A stretch of 64,000 bases of DNA, taken from Selaginella moellendorffii (taxonomy: Eukaryota > Plantae > Lycopodiophyta). A model generated the notes under the pieces. That model worked only from the letters and a program-made list of their open reading frames with translations. It had not been told where the DNA came from and searched no databases. The stretch lies in assembly GCF_000143415.4 (NCBI RefSeq), contig NW_003314286.1:1425718-1489717 (forward strand), in the 5' to 3' direction. The translations under genes were made by a program, and so were the position numbers. Of the stretch, positions 1-64,000 are shown in pieces. Every line of letters begins with the position of its first letter. Positions within the stretch are counted from its first letter, which is position 1.

Positions 1-1471
1 CTCCCGACTACCAGCGATTTGACGAGTTCGAGTTCTTAGATGGCTTGTTGTACCGTGGGGAGCAGCTTTACGTTCCTAAAGGTGATGCTCAAAGGTTGGT
101 CCTGATGGCGTGCCACAATAGCCCGACTGCTGGTCACTTCGGCATCGCAAAGACCTATGAGTTGGTTGCACGAGACTTTTGGTGGCCTCACATGGACGAC
201 TACATCAAAACTTTTGTTACCTCCTGTGACACTTGCACCCGAAATAAGGTACCTCACCACCTTCCTTCAGGTTTGCTTCGTTCCCTCCCGGTCCCTTCAG
301 GTCCTTGGGAATCCATCTCCATGGATTTCTTGAGTGATCTTCCGAGTTCTGGAGGCTTCAACAGCATTTTAGTCGTGGTGGATCGCTTCACAAAGATGGC
401 ACACTTCCTGCCGTGTACCAAGGAGTTTTCGGGCGAGGACATAGCAAAACTGGTATTTAGGGAAATTTTCCGACTTCATGGGTTTCTACAGATGTGGTTT
501 CAGATTGGGGACCTTAGTTCATCTCTCATTTTTGGCAATGGTTTTTGCAGTTGCTTGGAGTGAAGGACAACCTTTCTTTGGCGTATCATCCTCAAACTGA
601 TGGATAGTCCAAGCGAATGATTCAGACATTAGAACAATTCCTGAGGTGCTTCATCAACTATCATCAGGATGACTGGTTCGATATCCTTCCCCGTGCTCAG
701 TTCTCCTATAACAACTCTGTTCACTCCTCTCTTCGAGTTTCCCCCTTCTTTGCGAACTCTGGCCAAAATCCCCAATTCAATCTCTCACTTCCTTCTCCAT
801 CCAAATCCTTTCATTCAAATCCCCGCTCTGAGACATTTGTCTCCAACCTCCAGGAAATCCACAACTCCATCTCCTTCCACCTCCATCGTGCTCAGGAATC
901 TCACAAAACATTTGCCAATGCCCATCGTAAGGATTGTCCCCCTTACAATATTGAGAATAAAGTTTGGCTCCTCAGGCGAAATATCTCCACCACTAGGCCA
1001 TGTCCCAAACTCGATTTCAAACACCTTGGTCCTTTCCCTATCACTGCTATTATTAATCCTATTACTTATCGCCTTGCACTTCCCTCCTCCTATCAAATTC
1101 ACCCTGTTTTTCACTCCTCTCTCCTTGAGCCTTATATTCCCAGTCCTATTCCAAATTGGGTCATTCCTCCGCCTCCACTAGTGCAGCTCAAGGATGGGTC
1201 TAAGTACGAGGTTCAGGACATCCTTGATTCCAAGATCTCATGGTTTAAACTTTACTATCTGGTCGACTGGAAGGGTTATGGACATGAAGAACGCACTTGG
1301 GAACCTACGGACAACCCGATTCATTCTCCTGACCTTGTTCAGGACTTCCACTGCCGCTATCCTTCTCATCCCAGTCCTCATTCTTTGTCTCCATCTCCCA
1401 TCCCTCGCCGCCTCATCTCATCTCATCCTCCTCTTCGTTCTCATTCACGTCCTCGTTCCACTCGTTCTTGA
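1..1471 (+). mobile_element. Ty3/gypsy chromovirus, 3' part of pol (integrase + chromodomain), degenerate
   Basis: Integrase zinc finger (H..GHFG...CDTC), core 'ISMDF...VVVDRFTKMAHF', GPF motif, chromodomain 'YEVQDILDSK..YYLVDWKGYGHEERTWEP'. Frameshift and stops at ~480-610. Confidence 0.93.
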
Positions 1472-1482
1472 GGAGGGGGTGT

Positions 1483-1869
1483 TGTCAGGAATCCCCCAAT
1501 TCATACCACATTCCTGAATCTCGCTGGATTCCTGACCTGCAGACCACATTCCTGATTATCGAGACACTTCCCTATTCTTGACTCTCGAGACTTTTCCCTA
1601 TTCCTGACTCTCTGATTTCCTGTACGATTCCTGAGTCTTGAGCCACATTCCTGATGATGATGTGGTGCCTCCTCGACCTCAGCTATATTTAGGCCGTCCT
1701 TGATCCAAGAGTGGTGGAGCTTCATCAACCTATAGTATATATAGGTTAGCCTTGTTCCATTTCTCCACAATTTGAATCAATACCACTCTAAGGCCTCTTC
1801 TTTGTTTCCATTAGCTTTTCTCTTTGTCTTTTGCATTTTCCAGTCTTGATCTTGTTAGGGGTCTTGACA
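1483..1869 (+). repeat. 3' LTR of the chromovirus (387 bp), preceded by PPT
   Basis: PPT GAGGAGGGGG at 1470-1479. LTR starts TGTCAGGA and ends TCTTGACA (7/8 inverted match). Internal CCACATTCCTGA repeated three times. Confidence 0.85.
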
Positions 1870-3835
1870 CCTCCAAGACTAATATCAGAAGCATCCACAC
1901 GCAAAATAAAAGGTCAAGTGTAGTTAGGATATGCCAAAACCGGAGGAGTCGTCAATAGCTTTTTGAGATTTTTGAATGCACACTCACAATCTAAAGACCA
2001 GATGAAAGATGATGTTAATGACTTCAGCAACACTCGCAACGTTGCAATGAGATCAGAATGATGATCCTCAAAACGACCAAGATACTGCACCTTGCCCAGA
2101 AAGTGCTCACATCATTCACACACTTCGAAGTAGGGAACTTTAGAACAGCTATAAGTTTCTCAGGATCTCTTTGGGTGATTGACAATGAATAAGAACTTTG
2201 ATTGGACGAGCATTCTGGAATCGGATAACGTGTGGCAATATTGGCCCCAGATGATAGGTCAAATTCAAAGAGATTAGTATACTCCTTCATAAGCCAATCA
2301 ATTGCTACAACACAATGATTTTCGGAGGGATCGGAAAAGGGAAGAGCAGAACAAAATGAAAACATAGGAGGAAGAAGTTGGGGGACAAAAGTAATGGAAG
2401 TAGAAGTGGAAGCAGAGGGACAAAGAGGTACGAAAGTGAAAGGAATGGATGAAATATAAAAAAATATGAGACAAAGGGGAGAAGCCTTAAAGTCATACTT
2501 GGCATAATTGTGCTGCAACCAATCCATACCAAGGATGAGGTCAAAAGCTTGACTCAACACCACCTGCAATGATTGCAACCCAAGCTCGACATCACTCACA
2601 CGCATAACTAGGTTTGCCTCATCCCGTGCACATGCATGTGTATGGCCGTTGCTATAAAAAATGAAAACTAGTTCTACTACACAACACTAGTGTAGACGGC
2701 AATGTGTAGCAATAGGTTGAGCAATAGAAGATAAACTCGAAGTTGCACCAACCAACACGGAGAGAATAATAAGAGACCTTTTTTTATAAAAATGAGCTTG
2801 GAAAGTAAACACTGGATGAACTAGTGCCAAGTGAACCCCTTGATGATACTCCCAAAAGAAAAAAAAAGGGTCACTGACTTATTCGCGCAAGGTCCCTCCA
2901 TTACTCATGCGACTCCTCATTTCCCAAATGCATCTTAGTGTCCAGACCTTCCACTGCAGCAGCACCAATAGGACGTTCTTGACGCCAAGGTCGCCACCTA
3001 GGAAATGGAGGTCGCAAATCCGGAAAATGCCGACAACACCTATAAGTGTGACCAACTTCATCACATGCCCAACAGCGAACGTCACGGCCACAACCATGGC
3101 CTCGCCTTTGTCCTTGAACTCGAGTAGCAGCAACATCAACCTCCATTGGAATAAAACTATCACTTATAAAAAGTGGAGCTGAAGAACATATAGCAAGAAG
3201 TGGAAGAGGCAACATATTATAATGTTGTGCCAAACGAAGAGCATTGTCAAGGGTGGTAGGACCAAGTGCATGCACAAGTCCGACAAGATCTTGACTAAGT
3301 GTTGGCCACAACATTCTTAACTTGATCCGCTTTGATATATTTAGCTCCACACAAAGTAAAAGACATCGGAAACGAATGCCAAATTGCATCATTGACTAAA
3401 ATGGCCCTTGGCGAAGACGATGCAATTATTGGAAGGCCTTATCACAATTGTTGACATGTCCAAATGTGCGTTTGAAGATGTCTGGGAGAACACTCCAATC
3501 CCTACGAGTGGCTGTGCTCAAACCATTGTACCACTGCAATGCCGTCCCTTAGAGACACGTGGGAAACTCATGCAAACGTCGAGCATCATCCCAAGAATGA
3601 TATATGGCAATCACCATGAAGTGATTGAATTAATGATACACATCATCCCTAGAATTCCCACGAAAGAACTCTAGCCAAACATGAGGATTGGCACCAAGAG
3701 TAGGAGGAGCTGTACCACATGCCGTGAACACTGCTAGCAACTGAGTTTGGTTGTTCAATTGCAAGCACATAGCATCAAACAATTATACCAACTACTACTC
3801 CAGAGTAAAAGGAGGAGATTATTGATCTGCCATAA
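1870..3835 (-). mobile_element. Older degenerate Ty3/gypsy element (gag-protease-partial RT/RNase H), interrupted by the chromovirus
   Basis: Minus strand: gag with CCHC knuckle 'CWACDEVGHTYRCC', protease 'FDLILGMDWL', RT end 'DPEKLIAVLKFP', RNase H linker 'AFKNLKKLLTTPPVLAYP..PFILRVDASD'. Many stops; RT core missing. Confidence 0.85.
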
Positions 3836-4689
3836 AGATGAATGAAAAGGAAAGAGCAAAAGAAGAGAAATGACAAAAAAACTATAAGAAAAAGGAAATC
3901 TAGACAATGCAAAAAGTTAAATCTAAACCAAAATCCTGAAAGAAAGGAACAAAAGAAAGGAAATAGAAAAAATTAAACCAAAATCCCAAATTTAAGAACT
4001 CCTCAAGAATAATCAAAAGTGCCCTTCACCTCCACGAATGTGAGTGCTTGGAATATAGGTATATATCAATTAGCCCAAAAACCCTAATTTATATATAAAA
4101 GCGAGTGGTCCGAATTAAAATCAATCCGATAGCTACCAAAATCCCACTACACTAATATTAATATACGGCATTATAGCCATACACTTGGACCTCACAATTC
4201 TAAATAATTATTATAGAATTTTATTATACCTCTTCTAGATATAGTATTTCTATATCTTTTTATAGTAAGGATATATCATGCCTTTTATTCAGCTATGATA
4301 CTAACTATAAGAGTTTTTTTATTCTTGTTGAAGCATTGATATTTTTGCTTAGTGTTTACAATAGTTGCGTTTAGTTGCATTTAGTGCAACTGCTTAAAAT
4401 AGCCCAATCATTGTGGTCTATACTTGTACCCAAAAAAAGATATTGAACACTTGGATTGAAAGATGATTGAATATATACTATATTAGGTTTGTTTGCATCA
4501 AATGTAATTTAAGAATTGTTAATCTCAAGAGCCTTTATGATAGCATTGTTAATCAACTTCTGTTGTTGAAGGTTTTAAATAAAATGATAAGTCTTGCAAT
4601 GAACAATAAAATAATATTTAGAATGAACTTTAATTATAAGTTGGTGGATCACCCAATCCATTCTTCTATTTCTTCCATACTTCTTCTCA

Positions 4690-5270
4690 GCTAAGAGGAT
4701 AGATTTTATATTAGTGTGAAAAGCCTTGATTTTTCTTATTTGCATGTGGAAAGTTTTCTGCAGCTACAACCCATATACCTAATAATAAAAATATGATTAT
4801 TCAGTATTATAATATATTTACTTACCAACTTGTTTTCTCCATTCAGCACAAAAATCTTTAAGAAAAGCTTCTTCATATTTGAAATCAATTTCAAACTTCT
4901 CAATCAGCTCCATAACTTCTGTTTATAAATTTCTAGGATCAAAATAAGTGCTGTAAATAGTATGGAACATGATACTTGTTAAGTTGGTCCATATTCTCAT
5001 ACAAGTTTCATTTGACTTTCTGAATTAGATGCTTCAGCCAATTTCTTCTTATGCATTATATGATCTCACATTTGAATTTGGCCCTAAAAATTATAATTAA
5101 TTAAGCATATAATATTAATTTATTAAATATCATACCTTATAGCATTTATCTCAACTTCAATATCATCAACTTTGGTTTCAAATCTTTATTTTGTTCCAAA
5201 ATTTAATCCTTCAATGCTTGCATCCATTATATCATATGTTTTCCTCTCTTACTTGAAGTTAGAATCTAAG
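4690..5270 (-). pseudogene. Decayed multi-exon coding relic in AT-rich DNA (possibly DNA-transposon derived)
   Basis: Minus-strand codon-like stretch 'EVMELIEKFEIDFKYEEAFLKDFCAEWRKQV' followed by a GTAAGT donor. Stops nearby; family not recognisable. Confidence 0.3.
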
Positions 5271-5400
5271 CAATATGAATGCCATTATTATTGTAGTGCA
5301 TATTATCTTTCTTCTTAACCAAGTAGAAAAGGGGCAATTGCTTAATAAAAACCAAATTATTTTATCCTCATATATCTATTAAGGTTCCAAATATCCATAG

Positions 5401-5600
5401 TGATAATATATTTAATCTTATTTTATGATCACGTATGTTACATTCACCCCTTTTTCAAAGATGTTAATGTTTTTATTAACTATTGACTAACAACCCCTTA
5501 ATGATAATATATCTAATCTTATTTCATGATCACATACACTATACTCACCCCCTTTTCAAAGATGTTAATGTTTTTATTGACTATTGATTAATAACCCTTA
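5401..5600. repeat. ~100-bp tandem duplication (2 copies)
   Basis: Both copies contain '..taatcttatt..atgatcac...cacccc.ttttcaaagatgttaatgtttttatt.actattga.taa.aaccc'. Confidence 0.85.
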
Positions 5601-5769
5601 TTAAACCAAAAAGAACTAACACCTTTAAAGGATATATTCATAGATGCCCATTACAAAATTCAAAATTTCATTTATGATTACAAACAAACAAACCCAAACT
5701 TTTAGCCTTTCATATTCACCCTAGAATAATTGAGGAATTGAAAAAAGCATCAAGGGGAGTGGCCGAGTA

Positions 5770-6290
5770 CCCAGTGCTCTGCCATCTCGGCCCACCGGCT
5801 CGTGGCCCTGGCTCTCTCAGCTCCCCTGGCTCACGGCTGACTGGCCCGGCTCAAGCCAGCTGGTGAGCCGAGACGGCAGAGCCGACTGGTGGTCGGGGAC
5901 CCGAGATGGCAGAGCCGGACTGAGGGCCGAGACGGCGGAGCCGGGACCTGAGACGGAAGATGACAATCAGGGAGGGTTCTCCACGAGTGTTAGGCGTGAG
6001 GATTGAATAAGGGTATTCACACTTGATTTAAGGTTTGAGGTTATCCCACAGAACCTGCTACAACGTGCGGATTCCCACGTACTGGCCTGGCCCCCGCCAC
6101 GCTGTCTTTCCCCGTTGCCACGCTTTATGGCTTCGACGTGGCAAAAAAGAATTCCCGCTATAACATGCGGATTCCCACGTACTGACGCTACAACAAAATT
6201 CCCGTTACAACGTGCGGATTCCCACGTTCTGGCCTAGCCCTTGCCACGCTGTCTTTTCCCTGTTGCCACGTTTTCTGGCTTTGACAAGGA
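5770..6290. repeat. GC-rich array of short direct/inverted repeats (CCGAGAyGGCAGAGCC; ACAACGTGCGGATTCCCACGT)
   Basis: Four direct copies and one inverted copy of the first motif at 5774-5960. Three copies of the second at ~6060, ~6160 and ~6206, two of them extending ~80 bp. Confidence 0.75.
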
Positions 6291-6478
6291 GGTTGCAAGG
6301 AGCTCTCCTTCCGCAAAAGCCCAGAGAATAGTTTGTGGCCATTGGCCAGGGTGAAAAAGACTTCCTTTGAGTTATCGTTTGATCGTCCGCACGCATATAA
6401 AGGCCAGTGACATTGCTCTGCATATATTCCTCATTCTTCGTCTCAAGCTGTATCTCGCAAAAAAACCACTCCAACGTG

Positions 6479-7772
6479 ATGGCGCACAAGGCAATCCAAG
6501 TGATGGGATTCAACCCCGCGAACCCAGTCTCGGTGTGCCAAGTCGCGACTGTGCAAACTCCAAAGCCCGGGCCAGACGAGGTGCTGCTCAAGGTTCTCTG
6601 CCGCCCCGTCAATCCTTCCGATGTGGTCTCGTTGATGGGCATCTATCCAGGTGACTACAAGTTCCCGTATGTCCCTGGCTTCGAAGGAATGGGCACGATT
6701 CACGAGGTAACGCGCTTGTGCTTTCTCTCCGAAGAGAACTTTGAGTGAAACCTTCGCCGCAGGTTGGAGCAAATGTGAGTGGTTTGAGCGTGGGGCAGCG
6801 GGTGTTCCACACTGGACACGGAGGAACTTGGCAAGAGTTCATGGTAACTTCGCCGAGGAACTTGACATTGGTGCCGGATTCCATTTCGGACGAAGTTGCT
6901 GCGCAGTACTACGTAAATCCGTGGACAGGTACTACTGTCCTTGAGTCGGTCAATATCTATCGTTTTCTTCTTCTTTTGGAAGCATATGCGATGCTCCAAT
7001 CACTCAAGGTGCCAGAGGGAGAGTACGTACTGCAGACTGCGGCCGCATCTGTGCTTGGGAGAATGTTTATCCAAATCGCTCATCACCAAGGCATCAAGGT
7101 GATCTTTGCTCCTCTTTTGAAACTACTGGTGATTTCTCAAGTTCCATCCAACAGACAATCAACTTGGTTAGGCGAAACGAGCAAAAAGAAGAGCTTAAAG
7201 CGCTCGGGGCCAACGTAGTGATCAACTTCAAAGAGGAAAACGTACTCGAGATCGTGAGAGAGGTAACCAAAGGAAGGATGGTTTATGGAGCTACCGATTG
7301 CCTGGGAGGCAAAACCACAAAGGTATCATACAATGTTCCATGGAAGCCTATAAGTTTTTCTTTTCTGGCTTTCCAAGCTTGTGAGCACGACAGTGAGGGA
7401 CGAAGGCACCATCTTGGTGTACGGGCTCTTGGACGGCGAGGACATCAGCGCAAACCCTCCAGACGTGATCTTTAGGCACGTCCGCGTTCGTGGCTTCCAC
7501 TTGACCCGCTGGATCGCGAAGCTCGGCGTCCCCGAGCAAAAGAAGCTCGGTGCGAAGATCTGGGAGCTCCTGGAGAAGCAGGTGATCACTCCATTGACAG
7601 GGGAGAAGCTCCCGCTGGAGAAGATCCAGGAAGCCATCGTCAAGAGCCAGGTAAGAGAAGAATTCCTTCCATTGAGACTTCGAAATAACAGTCCGAAGCT
7701 TATGAACAAAATAATTCCTTCTTCTTGCAGACACCAGCGAGAGGTGGAAAGATTCTCCTAACGAGCTACTGA
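6479..7772 (+). CDS. MDR-superfamily NADPH quinone/2-enoyl-thioester reductase-like protein, copy 1 (spliced)
   Basis: Motifs CRPVNPSD, PGFEGMG, VNPWT, LQTAAASVLGRMFIQ, RGGKILL; no catalytic Zn ligands; short introns. Confidence 0.9.
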
Positions 7773-7824
7773 AGAGCTATCTGTGGAAGAACAATAAGAA
7801 CTGTAGGTGGCGATTTGGTTTTTA

Positions 7825-9069
<1,245 letters not shown>

Positions 9070-10086
9070 AATGTGCACGGAGAACCAAGAAAACTCCTGA
9101 CACAGAGAAAACTCCCGTGGGTCTTGCACAGAAACTAGCCGCTGCTGCTGCTGCCACTCAAAGATCAAATCAATCAGTCACCATTCACGAGAGAAGAGAA
9201 AAAGAGAAGCAGACCTGACTCTCTCAAATGGACGAACTTGAGAGTGGAGCTCGCCAGATGCTCCCTAAAACAAGGAAAGTATGCCTCGCGATGCGGTATA
9301 AAATACAGAGACGAGGAGTTTGCAGATCACCAGTCCCTGTAACACACAGAAAAACTCTCTTTGAGTGGGAGAAAAGAAAGGAGAGAGAGTAAAGAAACCA
9401 ACATTCATTGTTCCAAAAGAACGAAAAATACCTCTTTGTCAACGACCAGCATTCAGTACCCTTCAACTCTCATTTACGCCCGGCCACGGGAAAGTATCCA
9501 ACTGGTGCTGCGAGAGTAGTAGCACTAGTCCAAGTTAGGTGCTGCGCGGCTCCGCGGCCACTTTCAATCCATGGCTGGATTGCCAGTCCTGTGTAAAAAT
9601 CAATTGGGCTGTGCTTCCCTCTGATCCGCTGCTGGCCGCTGCCACCGCTGTAGTCCCATATGACAATAACGTTGCTGGGGACCCTTTTTCATCAATGGAG
9701 TGGGTTGGCAGGACCAACCCAAAAATGAATTACGCACAAAATAGATGTGCTTCCCCCCGAACATAAATGCCGCGTCTGGGCAAATGCTGCGACGCGTTTG
9801 CATGCCCTTGTTTTACAATCCATGCTTTCATTTTCTTGGATTGCATCGACTGTTTCCATGAGCTTGTGTCGGGTTGCGTCAACTGTGATGAGAAAACTGA
9901 GGACAAAGTTACTATGGAAATCAATCGAGATGACTTACCACCAAAGCGCTTGCACGGGCCGGATCTGGAACTGTGATAGTTGTCACTACGTCAATCATAC
10001 TAACTGGGAAAGGAAATGGTTTCCTTCTTCGCGAAAGTTGATCATGAAAGTCAAAATCTTTGGGCTTTGTATCTAGATCCTAGGTA

Positions 10087-11813
10087 ATGGAGTTTGTTCC
10101 ATCGCTCGCGGCCGCTCTCCCTCTTCTCGTGGCGATCTTCACAGTTTACGTCCTGCCGACTTACAAGGAATGGGTGCTTCTCCCTCGAGCTCTTGTCCAG
10201 GTTTGTAAGCAGCAAAGTGTCGAGAGCTATGGCGACTCCTCCAGGCCGGGTCGGGTAAGTCTTCTCGACTGCCCATCGCGGAATTTTGGAGCTCGGTTCA
10301 TCCAGTTGCTTAGAAGTTCTTGGGCTCTCTCCAGCTCGTCCGCTCCCAAGGACGCTTGTTCCAATGCTGGGACACGCTCAGCGGGCTCAGTGCTTCCAGC
10401 CCCAAGGTCTTCTACGTGACCGTAGGAAAGATGGTCACGCTGGTCGTCTCGGATCTCTCGCTGGTTCGAGCGTTTCTCACCAACGATCCAGGGGTGGAGA
10501 GCTGCTACTCAAAGCCATCGTTTGTACGAGTCCTCCGAATCCTCGGGAATGGATTGTTTTCGTCCAGCGGCGATGACTGGGCCAGGCAGCGGTCTCTCAT
10601 CGCTCCTGCCTTGCTCACCAAAGAAATCAAGGTAGGCTAAACTCCATCGCATTCTTTCGTGCGCATGCCAAGGCTTTCTTCTCTTTTTTCTTGCTTTCTG
10701 CCAGAGCAAGGTACAGGATATGGTGGAATCGACCTCGCTCGCTTTGGAAAAACTGGCAGCCAAAGCCGAGACGAGCGGCATCGTCGACATGCACAGATTC
10801 TTCCTGGGTTTAACTCTGGACGTTCTCCAAAAGACCGTCTTTGGAACCGAGCTCGGAGCCGATCCTGGAACGCTCTTCCAGACTCTAAAGAGGTACCACC
10901 ACGGCCGGAGAGAGCTCGTCTTTGGTCTTGCTGCCGTGATCCCGGGATACAGGTATTTCCACAACCTTCCAAGCTCTCGATCTGATCATGGATCCATAGA
11001 TGGTTGCAAGAGAGGCTCCTCACGCAAGCTAGGCAAGACGAGGCCTGGATCCGTGGCCTCATGAAGGAAGTTCTCGTCCCGGCGGCCTCCACTTCTCGAT
11101 CGGATCATCACGGCAATCGCCTCGTCGAGATCTTCCGCGACTCCAGCGCCATGACCGAGCAAGAAGCTCTCGACAACTCCGTCACCTTTCTCCTCGCCGG
11201 CCACGAGACCACCGCAGCGGTGCTGTCGTGGAGCCTCTACTTGCTGGCTCTCAATCCCCAGTGGCAGCATCGAGCTCGCGAAGAAGTCTCGCAAGTCCTC
11301 GGATCCTCCTCGCCGTCGCCATCTCCGTTATCTTCCACCGTGCTTGCATGGGAACATCTCAGCAAGCTCAAGACGATCGGGCTGATCCTCATGGAAGCAG
11401 TCCGGCTGTTCCCGCCGCAGCCACTCATCGGGCGAAGCTGCGTGAGAGAGAACCATCTGGGCGATATCAGAGTTCCTCCGGGTCTGGAAGTGATCGTCCC
11501 CGTCGCGGCGATTCATCGCAGCGAAGAGCTCTGGGGCCGAGACGCAGCCGACTTCCGGCCCGACCGGTTCGAGAATGGGATCAAGTCGGCTTGCAGCCAT
11601 CCTCTGGCATACTTGCCGTTTGGAAGCGGGCCGAGGACTTGCGTGGGGCAGAGCTTGGCCATGACGGAAGCCAAAGCGGTCCTTGCGATGGTGCTGCTGA
11701 GATTCAACTGGGAGCTGAGCGGCAGCTATCGGCATGAACCCGACGTTACTCTCAACCTCCAGCCGAAGTTTGGAATGCCGCTCCTTCTCACCCTCCTGGA
11801 ACAAACTTCTTGA
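10087..11813 (+). CDS. Cytochrome P450, CYP72-clan-like
   Basis: N-terminal TM anchor, 'LGNGLFSSSGDDWARQR', I-helix AGHETT, EAVR, PDRF, heme FGSGPRTCVG. Introns ~10255-10313, ~10632-10704, ~10953-10998 keep the frame. Confidence 0.93.
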
Positions 11814-11962
11814 AAATTCGTCCTAGATCTCAAGCTCACAAATCCAAGTTGTTGCCGACGAAGAGATCATTGTTGCTTAAGTTCTTCTCTCAGAACGACT
11901 GTCCTAGCCATAGCCATGCTTAAGTTAGCTTAAGAACGAAATGTACGAAACAAGGACGTACG

Positions 11963-12035
11963 GGGGGTGTAGCTCAGATGGTAGAGCGATCGCTTTGCAT
12001 GCGATAGGTAAGGGGATCGATACCCCTCATCTCCA
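11963..12035 (+). tRNA. tRNA-Ala(UGC)
   Basis: 73-nt cloverleaf GGGGGTGTAGCTCAGATGGTAGAGC..ATCGC TT TGC AT GCGAT..GGATCGATACCCCTCATCTCCA, with G3:U70. Confidence 0.95.
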
Positions 12036-12094
12036 GATAATTAGTTCAAATTTTGAATTAAATTTTGTCTAGAGTATTCAAACAGTCGACGGCT

Positions 12095-13507
<1,413 letters not shown>

Positions 13508-13677
13508 GGTCAAAGTTCTAGGACCGAGGTGGTTTTAATCTTTTGTTGCTCAGTTCAAACTTGAAAGAAGTGCACCCAGTACTCTTAAATTAAATATGTT
13601 AGTACTAATAAGTATAATTTACTTATAATTCAAATAGAACTAGAGGCTTTTGCTATTCAAACAATCGACCGACGGCT

Positions 13678-15025
<1,348 letters not shown>

Positions 15026-15475
15026 GGTCAAAGTTCTAAGACCAAAGGTAAACACTGAAGATTAATTAACTTGTTAATGCGTAAGGACCTTTTTGCGCAG
15101 TTAATCCTTTTTCGTTTCACTATAAAAGACAGTGCCCAACTTTAGGTTTGGAAGAAGGCTCACTCGAGTGGGAGATGGCGCTACTGGCACACAAGCAAGA
15201 GCAAGAGCTAAAGAAGTTAGCTTTCTTAGTTCTCATGGCGATACTTCTCCAAGCCTGCTTGGCATCTCAGTATTTTGTGTTAGACACTAGTAATCCACAG
15301 AGCATTGAGCCCTATGCCCTCAAGAAAGACACACAAAGGTTCTTATGGGGGAAGCTGTGGTTGGATTTGATTCACCGATATTAACACAAGCTCTATGGTC
15401 CTATTAGTCGCCATGTAAACAATAAACAATATATGAATGAAAATCAATTTTAGTGTGATATTAAAAACAAAAGAT

Positions 15476-15548
15476 TGGAGGTGAGGGGCATCGATCCCCT
15501 TACCTATCGCATGCGAAGCGATCGCTCTACCATCTGAGCTACACCCCC
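15476..15548 (-). tRNA. tRNA-Ala(CGC)
   Basis: Reverse complement is a 73-nt cloverleaf 70/73 identical to the tRNA at 11963; anticodon CGC. Confidence 0.95.
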
Positions 15549-15700
15549 TTAACAATGTTATGCGTCCTTTCACACGTCGGATGAATATCCACCGCCAACG
15601 GCCGCGATTGCTTCTCTCACCCCGACCAAGCTAGACCACACCCACACACGCAGCTTGTGGCGACCACGAGCCAAGCGCCACCACGCTCTCACAAACAAAG

Positions 15701-16627
15701 ATGGCCGCCACCATCTCTAGCGTGGCTTCGGCAGCTAAGGTGCGTACACTAGATAGAAAACCAGCAATGCTTGATGGGTCGATTGATTCCATTGTCTTGT
15801 TTTGAAGCAGCTCTCGTCGGCACAGAATGGAATTCACTCGCCCTCTTGTTCTTTCTCGTCATCGCCTCTGTTGCCGCTGAGCCGAGGCAAGGCGAGGAAA
15901 TGCAAAACTGTGTGTCAAGCAGCGTCGGTCCCGGCCAATGTGCCCGATATGGGAAAGCGGCAGCTCCTCAACACCTTGCTACTGGGAGCACTCTCGTTGC
16001 CAACAGTCGGGATCCTGGGACCGTACCTCTACTTCTTTGTTCCACCCGGGTACGATGAACCTTTCGAGTTCCTCGGTCTTAGCTCTCGTTTCCAATCAGC
16101 TCCGGCGGAAGTGGCACCGGCCTTGTTGCTAAGGATGCCATTGGGAATGATATTCTGGTCACCGAATGGCTTGCATCGCATCCTCCTGGCGATAGAACTC
16201 TCAGCCAAGGCCTGAAGGTAAGAACGAAAACCCAAAAAACGTTTTTTGCTTCGTTCGAACTAATAAAAACTGTGCTTTTCAGGGAGATCCAACTTACCTC
16301 GTTGTTGAGAACGATGGAACGTTGGCACCATATGCAATTAACGCTGTTTGCACGCATCTCGGATGTGTGGTTCCCTGGAACAAAGCGGAGAACAAGTTTA
16401 TCTGTCCTTGCCACGGTTCTCAATACAACAACCAGGGAAGAGTCGTCCGAGGTCCTGCACCATTGGTAAGTTCAGAACCAAGAATATGAATCAAGGAGCT
16501 AACCTGTGTACTTGAAAACTTGCAGTCACTAGCGTTGGCTCACTGTGACGTCGACAGCAACAAAGTTATTTTGAGCCTCTGGCCCGAGACGGACTTTAGA
16601 ACGGGAGAGAACCCATGGTGGGCTTAA
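15701..16627 (+). CDS. petC: Cytochrome b6f Rieske iron-sulfur subunit, chloroplast precursor
   Basis: Transit peptide, [51 protein letters not shown]. Confidence 0.96.
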
Positions 16628-16743
16628 AACACCTGTGCTCGCTTTGCTCGAGACAACAAATTTGTAAAAGGCAATGTTATATACGGAAGTCCCTGTCTTA
16701 TTAAATAATTTCGAAAGAACATGCTTCATACCATCCCTGGAGT

Positions 16744-18794
<2,051 letters not shown>

Positions 18795-19212
18795 CTCTCC
18801 CCGGCGCGATCGATTGATCGAAGAGAAAACCCTAACACGAGCCCTTACTGCTTTGATGGATGATTGCGTGCGCCTATAATTTTGACTTGATTTCCACGTC
18901 AGCTTACCCATATTAAGACATTGCTAAATATAGACCAGATGATCAGATAGAATATTCATAGAACTTCACTTTTGTTTTATAATCTTCGAATATTCTTGGA
19001 ATAAGTTCGTTAGAGATCGACGGTCCGTCATAATCAACGGTTGGCATTCAAAGATCCGGGATTTTAACTTAGAACCCTAAAAGTTTGGGGTTTTGGGGCC
19101 TCGCACGATGCACATTCTAACCTGTCGGCTGTACTTCGATCTCTCAGCAACGCTCTTTTCTGCCAGTGCGGCCATGAATTTCGCGTTCCTGTAGCACGAT
19201 TCTTGCAAGGAA

Positions 19213-20823
19213 ATGGGTAAGCTTCCATTTCTCCCTTTTTTGCGTGAAATATCTGGCGATCTCTTCTCTCCCAGGCGCCGGGATCTTCATCGGCCTCGCG
19301 GCTACTGTCTTCTCGATCTGGCTGCTCATGGTCGCGACCCTGGCGACCCTGGAGATGCTTCGATCCCACCGTGCCGAGGCTCCCACGGCCGCATTCGCCG
19401 AGAATGGCGACGACAGGTCCCTCCCGCCGATCCTTCTCCACAGGCCGAGGCATGTCTTGGCGTCCGCTCGAAGATCGCCGCGAAAGTCCCCACCTTTCGT
19501 GCCTTCCTCGGCGATTATGGTGAATGAGACGAGCTCTATCGCGATGCCCCCTTTCACTTCTCCGCTTGTGCCGGGCTTCTTCGTCTATGGCGACTCCACT
19601 GTGGACGTGGGGAACAACAATTATCTCCAGACCATCGCCAGGGCCAACCTTGCTCCATACGGGAGAGATTTCGACACTCACCTCCCCACTGGGAGATTTT
19701 CGAATGGCCGTTTGAGCGTCGACTATCTAGGTGCTGATGATATCTCTTATACAAAGTTAATTCTTCTTGTGTGTTTTTTTTTTTCTTTCAGCCTTGTTTC
19801 TGGGACTTCCATTTGTTCCTCCGCTTTTGAGTAGGAACTTCACATCTCAGATGCAAGGAGTGAATTTTGCTTCTGCTGGTGCCGGCATTCTCAATCCAAG
19901 TGGATCGGACCTTGTAAGTTTTCTCGTTGCTTTTGTTTGCTAGATTATAAGGAAGTTTTTATCTGTGTGATTGATTTCTTGGATGATCAGGGCCAACACA
20001 TTCCTATGGCAGAGCAAGTGCAGCACATCGTCGAAATACAGCAAAGGCTTGCTTCCAAAATCGGTGAGGACGCTGCCAACGCTGTCATTTCCAACTCGAT
20101 TCACTACATCTCAATCGGCAGCAACGACTTCATCCATTACTACCTAAGGAACGTCTCGGACGTCCAGAATAAGATGACCAACTTCGAGTTCAACCAGCTG
20201 CTGATATCCTCTCTAGTTGGACACATCGAGGTAGGATGACACTGTACTTTCGTTTTTCAACAAATTTCTTTCTTCAGGACATGTATGCCCGAGGCATTCG
20301 AAAGGTTGTGACGATCGGACTCGGGCCTCTCGGCTGCGTTCCCTTCTACCTCTATACCTTCAACCAGACGGGCGCTGGCTGCGTCGACAGCATCAACTTC
20401 ATGATCGCCGAGTTCAACAACGCGTTGAGGGTCACGGCTCAGAGCCTCGCAATGAAGCACAGGAACCTCAGGATCATCTACTGCGACGTTTTCCAGAGCC
20501 TCATGCCTATCGTCCGAACTCCACTCCAATACGGTACGTACGCACAGGCTGTTTTATTCCACTGTTAGAACTGAGAGAGCTAAGTTTCTTCAAACTCGTC
20601 CACAGGATTCGTCACGTCTCGAAGCGCCTGCTGCGGCGCTGGGAGATTCGGCGGCTGGATGATGTGCATGTTCCCGCAGATGGCTTGCAGCAACGCGAGC
20701 TCCTATCTCTGGTGGGACGAGTTCCATCCTACTGACAAAGCGAACTTTCTCCTTGCCAGGGATATATGGTCGGGAAACGTGTGCGAGCCTGGCGGCCTTC
20801 AAGATCTCGCCAAGGCATCCTGA
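19213..20823 (+). CDS. GDSL esterase/lipase
   Basis: 4-nt first coding exon (ATGG|gtaag...ccag|GC), [35 protein letters not shown]. Confidence 0.92.
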
Positions 20824-21151
20824 GCAACTCGCTCGAGAGAGCTTCGTTTTGGTCTTCCGCGCGAAAGGCGGGGTTGAAGGGCTTGATGTCCACCGAGAGG
20901 ACTCAGATAGTCTTGGAACTCATCACGCCGCTTGTCCTGGAGCTCCTACTTTTGCAGAGTTCCGTGATCTCGAGTATACATTTTTGTTGCATGGAGAAAA
21001 CTCTAAACTTCGCGATATCGTAGTAGCATCGTGTTCCTCCTTGTAAAGCTAAAGAGTTTCAAGCAACGGCCAAAGGATAGCGATTGGTTAATTAGAACGT
21101 TGGATGAAAGATAGACCAAATTAAAAGCTTGCCTTCACTTTGGGGTCGTCC

Positions 21152-22432
21152 ATGGCGGAGCACAGGGCGATTCACGTCGGCGCATTCAGCGATGGCGATC
21201 CGGCGGCAGCATGCAAGGTGGTGATGACTCCCACTCCAGTGCCAGGACGCGGTCAGGTGCTGCTCAAAGTGCTGTGCCGCCCGGTGAATCCCTCGGACGT
21301 CTTGTGCATCCAAGGGAGGTACTCCGGCGTTCCCAAGGAGTTTCCCTTCGTTCCTGGGCTTGAAGGGATGGGAGAAATCCGAGAGGTAATTTAAGCTCGT
21401 GACTAGCTAGGAGATCGCCCAGTGCTCAACTCTGTGAGTTTGCAGCTTGGGGACGGAGTGACCGGTTTTTCAAGGGGGCAGCGAGTGTTCCATATCTTTC
21501 CAGGCGCAGGATCATGGCAAGAGTATGCTCTCGTCCCGGCTGCAGACATCATTCCCATTCCGGACGTGATTTCGAACGAGATCGCCGCTCAGTTTTTCGT
21601 GAATCCTTGGTCAGGTCGTGCTTGGGTCTGCCGTTTCCTCTTGATTTTCTGGTTTCTCCCGCAGCGTTTGGAATGCTGGAAGTTCTTGGCGTCCCGGAGG
21701 GAGAATACGTGCTGCAAACAGCTGCTGGATCAGTGCTGGGAAGGATGTTTATCCAGCTAGCGCATCATCGAGGAGTCAAGGTATTACATTTGTAGTTCAG
21801 TGATTTGGAACTTCAAACCTTTGGTGGCAGACCATCAACCTTGTTCGTCGGGACGAACAGAAGGAAGAGCTCAAGGCCATTGGCGCTGACGAGGTCATCA
21901 ATCTCAAGGACGAAGGCATTGTGAAGCAAGTGAGTGAAATCACGGGTGGTAAAATGGCCTACGCCGCCATCGACGCTGTTGGAGGTGAAGTAACAAAAGT
22001 AAGTTCTTGTCCTCGTGAAGCAGCGTTTTGATTTGCAAGGTTTTGCTCAAAAGGTGGTGTGCTCGAGTGTGAGACCCAGAGGAACAGTGCTCTCTTACGG
22101 TGCGCTCGATGGCAAAATGGACGCTCACGCCGATGTGCGCGACCTTATCAATCGACAAGTCAAGCTACATGGGTTCCATCTGTCAAGGTGGGTTGACACA
22201 TTCGATGCTCCCGGCGTTCGCAAGGTCGCCGATACCATCTTCGAGCTCATGGCCAAGGGAGTTATGGTTCCCCTTGTTGGGGAGAAGTTCCCTCTCGAGA
22301 GAGCAAAAGAAGCGATTCGTAAAAGCCTGGTAGGTGTTCTTATTCGTAATCTTATTGCTTTCAACCGTTTGAGGTCTTTTGGCGATGCAGTCTACTGCTC
22401 GAGGTGGGAAAGTTTTGTTGGTCAGCTCTTAG
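21152..22432 (+). CDS. MDR enoyl/quinone reductase-like, copy 2
   Basis: Same motifs and intron positions as copy 1. Confidence 0.9.
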
Positions 22433-22763
22433 ATGAGCCACACGGACATTTTTGCTATGAAAAGTTCTTGTGAATCTTGAGAGTTCGATAGAGGTGAAAC
22501 CCATGGAATCGACAGAGTAACTTTTCTCTCTCATGGTATCGGTCATCACCACCGAGCTTGGCTGGATTTCCTGACAACATAAGCTACGCTGAGAGAGGAT
22601 CTAAGCGCAGTCTCGCAAAGAACCTGTGACATGAGATGGTCTTGACTTCCATGCAAGCTCTTTTGTTTTCCCCCCTTAATTTCTTCGTCGTCTTTGAGTT
22701 GGACACTAGCAAGGTGGGCTCAATAACTGTTCTACTTTTTGCTTTGGTTTGTCATCCTCATCC

Positions 22764-24079
22764 ATGGCGCAGCAGCAGAAGCACAAGGCCATCCAAGTGG
22801 AATGTTTCAGCTCTGACGATCCCGCGGCGGGATGCAAGGTGGCGGTGGTGAGCACGCCCAAGCCAGGCGCCGGCCAAGTGCTGCTCAAAATCCTGTGTCG
22901 CCCAATCAATCCCTCGGACATCCTGTGCATCCAAGGCATGTACCCTGACGGCCCCAAGAAGTTCCCATTCGTTCCTGGGCTCGAGGGAATGGGAGTAATT
23001 GAAGAGGTACTTTTCTCTACAATTCTTTCTTGTTCTCTCAAAATCTTTCCATAGCTCGGGGATGGAGTCACCGGGTTCTCGCCGGGGCAGAGAGTGTTTC
23101 ATATTTTCAAGGAGGCGGGATCTTGGCAAGAGTACGCTGTTGCTTCGGCCAGCGAGATAATTCCCATTCCCGACACCATCTCTAACGAGGTTGCCGCGCA
23201 GTTTTTTATCAATCCTTGGACAGGTTTGCTTGTCTTTTTTCTCTATATTCTTTATGCTTGCTTTCTATGGATTGACAGTGTATGGAATGCTGGAAACTCT
23301 CGACGTTCCAAAGGGAGAGTATGTGCTCCAAACAGCTGCTGGATCCGTGCTGGGGAGGATGTTCATCCAGCTCGCGCGGCATCGAGGAGTGAAGGTATGG
23401 CTGCATAGTTTCTCTGCCGATCGATTTGAGCGTTTCTTTCCTTTTGTGTGTGTAGACCATCAATCTTGTTCGTCGAGACGAGCAGAAGGAAGAGCTCAAG
23501 GCCATTGGAGGCGACGAAGTCATAAACTTCAAGACCGAGGATGTTGTGGAGGAAGTGAAGAAGATCACGGGCGGTAAATTGGTATACGGGGCAATCGATG
23601 CTGTTGGAGGCGCACTGACCAAAGTAAGCTCTTCCTCCGGTTTATTTTTTCTATCGCTCTTGCTTAGAACTTTGTTGGGATCTCCAGGTGGTGTGTTCCA
23701 GCGTGAGAAACCAAGGAACGATCCTTTGCTACGGTGTTCTTGACGAGAAACCAGAAGCTCAAGTGGACCTTATCGACCTCCTCTTTCGGCAAGTTAAGGT
23801 GCATGGATTTCACGTCGTCAAATGGGTGGAATCGTTAGGCGGCGCCGACGAGTTTCGCCAAATTGCTGCCACAATCTTTGAGTTGATCGCGAAGGGAGTC
23901 ATGGCTCCTCTTGTTGGGGAGAAGTTCCCACTCGACAGCACCCCGGAAGCAATACGTAAAAGCCTGGTCAGTCTTCACACATCTCTCTCCAAAGACTTTA
24001 CCTCTCACTCGATTGATTTTTGTGGTTTGTGCAGTCGATAGGCCGAGGTGGGAAAGTTTTGCTGGTGAGTGTCAAATAG
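22764..24079 (+). CDS. MDR enoyl/quinone reductase-like, copy 3
   Basis: Same motifs and introns; ends RGGKVLLVSVK*. Confidence 0.9.
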
Positions 24080-24129
24080 TAGAACTACTGGTTGTGTGAT
24101 TAGAATATTCTATCATAAAGGGGAATATG

Positions 24130-24475
24130 ATGTTTGGTTAACAAATCAAGAATCTGTAATTTTTGGTTTAATTATAAATATGTTTATAAATTATAAATAC
24201 AAGATTAATCTAAATGAATAGCAACCGTTAGATGATAAAATATTTTAGAATATTCAAATATATTTTAAATATATTTACTATCAACAAGTTTGCTTAAGCA
24301 TATAAATTTTATTAAACCCTTTCTAGTATATTTTTTTTATTCTATCATCTAATGGTTGATATGCAATATGATTAATCTTGTATTTATAAATTACAAACAT
24401 GCTTATAATTATAATTTTTATTTAATCAATTGGATTAATAAGTATAATAAAACTACTATTAAGCAAACCAAACAT
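24130..24475. mobile_element. AT-rich foldback/MITE-like insertion
   Basis: Termini ATGTTTGGTT / AACCAAACAT and long internal imperfect inverted arms (~24160-24237 vs ~24343-24410). Absent from the paralogous 3' region at ~27860. Confidence 0.65.
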
Positions 24476-24699
24476 TGCTACATGCAATGCATAGCAATTT
24501 AATTGATATTGATTGAGATTCTTGTGTAGGAGTTTACAAACTAAATTTGAATGTCATTAGATTGAGGAATATCACTTGAATATTCTTAAAATATCCACTA
24601 CAACAGAGAACTTGACATAGATATGGACTCTCCAAAGTAAGCTCTCCCTCTAGTTTCTTTATTCTTTTGTATTTTCTACCCCTCTTGCTTCTAGGTTCT

Positions 24700-26160
24700 G
24701 GTATTCAGCGTGCGTGAGAAACCAAGTACGATCCATAAATGAAAGTTAAAAGAGAGCTTTCGGTGGTTTTGACGAGAAACCAGGAGCTCATCTTCGGCAA
24801 GTCGGAGTTTACGTTGTCAAATCGGTCAGCGGTCCCAGTGATGTCCGCAAAACCGTTGCCGTATTCTTTGAGTTGCTAGGGAGTTGCATGGCTCCTCCCC
24901 ACTCGACAGTACAATACGTCAAAGCCGGGTCAGTCTTCACACATTCGCTTGCTCTCCTCTCTTCTCCATCCAGACTTTGCTTCTCACTGGTGTGATTTTC
25001 GATATCAGGATCATCTACTGCGACGTATTCCAGAGCCTCATGCCTATCGTCCGAACTCCACTCCAATATGGTACGTTGTTTTATTCCACTGTTAGAACTG
25101 AGAGAGCTAAGTTTCTTCATATTCATCCACAGGATTCGTCACGTCTCGAAGCGCCTGCTGCGGCGCTGGGAGATTCGGCGGCTAGATGATGTGCATGTTC
25201 CCGCAGATGGCTTGCAGCAACGCGAGCTCCTATCCCTGGTGGGACGAGTTCCATCCTACTAACAAAGCGAACTTTCTCCGGGAAATGTGTGCGAGCCTGG
25301 CAGCCTTCAAGATCTCGCCAAGGCATCCTGAGCAACTCGCTCGAGAGAGCTTCGTTTTGGTCTTCCGCGCGAAAGGCGGGGTTGAAGGGCTTGATGTCCA
25401 CAGAGAGGACTCAAATAGTCTTGGAACTCATCACGCCGCTTGTCCTGGAGCTCCTACTTTTGCAGAGTTCCGTGATCTCGAGTATACATTTTTGTTGTAT
25501 GGAGAAAACTTTAAACTTCACGATATCGTAGTATCATCGTGTTCCTCCTTGTAAAGCTAGCACAGGCTGTAAAGAGTTTCAAGCAACGGCCAAAGGATAG
25601 CGATTGGTTAATTAGAACGTTGGATGAAGTGATTTGGAACTTCAAACCTTTGGTGGCAGACCATCAACCTTGTTCGTCGGAGAAGCGCTGACGAGGTCAT
25701 CAATCTCAAGGACGAAGGCATTGTGAAGCAAGTGAGTGAAATCACGGGTGGTAAAATGGCCTACGCCGCCATCGACGCTGTTGGAGGTGAAGTAACCAAA
25801 GTAAGTTCTTGTCCTCGTGAAGCAGCGTTTTGATTTGCAAAGTTTGCTCAAAAGGTGGTGTGCTCGAGTGTGAGACTCAGAGGAACAGTGCTCTCTTACG
25901 GTGTGCTCGATGGCAAAATGGACGCTCACGCCGATGTGCGCGACCTTATCAATCGACAAGTCAAGCTACATGGGTTCCATCTGTCAAGGTGTAACACATT
26001 CGATGCTCCCGGCGTTCGCAAGGTCGCCGATACCATCTTCGAGCTCATGGCCAAGGGAGTTATGGTTCCCCTTGTTGGGGAGAAGTTCCCTCTCGAGAGA
26101 GCAAAAGAAGCGATTCGTAAAGCCTGGTAGGTGTTCTTATTCGTAATCTTATTGCTTTCA
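24700..26160 (+). pseudogene. Fused fragments: MDR 3' relic, GDSL 3' half duplicate (~25005-25625), deleted MDR copy-2 3' half (~25630-26160)
   Basis: Near-identical to ~20470-21110 and ~21800-22375 but lacking 5' parts and carrying internal deletions. Confidence 0.88.
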
Positions 26161-26484
26161 ACCGTTTGAGGTTTTTCTGATGAGCAGAACATTCTTGTGA
26201 ATCTTGAGAGTTCGATAGAGGTGAAACCCATGGAATCGACAGAGTAGCTTTTCTCTCTCATGGTATCGGTCCTCACTGCTGAGCGAAACTATTCCACCGA
26301 GCTTGACAGCATAAGCTGCGGTAGGATTTAAGCGCAGTCCCACAAAGAACCTGTGACTGATGTGGTCTATGCAAGCTCTTTTGTTTTTCCCCCTTAATCG
26401 TCTTTGAGTTGAACACGACACTAGAAAGGTGGGCTCTATAAATGTTCTACTTTTTGCTTTGAAAGCAGTTTGTAATCCTCATCC

Positions 26485-27803
26485 ATGACGCAGCAGCAGC
26501 AGAAACACAAGGCCATCCAAGTGGAATGTTTCAGCAATGACGATCCCGCGGCGGGATGCAAGGTGGCGATGGTGAGCACGCCCAAGCCAGGCGCCGGCCA
26601 AGTGCTGCTCAAAATCCTGTGTCGCCCAATCCATCCCTCCGACATCCTGCGCATCCAAGGCATGTACGGTGACAACCCCAAGAAGTTCCCATTCGTTCCT
26701 GGGCTCGAGGGAATGGGAGTGATTGAAGAGGTACTTTTCTCTCCAATTCTTTCGTGTTCTCCCAAAATCTTTCCATAGCTCGGGGATGGAGTCACCGGGT
26801 TCTCGCCGGGGCAGAGAGTGTTTCATATTTTCAAGGAGGTGGGATCTTGGCAAGAGTACGCTGTTGCTTCGGCCAGCGAGATAATTCCCATTCCCGACAC
26901 CATCTCTAACGAGGTTGCCGCGCAGTTTTTTATCAATCCTTGGACAGGTTTGCTTGTCTTTTTTCTATATATTCTTTATACTTGCTTGCTCTGGATTGAC
27001 AGTGTATGGAATGCTGGAAACTCTCGACGTTCCAAAGGGAGAGTATGTGCTCCAAACAGCTGCTGGATCCGTGCTGGGGAGGATGTTCATCCAGCTCGCG
27101 CGGCATCGAGGAGTGAAGGTATGGCTGCAAAATTTCTCTGCCGATCGATTTGAGCGTTTCTTTCCTTTTGTGTGTGTAGACCATCAATCTTGTTCGTCGA
27201 GACGAGCAGAAGGAAGAGCTCAAGGCCATTGGAGGCGACGAAGTCATAAACATCAAGACCGAGGATGTTGTGGAGGAAGTGAAGAAGATCACGGGCGGGA
27301 AATTGGTATACGGGGCAGTCGATGCTGTTGGAGGCGCACTGACCAAAGTAAGCTCTTCCTCTAGTTTCTTTTCTCTATCCCTCTTGCTTAGAACTTTGTT
27401 GGGATCTCCAGGTGGTGTGTTCCAGCGTGAGAAACCAAGGAACGATCCTTTGCTACGGTGTTCTTGACGAGAAACCAGAAGCTCAAGTGGGTGTTAGCGA
27501 CCTCGTCTTTCGGCAAGTTAAGGTGCATGGATTTCACGTCGTCAAATGGGTGGAATCGTTTGGCAGCCCCGACGAGTTTCGCGAAATTGCTGCCACAATC
27601 TTTGAGTTGATCGCGAAGGGAGTCATAGCTCCTCTTGTTGGGGAGAAGTTCCCACTCGACAGCACCCCGGAAGCAATACGTAAAAGCCTGGTCAGTCTTC
27701 ACACATCTCTCTCCAAAAACTTTACCTCTCACTCGATTAATTTTTGTGGTTTGTGCAGTCGATAGGCCGAGGTGGGAAAGTTTTGCTGGTCAGTGTCAAA
27801 TAA
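26485..27803 (+). CDS. MDR enoyl/quinone reductase-like, copy 4 (recent duplicate of copy 3)
   Basis: Exons and introns almost identical to copy 3; frame intact. Confidence 0.88.
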
Positions 27804-27999
27804 TAAGAACTACTGGTTGTGTGATTAGAATATTCTAGCATAAAGGGAAAAATGAATATGATGTTAGGTCATCCAATGACAAACAAAATTTGATGTTAGA
27901 TTGAGGAATATCACTTGAATATTCTTAGAATATCCACTACAACAGAGAGCCGCAAAAACTTGATGTTGCTATGGACTCTCCAAAGTACGGCAACTCTCG

Positions 28000-30900
28000 T
28001 CATTTTTTTCGTCGCACTCCCGCGCTAACACCCGAGAGCTGCTTGAGATTGGTGAGGGCGTCCTGCGCGAGCGCCTTGGTCGTGGCGCTCCCAAACTTGA
28101 AGGCCTCCACCAGCGCCTTGAAGAGCTTGGTGTCCACCGACAAGGACTTGGCCAAGTCGTCCACCCGGACGATCCTCTCCACCACCCACGCCGTCCTGTC
28201 CTGGAGCTCCCCCTTTTGCAGCCCGTAGAAGAGCTCCAGGATCTTCTGGAGGCCCTCCACTCTGCACAGCTCCTCCACCGCCCCTCGGAGGTTGCTCGAG
28301 TCCGCCAGCAGCGTCGAGAGCGCCTCCATCGCTGCGAGCTGGACACCTTGGTCCTCCTCTTCGAGCAGCTCCAGCACTGGAACTATCGCTCTGGCCTCCA
28401 CCATGCACACCGAGTCGGCTGGATCGCACACTCCCGGATGGATCGAGCAGGAGAGCTTGCCCGGCCGGGAGCGAAAGCAGAAACACGTCGTGGGTGGAAG
28501 CTCCGGCTTTCTGCACAAGCTTGCGGCCATGTTCGACAGGCACTTGATTCCCATCGCGGCCCTGTGCTTGATCACAAACTCGCCTTGCCGGTCTAGCTCG
28601 TTTACCAGGAGCGTCATCACGTCGTGCTGCCTCAGCGTCGCCGGCGGGGAGAGCGCATTAAAGCGGAGGAAATGGAGGAGGATTCCCAGGAGGCCTTCGA
28701 TCGTCTCGGACAAAAGCCGCGTGTGCGACCGCCCGCGCTTGCTGTCCTTTAAGCTGGCTAAGGTAGTGAGTGTCCATTCCAGGAGCTCGGGCTCTAAGTG
28801 TTGGGACACTTCTTTCTCTGTCATCGGGATGGCGCCGAGCACAAACGCAGCCGCCGCTCGCTCTTCGGTGTTTGTGGATCTTAAGAGAGCCTGTAGCCTC
28901 GCCGCCATTTCTGTCCCGTGGAACTCTCGGACTATGTCCGGCCCCAAGCGAGGAGCGATGACTGCTAATAGTCTTAACGCGTGTAACCGGTGACTGTCCA
29001 CGGAAGTTTCCGATAGAAAAACAGCGCAAATTCTTACTCCATGCCCGCTTCGTATGTGCTCGCAAGCCTCCTCTGCACAAAGAAACATTTTACGTTAAGA
29101 GAGCTAAAGAAAATAAGAAACTTACCTCCAGCATCAGGAGACGAAGCCATTCCCGTAAGTATTTGCAACAGCGTGTGCTTCCAGTCCGGCCTGGCGTGAG
29201 CCATGAGGCCCAAGAGATTGTGTACCACAAACTCGGAATACAGTGTTGTCCCCTCGGCATCGATGCTTGCATTCTCCCAGCTCCCGCGGGACGACACAAG
29301 CTTGCTCACCACCTCCGCCGCCCACTCTTTGAGCTTGAGTGCCCGATTGTTGACGGACGAGTGTATGCTAAACATGATGTCTAGCAGCGGTGGAAGTATC
29401 CCGGCCTCAATCAGCAAGCTTTTGTTGTCGGCCAGTGACGAAAGCATGAGGAAAACACCCAGGCTTGCCTCTTTTGCTTCCAGTGTGCCGGGTAGCATTG
29501 CAATGAGGCTCCGCGTCGCAGACTGCGCAACAAGCTTAACTTGGCTCTTTACCAGGTGTCTCTTTGCGAGATAACTTGCCATCCTGATCCGAGTTTCTTG
29601 GGGTCCTGTTGGTTGATCAAAAGATCAGTACAGCACAAAGCATAGCCACTACGTTTCTTTACCTTCGCAAAGACGTGCAAGCAAGGGTTGAATTCTTCCT
29701 GCCTCGGCCATTTCCAGAACGTTTGACTCTACTTGCTCCAAGTTCCGTAAAGTTTTCTCGGCCAACTGAGAGAGGTCGTGGTCCTTGCTAGCGAGAAGGC
29801 CGGCCAGGTGAATTACGGCTCCTTTCCCTGTGCCTAGAACCTCACAAACCTCTAGGCTGCTGGTTGAGAGATGGTATAGTAACCGAGCAGCATTTGCTTT
29901 CTCTTCGTCTTCCTTGCTGCCAAGGCTTCGCACGCTGAATCTTAAGAAGCCTTCCTTCACGATGATGTGCTGTGACAAAGATAGCAGAAGAGAGCCTAAG
30001 TTACTTTCAAACAGAAAACTTTTTGCGAATCGAACATACCTGATTGTCGGCGTCGTCTACAGCCATCCTGTCGAGAACTTCGAGCGCTTTCGAGCGGAAA
30101 TAAGCAGCACCTTCCAAGCTCCAGATCTTTGCAATCTTGGGGATGAGGTTAGCACTCTTGATCTTCCACTTGTTCATCGGGTTCTCGTTGAAAAGCCGGA
30201 GGATCTCGTCGAGAGCACCGTCCACGTCCTGCATGAGCTCCACAGCTGTGAGCCTGTCCACCACGCTCTGCACTCGAAACGCTACATTCCTCTGGTACCA
30301 CTCCTCGATGGTCTTTCGCAGCACAAGGTTGGAATGGAGCTCCGTGGTCGACAAGACGCGTCCACTGCTCGGACAAGTCGGCTCCCTGTCCTGCTCCCGG
30401 CACGTCCGAAACCATTCCTCGATTGCATTCCGCTCGTAGGTGTGCTCCGACTCGAGCACCACCGGGTCCTTCATGACTTGTTTCGTGAGCGGGCACTCGA
30501 AGGCATCGAACGATGGTATCGCCTCGTTGTCAGTCTGTAGCAATGCCGAGTTCTCACAAGCCAGAGTGCTCAAAAGTTCCTCCACCATGGTTTCCAGCTC
30601 GTCCTTGTCCTCGGTGCTGATATCCGCTTTGAAGTACCGGAGCTCTCGAGACAAGAGCTCCCTATCTCTTTCGAAGTTAATGCCCAGATCCGTGGAGAAC
30701 TTCACGATGAGCGAGTCAGCGTCGAGGTCTAGCAGATTTCGCGTCTCATCCTCCTCCGCATTTGGAACCTGGTAAAGAAAACTCTCTTTTCCCATTATTT
30801 ATTTTGAGTGACTCTTACCTCGTAAGTTGTTTGTTTCATTCTCGAGATGAGATTGTCGAGCTTCGATCTGGAATTTTCTGACAAGGAGCTGCTCGCGTCC

Positions 30901-31235
30901 TGGAGCTGGGCGAGCGAGTTTTCCAATCCACGCACGACCTCTTCCACCTCACGGTTGAGCACACGCAGCCAAACGATCATATACAGCCGCCGCTTACGCT
31001 TGTGCCTGCTAACCATGCCCTGCGCCTTCCTCACACTGTTCGTCAGCGCCGCGCAAGCGCTGGCAGCGCCTTCTCCCATCCTCAAATCCCCCAATTCCCG
31101 ATCCAGCACCTCCTTGATCCCTTCCAGGAAAGAAATAAGCTCCTTGATGCTCTCTTTCTTGGCGATCATCGCATTGGCATCCTGGATGACAGCGCTGAGC
31201 TCCTTGAGCAGTACGGCAACGCCCGGGCTTGCCAT
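28000..31235 (-). CDS. U-box/ARM-repeat E3 ligase, SAUL1/PUB43-44-like
   Basis: N-terminal helical domain, U-box 'FECPLTKQVMKDPV..HTYERNAIEEW..TCPSSG', ARM repeats, C-terminal 'CSIHPGVC...CMVEARAI'. Confidence 0.92.
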
Positions 31236-31469
31236 AGCCGCCCAATTGCAAGGCGCGCCTCCCCAAAACCTAGTTGATAGGCCGCACGGCCGCGAGCCAC
31301 ATTCTCACCTGTTCTAACGCGATCGATCGATGCACCAGACGCGCAGCGCTTTGACCCAGCTCGACTCACGCGCATAAAGTCAACATAAATTTGTGTTTGA
31401 CCTAAAAACTCATTTGTACTCTAACGCGATCTTTGACACACAGAGAAACCATCTTGTTTGTAGGTCTTC

Positions 31470-31806
31470 GGTCTGATGCCGGAGAAGAACAGTATCTTGG
31501 CGTATGCCCCACAAGGGCATCTTGATGTAGCTACAAGCTACTTTGCCGAGATGCCTTTAACCTGCTTGGCGTCTACGCACAAAGGGCAAAGAGGATCTTC
31601 GATCAGATGCCACCGTCTCCTGGAACTCGATGCTCTCTGCACATACCCAGAATGGGTATCTGAAAGAAGCCAACCGGACCTGGTTTCATGCAATTCGACT
31701 CTTTACATTTCCTCTCTCAACGATAGCCTGAATGACTCTCACAATTCCATGCTCGCAGCCTACAAATGATATCTGGAAGACTGTAAGTTTCTCTTTGATA
31801 ACATGC
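31470..31806 (+). pseudogene. Deleted copy of the PPR gene at 34299
   Basis: Collinear with ~34583-35055 but with multiple small deletions. Confidence 0.88.
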
Positions 31807-31809
31807 AGG

Positions 31810-33085
31810 TCTGGCTGCAAAATTTCTATCGATCGATTGTTCTTTTTGAGCATTTTTTCCTAGACCATCAACCTTTTAGAGACGAGCAAAAGGAAGAGCT
31901 CAAGGCCATTGGAGGTGACGAAGTCAAATTTGAAGAAGATCACAAGTGGTAAAATGGCATACGGGCAATCGACGCTGTTGGAGGTCCTCTAGTTTCTTTC
32001 ACACTTAGGTGGTGTGTTCCTGCATGAGAGACCAAGGAACGATCCTTTGCTACAGTGTTCTTGACGAGAAACCAGAAGCCCAAATGAATGTCATCGACCT
32101 CATTTTTCGGCTAGTTAAGGTGCATGGGTTTTACGTTGTCAAGTGGAATCTTTCAGCAAAACCACTGCCACAATCTTCGAGTTGATCTTGAAGAGAGCCT
32201 CTAGCGGGGGAGAAGTCAATACGTAAAAGCCGGGTTTGTCTTTTATATATTTGTGTGTTCTACTGTTTGATTTTCGTGGTGAGCTCTTGCGTGTCAAATA
32301 GTTCCTAGGGTGATAATAGTTTGTCTGTGAAAGTTTCTGAAGAGCTTACTTTGCTCAGTGCACCTCCAATAGCGTCATATGCCATATTACCGCTTGTGAT
32401 CGTTTTCACTTCCTCCACAACATCCTCAATTTTGTAGTTTATGACTTCGTCGCCTCCAAAACAAAAGAATTTTGAAATTCATAAACTTGAGGAAATAGTT
32501 CTCTAGATAGTGCAAAATGGCATATGACGCTATTGAAGGTGCACTGACCAAAGTAAGCCCTTCTTTTAGTTTCTTTCATAATTCCTCTTGCTTCTTTGTT
32601 GTAATCTCCAGGTCATTGTGGCACAGCGCGTTCCAGCAGCTTAGATACCAGACAGCGTGAGAAATCAAGGAACGATCCTTTGCTATGGTTTTCTTGACGA
32701 GAAACCAAAAGCCCAGGTTCATTTTTCAGCTAGTTAAGGTGCATGGATTTTACGTTGTCAAATGGGTGGAATCTTTCAGCGGCCGGACGAGTTTTGCAAA
32801 ACCACCAGAGAGGAGAGCACACAGATATATGAAGACCGACCCAGCTTTTATGTATGGCTTCGTGGGCCCTGACCAATGGGAACCACCAGAGGAGCCATGA
32901 CTTCCTTCCAGATCAACTCGGAAGATTGTGGCCCATACTTTACATCTCTTTTGTGGTTTGTGCAGTTGTTAGCGGTTGTTGGCGACACAGGATTTTGAGC
33001 AACACCTGTCCTGTACCATCGCCACCTTGCATACTGTTGTGTGAGCACTATCGCTGAAACGCTCCACTTGGATGGCCTTCTGCGC
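31810..33085. pseudogene. Scrambled MDR gene fragments in both orientations
   Basis: MDR-like pieces on + (~31860-32300, ~32517-32810) and on - (~32344-32458, ~32815-33085). Confidence 0.85.
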
Positions 33086-33549
33086 AAAAAACTCAAAGAT
33101 TTATAACTGGAAACTCAAGCTTAAAAGTACGGAAGTCAAGATTAAGAAGAAATTCATTGAGTCTCCTGACAGCTTCTTTGCGCCATTCTATGATTCTTTG
33201 GTTGTGGTGGCACAGCTTTCCCCTAGTAACTAGTAACTTGCACAGGCTGAGGTGTTCTCACATGCAATTCCATCTCTCAGTCCCCAGGCACTTCTTGTTC
33301 CACCTTCACCTTTGCTATGCCAGGTCCTTTTTCCATGTTTCGTGGCACATCTTGCTCTGTCTTGCTTCCCATGAAGCAACCATATGAGTGTCCCGTCCTG
33401 TAGAATGTACACAATGTCCACTGCTTTTTCGTTGAACGCAAGGGGACGTACGGCATTAGTTTGACGAGGGCTTCAAGCTCCTTGTTGTGTGCAGAAGTCA
33501 CAAACAGCTGAAACGGACTTAGCACCTGTCCCCAAATGCGGATAAAGGT

Positions 33550-34280
33550 TGCCATTGCAATGAGCGCAGACTGAGCAACGAGCTTAACTTGGTTCTTCAT
33601 CATGTGTCTCTTTGCGAGATAACTTGCCACCTTGATCCGAGTTTCTTGGTTGATCAAAAGATCAGTACACCAAAAGGCATGGGCACGACGTTTACTTACC
33701 TTCGCAAGACGTGCAAGCAACCGTTGAATTCTTCCTGCCTCGGCCAACGTTTGACTTAGTTCCGAAAAGCCAACTGAGAGAGGTCTTGGTCCTTGCTAGC
33801 GAGAAGGCTGGCCAGGTGAATCACGGCGCCTTTCTCTGTGCCTAGAATCTCGCAAACCTCTAGGCCGCTGGTTGAATAGCCGAGCAGCATTTGCATTCCT
33901 CGCTACCAAGGCTTCACACACTGAATCTTAGGAAGCCTTCCTTCACGACAATGTCCTGTGACAAAGATAACAAATGGGAGTATAAGCAGAAACTTGCGCG
34001 AGTCGAACACACCTGATTGCTACAGCCATCCTGTCAACAACTTCGAGCGCTTTCGAGCGGAAAAGAGCAGCACCTTCCAAATGGTCTTTCGCAGTACAAC
34101 TTTACAAGGTTGGAATGGAGCTCCGTGGTCGACAAGACGCGTCCACTGATCATGCTTCACATGCTAATCTCGAAATGTTCTAACTCGATCGATCGATGCT
34201 CTGGCATACCAGACGCGCAACGCTTTGACCCAGCTCGCCTCACCCACCCGCGTATAGTCAACACAATACGTTGTGTTTGA
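33550..34280 (-). pseudogene. Deleted copy of the U-box gene and its upstream region
   Basis: Collinear with ~29500-30370 and ~31310-31400, with many deletions. Confidence 0.88.
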
Positions 34281-34298
34281 CTAAATGAACTTTCATTT

Positions 34299-35699
34299 AT
34301 GCTGCTGCCTTCTAGCGCTTCATCCACAAACCGGCTCATCTACACACATGGCAAGCGCGGCGACGCGTACGGCGCGCTCCAGCTCTTCAACGCAATCCCG
34401 CCCAGCAGCAGGACCATCTTCTCGTGGATTTCTATCCTCTGCGCGCTTGCCCAGGCGGGGTATCTGCAGGAGTCGAAGCGGATCTTCGACACGATGCCCC
34501 AGAGAAACCAGCTTGTGTGTAACATTATGCTTGCTGCCTACATAAAAACTGGCAGTATCAGCGAGGCTACAAAGTTCTTCGCTCTGATGCCGGAAAAGAA
34601 CATTATCTCGTGGACGGCAATACTTGCAGTGTATGCCCAACAAGGGCATCTTGATGTGGCTACTGACTACTTTGCGGAGATGCCTTATCACAATCTCGTA
34701 ACTTGGACGGCTCTACTCGGCGCCTACGCACGAAGCGACCATGTAAAAACCGCAAAGAGGATATTCGATCAGATGCCGGAGCATGACACCGTCTCCTGGA
34801 ACTCGATGCTTTCTGCATATACCCAGAATGGGTATCTGAAAGAGGCCAAGCTTGTCTTCTCAATGATACCTCAACCGGATCTGGTTTCATGCAACTCTAT
34901 TCTTCACGTTTCCTCTCTTAACGATAGGCTGGAGCAAACCAGCACAATGTATGATCAAATGACTCATAGGGATCTCTTCTCTCACAATTCCATGCTCGCA
35001 GCCTATGCCTCGAAAGGATACCTGGAAGAGTGTAAGTTTCTCTTCGATAACATGCCAGAGCGCAACGTTATATCTTTCACCACCTTGCTAATGGTATACG
35101 CACAGACCTCAAACTTGAAGGAGGCGATCCAAGTCTTCCACTGGATGCCCGAGCGTAACACGGTCACCTGGAACTCCATGCTTTCGGGATATGCCCAGAA
35201 CGGGCATATCGCCAAAGCCACCCGGGTCTTCCAAACTATGCCCGACCCAAACGTCGTCTCTTGGAAGGCCATCCTCGCTGCGTATGCCCAGAACGGCCTC
35301 TCCCCTCAAACCATATCCTCTTTCGATGAAATGCAAGTAACCGAGGCTCCCGACGATACTTGCTTCGTGCTAGTCTTGCTCGCGCTGAGTCACGCCGGGA
35401 AGTTGTTCCGAGGAAGAAACTGCTTCGTGTCGCTGAGCCTGGATCACGGACTTGAGCCTTCGAAGCAGCACTACTGCTGTTTCCTGAATCTGCTAGGCCG
35501 AGTGGGACACCTTGAGGAGGCCGCGGAGCTCATCACCAGCATGCCCTTCGCGCCTGATGCTTACGAGTGGCGATGCTTCCTCAGCCTTTGTCACGCGAGT
35601 TCCTGGCATGGCGCTTCTGCCGCCGAGTCTCTTCTGAAGCACGACTCGGACAATGCCGCTGGCTATGTGCTGCTGGCAAATATTCACACCTTTAGCTGA
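34299..35699 (+). CDS. PLS-class PPR protein with E domain, no DYW (organellar RNA-editing factor-like), intronless
   Basis: Repeats 'FDxMPERNxxSWxxMLxAYAQxG'; E region 'HYCCFLNLLGRVGHLEEA...AAGYVLLANI'. Confidence 0.92.
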   Translation: MLLPSSASSTNRLIYTHGKRGDAYGALQLFNAIPPSSRTIFSWISILCALAQAGYLQESKRIFDTMPQRNQLVCNIMLAAYIKTGSISEATKFFALMPEKNIISWTAILAVYAQQGHLDVATDYFAEMPYHNLVTWTALLGAYARSDHVKTAKRIFDQMPEHDTVSWNSMLSAYTQNGYLKEAKLVFSMIPQPDLVSCNSILHVSSLNDRLEQTSTMYDQMTHRDLFSHNSMLAAYASKGYLEECKFLFDNMPERNVISFTTLLMVYAQTSNLKEAIQVFHWMPERNTVTWNSMLSGYAQNGHIAKATRVFQTMPDPNVVSWKAILAAYAQNGLSPQTISSFDEMQVTEAPDDTCFVLVLLALSHAGKLFRGRNCFVSLSLDHGLEPSKQHYCCFLNLLGRVGHLEEAAELITSMPFAPDAYEWRCFLSLCHASSWHGASAAESLLKHDSDNAAGYVLLANIHTFS

Positions 35700-35762
35700 A
35701 ATAGATTACAAACAGTCTCGAGAGAAACTAATGTCAGTGTAATAGATAACGATAATCTTACA

Positions 35763-38700
35763 CTACATCCGTGCTTGGATTCTCCACGGACAACCACCTT
35801 CGAAGGCTTCATGCAGAACGTCTTCCATTCTCCTTGCCAATAAAATCTGCAAAGCGGATGGGGTCAGAACAAACCCGATTCTCTAGAGCGTTTAAAACTG
35901 TTTACCTCTACGTTGGCGAGTATGTTTGCTGGAACCTCTTGCAAGTCTTTGAAGTTCCTCTCCGGGAGTATCACACGTTTGATGCCGAACCTATGAGCAG
36001 CTAATATCTGCGAGGAAACACTCGTAAGCTAGGCAGGCGAATTACTGAAAGCTTACCTTGTCCTTCACTCCTCCTACTGGTAACACAAGACCACGTAGTG
36101 TCATTTCACCAGTCATTGCGGTGTCAGCACGAACGCATCTCTTCCCTAGCAAAGACACCAAGGCCGTAACAAGCGTAACACCGGCGGAGGGCCCGTCCTT
36201 CGGCACAGCACCTGCTGGAAAGTGGATATGAATATCTCGACTATCCATTAAACTTCTTTCCGCGCCAGTTGCAAGCTTCAACTCGGCAGCTCGTGCTCTC
36301 ACCTGTTTCAACAATTGAATACAAGCGAAAGTTTTTTGTAAACATACCCATGTGAGAGCAATCTGAGCAGATTCTTTGATAACATCTCCCAGCTGGCCTG
36401 TGAGATGAAGATCTCCCTTCCCTGTCATGGCCGTGGCCTCGACAAATTGAACTTCACCACCAACGGCCGTCCAGACAAGGCCCACGGCCACACCGGGAGT
36501 GGACACTCTTTCAGCCGCTTCTTTGCCATCAAACTTAGGTGGCTGTAGAGAAATAATAGTTTAGTGACAATGAAAAAAACAGAGAAGGAAATTGTATAGC
36601 TTACACCAAGGACTGTTTCAACCATCGCCTCGTCCACATGCCATGGCTCCACCCCAGCAATCGCGTTAGCCAAGTCACGGCCATGCACTCCCATGGCCTC
36701 GACTTCCATATCTATTTCCCCGTCCGCGACCTCTCCACCTTCTACTACTGTAGTAGTTGTTGTTTGAGCTTGAACTTCTCGAGCAACGTGAATGGAATGC
36801 TCTCTTTCTGCAACTTTGACAGCCGCAGCTCTTGCAAGGGCTGCCAAATGCCTTTCTAGATTACGAACTCCAGCTTCACGAGTATAACGCTGAATAATAA
36901 GCTCCACCATTGCCTGCAAACACGGAAATGGTAAACCAAGTATTTCAGAAACTCAGTTTATACCTCTGGAATTTTTAAATGCTGCACAGTGATGCCATGT
37001 TGATCAAAAACTCTAGGAATGAGATGTCGCATAGCTATACACAGCTTTTCTTCAGAAGTGTATCCAGGTAGCTCAATCACTTCCATGCGATCAAGCAAAG
37101 GCGGTGAAATTGGTTGAATCCTATTGGCCGTGGCAACAAAAACCACTTTGGATAAGTCAAATGGAACGTTGAGGTAACTGCAAAGAAACAAGTTAAAAGC
37201 ATGACCAAAGCGAAGGTACTTTACGTACTGATCATTGAACGTCCTATTCTGCTCCGGATCTAAGACCTCCAGTAAAGCAGATGCCGGATCACCACGGACA
37301 TCCGTACCTGTTTTATCGATCTCGTCCAGAAGCATGACCGGATTGTTGACTCCCACTCGCTGGCAATATGATGAAAACATCAGGAATAAAAAACTTAATC
37401 AATCCATACCTTAATGCCTTCGATCAGTCGACCCGGCATGCTTCCTATATATGTTCTACGATGACCTCGTATGTCTGCTTCATCCTTCACTCCGCCCAAT
37501 GAAATGCGGATAAAAAGCCTTCCCAAAGCTCCAGCAATTGAAGACGCCAAGGATGTTTTTCCTACACCCGGAGGACCTACGAAGCAGAGGACAGGGCCCC
37601 TCGCGTCGGGTTTTAACTGTCAAAAATATTAGTTAGAAAGGAAAGAAGATTGAAGATAGCTTACATACTTTTCGTACAGCCAAATACTCAATAATCCGCT
37701 TCTTGACTTTTCCCAGCCCATAATGCTCGCTATCCAACCGTTCCTTTGCTGCAACAAGATCTAGTTCACGTTCTTCGCTACTTATCTGCCATGGTAATTC
37801 AGCAAGGAGTTCCAAATAAGTTCTTGAGCTTCCATAACCTGGCTGTTGAGGCTGCATTTTCCTCAACCTCCTATGAAATGGCAAGCAGCAAGATTTCAGC
37901 TGAAAATAGAGACACAATTATATCTTACCTCAGCTCTCTCTGTGTGTGCTTCCATACGTTTGCCGGCATTCCCACATTCTGCATCTTTTTCTCCAAAGCA
38001 ACCACATCATCTTCGTCCTCATCGTTATCACCGAGCTCCTCTTTGATCGCTTTCATCTGTAAAGCGGCATGAGGGACAAAGAGAACTTGCGGATCATAAG
38101 AAATACAGTACTTGTTGACGTAAAAGAAACTCTTTTTGAGACTTCGAGAGATTTCCTTCCACTTTCTGGGATATCTTTTCGGCTACCTTGATTGTCTAGA
38201 GACAGTATACGACTTTAAATTGGATTCTTAACTCGAAAGTCAGCACGAACCTGAAGATGGCGCGTTATGATTTCAGTCGCTTTGACAAGTCGCTGTTTTA
38301 AGTCGACGGCGTCTAGCATAGCTAGCCGGTCTTCAAAGTTGTTCTCAAAATTTGCAACAAAGATGTCGGCAAGCCTGTGGGCAGAGGTTGTCTCGAGTAA
38401 TATTTTCGTGCGGCCCACAGTTCTTTGCTTCTACGACGTCAAACAATCAGCAACTCGAGAACATGTACCGATAGAATACCTGCTCCAAAGCAGAGATCAA
38501 TTCGCTAGCAACAACTTTAAACTGTCGTCCCAGAAGTTGCACCTCTGGATCTTTTTCCGCCTGCTCCATCTCTACGAGAAAAAAAAACCAAAGCAGTAAA
38601 ACAACAGCGCCTCATCAAAGAGGAAACGCTACCTGCTTTTGTCATATCGAGCTGACCAATGCGAGCTGTGTTGTATGATCCCCGAGCATTCATGTCCTTG

Positions 38701-39322
38701 AGACTGAACCTACACCAGCCTTCTAAAACGACGGTGTACGTAACCCGACCACTTGGTTTTTCCATGCCACGAGAGAGATGCAAAGCTCGGGCTGCTACAC
38801 CCCTACAAACATTCTTACGTGATCCATCAGGAAACACTCTGGAATTCTTACCGGGGATGCCATTGCACGAGCTCTTGATTTTGCTTTCCCAGGCACTGCT
38901 GGAAATCTGGAAGCGCAGTTCCACCTCGATCGCCTGGAGATGCAATCAGCACACAGGTAACTCCCAAAACAGTTCTTGGCATTTTCCTTGCCTTGAGTTG
39001 GGGGAGGCTGCTGCTGCTGTGGCGGCGGAGGCGGAGACGCCGGATCGGACTGCTGCAAATCCCTGACAGGCAAAACTCCAATCAATCCCCTGTCTTCCTT
39101 CTGCCACAGCTCCTGCTCGACCAGCCTAACGCTGGGAGAAAAACGATCAAACCGCCCGCATTTTAGCTCCCAAATTCTACGCGATGGCCTAAGAAGCGCT
39201 TACTTGGTCGGCGACGTGCATCGGATGCGCACCACAGCTCCCGGGAGCAGGACTCGATTCCTAAACAGCATGATCGCCAGGCGCGGAGGAAGCTCGGCGA
39301 CATCGCCAGGCGCTCCAGCCAT
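35763..39322 (-). CDS. LON2: Peroxisomal Lon protease
   Basis: [19 protein letters not shown], Walker [23 protein letters not shown]; C-terminal PTS1 -ARM*. Confidence 0.95.
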
Positions 39323-39596
39323 CGCCTCTCGCTCTCGCTCCCAAAAACAAAGCCCTAGAAGCAAAGGAGGAAGAAATATAAAATCACCTCACAGTGCCAG
39401 TGAAAACGCAGGCATTTTCTCGAGGAAGCTAAGGACATGTGTCCTTCGCCCGCTAAAGGTTAACAAGTGGATGAGGATGATACTAAAATACTAGATGTGG
39501 CAGCGCCCACCATGCCACGTCGGAGGCTAGATCTATTGGAGCAAAGATTTTTAGAATGGAGTGGAGCCTCACAACGTTGAAAATTTCGCTTGGCAT

Positions 39597-41447
<1,851 letters not shown>

Positions 41448-41747
41448 CAGTGTCGAAACTCGCAGAAATGCGAGATATAAATATCTCCAGTGGCCAACAA
41501 TAATAGAATTTCGAAATTATTATATCTTGTACGTGGAAATGGACCACTCCGAAAACTCCACCAGCTGACCACCAGCCGTCCCTGTTACGCCAAAGTGAAA
41601 ACAATCTTCTCTCCAAAGACAAGCTTTTGACGATTGTAAAACAATTTTGGATTATTAGCTGATTAGAACGAATAGTTTTCGCGAACCTTGAACGCGTAGC
41701 TATGTCTTGTTCGTTTGTGTTTGTTTTCTTTCTCTCTTTCCTATTGT

Positions 41748-43787
<2,040 letters not shown>

Positions 43788-45697
43788 GGATTGGAGAGGG
43801 AGGCCAAGAAAAAAGATTGGAAAGAAGCGATTGGGCTCTTATTCTTCTTCCTTCTATGCTCTTCTTCTTCTTCTACATTGTCTTGTTGCGTGGAGGATTT
43901 CCATGGTGTTCCTATGGACTGCTTGATCCAGTAGGGCACCAAGTCGCTGTCTTGGATTGAAATCTCGAGACCCAGTAACGAGAAATGAGAGAGAAAAAAA
44001 CCCAAAAAAACAGAAACAGGGGAGAGTAGGAGAATTTGGTGGAGAAAGAGAAAGGAGAGCTATATAGTGGCGAAGAACTCCAGCTCGAGTATTCTACTAC
44101 GAGTTTATCAGCGATGGTTGGAGAGCATTTACGAGCGGTGGAAGGAAACAAAACAAACAACCACGAGGAAGCAAAAGAAATCTCGATGAATGAATCGAGA
44201 AAGCAAGCGAGTTATACATGGATTGATCCGAGCAAGGGGAGGATAGAAAAGAAAAGGAAAAAGAAGTTCCAAGAAGAGATCAAGGAACCGCAGGAACAAA
44301 AGGCGTCCTTTCTCCTCAATTCCTGGCAGCGTTTAAAACAAGGAAGCGTGTTCTTATGTGTGAGAGTGTGAGTGTGTGTGTTGTTGTTGCGATTTTGTGC
44401 TCCTGGCAGTAGCAATTATAGGAATGAATGGGGCATTCCTTGCATTCTTTTTTCCTTTATTTCTCGGCTATCATGGCAATGCCAAAAGATTGACTGCTTG
44501 TTCTTACATGGGAGAGATGATGGACGAGAAGCTCTTATATAAGAGTTCCGACCAGAAAAATGTGTTTTTTCATTCAAATCTTTTGATCAGCGCGAAAAGA
44601 ATTTGATTTCTGGAAGAAATCTAATTTTTTGTTTTCTTTTGGTTGCTTTGCTTTCGGTCGCAGTACTCGCTTGTCATCTTGCTGCTGCCAGTGATAAAAA
44701 CCGCCACGGGAAAAAAGCCTTGATTTCTCCACTATTCTCTCGTCGTTCGTGGGGTTGGATGCTGCCATCGATTAATCGAAAAGCATGAGACATGGAGCCA
44801 AAGATTACAGTAACGCTTACCTTGAGCCGCCCGCTTTGCTTTTCCTCGGCAGTTTTCTAAACCTTTCTCGGCTGCCCCGTCGAGAAGCATGCTAAGCAAA
44901 TCACCTGAATCGCCATTATCTAATCCTCAATCCCACCACCTCGCCGAGTTTTCCAAGCGCTGTTCTTCCGCCACCTCGAGACGAGCAAACACATTTAGTG
45001 TCTTTTCCTCGCTCCTCTTTTCTGCCGTGCTAGCCAGGAGGAGACAACAGCAGCAGCAGCAGCAGCAGCCCAGGGAACATTAAGAAGTGTGCACAAACTT
45101 CCCAAACCCGCTGTTCCAGTTCTCCACTACACGAAAAACCAATCGACTTCCATGTCTTCCACGGATGATCACGCGTATACTTTGGCTTGCTTCGTTTTCT
45201 ACATGCTGCTGCTCAAGTCCCCCCCTGATCTGTTTCTCTTATGCTCCATTCCAATCCAAAACCAATCCTTGCTCCCCTTCCCAATCAATCAATTCTCCAT
45301 CCATCCAACAAACTCTCTCTAGAGACCACCACCACCACCTCTGCACTTACTTCGTTGACAATGCCTCGTACAGGGAAGTCTACTCGTAGCACAGCCCGTC
45401 CCTGTCGCGCCACTTATGTTCCCTTGGAAACCAAAGTACTTTCCCCCGTCCCTCCACCACTCTGTGCCATCCATGAAAGTATACATGTAGCTCCACGCAT
45501 GCATCCCGACGATTAAAAGCCTGCTCCATCTCCACTTTGGCCAGTGGTGCTTCGCAGCTTCCAGCAAAGTCATGAGCAAGCTACACTGACCCAACTGATC
45601 CATTTTCCAGATTTTCCCCACCGCCAGCTTGCTCTCTCGATCAAGTTGCTGTCGAGGTCCCCTCCATGAACTCCTACCTTTTTTTTATGCCTTGTTC

Positions 45698-45845
45698 GGT
45701 CCTGGTATTTTTTTCCCATCCCTGTGCTTGATTTCCTCGTTTTCCTGTAATCTCCTCCGGTCAAGTCCTGATACTTTTTCCATCCCTGTCATTGAGTTCC
45801 TCGTTTTCTTTACTTCCTAGAGTTGATCCCCTTTCGGTCAAGTTC
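45698..45845. repeat. Imperfect ~65-75 bp tandem repeat
   Basis: 'tcctg.ta.tttttc.catccctgt..ttga.ttcctcgttttc' twice, with 'ggtcaagt' recurring. Confidence 0.6.
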
Positions 45846-47455
45846 TCTTGGCCTAGTTTCAAGGCGCAAGCTACGGGGCCGCCTAGGAGCTCCAATAAAT
45901 TCGACTTTGAGTCCACTGTCTGCGCCTGTCCCTGCTTTCCGTAGCATGCATCGACTGATTCCTATGGATTCTCCTTTTGTCTAGTCGAGTGGCGTGAGCT
46001 CTCCCCGACTTTCAACTTAGCTCCTTTGAGTAGATCCCGGCTGTAAGTCAATGCGTGATGTACTGATTAAAAAAGCACCACTCACCTCACCACCACGAGA
46101 TGATTGTTTCCTTTCAAAGGGAATACACCGGTGGTGGTGGTGGTGGTGGTGGGAACTTTCGTTGTCTTCGCTTTCAGGCTCTTTAATCCTTCCTCGTTGG
46201 TCAATGGGATCAATCAATATCGTCTCATAACAAGCACACCGCTGCTGCTGCTGCTGCTGCTGCTCGATCTATATAATCTGCTGCCGCTGCTGGTGCTGGC
46301 TGGTGCTGCTGCGTGGTTTGAGCCTGGCCTGGACAGTATTAAAATAAGTGAAAGCGTCAGAGCAGTCTTTATTCTCCAAAAAAGCACCCCTGCTTCATAA
46401 ATCTAGTGCAAGTACTTGGCTTGGCAACTGTACCTCGAGTGTGAGTGTGTGAGTGTGCTGCTCCGCTCTGACCAACATGACGAGCCTGTGATGCCCCACA
46501 TAACATGCTTTTTCTGCCTATCCACCAAAAGTTCACCAGAGTGCAAGTCTTTGAGAGCAAGAGCAAAAGAAACTTTAGCTTTTGCTATAAGAGCTCTACT
46601 GTAAGATGATCTTTGACATTGATCGATCGTGTCCTGCTCGATAACCAGCCTTTTGTTGCGCTGCGACCGCACTCTTGGCGCGCGCTTTTCCATGCCGTCC
46701 GGTTGCTCTCGTCTCAACAAAAACGAAGACGAAAGGCTGTCGTGCTTTTGGACACCCGACCAAGGTATCAATCAATCGCGAGCTCAGCTCTACAGAGCAG
46801 CACGAACAGGGCGAGAAGCGTCTCAAGGACAAGCAAACATAAATTCAGGTTCCACACCAAAACCACCAGACAACGCTCAAATCAAGCAACAGTTCTCGAC
46901 TTACAAGCTTCACCTCTCACGGCTGAAATATTTAGGATCCAACCGCCTGCATGTACCAGACGATTTCCAGCACCTGAAAGAAATAAATGCCAACATTGCT
47001 CAAGAAACAAAGAAAACACCAAAATGACAAGCGCAAAACCAATCTTCTAGTCGATATCATGTGCCCAGACGCGTGAAACACCTTTTTCTATGAAAAAAAA
47101 TCCATTCCTCTGGTAAAAAAATCGGGATACAAGAAACGCGCATATCCTCAAGAATCATTTCAAACATTTGAAAAATAGGTCATGGTGGGATCACTCGAAA
47201 GATTTTATATGTCCTTTGGCACCAGTCGTTCGCTGGCAGCACGGAGAAACAAAAGCGACAGAGAAAAGCCACAAACACCAACCAAGAGCGAAAAACAAAG
47301 GAAAAGAAGAACATAATCTCTCACAGCTAGAACAGCATTACATACAAACAGTGGATGCGTACGCCTGGCTTTGTCATCTCCTCCTTCTCTTCCCGAAGAG
47401 AGATCCCCCGGGAGAGATTTCTTGTCTCCAAAAGCAAGGATCATCCTTGGCGCGG

Positions 47456-49519
47456 CTAGCCACTGCTCTTCTGTAGCCTCAGATTCATCCGTAGCATGCT
47501 CCGGAGGACCCCATCGATGGCGGTGTCGAAAGCGTCGGCCCCGGAGAGCTCGTGATCCGCTGTAGCATACACGAGCTTGGGAAGAGCATCGATCAGAGTG
47601 TTCCTCATCGCCTTGACTCGCTCCTGCGAGAACCTCGACAGAACTTCCATGATCTTGGTACCTTTGCGAACGTCTTCCCTGTCTATGAACACCGAGTAGC
47701 TCTCGTCCTCCTCCGGGAAGAACCACTTGTACTGCCAGTAGGAACTCTGGTTCCAGAAGAAAACGGGAATGCAGCCCGCCAGAACCGAGTCGAAGATCGA
47801 CCGCCGGGTGTAGCCGTCACCCCGGGGTTGCAAGCAAAACGTCGAGTTGAGGAAGAGCTGGACCACGGGCTCGGGCGTCTCACACTTGCTGTCCGAGCAG
47901 TCCATGGCTGAGCACGCCCCCCGGCTGTCCGAGCACTGCGCCAGGAGCTCCAGCCGGAAGTCATTCGGAATCCTCTTCCTGGTAGCGCCGGCGAAGCTAA
48001 ACACGAGCCCCCTCTCCTTGTTCCTCACAAACTCCTGCCACTCCTGCAGCTGGTGCTCGTTATGGGGATGGAAGCTCGTCGGATATGGAACTCCATACTC
48101 GCCACCCTCCCAGGGATTGCTCTCAATGGCCAGCCGGGTCATGTTCTTCATCTCGGCCATGTTGAGCAGCCCGCTACCCCACGCGTTCTCCTCGGGCCGC
48201 CGAAAGTCCCAAGTTATCCGCCCGATCATGGTGAAGTGGTCTCGGCCCCGGGCCCGAGTCCAGGCCGGCTGGGTCGAGAGCCACTCCACGAGCTTGTGTC
48301 CGAGGTGGTCGCGGTCCTCGGCCTTGGACGGTCTCCACAGGTACCGGGAGACGTCCAGCCCCGCGTAGAATGGCACGTAGAAGACGTTGGCTGAGTCGGA
48401 ATCGTTCGTGACGCAGGGGTGGCGGAGGATCCTGGTGTGGAAGATGACCTCGCCGCTGAATTGCTCGGTGTAGAACCAGGGGGACGGCTTGGACGACGGC
48501 CATGGAGTCGTGGTCATGGGCTTGCCGAGGCCGCCGTGGGAGAGAGCGTCGCAGAGCGAGAGCCACGGGTTGAGGGTCGAGCAATTGGCGAGCAAGTCGG
48601 CGTTGAAGCGTGGTGGCAAGTCGTAGACGAAGATCCTGCCGCCTTTGCACACCGGATCCTCCTCTAGGATCGCGTTCTCGGATGCGAGTATGGACGCCTC
48701 CTTGGATTCCTCGCCTTTTTCTTCTGAATCGGTGTCTTTCTCGCCTTCCACTTCTTCGTCACCGCTGCCACCGACTTGAGCTTGCTGCTGTTCTTGAGAG
48801 ACTAGTCCTCTTCCATTTGAATCCTTGTTTTCCAGTTCTTCCTCGCCATCGCCAAGCTGGGAATCCCGTTTTCCTTGAGACAGTAGCTTTCCACCTTCGT
48901 CTTCTACTTCTTCTTCCTTCGATTCCACCTCTCGGACCGACGAAGCCGCATTGTCTAGAACAGCCGATCTGGAAACATCTCCGCGAGGTCGATCCAGGAA
49001 ACTTTTCCCTTGGGCTTCTTCCTCCTTCTTCTCCGCTTGCTTTGAGCGATCGCCCTCTGGTAGATGCCCCTGCCCCTGTTCTAAAGCTCCCAAGCTTTTC
49101 TTCTCGATCTTAGCCACCGACGAATCCTTGGGCCTGTTCTTGGCCGCTACAGTGTACAGCGTCCTGCCGATCGGGGCGTGATCCAGCTCCCCATGCGATG
49201 CCCCTGCCGATGGCGCCGATCGAAGAACCCCGAGAACCAGCAGCTGCAATATCAATAGCCCGAGCAGCAGCACCTTAGGGGCCGCGGCCACGCCGCGCAC
49301 GGACGACGCCGCCGAGCGCGATAGGGCGGCAATGGGGGGGAGCGACGCCAAACCTGGAGGAGGAGCGAACGATCGCCACTGCCACTGCCACTGCGGCGCC
49401 CATCGCCTGATCCTCGCCACGCCGGCGCGCGCCAGGTCCCCCGCCGCGTCGCGGATGCCATAGAACCGCGCGCGCAGCTCCCTGGCGCTTCTGGCCGCCG
49501 CCGCGCTGTGAGTCTTCAT
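47456..49519 (-). CDS. Exostosin/GT47 glycosyltransferase (MUR3/KATAMARI1-like), intronless
   Basis: Type II TM, acidic stem, IFVYDLPPRFN, FYVPFYAGLD, GRDHF, FCLQPRGD, SIFDSVLAGCIPV. Confidence 0.94.
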   Translation of the reverse strand: MKTHSAAAARSARELRARFYGIRDAAGDLARAGVARIRRWAPQWQWQWRSFAPPPGLASLPPIAALSRSAASSVRGVAAAPKVLLLGLLILQLLVLGVLRSAPSAGASHGELDHAPIGRTLYTVAAKNRPKDSSVAKIEKKSLGALEQGQGHLPEGDRSKQAEKKEEEAQGKSFLDRPRGDVSRSAVLDNAASSVREVESKEEEVEDEGGKLLSQGKRDSQLGDGEEELENKDSNGRGLVSQEQQQAQVGGSGDEEVEGEKDTDSEEKGEESKEASILASENAILEEDPVCKGGRIFVYDLPPRFNADLLANCSTLNPWLSLCDALSHGGLGKPMTTTPWPSSKPSPWFYTEQFSGEVIFHTRILRHPCVTNDSDSANVFYVPFYAGLDVSRYLWRPSKAEDRDHLGHKLVEWLSTQPAWTRARGRDHFTMIGRITWDFRRPEENAWGSGLLNMAEMKNMTRLAIESNPWEGGEYGVPYPTSFHPHNEHQLQEWQEFVRNKERGLVFSFAGATRKRIPNDFRLELLAQCSDSRGACSAMDCSDSKCETPEPVVQLFLNSTFCLQPRGDGYTRRSIFDSVLAGCIPVFFWNQSSYWQYKWFFPEEDESYSVFIDREDVRKGTKIMEVLSRFSQERVKAMRNTLIDALPKLVYATADHELSGADAFDTAIDGVLRSMLRMNLRLQKSSG

Positions 49520-49643
49520 CGAGAAAGTATCACAAAGCCCCCTCGGATTCGAACCCCCGCTCTCCCCCTCGTTTAAACTAGGCGAATATTACCATTTATT
49601 ATTTAGAGGTTTAGGGCAGAATATGCCGCGCCAAAAGAGCCCT

Positions 49644-49685
49644 ATCCCACATGCCCTGGCGCGAGAGAGAGCTCTCAATATAAAA
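49644..49685 (+). promoter_or_regulatory. snRNA-type promoter: USE (ATCCCACATGC) + TATA, Pol III spacing
   Basis: USE 49644-49654, TATAAAA 49679-49685, 24-bp spacer. Confidence 0.8.
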
Positions 49686-49709
49686 GAGGCTCCATTGGGG
49701 TATACTACC

Positions 49710-49925
49710 ACGACTGTACTTGAACAGGATCTGTTCTCTAGGTCGTACTTCAGTCCATGCCGAGAGGTATAGACAAACCGATAACCCCGGACGATGAGTT
49801 TGAGCCCCCCGGCTTGAGCGCGACCGTACGGGCCACTGGCGCAGTCACTGCGGCAGTGCTCCATAGATGACCGTTCACGCCGAGCTTGCTCGGGGTGGAG
49901 GCCGGGCGGGCAGTCTGACGGGTCA
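49710..49925 (+). ncRNA. U3: U3 snoRNA
   Basis: Plant U3 5' end ACGAC..TACTTGAACAGGATCTGTTCT.TAGG.TCGTAC (boxes A'/A), box C' GATGA, box B GAGCGCGA, box C GATGA, box D CTGA; T-tracts downstream. Confidence 0.93.
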
Positions 49926-50092
49926 AAACCTTTTGCTAGATTTTTATTTTGATTCGCAGGTGACAACCTTTGTTACTCAATTTTCCACACTCGATGATCA
50001 AAGTTTCAAGAGGCTTTTTTTCTTCTCTAAAACACAAGTTTTTGCCGTGAACAAGTCTTGGTTTGGAACTGGTTAGCTTACAAATGTGCCTG

Positions 50093-50702
50093 CTACACTG
50101 CTAGCCTCCATCTACCTTTGGCCCGTCTACGCCTGATAATCCGCCTCCCAGATGGAGTCCTCATCCTGCGCCAAACAAAACTTGGCTTTGATCCGCGAAA
50201 GTGAGATTGTCTAGTTCATTCACCTCACGAGGAATCCATGAGTTCTTTTCCGCTTCTTGTTGTTTGGCTGGTAAGTCCTCTTGGGCATCATGATCATCGG
50301 ACTGGGAATGGCAAAGCCAAAAAGAAAGAGACTCTCAGGCTAAAATAAAAGTGCACGATTACCTTTCGTCGGCATCCAAGATCTCGGGGCATTTCACTGT
50401 AAAGTTTCAGCCCCATAGTTTCTACTAGACAAGTACTTTCGAAGCGTACCCTCATCGTGAGCTGACGATGGCGCTGGATCGTTTGCAGGGCAGGGCAAAG
50501 GGAATCCCACCGGAATCAACAGAGCTAGGTCGTCGGATGGAGCTGTAAACCGCTGCATTGCATCCCACGGCGCGTCTGGATTCTCGCGCCCTTGCATTGC
50601 CCACCACACCTGATGATCCTGACACACTGCCGCCGAGCGCCAAAGAATCTGCCTGCCGCTCCGCCAGGGCGCCGCGCGATTCATCACTAGCCGCCAAGCC
50701 AT
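50093..50702 (-). CDS. rpl34: Mitochondrial ribosomal protein bL34 precursor (4 exons)
   Basis: Spliced product ends '...[44 protein letters not shown]'; Arg/Trp-rich N-terminal presequence; splice phases consistent. Confidence 0.88.
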
Positions 50703-51899
50703 CGGCGAGTTCTCCTTTTAGGGTTGCACTGGATTTAAAAGAGCGAAAACACCGATAGTGTGCATGCCTGTGAGCTCTTCATATTGGCAACTCTCTGTTG
50801 AAAAGTTCTATAGATTGAGCTAAAGGAAAAAAGAAATTTTAAAATTTAATGCTTTAACAATTTCAAAAACTCTGACAAAAGCTTGAAAACTCTATGTAAT
50901 AGCAATGCAACTTCAGTTGATAGTAGAAGCCATTATACCTCTACTATCAGTGGACATAGTGGACATTACTTGTTATATTCTATCTCAACCAACCTTTGTG
51001 ACGCGGGGTTCAGAAATTTATCATCCCGAACCTTCCTGAGAGCTTTTGTGACACAAGTGGCATCTGGATCATGACCTCTTAGGTTCCTGTCCATCGCCAC
51101 GTCGTAGCATTTACTCTATAAAACCATGACCTTGATCCCAATATCAGATCTCTCAACAAGAACACTAGAAGTGATTTTCTGCGTCTTGCCCTTGAACATC
51201 CAAGACACCTCTCTCGCACACAACGCGGTAGCCCCCATCGTACTCAAACAGTGCCAGAAGCAAAACTGACATGTCGACCACAGGCGATTCCTTGAGCCTG
51301 TGTGCCTTCCGATGATGACCTTCACCAGGCACTGAACGAAGCGCAAGCGTATGTCACCAATCCGTATTGTCGACTGCAGCATCACATCGCTGAAGTCTAG
51401 AGCCAGGGACTCGCTCACATCCTCGTTGTAACCCTGAGGAGGAAAACGCGCGAAGTCCCTAATACTGAACCCTTAGTTGTAGATTAAAGAACGTTTGAAC
51501 TACATTGTTTTTCTCGAGGATGGAGAAAGAGCGCGACTTGACACTGGACGACGCGATTTCCAGGGCTTGATCCTCTCCTAGGTATGTCCTGAGGCGATGG
51601 AGCTTACTTTTGGGATGTGCTCACTCCAAGAGGAGGTATAATTTCCAGATCTTTCTTTTTCGTTGGAACTGACTTTGTAGGCGTTTGGGTTCTTCCAAAT
51701 TACTATCGGGGTTCATTGAATTTGTTTAACCGTAATTTTTTGGTTTCTGTTTTATATTGATTTTCCTAAACAACTTTCATCTGGAACCATCACAAAGAGC
51801 TGTTCAAATGAAGATAGTTTGCTGCTCGGCAACGTGCTCGTCCACCTCTGGCATTATCATCCAGAGAGACATGTTTTCTGTGCCGGTGGTGAGGCCGGT

Positions 51900-52640
51900 T
51901 GTGTCCGTTCCACACCGTCCTCAATGCCCCAGGAGGGAACTATCGTGAAATCCTGGGAATGGTGATTGTCAATGGGCTCGCGGATCACCCAGACTCGCCC
52001 AAAGGTAGCACGGCTCAGAAGATGTTATGCCCGGATTGCTCGCAGCCAAAAGCGAAGATACATGCAACGCGGATGACCCTTAGTATGAGAAAAAGCAACG
52101 AGAGTGCAAGTCGGGAACACTCACGACTGGGAGAAGTACCTCGCACCCTGGCATTGCCAACAGTTCAAGGGGAGGACAAGTCAACTGGGTGATCTCTCTA
52201 CAAATCTGGCGATCCCAAGGATCCCACAAACTATCGGACTATATAGCGGGCACATCTTTGTCAAAGTCTTCGCCACTCTCGCCAGGGGTATGGATTGAGG
52301 CTATGGTCTCTCAATCCCTCTCTCGCACTGGTTCTCCTGGTTTTGAGGGTCTGGGAGGTCTCAAACTACACAGATCTCACCAGGCATTCAGAGTTCCCCA
52401 CCACTTTCTGATACGTCCCTACAAGTTCCCATGGCGATAATTGAACTCTATCGCAATGCTATTTACGTGGATGCCTTGTAAAGTCATCCAGGGGAAAATG
52501 CCACACAATATCACATCTGGACCCCTTCATGGGGAATTCTGCGATGCCTCAGGCATGGAAGTCAACCTCACAAAGATGCAAAGCATGATCTTCGGCAGCC
52601 GTTGCCGAAAGATGCTTTTTATCAGGGAACCAAGCTAACA
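51900..52640 (+). mobile_element. Heavily deleted non-LTR retrotransposon (LINE) relic
   Basis: 'LGMVIVNG' endonuclease-like piece; RT pieces 'LYKSGDPKDPTNYRTI..HIFVKVFATL' and 'FCDASGMEVNLTKMQSMIFG'. Confidence 0.75.
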
Positions 52641-53423
52641 ACACCGCATCATAGCAGCTAAATGGTCTCACGTGGAGACCGGCCGACGAATCCGCCCACG
52701 GCTGCCACGCCACCTCTGCCACTAGCTGTGCAACGCAGCCCAGGTATATGCCCCACAATTCCTATCGCATGAGGAAGAGGTCAGCCTCCTGGAGCAATGA
52801 TGAAGAAATGGAAGAGCTTGTGGAGTTCATTGAAGACATAGATGGGGCAGAGGGTTCAAGATGCCACAGCGCTCTGTCACCTTTTGAGGCAACTCCTCAT
52901 TATAAAAATACACCAGGAAACTTTGAGAAGTAAATGTCCAGATTGCGCAGGCTTTCCACGGCCTTATCAAATGTTGTTTTCATCAGCCCTCCTGGCAAGT
53001 GGGTGAAACTTGTCAATGGTTCTTCTCAAACAAATCAATCAAACTTGAGCATCTTGCAAGTCCTTGGCCCGCTTTCAAACGGCGTAAGTAGAGATAGTTG
53101 TTGAATCACCGTAAGGTGGCAGTGCGTAAAAAGAAAAACGATTTCTTCATGGAATCTCCAGCAAGCGTGTCGCGGGCTTGAGACTTCCGCCTCCTAGAAG
53201 CTTGCAGTACAAGAGGACGACCGAGGCTGGAACACAAGCCCCTTGCCTACCAACAATGCATGTTGAGAGTGGCCCTGTGCCACGTGGCTAGTCCACGTGG
53301 AGAGACACGAGTCTTCACCGGTTCACCATGTCACACATATGTACATTTTCCATTCCATATATGCTATGACGGATCTTGAGCACCATCACACGGTTTCACC
53401 TTTCGTTAGATGGTATCGGAGCA

Positions 53424-53564
53424 ATGCCTGGGAGAGCGAGAAGAATTCGAAACCGTAGGATCAGGGCGACACTTGCTAGGGTGAATCAGAGCCTCCGTCT
53501 ACGTAGACAGAGGCGTGCCCTAATCCAAACGCTCCAGGCCTTGCAAGAGGCACTGGACGACTAA
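53424..53564 (+). CDS. Arg-rich 46-aa upstream ORF of the copia element (hypothetical)
   Basis: MPGRARRIRNRRIRATLARVNQSLRLRRQRRALIQTLQALQEALDD*, immediately after the PBS. Confidence 0.45.
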   Translation: MPGRARRIRNRRIRATLARVNQSLRLRRQRRALIQTLQALQEALDD

Positions 53565-53613
53565 GAACCTGGACCTAGACTTGAACGAGTGGTGGGATTG
53601 GGTGTCAGCACCC

Positions 53614-56600
53614 ATGGCAGCCACTGTTCCTACAAATACGCCTCCAAATCCACCACCTATTTCCCCTCCCATCACAAATCCGACTGTGCCTACAGCGGAT
53701 ATCGTTTCAGTGGACGCAAATCCACCAAAATTTGATGGGAGGAACTGGCGCTTCTGGAAGACAAAATTCGAATCCTATATGGATGAACGAGGCCTCTGGG
53801 ACATCACCACAGGAACTGAGACACTTCCAGATACAGCTACAGTGGATGAAACTGCGAAGTATCGCAAGAAGGACCGGAGAGCTTTGGGCAAATTCCATGC
53901 AGCGCTGGAGGGGCGAGAATTCCATTGCATTGGACGGTGCAAGAGTGCAAAGGAAGCGTGGGAGGCCATGAAGCAGACTTACCAGATCCCTTCAACATCC
54001 CATCGCATCTTTTTACGGAAGCAGCTTCATGCACTGGTGATGGCTGAAGGGGATGACCTCAAGGATCATCTTGCTGCAGCGAGAACAATCTTAGATGATC
54101 TTAAGGATGTGGGAGCGAAGATAGAGGATGAAGAAGAAGCAGAGCTGGTGCTCGTCACACTTCCTCCATCCTTTGATCCTCTCATACGTAGCCTCACTAC
54201 CACTGGAACTCCTCTAACCCTGAATGGCGTGATCAGTAGCCTCCAGGACGATGATCTGAGACGAAGAGCAACAACAGGATCAGAGGCCGTTGCATTCTAC
54301 TCTTCTCTCAGGAAAGAAACAGTGAACAAAGGGAAACAAGGAGCCTCTTCATCCAAGAAGCCCAAGTGTTCTCATTGCAACAAGAAAGGCCATGACGAAG
54401 CTCAATGCTGGGTGAAAAATCCATCTCTCAAGCCTGTAAGGAACAATGCAAAGAAAAAGGTGGTGCACGCCTTCATCTTGTCACGAGCTATGGCAGTGGC
54501 AGCACTGTCTACAGAGTGCATCTACCTGGATTCTGCTGCTACAGACCATATGTTCAACAGTGATAAGTACTTTGAAGCCTATGTTCCTACAGCCACAGAG
54601 GAGTATGTCATCGTTGGCAATGCCCAGCAGCTTGCTGTGAAAGGAGTTGGAACCATCAAGTTCACTTTACCACAAGGAATAGTCGTAAAGATCCACGAGG
54701 TTCTTTATATTCCTGGTTTATGTGCTAATTTGTTCTCTGTGGGACAATTTGCTGAGGATGGGTATCAGTTCGCCATTACACCTCGCCAATTCCAGCTGAT
54801 CTCGACCACAGGAGCCATCCTCACAGCGTCCCGGCCTGGACGGCGTGACCTCTACCGCCTTACCATGCTGCCAGATCTTGCTGGACGGAGTCTGGGCCTA
54901 CACGCACAAAAGACAACGACCAGTCACTCACTGGAGCTTTGGCACGCACGCCTGGGGCATCCTAGTGCTGATAGAATCAAGCAGCTCGCACGCGAGCAGA
55001 TGGTTGAAGGTCTAGACCTGGACCCAAGAGCCGTTCTTCCATTTTGCCAGGGCTGTCAGCTAGGAAAATCTACTCGCCAACCTTTCCCCAAGACTGGAGC
55101 ATCTCGAGCTACAGAGCTCATGGAACTTGTACACACTGATGTGAGTGGCCCGATGGCCACCACAGCAGTGGGAGGTATCCAATACTTTATCAGTTTCATT
55201 GATGACTACAGTCGTCGCACTATGATCTACCCTATGGCTCGCAAATCCCAATCGTTACACTACTTCCAGACTTTCAAGGATATGGGAGAAACACAAACTG
55301 GGAAAATGCTCAAGCGATTGAGAAGTGATGGTGGAGGCGAATTCACTTCCAATGCTTTCAACCAGCTGTGTGAGCAAGGAGGGATTGTGCGAGAACTTAC
55401 AACGCGAGAGACTCCACAACAGAATGGCGTAGCTGAGCGCAAGAATCGCACACTAGTGGAGAGTGCTCGGGCAATGCTACTTTCCAGTGGTTTGCCTCGC
55501 AGCTTCTGGTTTCACGCTGTTTTGACGGCGAACTATCTCCAGAACCGGCTCCCCACCTCTGCCCTTGCTGACATCACTCCTGAAGAAGCATGGAGTGGCA
55601 AGAAACCTACAGTTACGCATCTGAGAATATTCGGGTGTGAAGCGTGGGCACACATCCCTGATGGAATGCGCAAGAAATTGGATCCCAAGAGCCAGAAGGC
55701 TGTGTTTGTGGGCTACAGCCTCGATCACAAAGCCTATCGTCTCTGGAATCCAATCACGAAGCAGGAGATCCTGAGCAGAGAAGTGGTTTTCAACGAGAAT
55801 TCGTTTCTTCCTTCTAGTCAAGGTTCTACTTCCAGACCTACCTTGACCGAAGAAAATGACGTTGAAGCGGAACAAGATCAGTTGACTGTCGGCACGATCA
55901 CTGTGCCGCTTCAAACAGTCCCTACGCAACAACCCATGCCCGCTTCTACTCCAACACCACCAACCCCGCCGCCTCCTCCAGATCCTCTACGCAGATCGAT
56001 CCGCACAAGGCGGCCTACTGAGCGTCTCATCGAGACAATGGTCTCCTCTCGTGCAGCTACTCCTACTGTTCCGAGGACCTATGGAGAAGCCATGGCCTCA
56101 CAGGAAGCGTCTTACTGGCGTGTAGCAATGGAAGCCGAGATTGCTTCACAGCAAAAGAACGAGACACATGTTCTTGTTCCAACTGTGCCTTCCGATCGCC
56201 AGATTATCAAGAGCATGTGGGTGTATGCTCTGAAGCTTAATCCTGATGGCTCGGTTCGCTACAAGGCGCGATTGGTGGCGAAAGGATGCTCGCAAGTTCC
56301 TGGACTTGACTACAACGACACCTTTGCTCCAGTGGTTAAGCATTCTACTCTTCGTTCCTTGATTAATTTTGCTGCGGTGGGAGATTTTGATCTGGAACAG
56401 ATGGATGTGACCACGGCGTTTCTTTATGGCGCGCTTGAAGAAGAAATCTATATGGCACAGCCAGAAGGATTTCTAGCCGCTGGAAAAGAGGATCATCTCT
56501 GGCTTCTCAAGAAAGCTGTCTACGGTTTGAAACAAGCACCCAGATCTTGGTACAAACGCTTTGACGATTTTATACTAAGTGTGGGCTTTTCCCGTAGCGA

Positions 56601-57693
56601 GGCAGACCCGAATCTTTATATTCGGGTGGAGGGTGAATCATTTGTGATCATCGGTCTTTATGTTGATGATACTCTTGTCATCCATAATCATCGCTTAATG
56701 TTTCTCCAGGTTAAGCGAGATCTTTGCAGCCAATTTGAGATGAAAACTCTTGGCTCGGCTTCCTACTTTCTTGGCATGGAACTTGTGCGTGATCGCTCTC
56801 AACGCACTATCTATCTTCACCAAGCCAAGTATATAGAAGATATGCTGGCCAGGTTTTCTATGACGAGCTCTAATCCAGTGGCGACACCAATGGAACTAGG
56901 CTGCCAGCTTTCACAAGCCATGTCTCCTGAGACAGAGGACGACAAGAGAGCCATGGACTCCATCCCTTACAGACAAGCTGTTGGCAGTCTCATGTATCCA
57001 GCTGTTTGTACGCGCCCAGATATTTCTTTTGCCGTGAGCAAAGTTAGCCAATTCCTGGCTAATCCTGGATCTCAACATTGGGCAGCGGTGAAACGCATCT
57101 TCAGGTACCTTCGAGGTACTACTTACCTTGGATTGTGCTACCAGGGAGAAGCGCTTACCCTCACGGGGTACTGTGATGCTGATTTTGGGGGAGACTGTGA
57201 CACACGCAAGTGCACCTCTGGCTATTCGTTTTCCCTGGGCAGTGCGACAGTCTCGTGGTGCAGCAGGAAGCAAAGTACAGTGGCAACCTCTAGTACTGAA
57301 GCAGAATATTTGGCAGCCTCACAAGCTACCAAAGAAGGTGTGTGGTTACGCTCACTACTTTCTAACCTTGGTGTGAGTGTGAAGACTCCCACTCGCCTCT
57401 TCTGTGACAATCAAAGCTGCATTGCGTTAGCGGCCAATCCTCGCTTTCATTCACACACCAAACACTTTGGGATTCATCATCATTTCGTTCGTGAGAAAGT
57501 GGAAGATGGCACAATTGAGCTGATCTACTGCGACACGACCACTCAGGTTGCAGATATCTTCACAAAAGCACTACCCCGAGATCGATTTCAAGTCCATCGC
57601 GAAGGGCTGGGACTTTCTCCACTGATGAGCATCACTCGTGATGGCCACAGTGCCAGTGGGAGTGTTGAGAGTGGCCCTGTGCCACGTGGCTAG
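53614..57693 (+). CDS. Copia gag-pol polyprotein (gag-CCHC, protease, integrase, RT, RNase H)
   Basis: CSHCNKKGHDEAQC, LDSAATDHM, WHARLGH..CQGC, RSDGGGEF, NGVAER, YVDD, ADIFTKAL; uninterrupted; stop lies inside the 3' LTR. Confidence 0.96.
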   Translation: MAATVPTNTPPNPPPISPPITNPTVPTADIVSVDANPPKFDGRNWRFWKTKFESYMDERGLWDITTGTETLPDTATVDETAKYRKKDRRALGKFHAALEGREFHCIGRCKSAKEAWEAMKQTYQIPSTSHRIFLRKQLHALVMAEGDDLKDHLAAARTILDDLKDVGAKIEDEEEAELVLVTLPPSFDPLIRSLTTTGTPLTLNGVISSLQDDDLRRRATTGSEAVAFYSSLRKETVNKGKQGASSSKKPKCSHCNKKGHDEAQCWVKNPSLKPVRNNAKKKVVHAFILSRAMAVAALSTECIYLDSAATDHMFNSDKYFEAYVPTATEEYVIVGNAQQLAVKGVGTIKFTLPQGIVVKIHEVLYIPGLCANLFSVGQFAEDGYQFAITPRQFQLISTTGAILTASRPGRRDLYRLTMLPDLAGRSLGLHAQKTTTSHSLELWHARLGHPSADRIKQLAREQMVEGLDLDPRAVLPFCQGCQLGKSTRQPFPKTGASRATELMELVHTDVSGPMATTAVGGIQYFISFIDDYSRRTMIYPMARKSQSLHYFQTFKDMGETQTGKMLKRLRSDGGGEFTSNAFNQLCEQGGIVRELTTRETPQQNGVAERKNRTLVESARAMLLSSGLPRSFWFHAVLTANYLQNRLPTSALADITPEEAWSGKKPTVTHLRIFGCEAWAHIPDGMRKKLDPKSQKAVFVGYSLDHKAYRLWNPITKQEILSREVVFNENSFLPSSQGSTSRPTLTEENDVEAEQDQLTVGTITVPLQTVPTQQPMPASTPTPPTPPPPPDPLRRSIRTRRPTERLIETMVSSRAATPTVPRTYGEAMASQEASYWRVAMEAEIASQQKNETHVLVPTVPSDRQIIKSMWVYALKLNPDGSVRYKARLVAKGCSQVPGLDYNDTFAPVVKHSTLRSLINFAAVGDFDLEQMDVTTAFLYGALEEEIYMAQPEGFLAAGKEDHLWLLKKAVYGLKQAPRSWYKRFDDFILSVGFSRSEADPNLYIRVEGESFVIIGLYVDDTLVIHNHRLMFLQVKRDLCSQFEMKTLGSASYFLGMELVRDRSQRTIYLHQAKYIEDMLARFSMTSSNPVATPMELGCQLSQAMSPETEDDKRAMDSIPYRQAVGSLMYPAVCTRPDISFAVSKVSQFLANPGSQHWAAVKRIFRYLRGTTYLGLCYQGEALTLTGYCDADFGGDCDTRKCTSGYSFSLGSATVSWCSRKQSTVATSSTEAEYLAASQATKEGVWLRSLLSNLGVSVKTPTRLFCDNQSCIALAANPRFHSHTKHFGIHHHFVREKVEDGTIELIYCDTTTQVADIFTKALPRDRFQVHREGLGLSPLMSITRDGHSASGSVESGPVPRG

Positions 57694-58021
57694 TCCACGT
57701 GGAGAGACACGAGTCTTCACCGGTTCACCATGTCACACATATGTACATTTTCCATTCCATATATGCTATGACGGATCTTGAGCACCATCACACGGTTTCA
57801 CCTTTCGTTAGAATGCACGCATCCAGTTACCCGCACTTGAATGCGGGGAGTGCTCTTTGTGTGGTGAAAAGTCTTTGTGTTGCAAACAGGGCGTTGCACG
57901 GCGTGAAGAAAAGTCTTTGTCTAAACCCAGCACGCGAAAAAGAAATATTAGAAAAGCAAGGAAAGACTGCATTTGCATGCCTTGAGTTTTCTTTCTCGAG
58001 CAAAGTCGCAAGTCCCCCTCC

Positions 58022-59759
58022 ATGAAGAACTCTTTGGTATTCTTGTTGATCGTGATGGCACAATCTTTGCTGCAGGTGGAATCCAACTGTCAGGTAGTCC
58101 AACAAAGAGCAAAACAAAGGAAAGTAAGCTTGCCTTGACATTTTTTTCCAGACGGGCGAATGGATCAGCCACGGAGGAGATCTCAAGAATCGTCGCTTTG
58201 CAGAAGATGAGCACTTGATCAGCGTCTGGAGCGCGCCTCACTTAAGCGAAAAGTGGAGCTTTGACGCCGGCGCGGACATTTCGGCCACGCCGGCGATTTA
58301 CGACTGTGTTGTCTACTTCCCATCGTGGAACGGGCTTGTCTTCGCAGTTACCATCCACGGAGAACTTCTCTGGCGCGTCAACTTGACAAAAATCACGGGA
58401 GTTGCCACTTTGTCACGGACGACACCGGCTGTGACCGAAGAGTTCTTGCTGTATGGTTTGCTCGGTCCCGCTAGAGTTGTTGCTTTACACCGTAAGAGTG
58501 GAAGAATGGTGTGGATGTCAGAAGATCTGGATGAAACGCCCCTGGCAAGGATCACCATGTCAGGAACAGCATACGACGGGTAAGAAAACTTCCTTTCTTT
58601 TCTTTTTTTCTTTTCTTTTTTTCTGCTCTGGAGCACCTATCATTTTGGCAGAGCTTTCTACGTTGGTATATCTTCGCTCCAAGAGCTTGTGGAGGCAGCC
58701 TGTTGCACATTCCAAGGAAGCTTTCAGAAACTCGACCTCAAAACTGGAAAACGAATATGGAGAACTTCCATGGTTCCTGAAAACTCCAGTTTCTACGGTG
58801 TTACAGTATGGGGAAGCAGTCCTTCCATCGATCCCAAGCGAGGACTCGCCTTCATTGGCACTGGAAACCTCTACCAGATCCCGAGCGACGTCCAGGACTG
58901 CCTCAACAGAAACGCCAACTCGAGCGACTGCTATCCTCGCGGCGTCTGTGATGACGCCGTTGTAGCCGTGAACATGGCCGACGGTGAGATACGCTGGTGT
59001 AACAGGCTCGGAGGAAACGACGTATGGAGGCTTGCTTGTGACACAAATCCACCACCAGCAAACTGTCCACCTGAGCCTGGGCCGGACTACGACTTTGGAG
59101 AGTCGCCGATGCTCCTCACGATCCCAAGCCGTTTCTCCAAGAACAAGTTCCAAGATATTCTCGTCACCGGTCAGAAGAGCGGCATTGTTTGGGCTCACGA
59201 TCGAGACGACGGCAGCCTTGTCTGGGAAACGGTAACTCGAGCTCCTGTTGATATCTAGCTTGTCCTTCCTGGTCACCTTTTGTTTTCCTCCTGTTTTGTG
59301 AAGACTGCCGGACCTGGTGGCTCTGTAGGTGGAGCGATCTGGGGAGCCGCCACTGACAACCATCGAGTATACACCAACATCGCAAACTCTGACCGTGCTA
59401 CGTTCCACCTCGTTCCTTCCGGAGAAAGCACCACCGCTGGTGGCTGGGTGGCCATGGACGCCGCTACTGGAAGAATAGAATGGTCAACTGCGAATCCACA
59501 CGGTGCGCGAGCTTACGGGCCTGTGACTGTCGCCAACGGTGTGGTCTTCTGCGGATCATTCGACAAGGATGGTCATGTTCTCGCACTGGACGCAGAGAGT
59601 GGACGTATACTGTGGGAACGTACCACTGGTTCGACGGTCTACGGAGGACCCTCAGTCGGGCACGGGTGTTGGTTTATTGGAACGGGATACTCACGGGCTC
59701 CACTGGCTCCTGCGCTTGGAGGAACTCCCGGCTCCGAATTATATGCCTTCTGTGTATGA
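58022..59759 (+). CDS. Secreted PQQ-type beta-propeller protein (polyvinyl-alcohol-dehydrogenase-like)
   Basis: Signal peptide MKNSLVFLLIVMAQ.., 'W.SHGGDLKNRR', ISATP, 'VWGSSPSID..IGTGN', 'GPDYDFGESP', GQKSG, repeated A.D..G...W blades; 3 introns. Confidence 0.88.
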
Positions 59760-59904
59760 CATGATCAAGGCAGCACTAGATAGACGCACGTAATAACGTT
59801 CTCACAGTGTTCATAGCCGAAGTAGATGCTGTACCTGGAAGGTAGACCTCTTACATCTTGTGCAGCTTAAATCTTATACGACTAGAAAAGTTGACTGGGA
59901 CTTC

Positions 59905-60330
59905 TTGCAAAAACCTTCTTGCCGTCCTCCATGGATTCGAGAATCTGAGAATGTTAAAGTTAGAGCCACTCACAAGAGCTTAGAAGCACGTTTTGCGAAG
60001 TTTCGATGAAACTTCTCTACAATGTCCAGCAGAATGTCCCCTTAAATGTCGAGGCAATTTTCTTTCTCCGTCGGGCAAAGAACTTTGAGTCTGCTGTAGC
60101 TGTAATCCTGGTAGGAAACATGACTAGATATTTAAACCTATCAGCGGATTGTTAACAAACTTATTGATATCTTCTGTAAATTTACATGTGACTTCTTTGA
60201 GGAGGAGCAAACATTCGTTTTTCTTTTTGTTTTTCTCATAATAGGAGGAAAAATCAAGGGAGTTCTAAGTTATTTGAGACGATGAAACTGAGAGACGAAA
60301 ATGTGTGACAACTATCAAAGAGCTCGATTC
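59905..60330. pseudogene. Decayed DENR fragments (3' exons on minus strand ~59905-60090; small plus-strand piece ~60240-60330)
   Basis: Reverse-complement matches to ~61298-61495; direct matches to ~60976-61125. Confidence 0.75.
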
Positions 60331-60570
60331 TGAAAGCTGTGCAGCAGGATCTTGTAGAAGCCTAGGAACTAACATTGAGAAAGCCAAAAAATCGATACTT
60401 ATATTTCGTTTTTTCCTAAGGAATTGACCTAAAAGCTCTCTATTTATTTATCTCAGAAGAAATACTTCATGAACGTATTTCATTTAAATTAGCATAATAT
60501 TTTATGCATTTCTTGTTTGATTGTTTTTTTTTTGTTTTTAGGGTTCTTCGTTGGGGGTAGAGGGCGTGCC

Positions 60571-61505
60571 ATGGGCGACAAGGTCCAGGTTTTGTACTGC
60601 GCAGGTGATTTGTATGGTTTTTCTTTGCCGGATCATGCTAACTGTCCGACTCTAGTGTGTAGTTTGCCTCCTGAGTATTGCGAATTTGGACCGGACTTTG
60701 AGAAGTGCAAGCCCTGGCTCCTAGAGAATGTGCCTGACTTGTATCCGGAGCTTGCAAGAGGTACCTCGATTGATCGTCGTTAGTGTTGTGATTTTACCTT
60801 CTTTTTCTTCTTCACAGAGAGAGCTGAGCAGCAACTACAAGGATTAACTGTGAGCAATGAAAAGGGAGATAGCTCAAAGACACAAGGTACGTATGAGAGA
60901 GAGAGAGACGAGTAAATGTTCTTTTCTCTCTTTTTGTTTTATGTCATTTGTAGAAGAGGATGTGAAGAGATTACCCGGAGGAAAAATCAAGAAGAAGGTA
61001 ACGAGTTGGCAGTTCCATGAGACGATGAAACTTACGCTCTGCATTTCCAGGAAAAGCCCGCGGTTGTGGTCGAGAGAGTGACGAGAAACAAAAGGAAATG
61101 TGTGACAACTATCAAAGGGCTCGACATGTTTGGTAACAGGATTTGCTGCTTGCTTCGTCTACTGCATCTAGAAGAGCTTTTTGAATGTCTGAAGGTGTCA
61201 AGCTGGGGGAGGCATCGAAGAAACTCGGGAAGAAATTCGCAAGTGGTGCGTCTGTGGTGAAGGTGAGTGGGATTCTCACGCATGCTCTTTCTCGCGTGAC
61301 TCAAAAGTTCTTTTCAGGGCCCGACGGAGAAAGAACAAATCGACGTTCAAGGGGATATTCTGCTGGACATTGTAGACTTTATCACAGATACGTGGCAAAA
61401 CGTGAGTTCTTCTAGGCTCTTGTGCGTGCTCTAACTTAACATTCTCAGATTCCTGAATCGGCTATCTTCTTCATGGAGGACGGCAAGAAGGTTTCCGCAG
61501 GCTAG
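60571..61505 (+). CDS. DENR: DENR/TMA22 (SUI1-domain translation reinitiation factor)
   Basis: VLYC.VCSLPPEYCEFGP, KRLPGGK, RNKRKCVTTIKGL, KKFASGASV, EQIDVQGD. Confidence 0.92.
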
Positions 61506-61706
61506 CGTTTGTGTGTACTATGTGTTGGCCAGGCTAGCAATACAATGGGCTCAGAAGTCTTTTCTAGGTGTATAACAGGTTTAAGCTGTACAAGATGGAA
61601 GAGCGTGAGCTCCAACTTACAGGTACACCATCTAGAATATTGACTTCGGTTAGGAACACTGGGAGAAACTTGTTGCGTGCGTCTTTCTAATGCTGCCTTG
61701 ATAATG

Positions 61707-63420
61707 TCATACACAGAAGGCATATAATTCGGATCCGGGAGTTCCTCCAAGCGCAGCACCCAGTGGATCCCGTGAGTATCCCGTTCCAACAAACCAACAC
61801 TCGTGCCCGACTGAGAGCCTTCCATAGACCGTCGAACCAGTGGTACGTTCCCACAGTATACGTCCACTCTCTGCGTCTAGTGCGAGAACATGACCATCCT
61901 TGTCGAATGATCCGCAGAAGACCACACCGTTGGCGACAGTCACAGGCTCGTATGCTCGCGCACTGTGTGGATTCGCAGTGGACCATTCTATTCTTCCAGT
62001 AGCGGCATCCATGGCCACCCAGCCACCAGCAGTGGTGCTTCCTCCGGAAGGAACGAGCTGGAACGTAGCACGGTCAGAGTTTGCGATGTTGGTGTACACT
62101 CGATGGTTGTCAGTGGCGGCTCCCCAGATCGCTCCACCTACAAAGCCACCAGGTCCGGCAGTCTTCACAAAACAGGAGGAAAACCAAAGGTGACCAGGAA
62201 GGACAAGCTAGATATCAACAGGAGCTCGAGTTACCTTTTCCCAGGCAAGGCTGCCGTCGTCTCGATCGTGAGCCCAAACAATGCCGCTCTTCTGACCGGT
62301 GACGAGAATATCTTGGAACTTGTTCTTGGAGAAACGGCTTGGGATCGTGAGGAGCATCGGTGACTCTCCCAGGTCGTAGTCCGGCCCAGGCTCAGGTGGA
62401 CAGTTTGCTGGTGGTGGATTTGTGTCACAAGCAAGCCTCCATACGTCGTTTCCTCCGAGCCTGTTACACCAGCGTATCTCACCGTCGGGCATGTTCACGG
62501 CTACAACGGCGTCGTCACAGACGCCGCGAGGATAGCAGTCGCTCGAGTTGGCGTTTCTGTTGAGGCAGTCCTGGACGTCGCTCGGGATCTGGTAGAGGTT
62601 TCCAGTGCCAATGAAGGCGAGTCCTCGCTTGGGATCGATGGAAGGACTGCTTCCCCAAACTGTAACGCCGTAGAACCGGAATTTTCAGGAGCCATGTAAG
62701 TTTAAGTTCTCCATATTCGTTTTCCAGTTTTCGAGTTTCTGAAAGCTTCCTTGGAATGTGCAACAGGCTGCCTTTACAAGCTCTTGGAGCGAAGACATAC
62801 CAACGTAGAAAGCTCTGCCAGTATGATAGGTTCTCAAGAGCAGAAAAAAAGAAAAGAAAAGAAGTTTGCTTACCCGTCGTATGTTGTTCCTGACATGGTG
62901 ATCCTTGCCAGGGGCGTTTCATCCAGATCTTCTGACATCCACACCATTCTTCCATTCTTACGGTGTAAAGCAACACCTCTAGCGGGACCGAGCAAACCAT
63001 ACAGCAAGAGCTCTTCGGTCACAGCCGGTATCGTCCGCGACAAAGTGGCAACTCCCGTGATTTCTGTCAAGTTCGTGCTCCAGAGAAGTTCTCCGTGGAT
63101 GGTAACTGCGAAGACAAGCCCGTTCCACGATGGGAAGTAGACAACACAGTCGTAAATCGCCGGTGTGGCCGAAATGTCCGCGCCGGCGTCAAAGCTCCAC
63201 TTTTCTCTTAAGTGAGGCGCCCTCCAGACGCTGATCAAGTGCTCATCTTCTGCAAAGCGACGATTCTTGAGATCTCCTCCGTGGCTGATCCATTCGCCCG
63301 TCTGGAAAAAAAATGTCAAGGCAAGCTTATTTTCCTTTGTTTGGACTACCTGACAGTTGGATTCCACCTGCAGCAAAGATTGTGCCAGCACGATCAACAT
63401 GAATACGAAAGAGTTCTTCT
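61707..63420 (-). pseudogene. Inverted, disabled copy of the PQQ-propeller gene
   Basis: Original ATG changed to AAG; -5/+6/-1 indels with an in-frame TGA at 62685-62687. Confidence 0.8.
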
Positions 63421-63962
63421 TGGAGGGGGATTTGCGACTTTGCTCGAGAAAGAAAACTCAAGGCATGCAAATGCAGTCTTTCTTTGCTTTTCTAAGATTT
63501 CATTTTCGCGTGCTGGGTTTAGACAAAGACTTTTCTTCATGCCGTGCAACACCCTGTTTGCAACACAAAGACTTTTCACCACACAAAGAGCACTCCCCGC
63601 ATTCAAGTGCGGGTAACTGGATGCGTGCATTGTTGGTAGGCAAGGGGCTTGTCCTCTTCCTTGCTATCATAGATTGGCATCACTCCCATGTCAACGAGAC
63701 CACCATCTTGAGCATGGTTCCAGCCTCGGTCGTCCTCTTGTACTGCAAGCTTCTAGGAGGCGGAAGTCTCAAGCCCGCGACACGCTTGCTGGAGATTCCA
63801 TGACGAAATCGTTTTTCTTTTTGTGCACTGCCACCTTATGGTGATTCAACAACTATCTCTACTTACGCCGTTTGAAAGCGGGCCAAGGATTTGCAAGATG
63901 CTAAAGTTTGATTGATTTGTTTGAGAAGAACCATTGACCAGTTTTCATCCACTTGCCAGGAG

Positions 63963-64000
63963 GTTCGAATACCGTGGTACGCATGGGACTTCAACAAGCA
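63963..64000 (+). pseudogene. Start of a plus-strand copy of an SCPL-2 exon
   Basis: 36/38 identical to the reverse complement of ~41952-41990 (V.IPWYAWDFN). Confidence 0.75.

What the first reader, a model, noticed from the sequence alone, without database searches (positions are those of the whole stretch)
53411..53616. Copia element carries a Rev/Rex-like Arg-rich + Leu-rich mini-ORF between PBS and gag
Seen: an ATG 1 nt after the PBS opens a 46-codon ORF with 12 Arg in its first 31 residues (RARRIRNRRIR...RLRRQRR). It continues into an amphipathic Leu-periodic helix (LIQTLQALQEAL) and stops ~50 nt before the gag ATG. Known: arginine-rich RNA-binding/NLS plus Leu-rich NES is the architecture of retroviral export adaptors (HIV Rev, HTLV Rex), and canonical copia elements encode only gag-pol. 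Inference: this may be an undescribed accessory protein for RNA export or packaging, or a regulatory uORF controlling gag translation by reinitiation.
Basis: partly seen in the sequence, partly recalled or inferred. Interest (0 to 1): 0.8.

Follow-up and report, generated by a model that had tools for sequence, protein, structure and literature searches.

The report
Arginine-rich upstream ORF in copia leader
A young, intact copia retrotransposon of the clubmoss Selaginella moellendorffii has a real 46-codon, arginine-rich reading frame between its primer site and gag. Nothing ties it to Rev/Rex-type export proteins, so it is best read as an upstream ORF that throttles gag-pol translation.

Summary
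ATG 53424 opens a 46-codon ORF with 13 Arg, all in the first 31 residues. It stops 49 nt before the gag ATG at 53614.

The host element (53261-57812) is an intact Ty1/copia. It has identical 150-bp LTRs and a 5-bp target duplication, and a paralogous empty site in the same window confirms its bounds.

- **ORF length:** not unusual (P=0.08 in shuffles).
- **Arg density:** unusual (P=0.0002).
- **Rev/Rex likeness:** every test that could be run failed. There was no Pfam, PDB, Foldseek or word-search hit. The Leu-rich stretch fits no NES class pattern. Amphipathicity is not above residue shuffles. Synonymous codon use looks random.
- **Source of the Arg codons:** a purine tract next to the PBS and a palindromic hairpin.
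a second overlapping uORF (53410-53484).
- **Relatives:** no family member was retrievable (closest polyproteins at most 45% identical), so conservation is untested. Six distant relatives have leaders with no uORF or only 3-15-codon ones, none Arg-rich.

Best reading: a cis-acting uORF pair in a structured leader. A trans-acting basic peptide remains a minority possibility.

The parts
53261..57812 (+). Complete Ty1/copia LTR retrotransposon, 4552 bp, single copy in the window
   Evidence: LTR pair. Only self-hits in blastn and tblastn against the window. A paralogous empty site in the other arm of an inverted duplication reads straight through with one ATGCA.
53256..53260 (.). Target-site duplication ATGCA, left copy (right copy at 57813-57817)
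53261..53410 (+). 5' LTR, 150 bp, termini TG...GA. Carries two CCACGTGG motifs (53280-53287, 53293-53300) and a TATA-like CATATATG near 53356.
   Evidence: 100% identical to 57663-57812. Motifs read. Promoter role is inferred.
57663..57812 (+). 3' LTR. The gag-pol stop codon (57691-57693) lies inside it.
53411..53422 (+). Primer binding site TGGTATCGGAGC
   Evidence: Abuts the LTR. Matches 11 of 12 bases of the PBS TGGTATCAGAGC of relatives L002 and L004. The 3'-tRNA-Met type is the usual copia PBS. Complementarity to the host tRNA was not tested.
53410..53484 (+). uORF1, 24 codons. Its ATG is formed by the LTR end plus the PBS. Context T at -3, G at +4. Its stop lies 6 nt before the hairpin.
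53424..53564 (+). The finding: 46-codon Arg-rich mini-ORF (uORF2). Context A at -3, C at +4.
   Evidence: AlphaFold predicts one helix over residues 3-45.
53430..53445 (+). Purine-rich tract (15 of 16 bases) that lies at the start of the first Arg cluster
   Evidence: Read. The other two frames of it read as Glu/Ser/Lys-rich.
53491..53514 (+). 24-nt near-perfect palindrome/hairpin (core GTCTACGTAGAC, 53497-53508) lying in the second Arg cluster
   Evidence: arms 92% complementary. (-13.5 kcal/mol, z -4.0, 0 of 200 shuffles as good). (12-nt palindrome, P=0.04).
53534..53556 (+). Second small hairpin, under the Leu-rich codons
   Evidence: -12.5 kcal/mol, z -2.25. Palindromes AGGCCT and CTTGCAAG.
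53588..53625 (+). Hairpin that embeds the gag AUG
   Evidence: 17-nt arms, 71% complementary. (-19.1 kcal/mol, z -1.8).
53614..57693 (+). gag-pol, one uninterrupted ORF of 1359 codons (0 stops, 0 frameshifts): gag, CCHC knuckle, protease barrel, integrase, RVT_2

Best explanation
The 46-codon frame is a true upstream ORF by position. It sits in the obligatory 5' leader of the element's genomic RNA, behind the PBS and ahead of gag.

Scanning ribosomes meet two overlapping upstream AUGs:
- AUG 53410: weak context, 24 codons, ends 130 nt before gag and 6 nt before a stable hairpin.
- AUG 53424: A at -3, 46 codons, ends 49 nt before gag.

Initiation at the second most likely subtracts ribosomes from gag-pol. 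At 46 codons it exceeds the roughly 35-residue size reported to trigger NMD in plants. Initiation at the first bypasses the second and leaves a long AUG-free run for reinitiation at gag. The pair would thus set how much Gag-Pol is made from an RNA that must also be packaged.

The Arg-rich peptide is most likely a by-product of RNA-level features of the leader (purine tract, palindromic hairpin), with at most a cis effect as a basic nascent chain. It is not a Rev/Rex-like adaptor.

Shown: anatomy, contexts, hairpins, absence of homologues. Inferred: translation of the uORFs, their effect on gag-pol, and NMD.
For: - **Position and frames:**
- **AUG contexts:**
- **No further AUG for 187 nt up to gag:**; gag-pol density would predict about 3.3.
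- **Leader more structured than shuffles:** z -2.6. Hairpin at 53491-53514 has z -4.0.
- **Arg clusters map onto the purine tract and the palindrome,** and are frame-specific: 15 Arg in this frame against 4 and 7 in the others.
- **Synonymous codon use** fits random choice (P=0.41) and is worse than the element's own gag-pol usage (P=0.006).
- **No homologue, family or fold match** for the peptide.
- **The element inserted recently with this leader:** identical LTRs, intact ORF, empty site. The uORFs are therefore compatible with a successful copy.
- **Precedents:** uORFs above 35 residues can trigger NMD in plants. Leader uORFs balancing translation and packaging are proposed for Rous sarcoma virus. 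uORF-plus-stem leaders are described in plant pararetroviruses.
Against: - No second copy or close relative could be examined, so nothing shows that selection keeps either uORF.
- The transcription start in the 150-bp LTR is not mapped, and no expression or ribosome data were available.
- Arg density (P=0.0002) is a stronger anomaly than any single RNA-level statistic (palindrome P=0.04; fold z -2.6). This leaves room for a peptide-level role.
- Six distant relatives manage without a long uORF.
Confidence: 0.5

Rival explanations
1. Fortuitous ORF. The leader is selected only as RNA (PBS context, hairpins, possible dimerisation or packaging palindromes). An open frame with an ATG happens to run through it. 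Any translation is neutral noise with no regulatory value.
For: - An ORF this long arises in 8% of shuffles.
- Codon use looks random.
- Whole-helix amphipathicity is not above shuffles.
- Arg codons coincide with a purine tract and a palindrome.
- Relatives' leaders lack anything similar.
Against: - An AUG with A at -3 in front of gag cannot be invisible to scanning ribosomes.
- Arg density is far beyond composition (P=0.0002) and unique among 328 ORFs in the window.
- Both Arg clusters fall in one open frame that starts with an ATG.
Confidence: 0.28
2. A trans-acting small basic protein. The peptide would be a 46-residue arginine-rich helix that binds the element's own structured leader RNA (or host RNA) and helps export, translation, packaging or evasion of silencing.
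For: - Arg density well beyond chance.
- Confident single-helix prediction, pLDDT 94.
- The C-terminal 15-mer is amphipathic (P=0.024).
- AUG in a good context.
- Structured RNA lies next door.
Against: - No hit to any Rev, Rex or other family by profile, sequence or fold.
- The named Leu-rich stretch fits no NES class. Only a class-1d pattern occurs, at residues 17-26, inside the basic part.
- Codon use is random.
- Gag already has its own CCHC nucleic-acid-binding knuckle.
- Copia elements are reported with extra ORFs only in the SIRE clade, and there 3' of pol.
- A single-helix AlphaFold model is expected for any Arg/Leu/Ala/Gln-rich string.
Confidence: 0.12
3. A shunt-like leader of the plant-pararetrovirus kind. 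The first short uORF would end just before a stem and let ribosomes jump to gag. The 46-codon frame would be merely bypassed sequence.
For: uORF1 stops 6 nt before the 53491-53514 hairpin. The configuration is defined.
Against: - The stem is 11 bp, not the large stem-loop of the defined configuration.
- The leader is only 203 nt.
- No UA-rich landing site was seen.
- uORF1's AUG context is weak.
Confidence: 0.1

Closest known systems
Leader uORFs of retroviruses (three uORFs of Rous sarcoma virus) and of plant pararetroviruses
   Same: These are short ORFs in the genomic-RNA leader between the primer site region and gag. They are intertwined with stem-loops and are proposed to balance translation against packaging or to drive shunting.
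   Different: Those uORFs are much shorter and are conserved across strains. This one has 46 codons, is strongly Arg-rich, is known from one copy only, and sits in a Ty1/copia element.
Retroviral export adaptors Rev (HIV-1) and Rex (HTLV-1)
   Same: An arginine-rich stretch followed by a leucine-containing stretch, and a predicted helical basic segment.
   Different: There is no sequence, profile or fold match. The peptide is less than half their size (my own knowledge). It is encoded in the unspliced leader rather than in a spliced 3' message. The Leu stretch fails the NES class patterns. No response element has been identified.
Extra ORFs (aORF/eORF) of plant LTR retrotransposons
   Same: Reading frames additional to gag-pol inside an LTR element. 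A location upstream of gag is known for some families.
   Different: In the two reviews read here, copia eORFs are characteristic only of SIRE and lie 3' of pol. Such ORFs count as real when they are present in all or most copies, which is untestable here.
Plant regulatory uORFs, including NMD-triggering long uORFs and conserved-peptide uORFs
   Same: An upstream AUG in a usable context, a stop shortly before the main AUG, and a length above the roughly 35-residue NMD threshold.
   Different: Conserved-peptide uORFs are defined by peptide conservation between homologues. None could be shown here.

Membership tests
Ty1/copia LTR retrotransposon (the host element) | Two LTRs flanked by a target-site duplication | tested here: met
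   150-bp LTRs 100% identical. ATGCA on both sides, and a single ATGCA at the paralogous empty site.
Ty1/copia LTR retrotransposon (the host element) | Domain order gag - protease - integrase - reverse transcriptase | tested here: met
   Pfam hits: Retrotran_gag_2 at residues 54-220, Pol_BBD 304-384, gag_pre-integrs and rve 435-598, RVT_2 850-1094. CCHC at residue 252. RNase H was not separately hit.
Ty1/copia LTR retrotransposon (the host element) | PBS complementary to the 3' end of tRNA-Met next to the 5' LTR | tested here: inconclusive
   The 12-mer matches relatives' PBS at 11 of 12 bases, and the type is usual for copia. No tRNA-Met gene of the host was available to test pairing; only two tRNA-Ala genes lie in the window.
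Rev/Rex-type retroviral RNA export adaptor | Detectable sequence, profile or fold relationship | tested here: not met
   Pfam: nothing up to E=10 except a BAG-domain match at E=0.15. PDB phmmer: only Bicaudal-D at E=1.7. Foldseek against BFVD and PDB: 0 matches. Word search: no candidate.
Rev/Rex-type retroviral RNA export adaptor | Arginine-rich RNA-binding / nuclear-import motif | tested here: met
   13 Arg in residues 4-31, P=0.0002 against shuffles. This is composition only; binding was not tested.
Rev/Rex-type retroviral RNA export adaptor | Leucine-rich nuclear export signal fitting a CRM1 class pattern | tested here: not met
   Residues 33-44 fit none of ten class patterns. One class-1d pattern occurs at residues 17-26, inside the basic region. 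The patterns were taken from my own knowledge of the published classes.
Rev/Rex-type retroviral RNA export adaptor | Cognate structured response element in unspliced RNA, and expression from a spliced message | not testable with these tools
   No transcript data. The ORF lies in the unspliced leader, unlike the known adaptors.
Regulatory upstream ORF | AUG upstream of the main AUG on the same transcript, with its stop before or overlapping the main ORF | tested here: met
   ATG 53424 and ATG 53410 lie 3' of the PBS, which must be in the genomic RNA. Their stops are at 53564 and 53484, and gag ATG is at 53614. The transcription start itself is unmapped.
Regulatory upstream ORF | Ribosome occupancy, and an effect on the main ORF | not testable with these tools
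   No expression data were reachable.
Conserved-peptide uORF / bona fide extra ORF of an LTR element | Peptide or ORF kept in most copies and in relatives | not testable with these tools
   No family member was found. The nearest polyproteins are at most 45% identical. Their leaders have no uORF or only 3-15-codon ones, and none is Arg-rich.
Pararetrovirus-type shunt leader | 5'-proximal short uORF ending in front of the stable base of a large stem-loop, with a UA-rich landing site | tested here: inconclusive
   uORF1 ends 6 nt before an 11-bp hairpin. There is no large stem-loop and no UA-rich landing site.

The most novel reading that the evidence does not exclude
The element encodes a 46-residue arginine-rich helical peptide that acts in trans on its own structured leader RNA, for example in nuclear export, the choice between translation and packaging, or shielding from RNA decay or silencing. 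That would be the first 5' accessory gene described in a Ty1/copia element, and a minimal analogue of retroviral RNA adaptors that arose independently in a lycophyte.
Probability: 0.1. Interest if true: 0.8.

Novelty: new member of a known kind. Interest (0 to 1): 0.3.

Why it matters
If the uORF pair is kept across the family, it would be a compact example of how a 4.5-kb plant retrotransposon with a single gag-pol frame tunes translation against packaging. That question is open for copia elements.

If instead the peptide is selected, copia elements would join retroviruses in having an RNA-binding accessory product.

As it stands, the value is modest. This is a well-delimited, very young, intact Selaginella copia element with an oddly composed leader ORF. 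The decisive evidence is a plain comparison of family copies, and only the tool set prevented it.

Tried and rejected
**Searches for family copies (all blank)**
- Exact-sequence look-ups of the polyprotein and the mini-ORF.
- Word-based search with the polyprotein: best hits 34-44% identity.
- Exhaustive HMMER search with 1200 residues: best 45%.
- Search with 260 residues of gag: nothing.
- Back-translated scans of metagenome and viral contigs: nothing.
- A PBS-gap-palindrome DNA pattern against metagenomes: nothing.
- All twelve contig look-ups are spent.

**Ideas rejected**
- The peptide replaces a missing nucleocapsid. Rejected because Gag has a CCHC knuckle.
- The mini-ORF is a detached N-terminus of Gag, as in relative L004 where the gag frame starts in the LTR and reads through the PBS. 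Rejected because L004's extra N-terminal part is 15 residues and not basic. Here a stop closes the gag frame between the two ORFs.
- The leader is a duplicate of an internal segment. Rejected because there is no DNA similarity beyond 11 nt. The tblastn match to an off-frame stretch of pol (56448-56561, E=0.009) is compositional.
- A known RNA family lies in the leader. None was found in Rfam.

**Other points**
- One wasteful call (69) listed every ATG in the window. One search did the job properly.
- Not tested: complementarity of the leader to parts of the primer tRNA beyond the PBS, because no host tRNA-Met sequence was available from a tool.

Full report
**1. The observation**

Reading the window confirms the layout. 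A 12-nt PBS-like TGGTATCGGAGC lies at 53411-53422, followed by one A and then ATG at 53424. The frame has 46 codons and ends at TAA 53562-53564. The gag ATG at 53614 follows 49 nt later.

- The peptide has 13 arginines, not 12, and all lie in residues 4-31.
It is made from the last LTR base plus the first two PBS bases. It opens a 24-codon frame to 53484 and overlaps the start of the 46-codon frame.
- Between 53427 and 53613 there is no further ATG.

**2. Is it more than chance?**

- *Length:* no. An ATG-ORF of at least 46 codons appears in 8.3% of dinucleotide-preserving shuffles of the 203-nt leader.
- *Composition:* yes. 13 Arg in 31 codons is reached in 0.02% of shuffles. Among 328 ATG-ORFs of at least 40 codons on both strands of the 64-kb window, this is the only one with at least 25% Arg.
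- *The 'amphipathic Leu-periodic' tail:* weak. The last 15 residues have a hydrophobic moment above residue shuffles (P=0.024, segment chosen post hoc). The whole helix does not (P 0.26-0.72).

**3. The element**

- 53261-57812 is a 4552-bp Ty1/copia element.
- Its 150-bp LTRs are 100% identical, and ATGCA is duplicated at both ends.
- The element sits in the left arm of a roughly 2-kb-arm inverted duplication. The right arm, read in reverse complement, runs straight through the insertion point with a single ATGCA. This is a paralogous empty site. It fixes the element's bounds to the base and shows that the insertion is younger than the duplication, whose arms are 94-96% alike.
- gag-pol is one uninterrupted frame of 1359 codons (53614-57693), with no stops and no frameshifts. 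It has copia gag, a CCHC knuckle, protease barrel, integrase and RVT_2 domains. Its stop codon lies inside the 3' LTR.
- It is the only copy in the window.
- A neighbouring gene places the window on scaffold GL377590.1 of assembly GCA_000143415.2. That assembly is Selaginella moellendorffii.

**4. Relatives**

No family member could be retrieved.

- Exact look-ups were blank.
- The word-based search gave at most 34-44% identity.
- An exhaustive HMMER scan of 1.8 billion representatives gave at most 45%.
- A gag-only query found nothing.
- Metagenome and viral scans by protein and by DNA pattern found nothing.
- The mini-ORF itself shares no words with any protein of 25-80 residues.

As a weaker substitute I read the leaders of six distant relatives as they stand:

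| Relative | Leader / upstream ORFs |
|---|---|
| L002 | 148-nt leader without any ATG |
| L011 | 138 nt upstream without any ATG |
| L004 | gag frame starts in the LTR and reads through the PBS |
| L009/L010 | different, half-tRNA-like PBS; 3-codon upstream frame |
| L006-L008 | different, half-tRNA-like PBS; 6- and 11-codon upstream frames |
| L003 | different, half-tRNA-like PBS; 5- and 15-codon frames upstream |

In L003 the called gag start is doubtful. An ORF that looks like a gag N-terminus lies in another frame, so gag appears to be broken once by a frameshift in that copy. This was not pursued.

None of the six has a long or Arg-rich upstream frame. At this distance that says only that the feature is not a lineage-wide trait.

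**5. Testing the Rev/Rex likeness**

I used the finding's own protein, not remembered sequences.

- Pfam gives nothing up to E=10 except a BAG-domain match at E=0.15.
- phmmer against all PDB chains gives only a coiled-coil protein at E=1.7.
- AlphaFold predicts a single helix over residues 3-45 with pLDDT 94. That is expected for an Arg/Leu/Ala/Gln-rich string.
- Foldseek finds no match in BFVD or PDB.
- The Leu-rich stretch (residues 33-44) fits none of ten CRM1 NES class patterns. The only pattern match, class 1d, lies at residues 17-26 inside the basic part.

**6. Coding signals**

Synonymous codon choice in the 46 codons is indistinguishable from random choice (P=0.41). It is poorer than expected under the element's own gag-pol usage (P=0.006) or under two host genes in the window (P<0.0002). 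For example, none of the 13 Arg codons is CGC, which is the commonest Arg codon in gag-pol. With 46 codons this is only a mild argument against a long-selected coding frame.

**7. RNA-level features**

- The leader folds better than its shuffles (z -2.6).
- A 24-nt near-perfect palindrome at 53491-53514 forms a hairpin of -13.5 kcal/mol (z -4.0; 0 of 200 shuffles as good). Its 12-nt perfect core has P=0.04.
- A second hairpin lies at 53534-53556, and a third embeds the gag AUG.
- The first Arg cluster begins in a purine tract (53430-53445) just after the PBS. The second (53491-53517) is read from the palindrome.
- In the other two frames the same bases read as Glu/Ser/Lys-rich or stop-containing strings, with 4 and 7 Arg against 15.

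By inference, two RNA-level features that both happen to lie in the Arg phase of one open frame could produce the composition without selection on a peptide. That coincidence is of the order of a few per cent. It is not negligible for something picked out of 64 kb.

**8. Mechanism**

The PBS must be in the genomic RNA, so both upstream AUGs are in the leader of any full-length transcript.

- The first (53410) has a weak context: T at -3, G at +4.
- The second (53424) has A at -3.
- gag has C at -3 and G at +4.

Ribosomes that start at 53424 terminate 49 nt before gag after 46 codons. Reinitiation after so long a uORF is expected to be poor. Upstream ORFs of more than 35 residues can trigger NMD in plants. 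Ribosomes that start at 53410 skip the second AUG and stop 6 nt before the hairpin. They then have 130 AUG-free nucleotides before gag.

I therefore read the two frames as a cis-acting pair that limits and possibly modulates Gag-Pol synthesis from an RNA that also has to be packaged. Leader uORFs with that proposed role are known in Rous sarcoma virus. uORF-plus-stem leaders are known in plant pararetroviruses, although the stem here is far smaller than in the defined shunt configuration. Translation, its effect and NMD are all inferred. None is shown.

**9. Comparison with what is known, and novelty**

- In the two reviews read here, extra ORFs in copia elements are characteristic only of the SIRE clade and lie 3' of pol. 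Extra ORFs are accepted when they occur in all or most copies.
- A full-text search for arginine-rich upstream ORFs in retrotransposons returned nothing relevant.
- The thing is therefore a new member of a known kind, a retroelement leader uORF, with an unusual composition.
- The reading as a trans-acting basic protein is not excluded. I give it about 0.1.

**10. Rules, limits and a slip**

- The window element is intact, so there were no breaks to count.
- No contig looked human.
- The functional test on a working copy is left out as not mine to propose.

Noticed in passing
window 52988-53260 plus 57813-59838, versus 61628-63963: A large inverted duplication with arms of about 2 kb, 94-96% complementary, and a spacer of about 1.8 kb. 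The copia element interrupts the left arm, and the right arm serves as an empty site. What the duplicated unit is was not determined; ORFs in it have no Pfam hit.
   Followed up: partly
window 53280-53287 and 53293-53300 (repeated in the 3' LTR at 57682-57689 and 57695-57702): Two CCACGTGG (G-box-like) motifs 13 nt apart in the presumed U3 of the 150-bp LTR, about 60 nt upstream of a TATA-like CATATATG. This hints at a light-, ABA- or stress-responsive promoter.
   Followed up: no
window 53261-53410 and 57663-57812: The LTRs are very short (150 bp) and end TG...GA instead of the usual TG...CA. The PBS abuts the LTR with no spacer, and the pol stop codon lies 31 nt inside the 3' LTR. The element is unusually compact at 4.55 kb.
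   Followed up: partly
window 53418: The PBS differs from that of relatives L002 and L004 at one position, G for A at PBS position 8. Whether this matches the host's initiator tRNA or gives a wobble pair was not tested.
   Followed up: no
window 53614-53727: The first 38 residues of Gag are about one third proline and have no counterpart in relative L004, whose Gag aligns from residue 16 to residue 39 here.
   Followed up: no
L004:3465-4778: In this metagenome relative (45% identical in pol, 23% in gag), the gag frame begins inside the LTR and reads through the PBS in the same phase as the mini-ORF frame does here. It therefore has no non-coding leader at all.
   Followed up: partly
L003:243-260, L009:2269-2285, L010:259-275, L006-L008 upstream of gag: These relatives carry a different PBS-like motif beginning GGTTATG, the half-tRNA-Met type described for some copia lineages. 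That motif contains an ATG of its own and so creates a built-in 3- to 15-codon upstream frame.
   Followed up: partly
window 617-1471 (+): A 284-codon ORF with Tf2-type SH3 and chromodomain hits. It is the integrase C-terminus of a Ty3/gypsy chromovirus, apparently a fragment.
   Followed up: no
window 11963-12035 (+) and 15476-15548 (-): Two tRNA-Ala genes (anticodons TGC and CGC), 3.4 kb apart on opposite strands.
   Followed up: no
window 56448-56561 (+), off the pol frame: A weak tblastn match of the mini-ORF to an alternative frame inside pol (39% over 38 residues, E=0.009 for a window-sized database). There is no DNA similarity, so I judged it compositional.
   Followed up: yes
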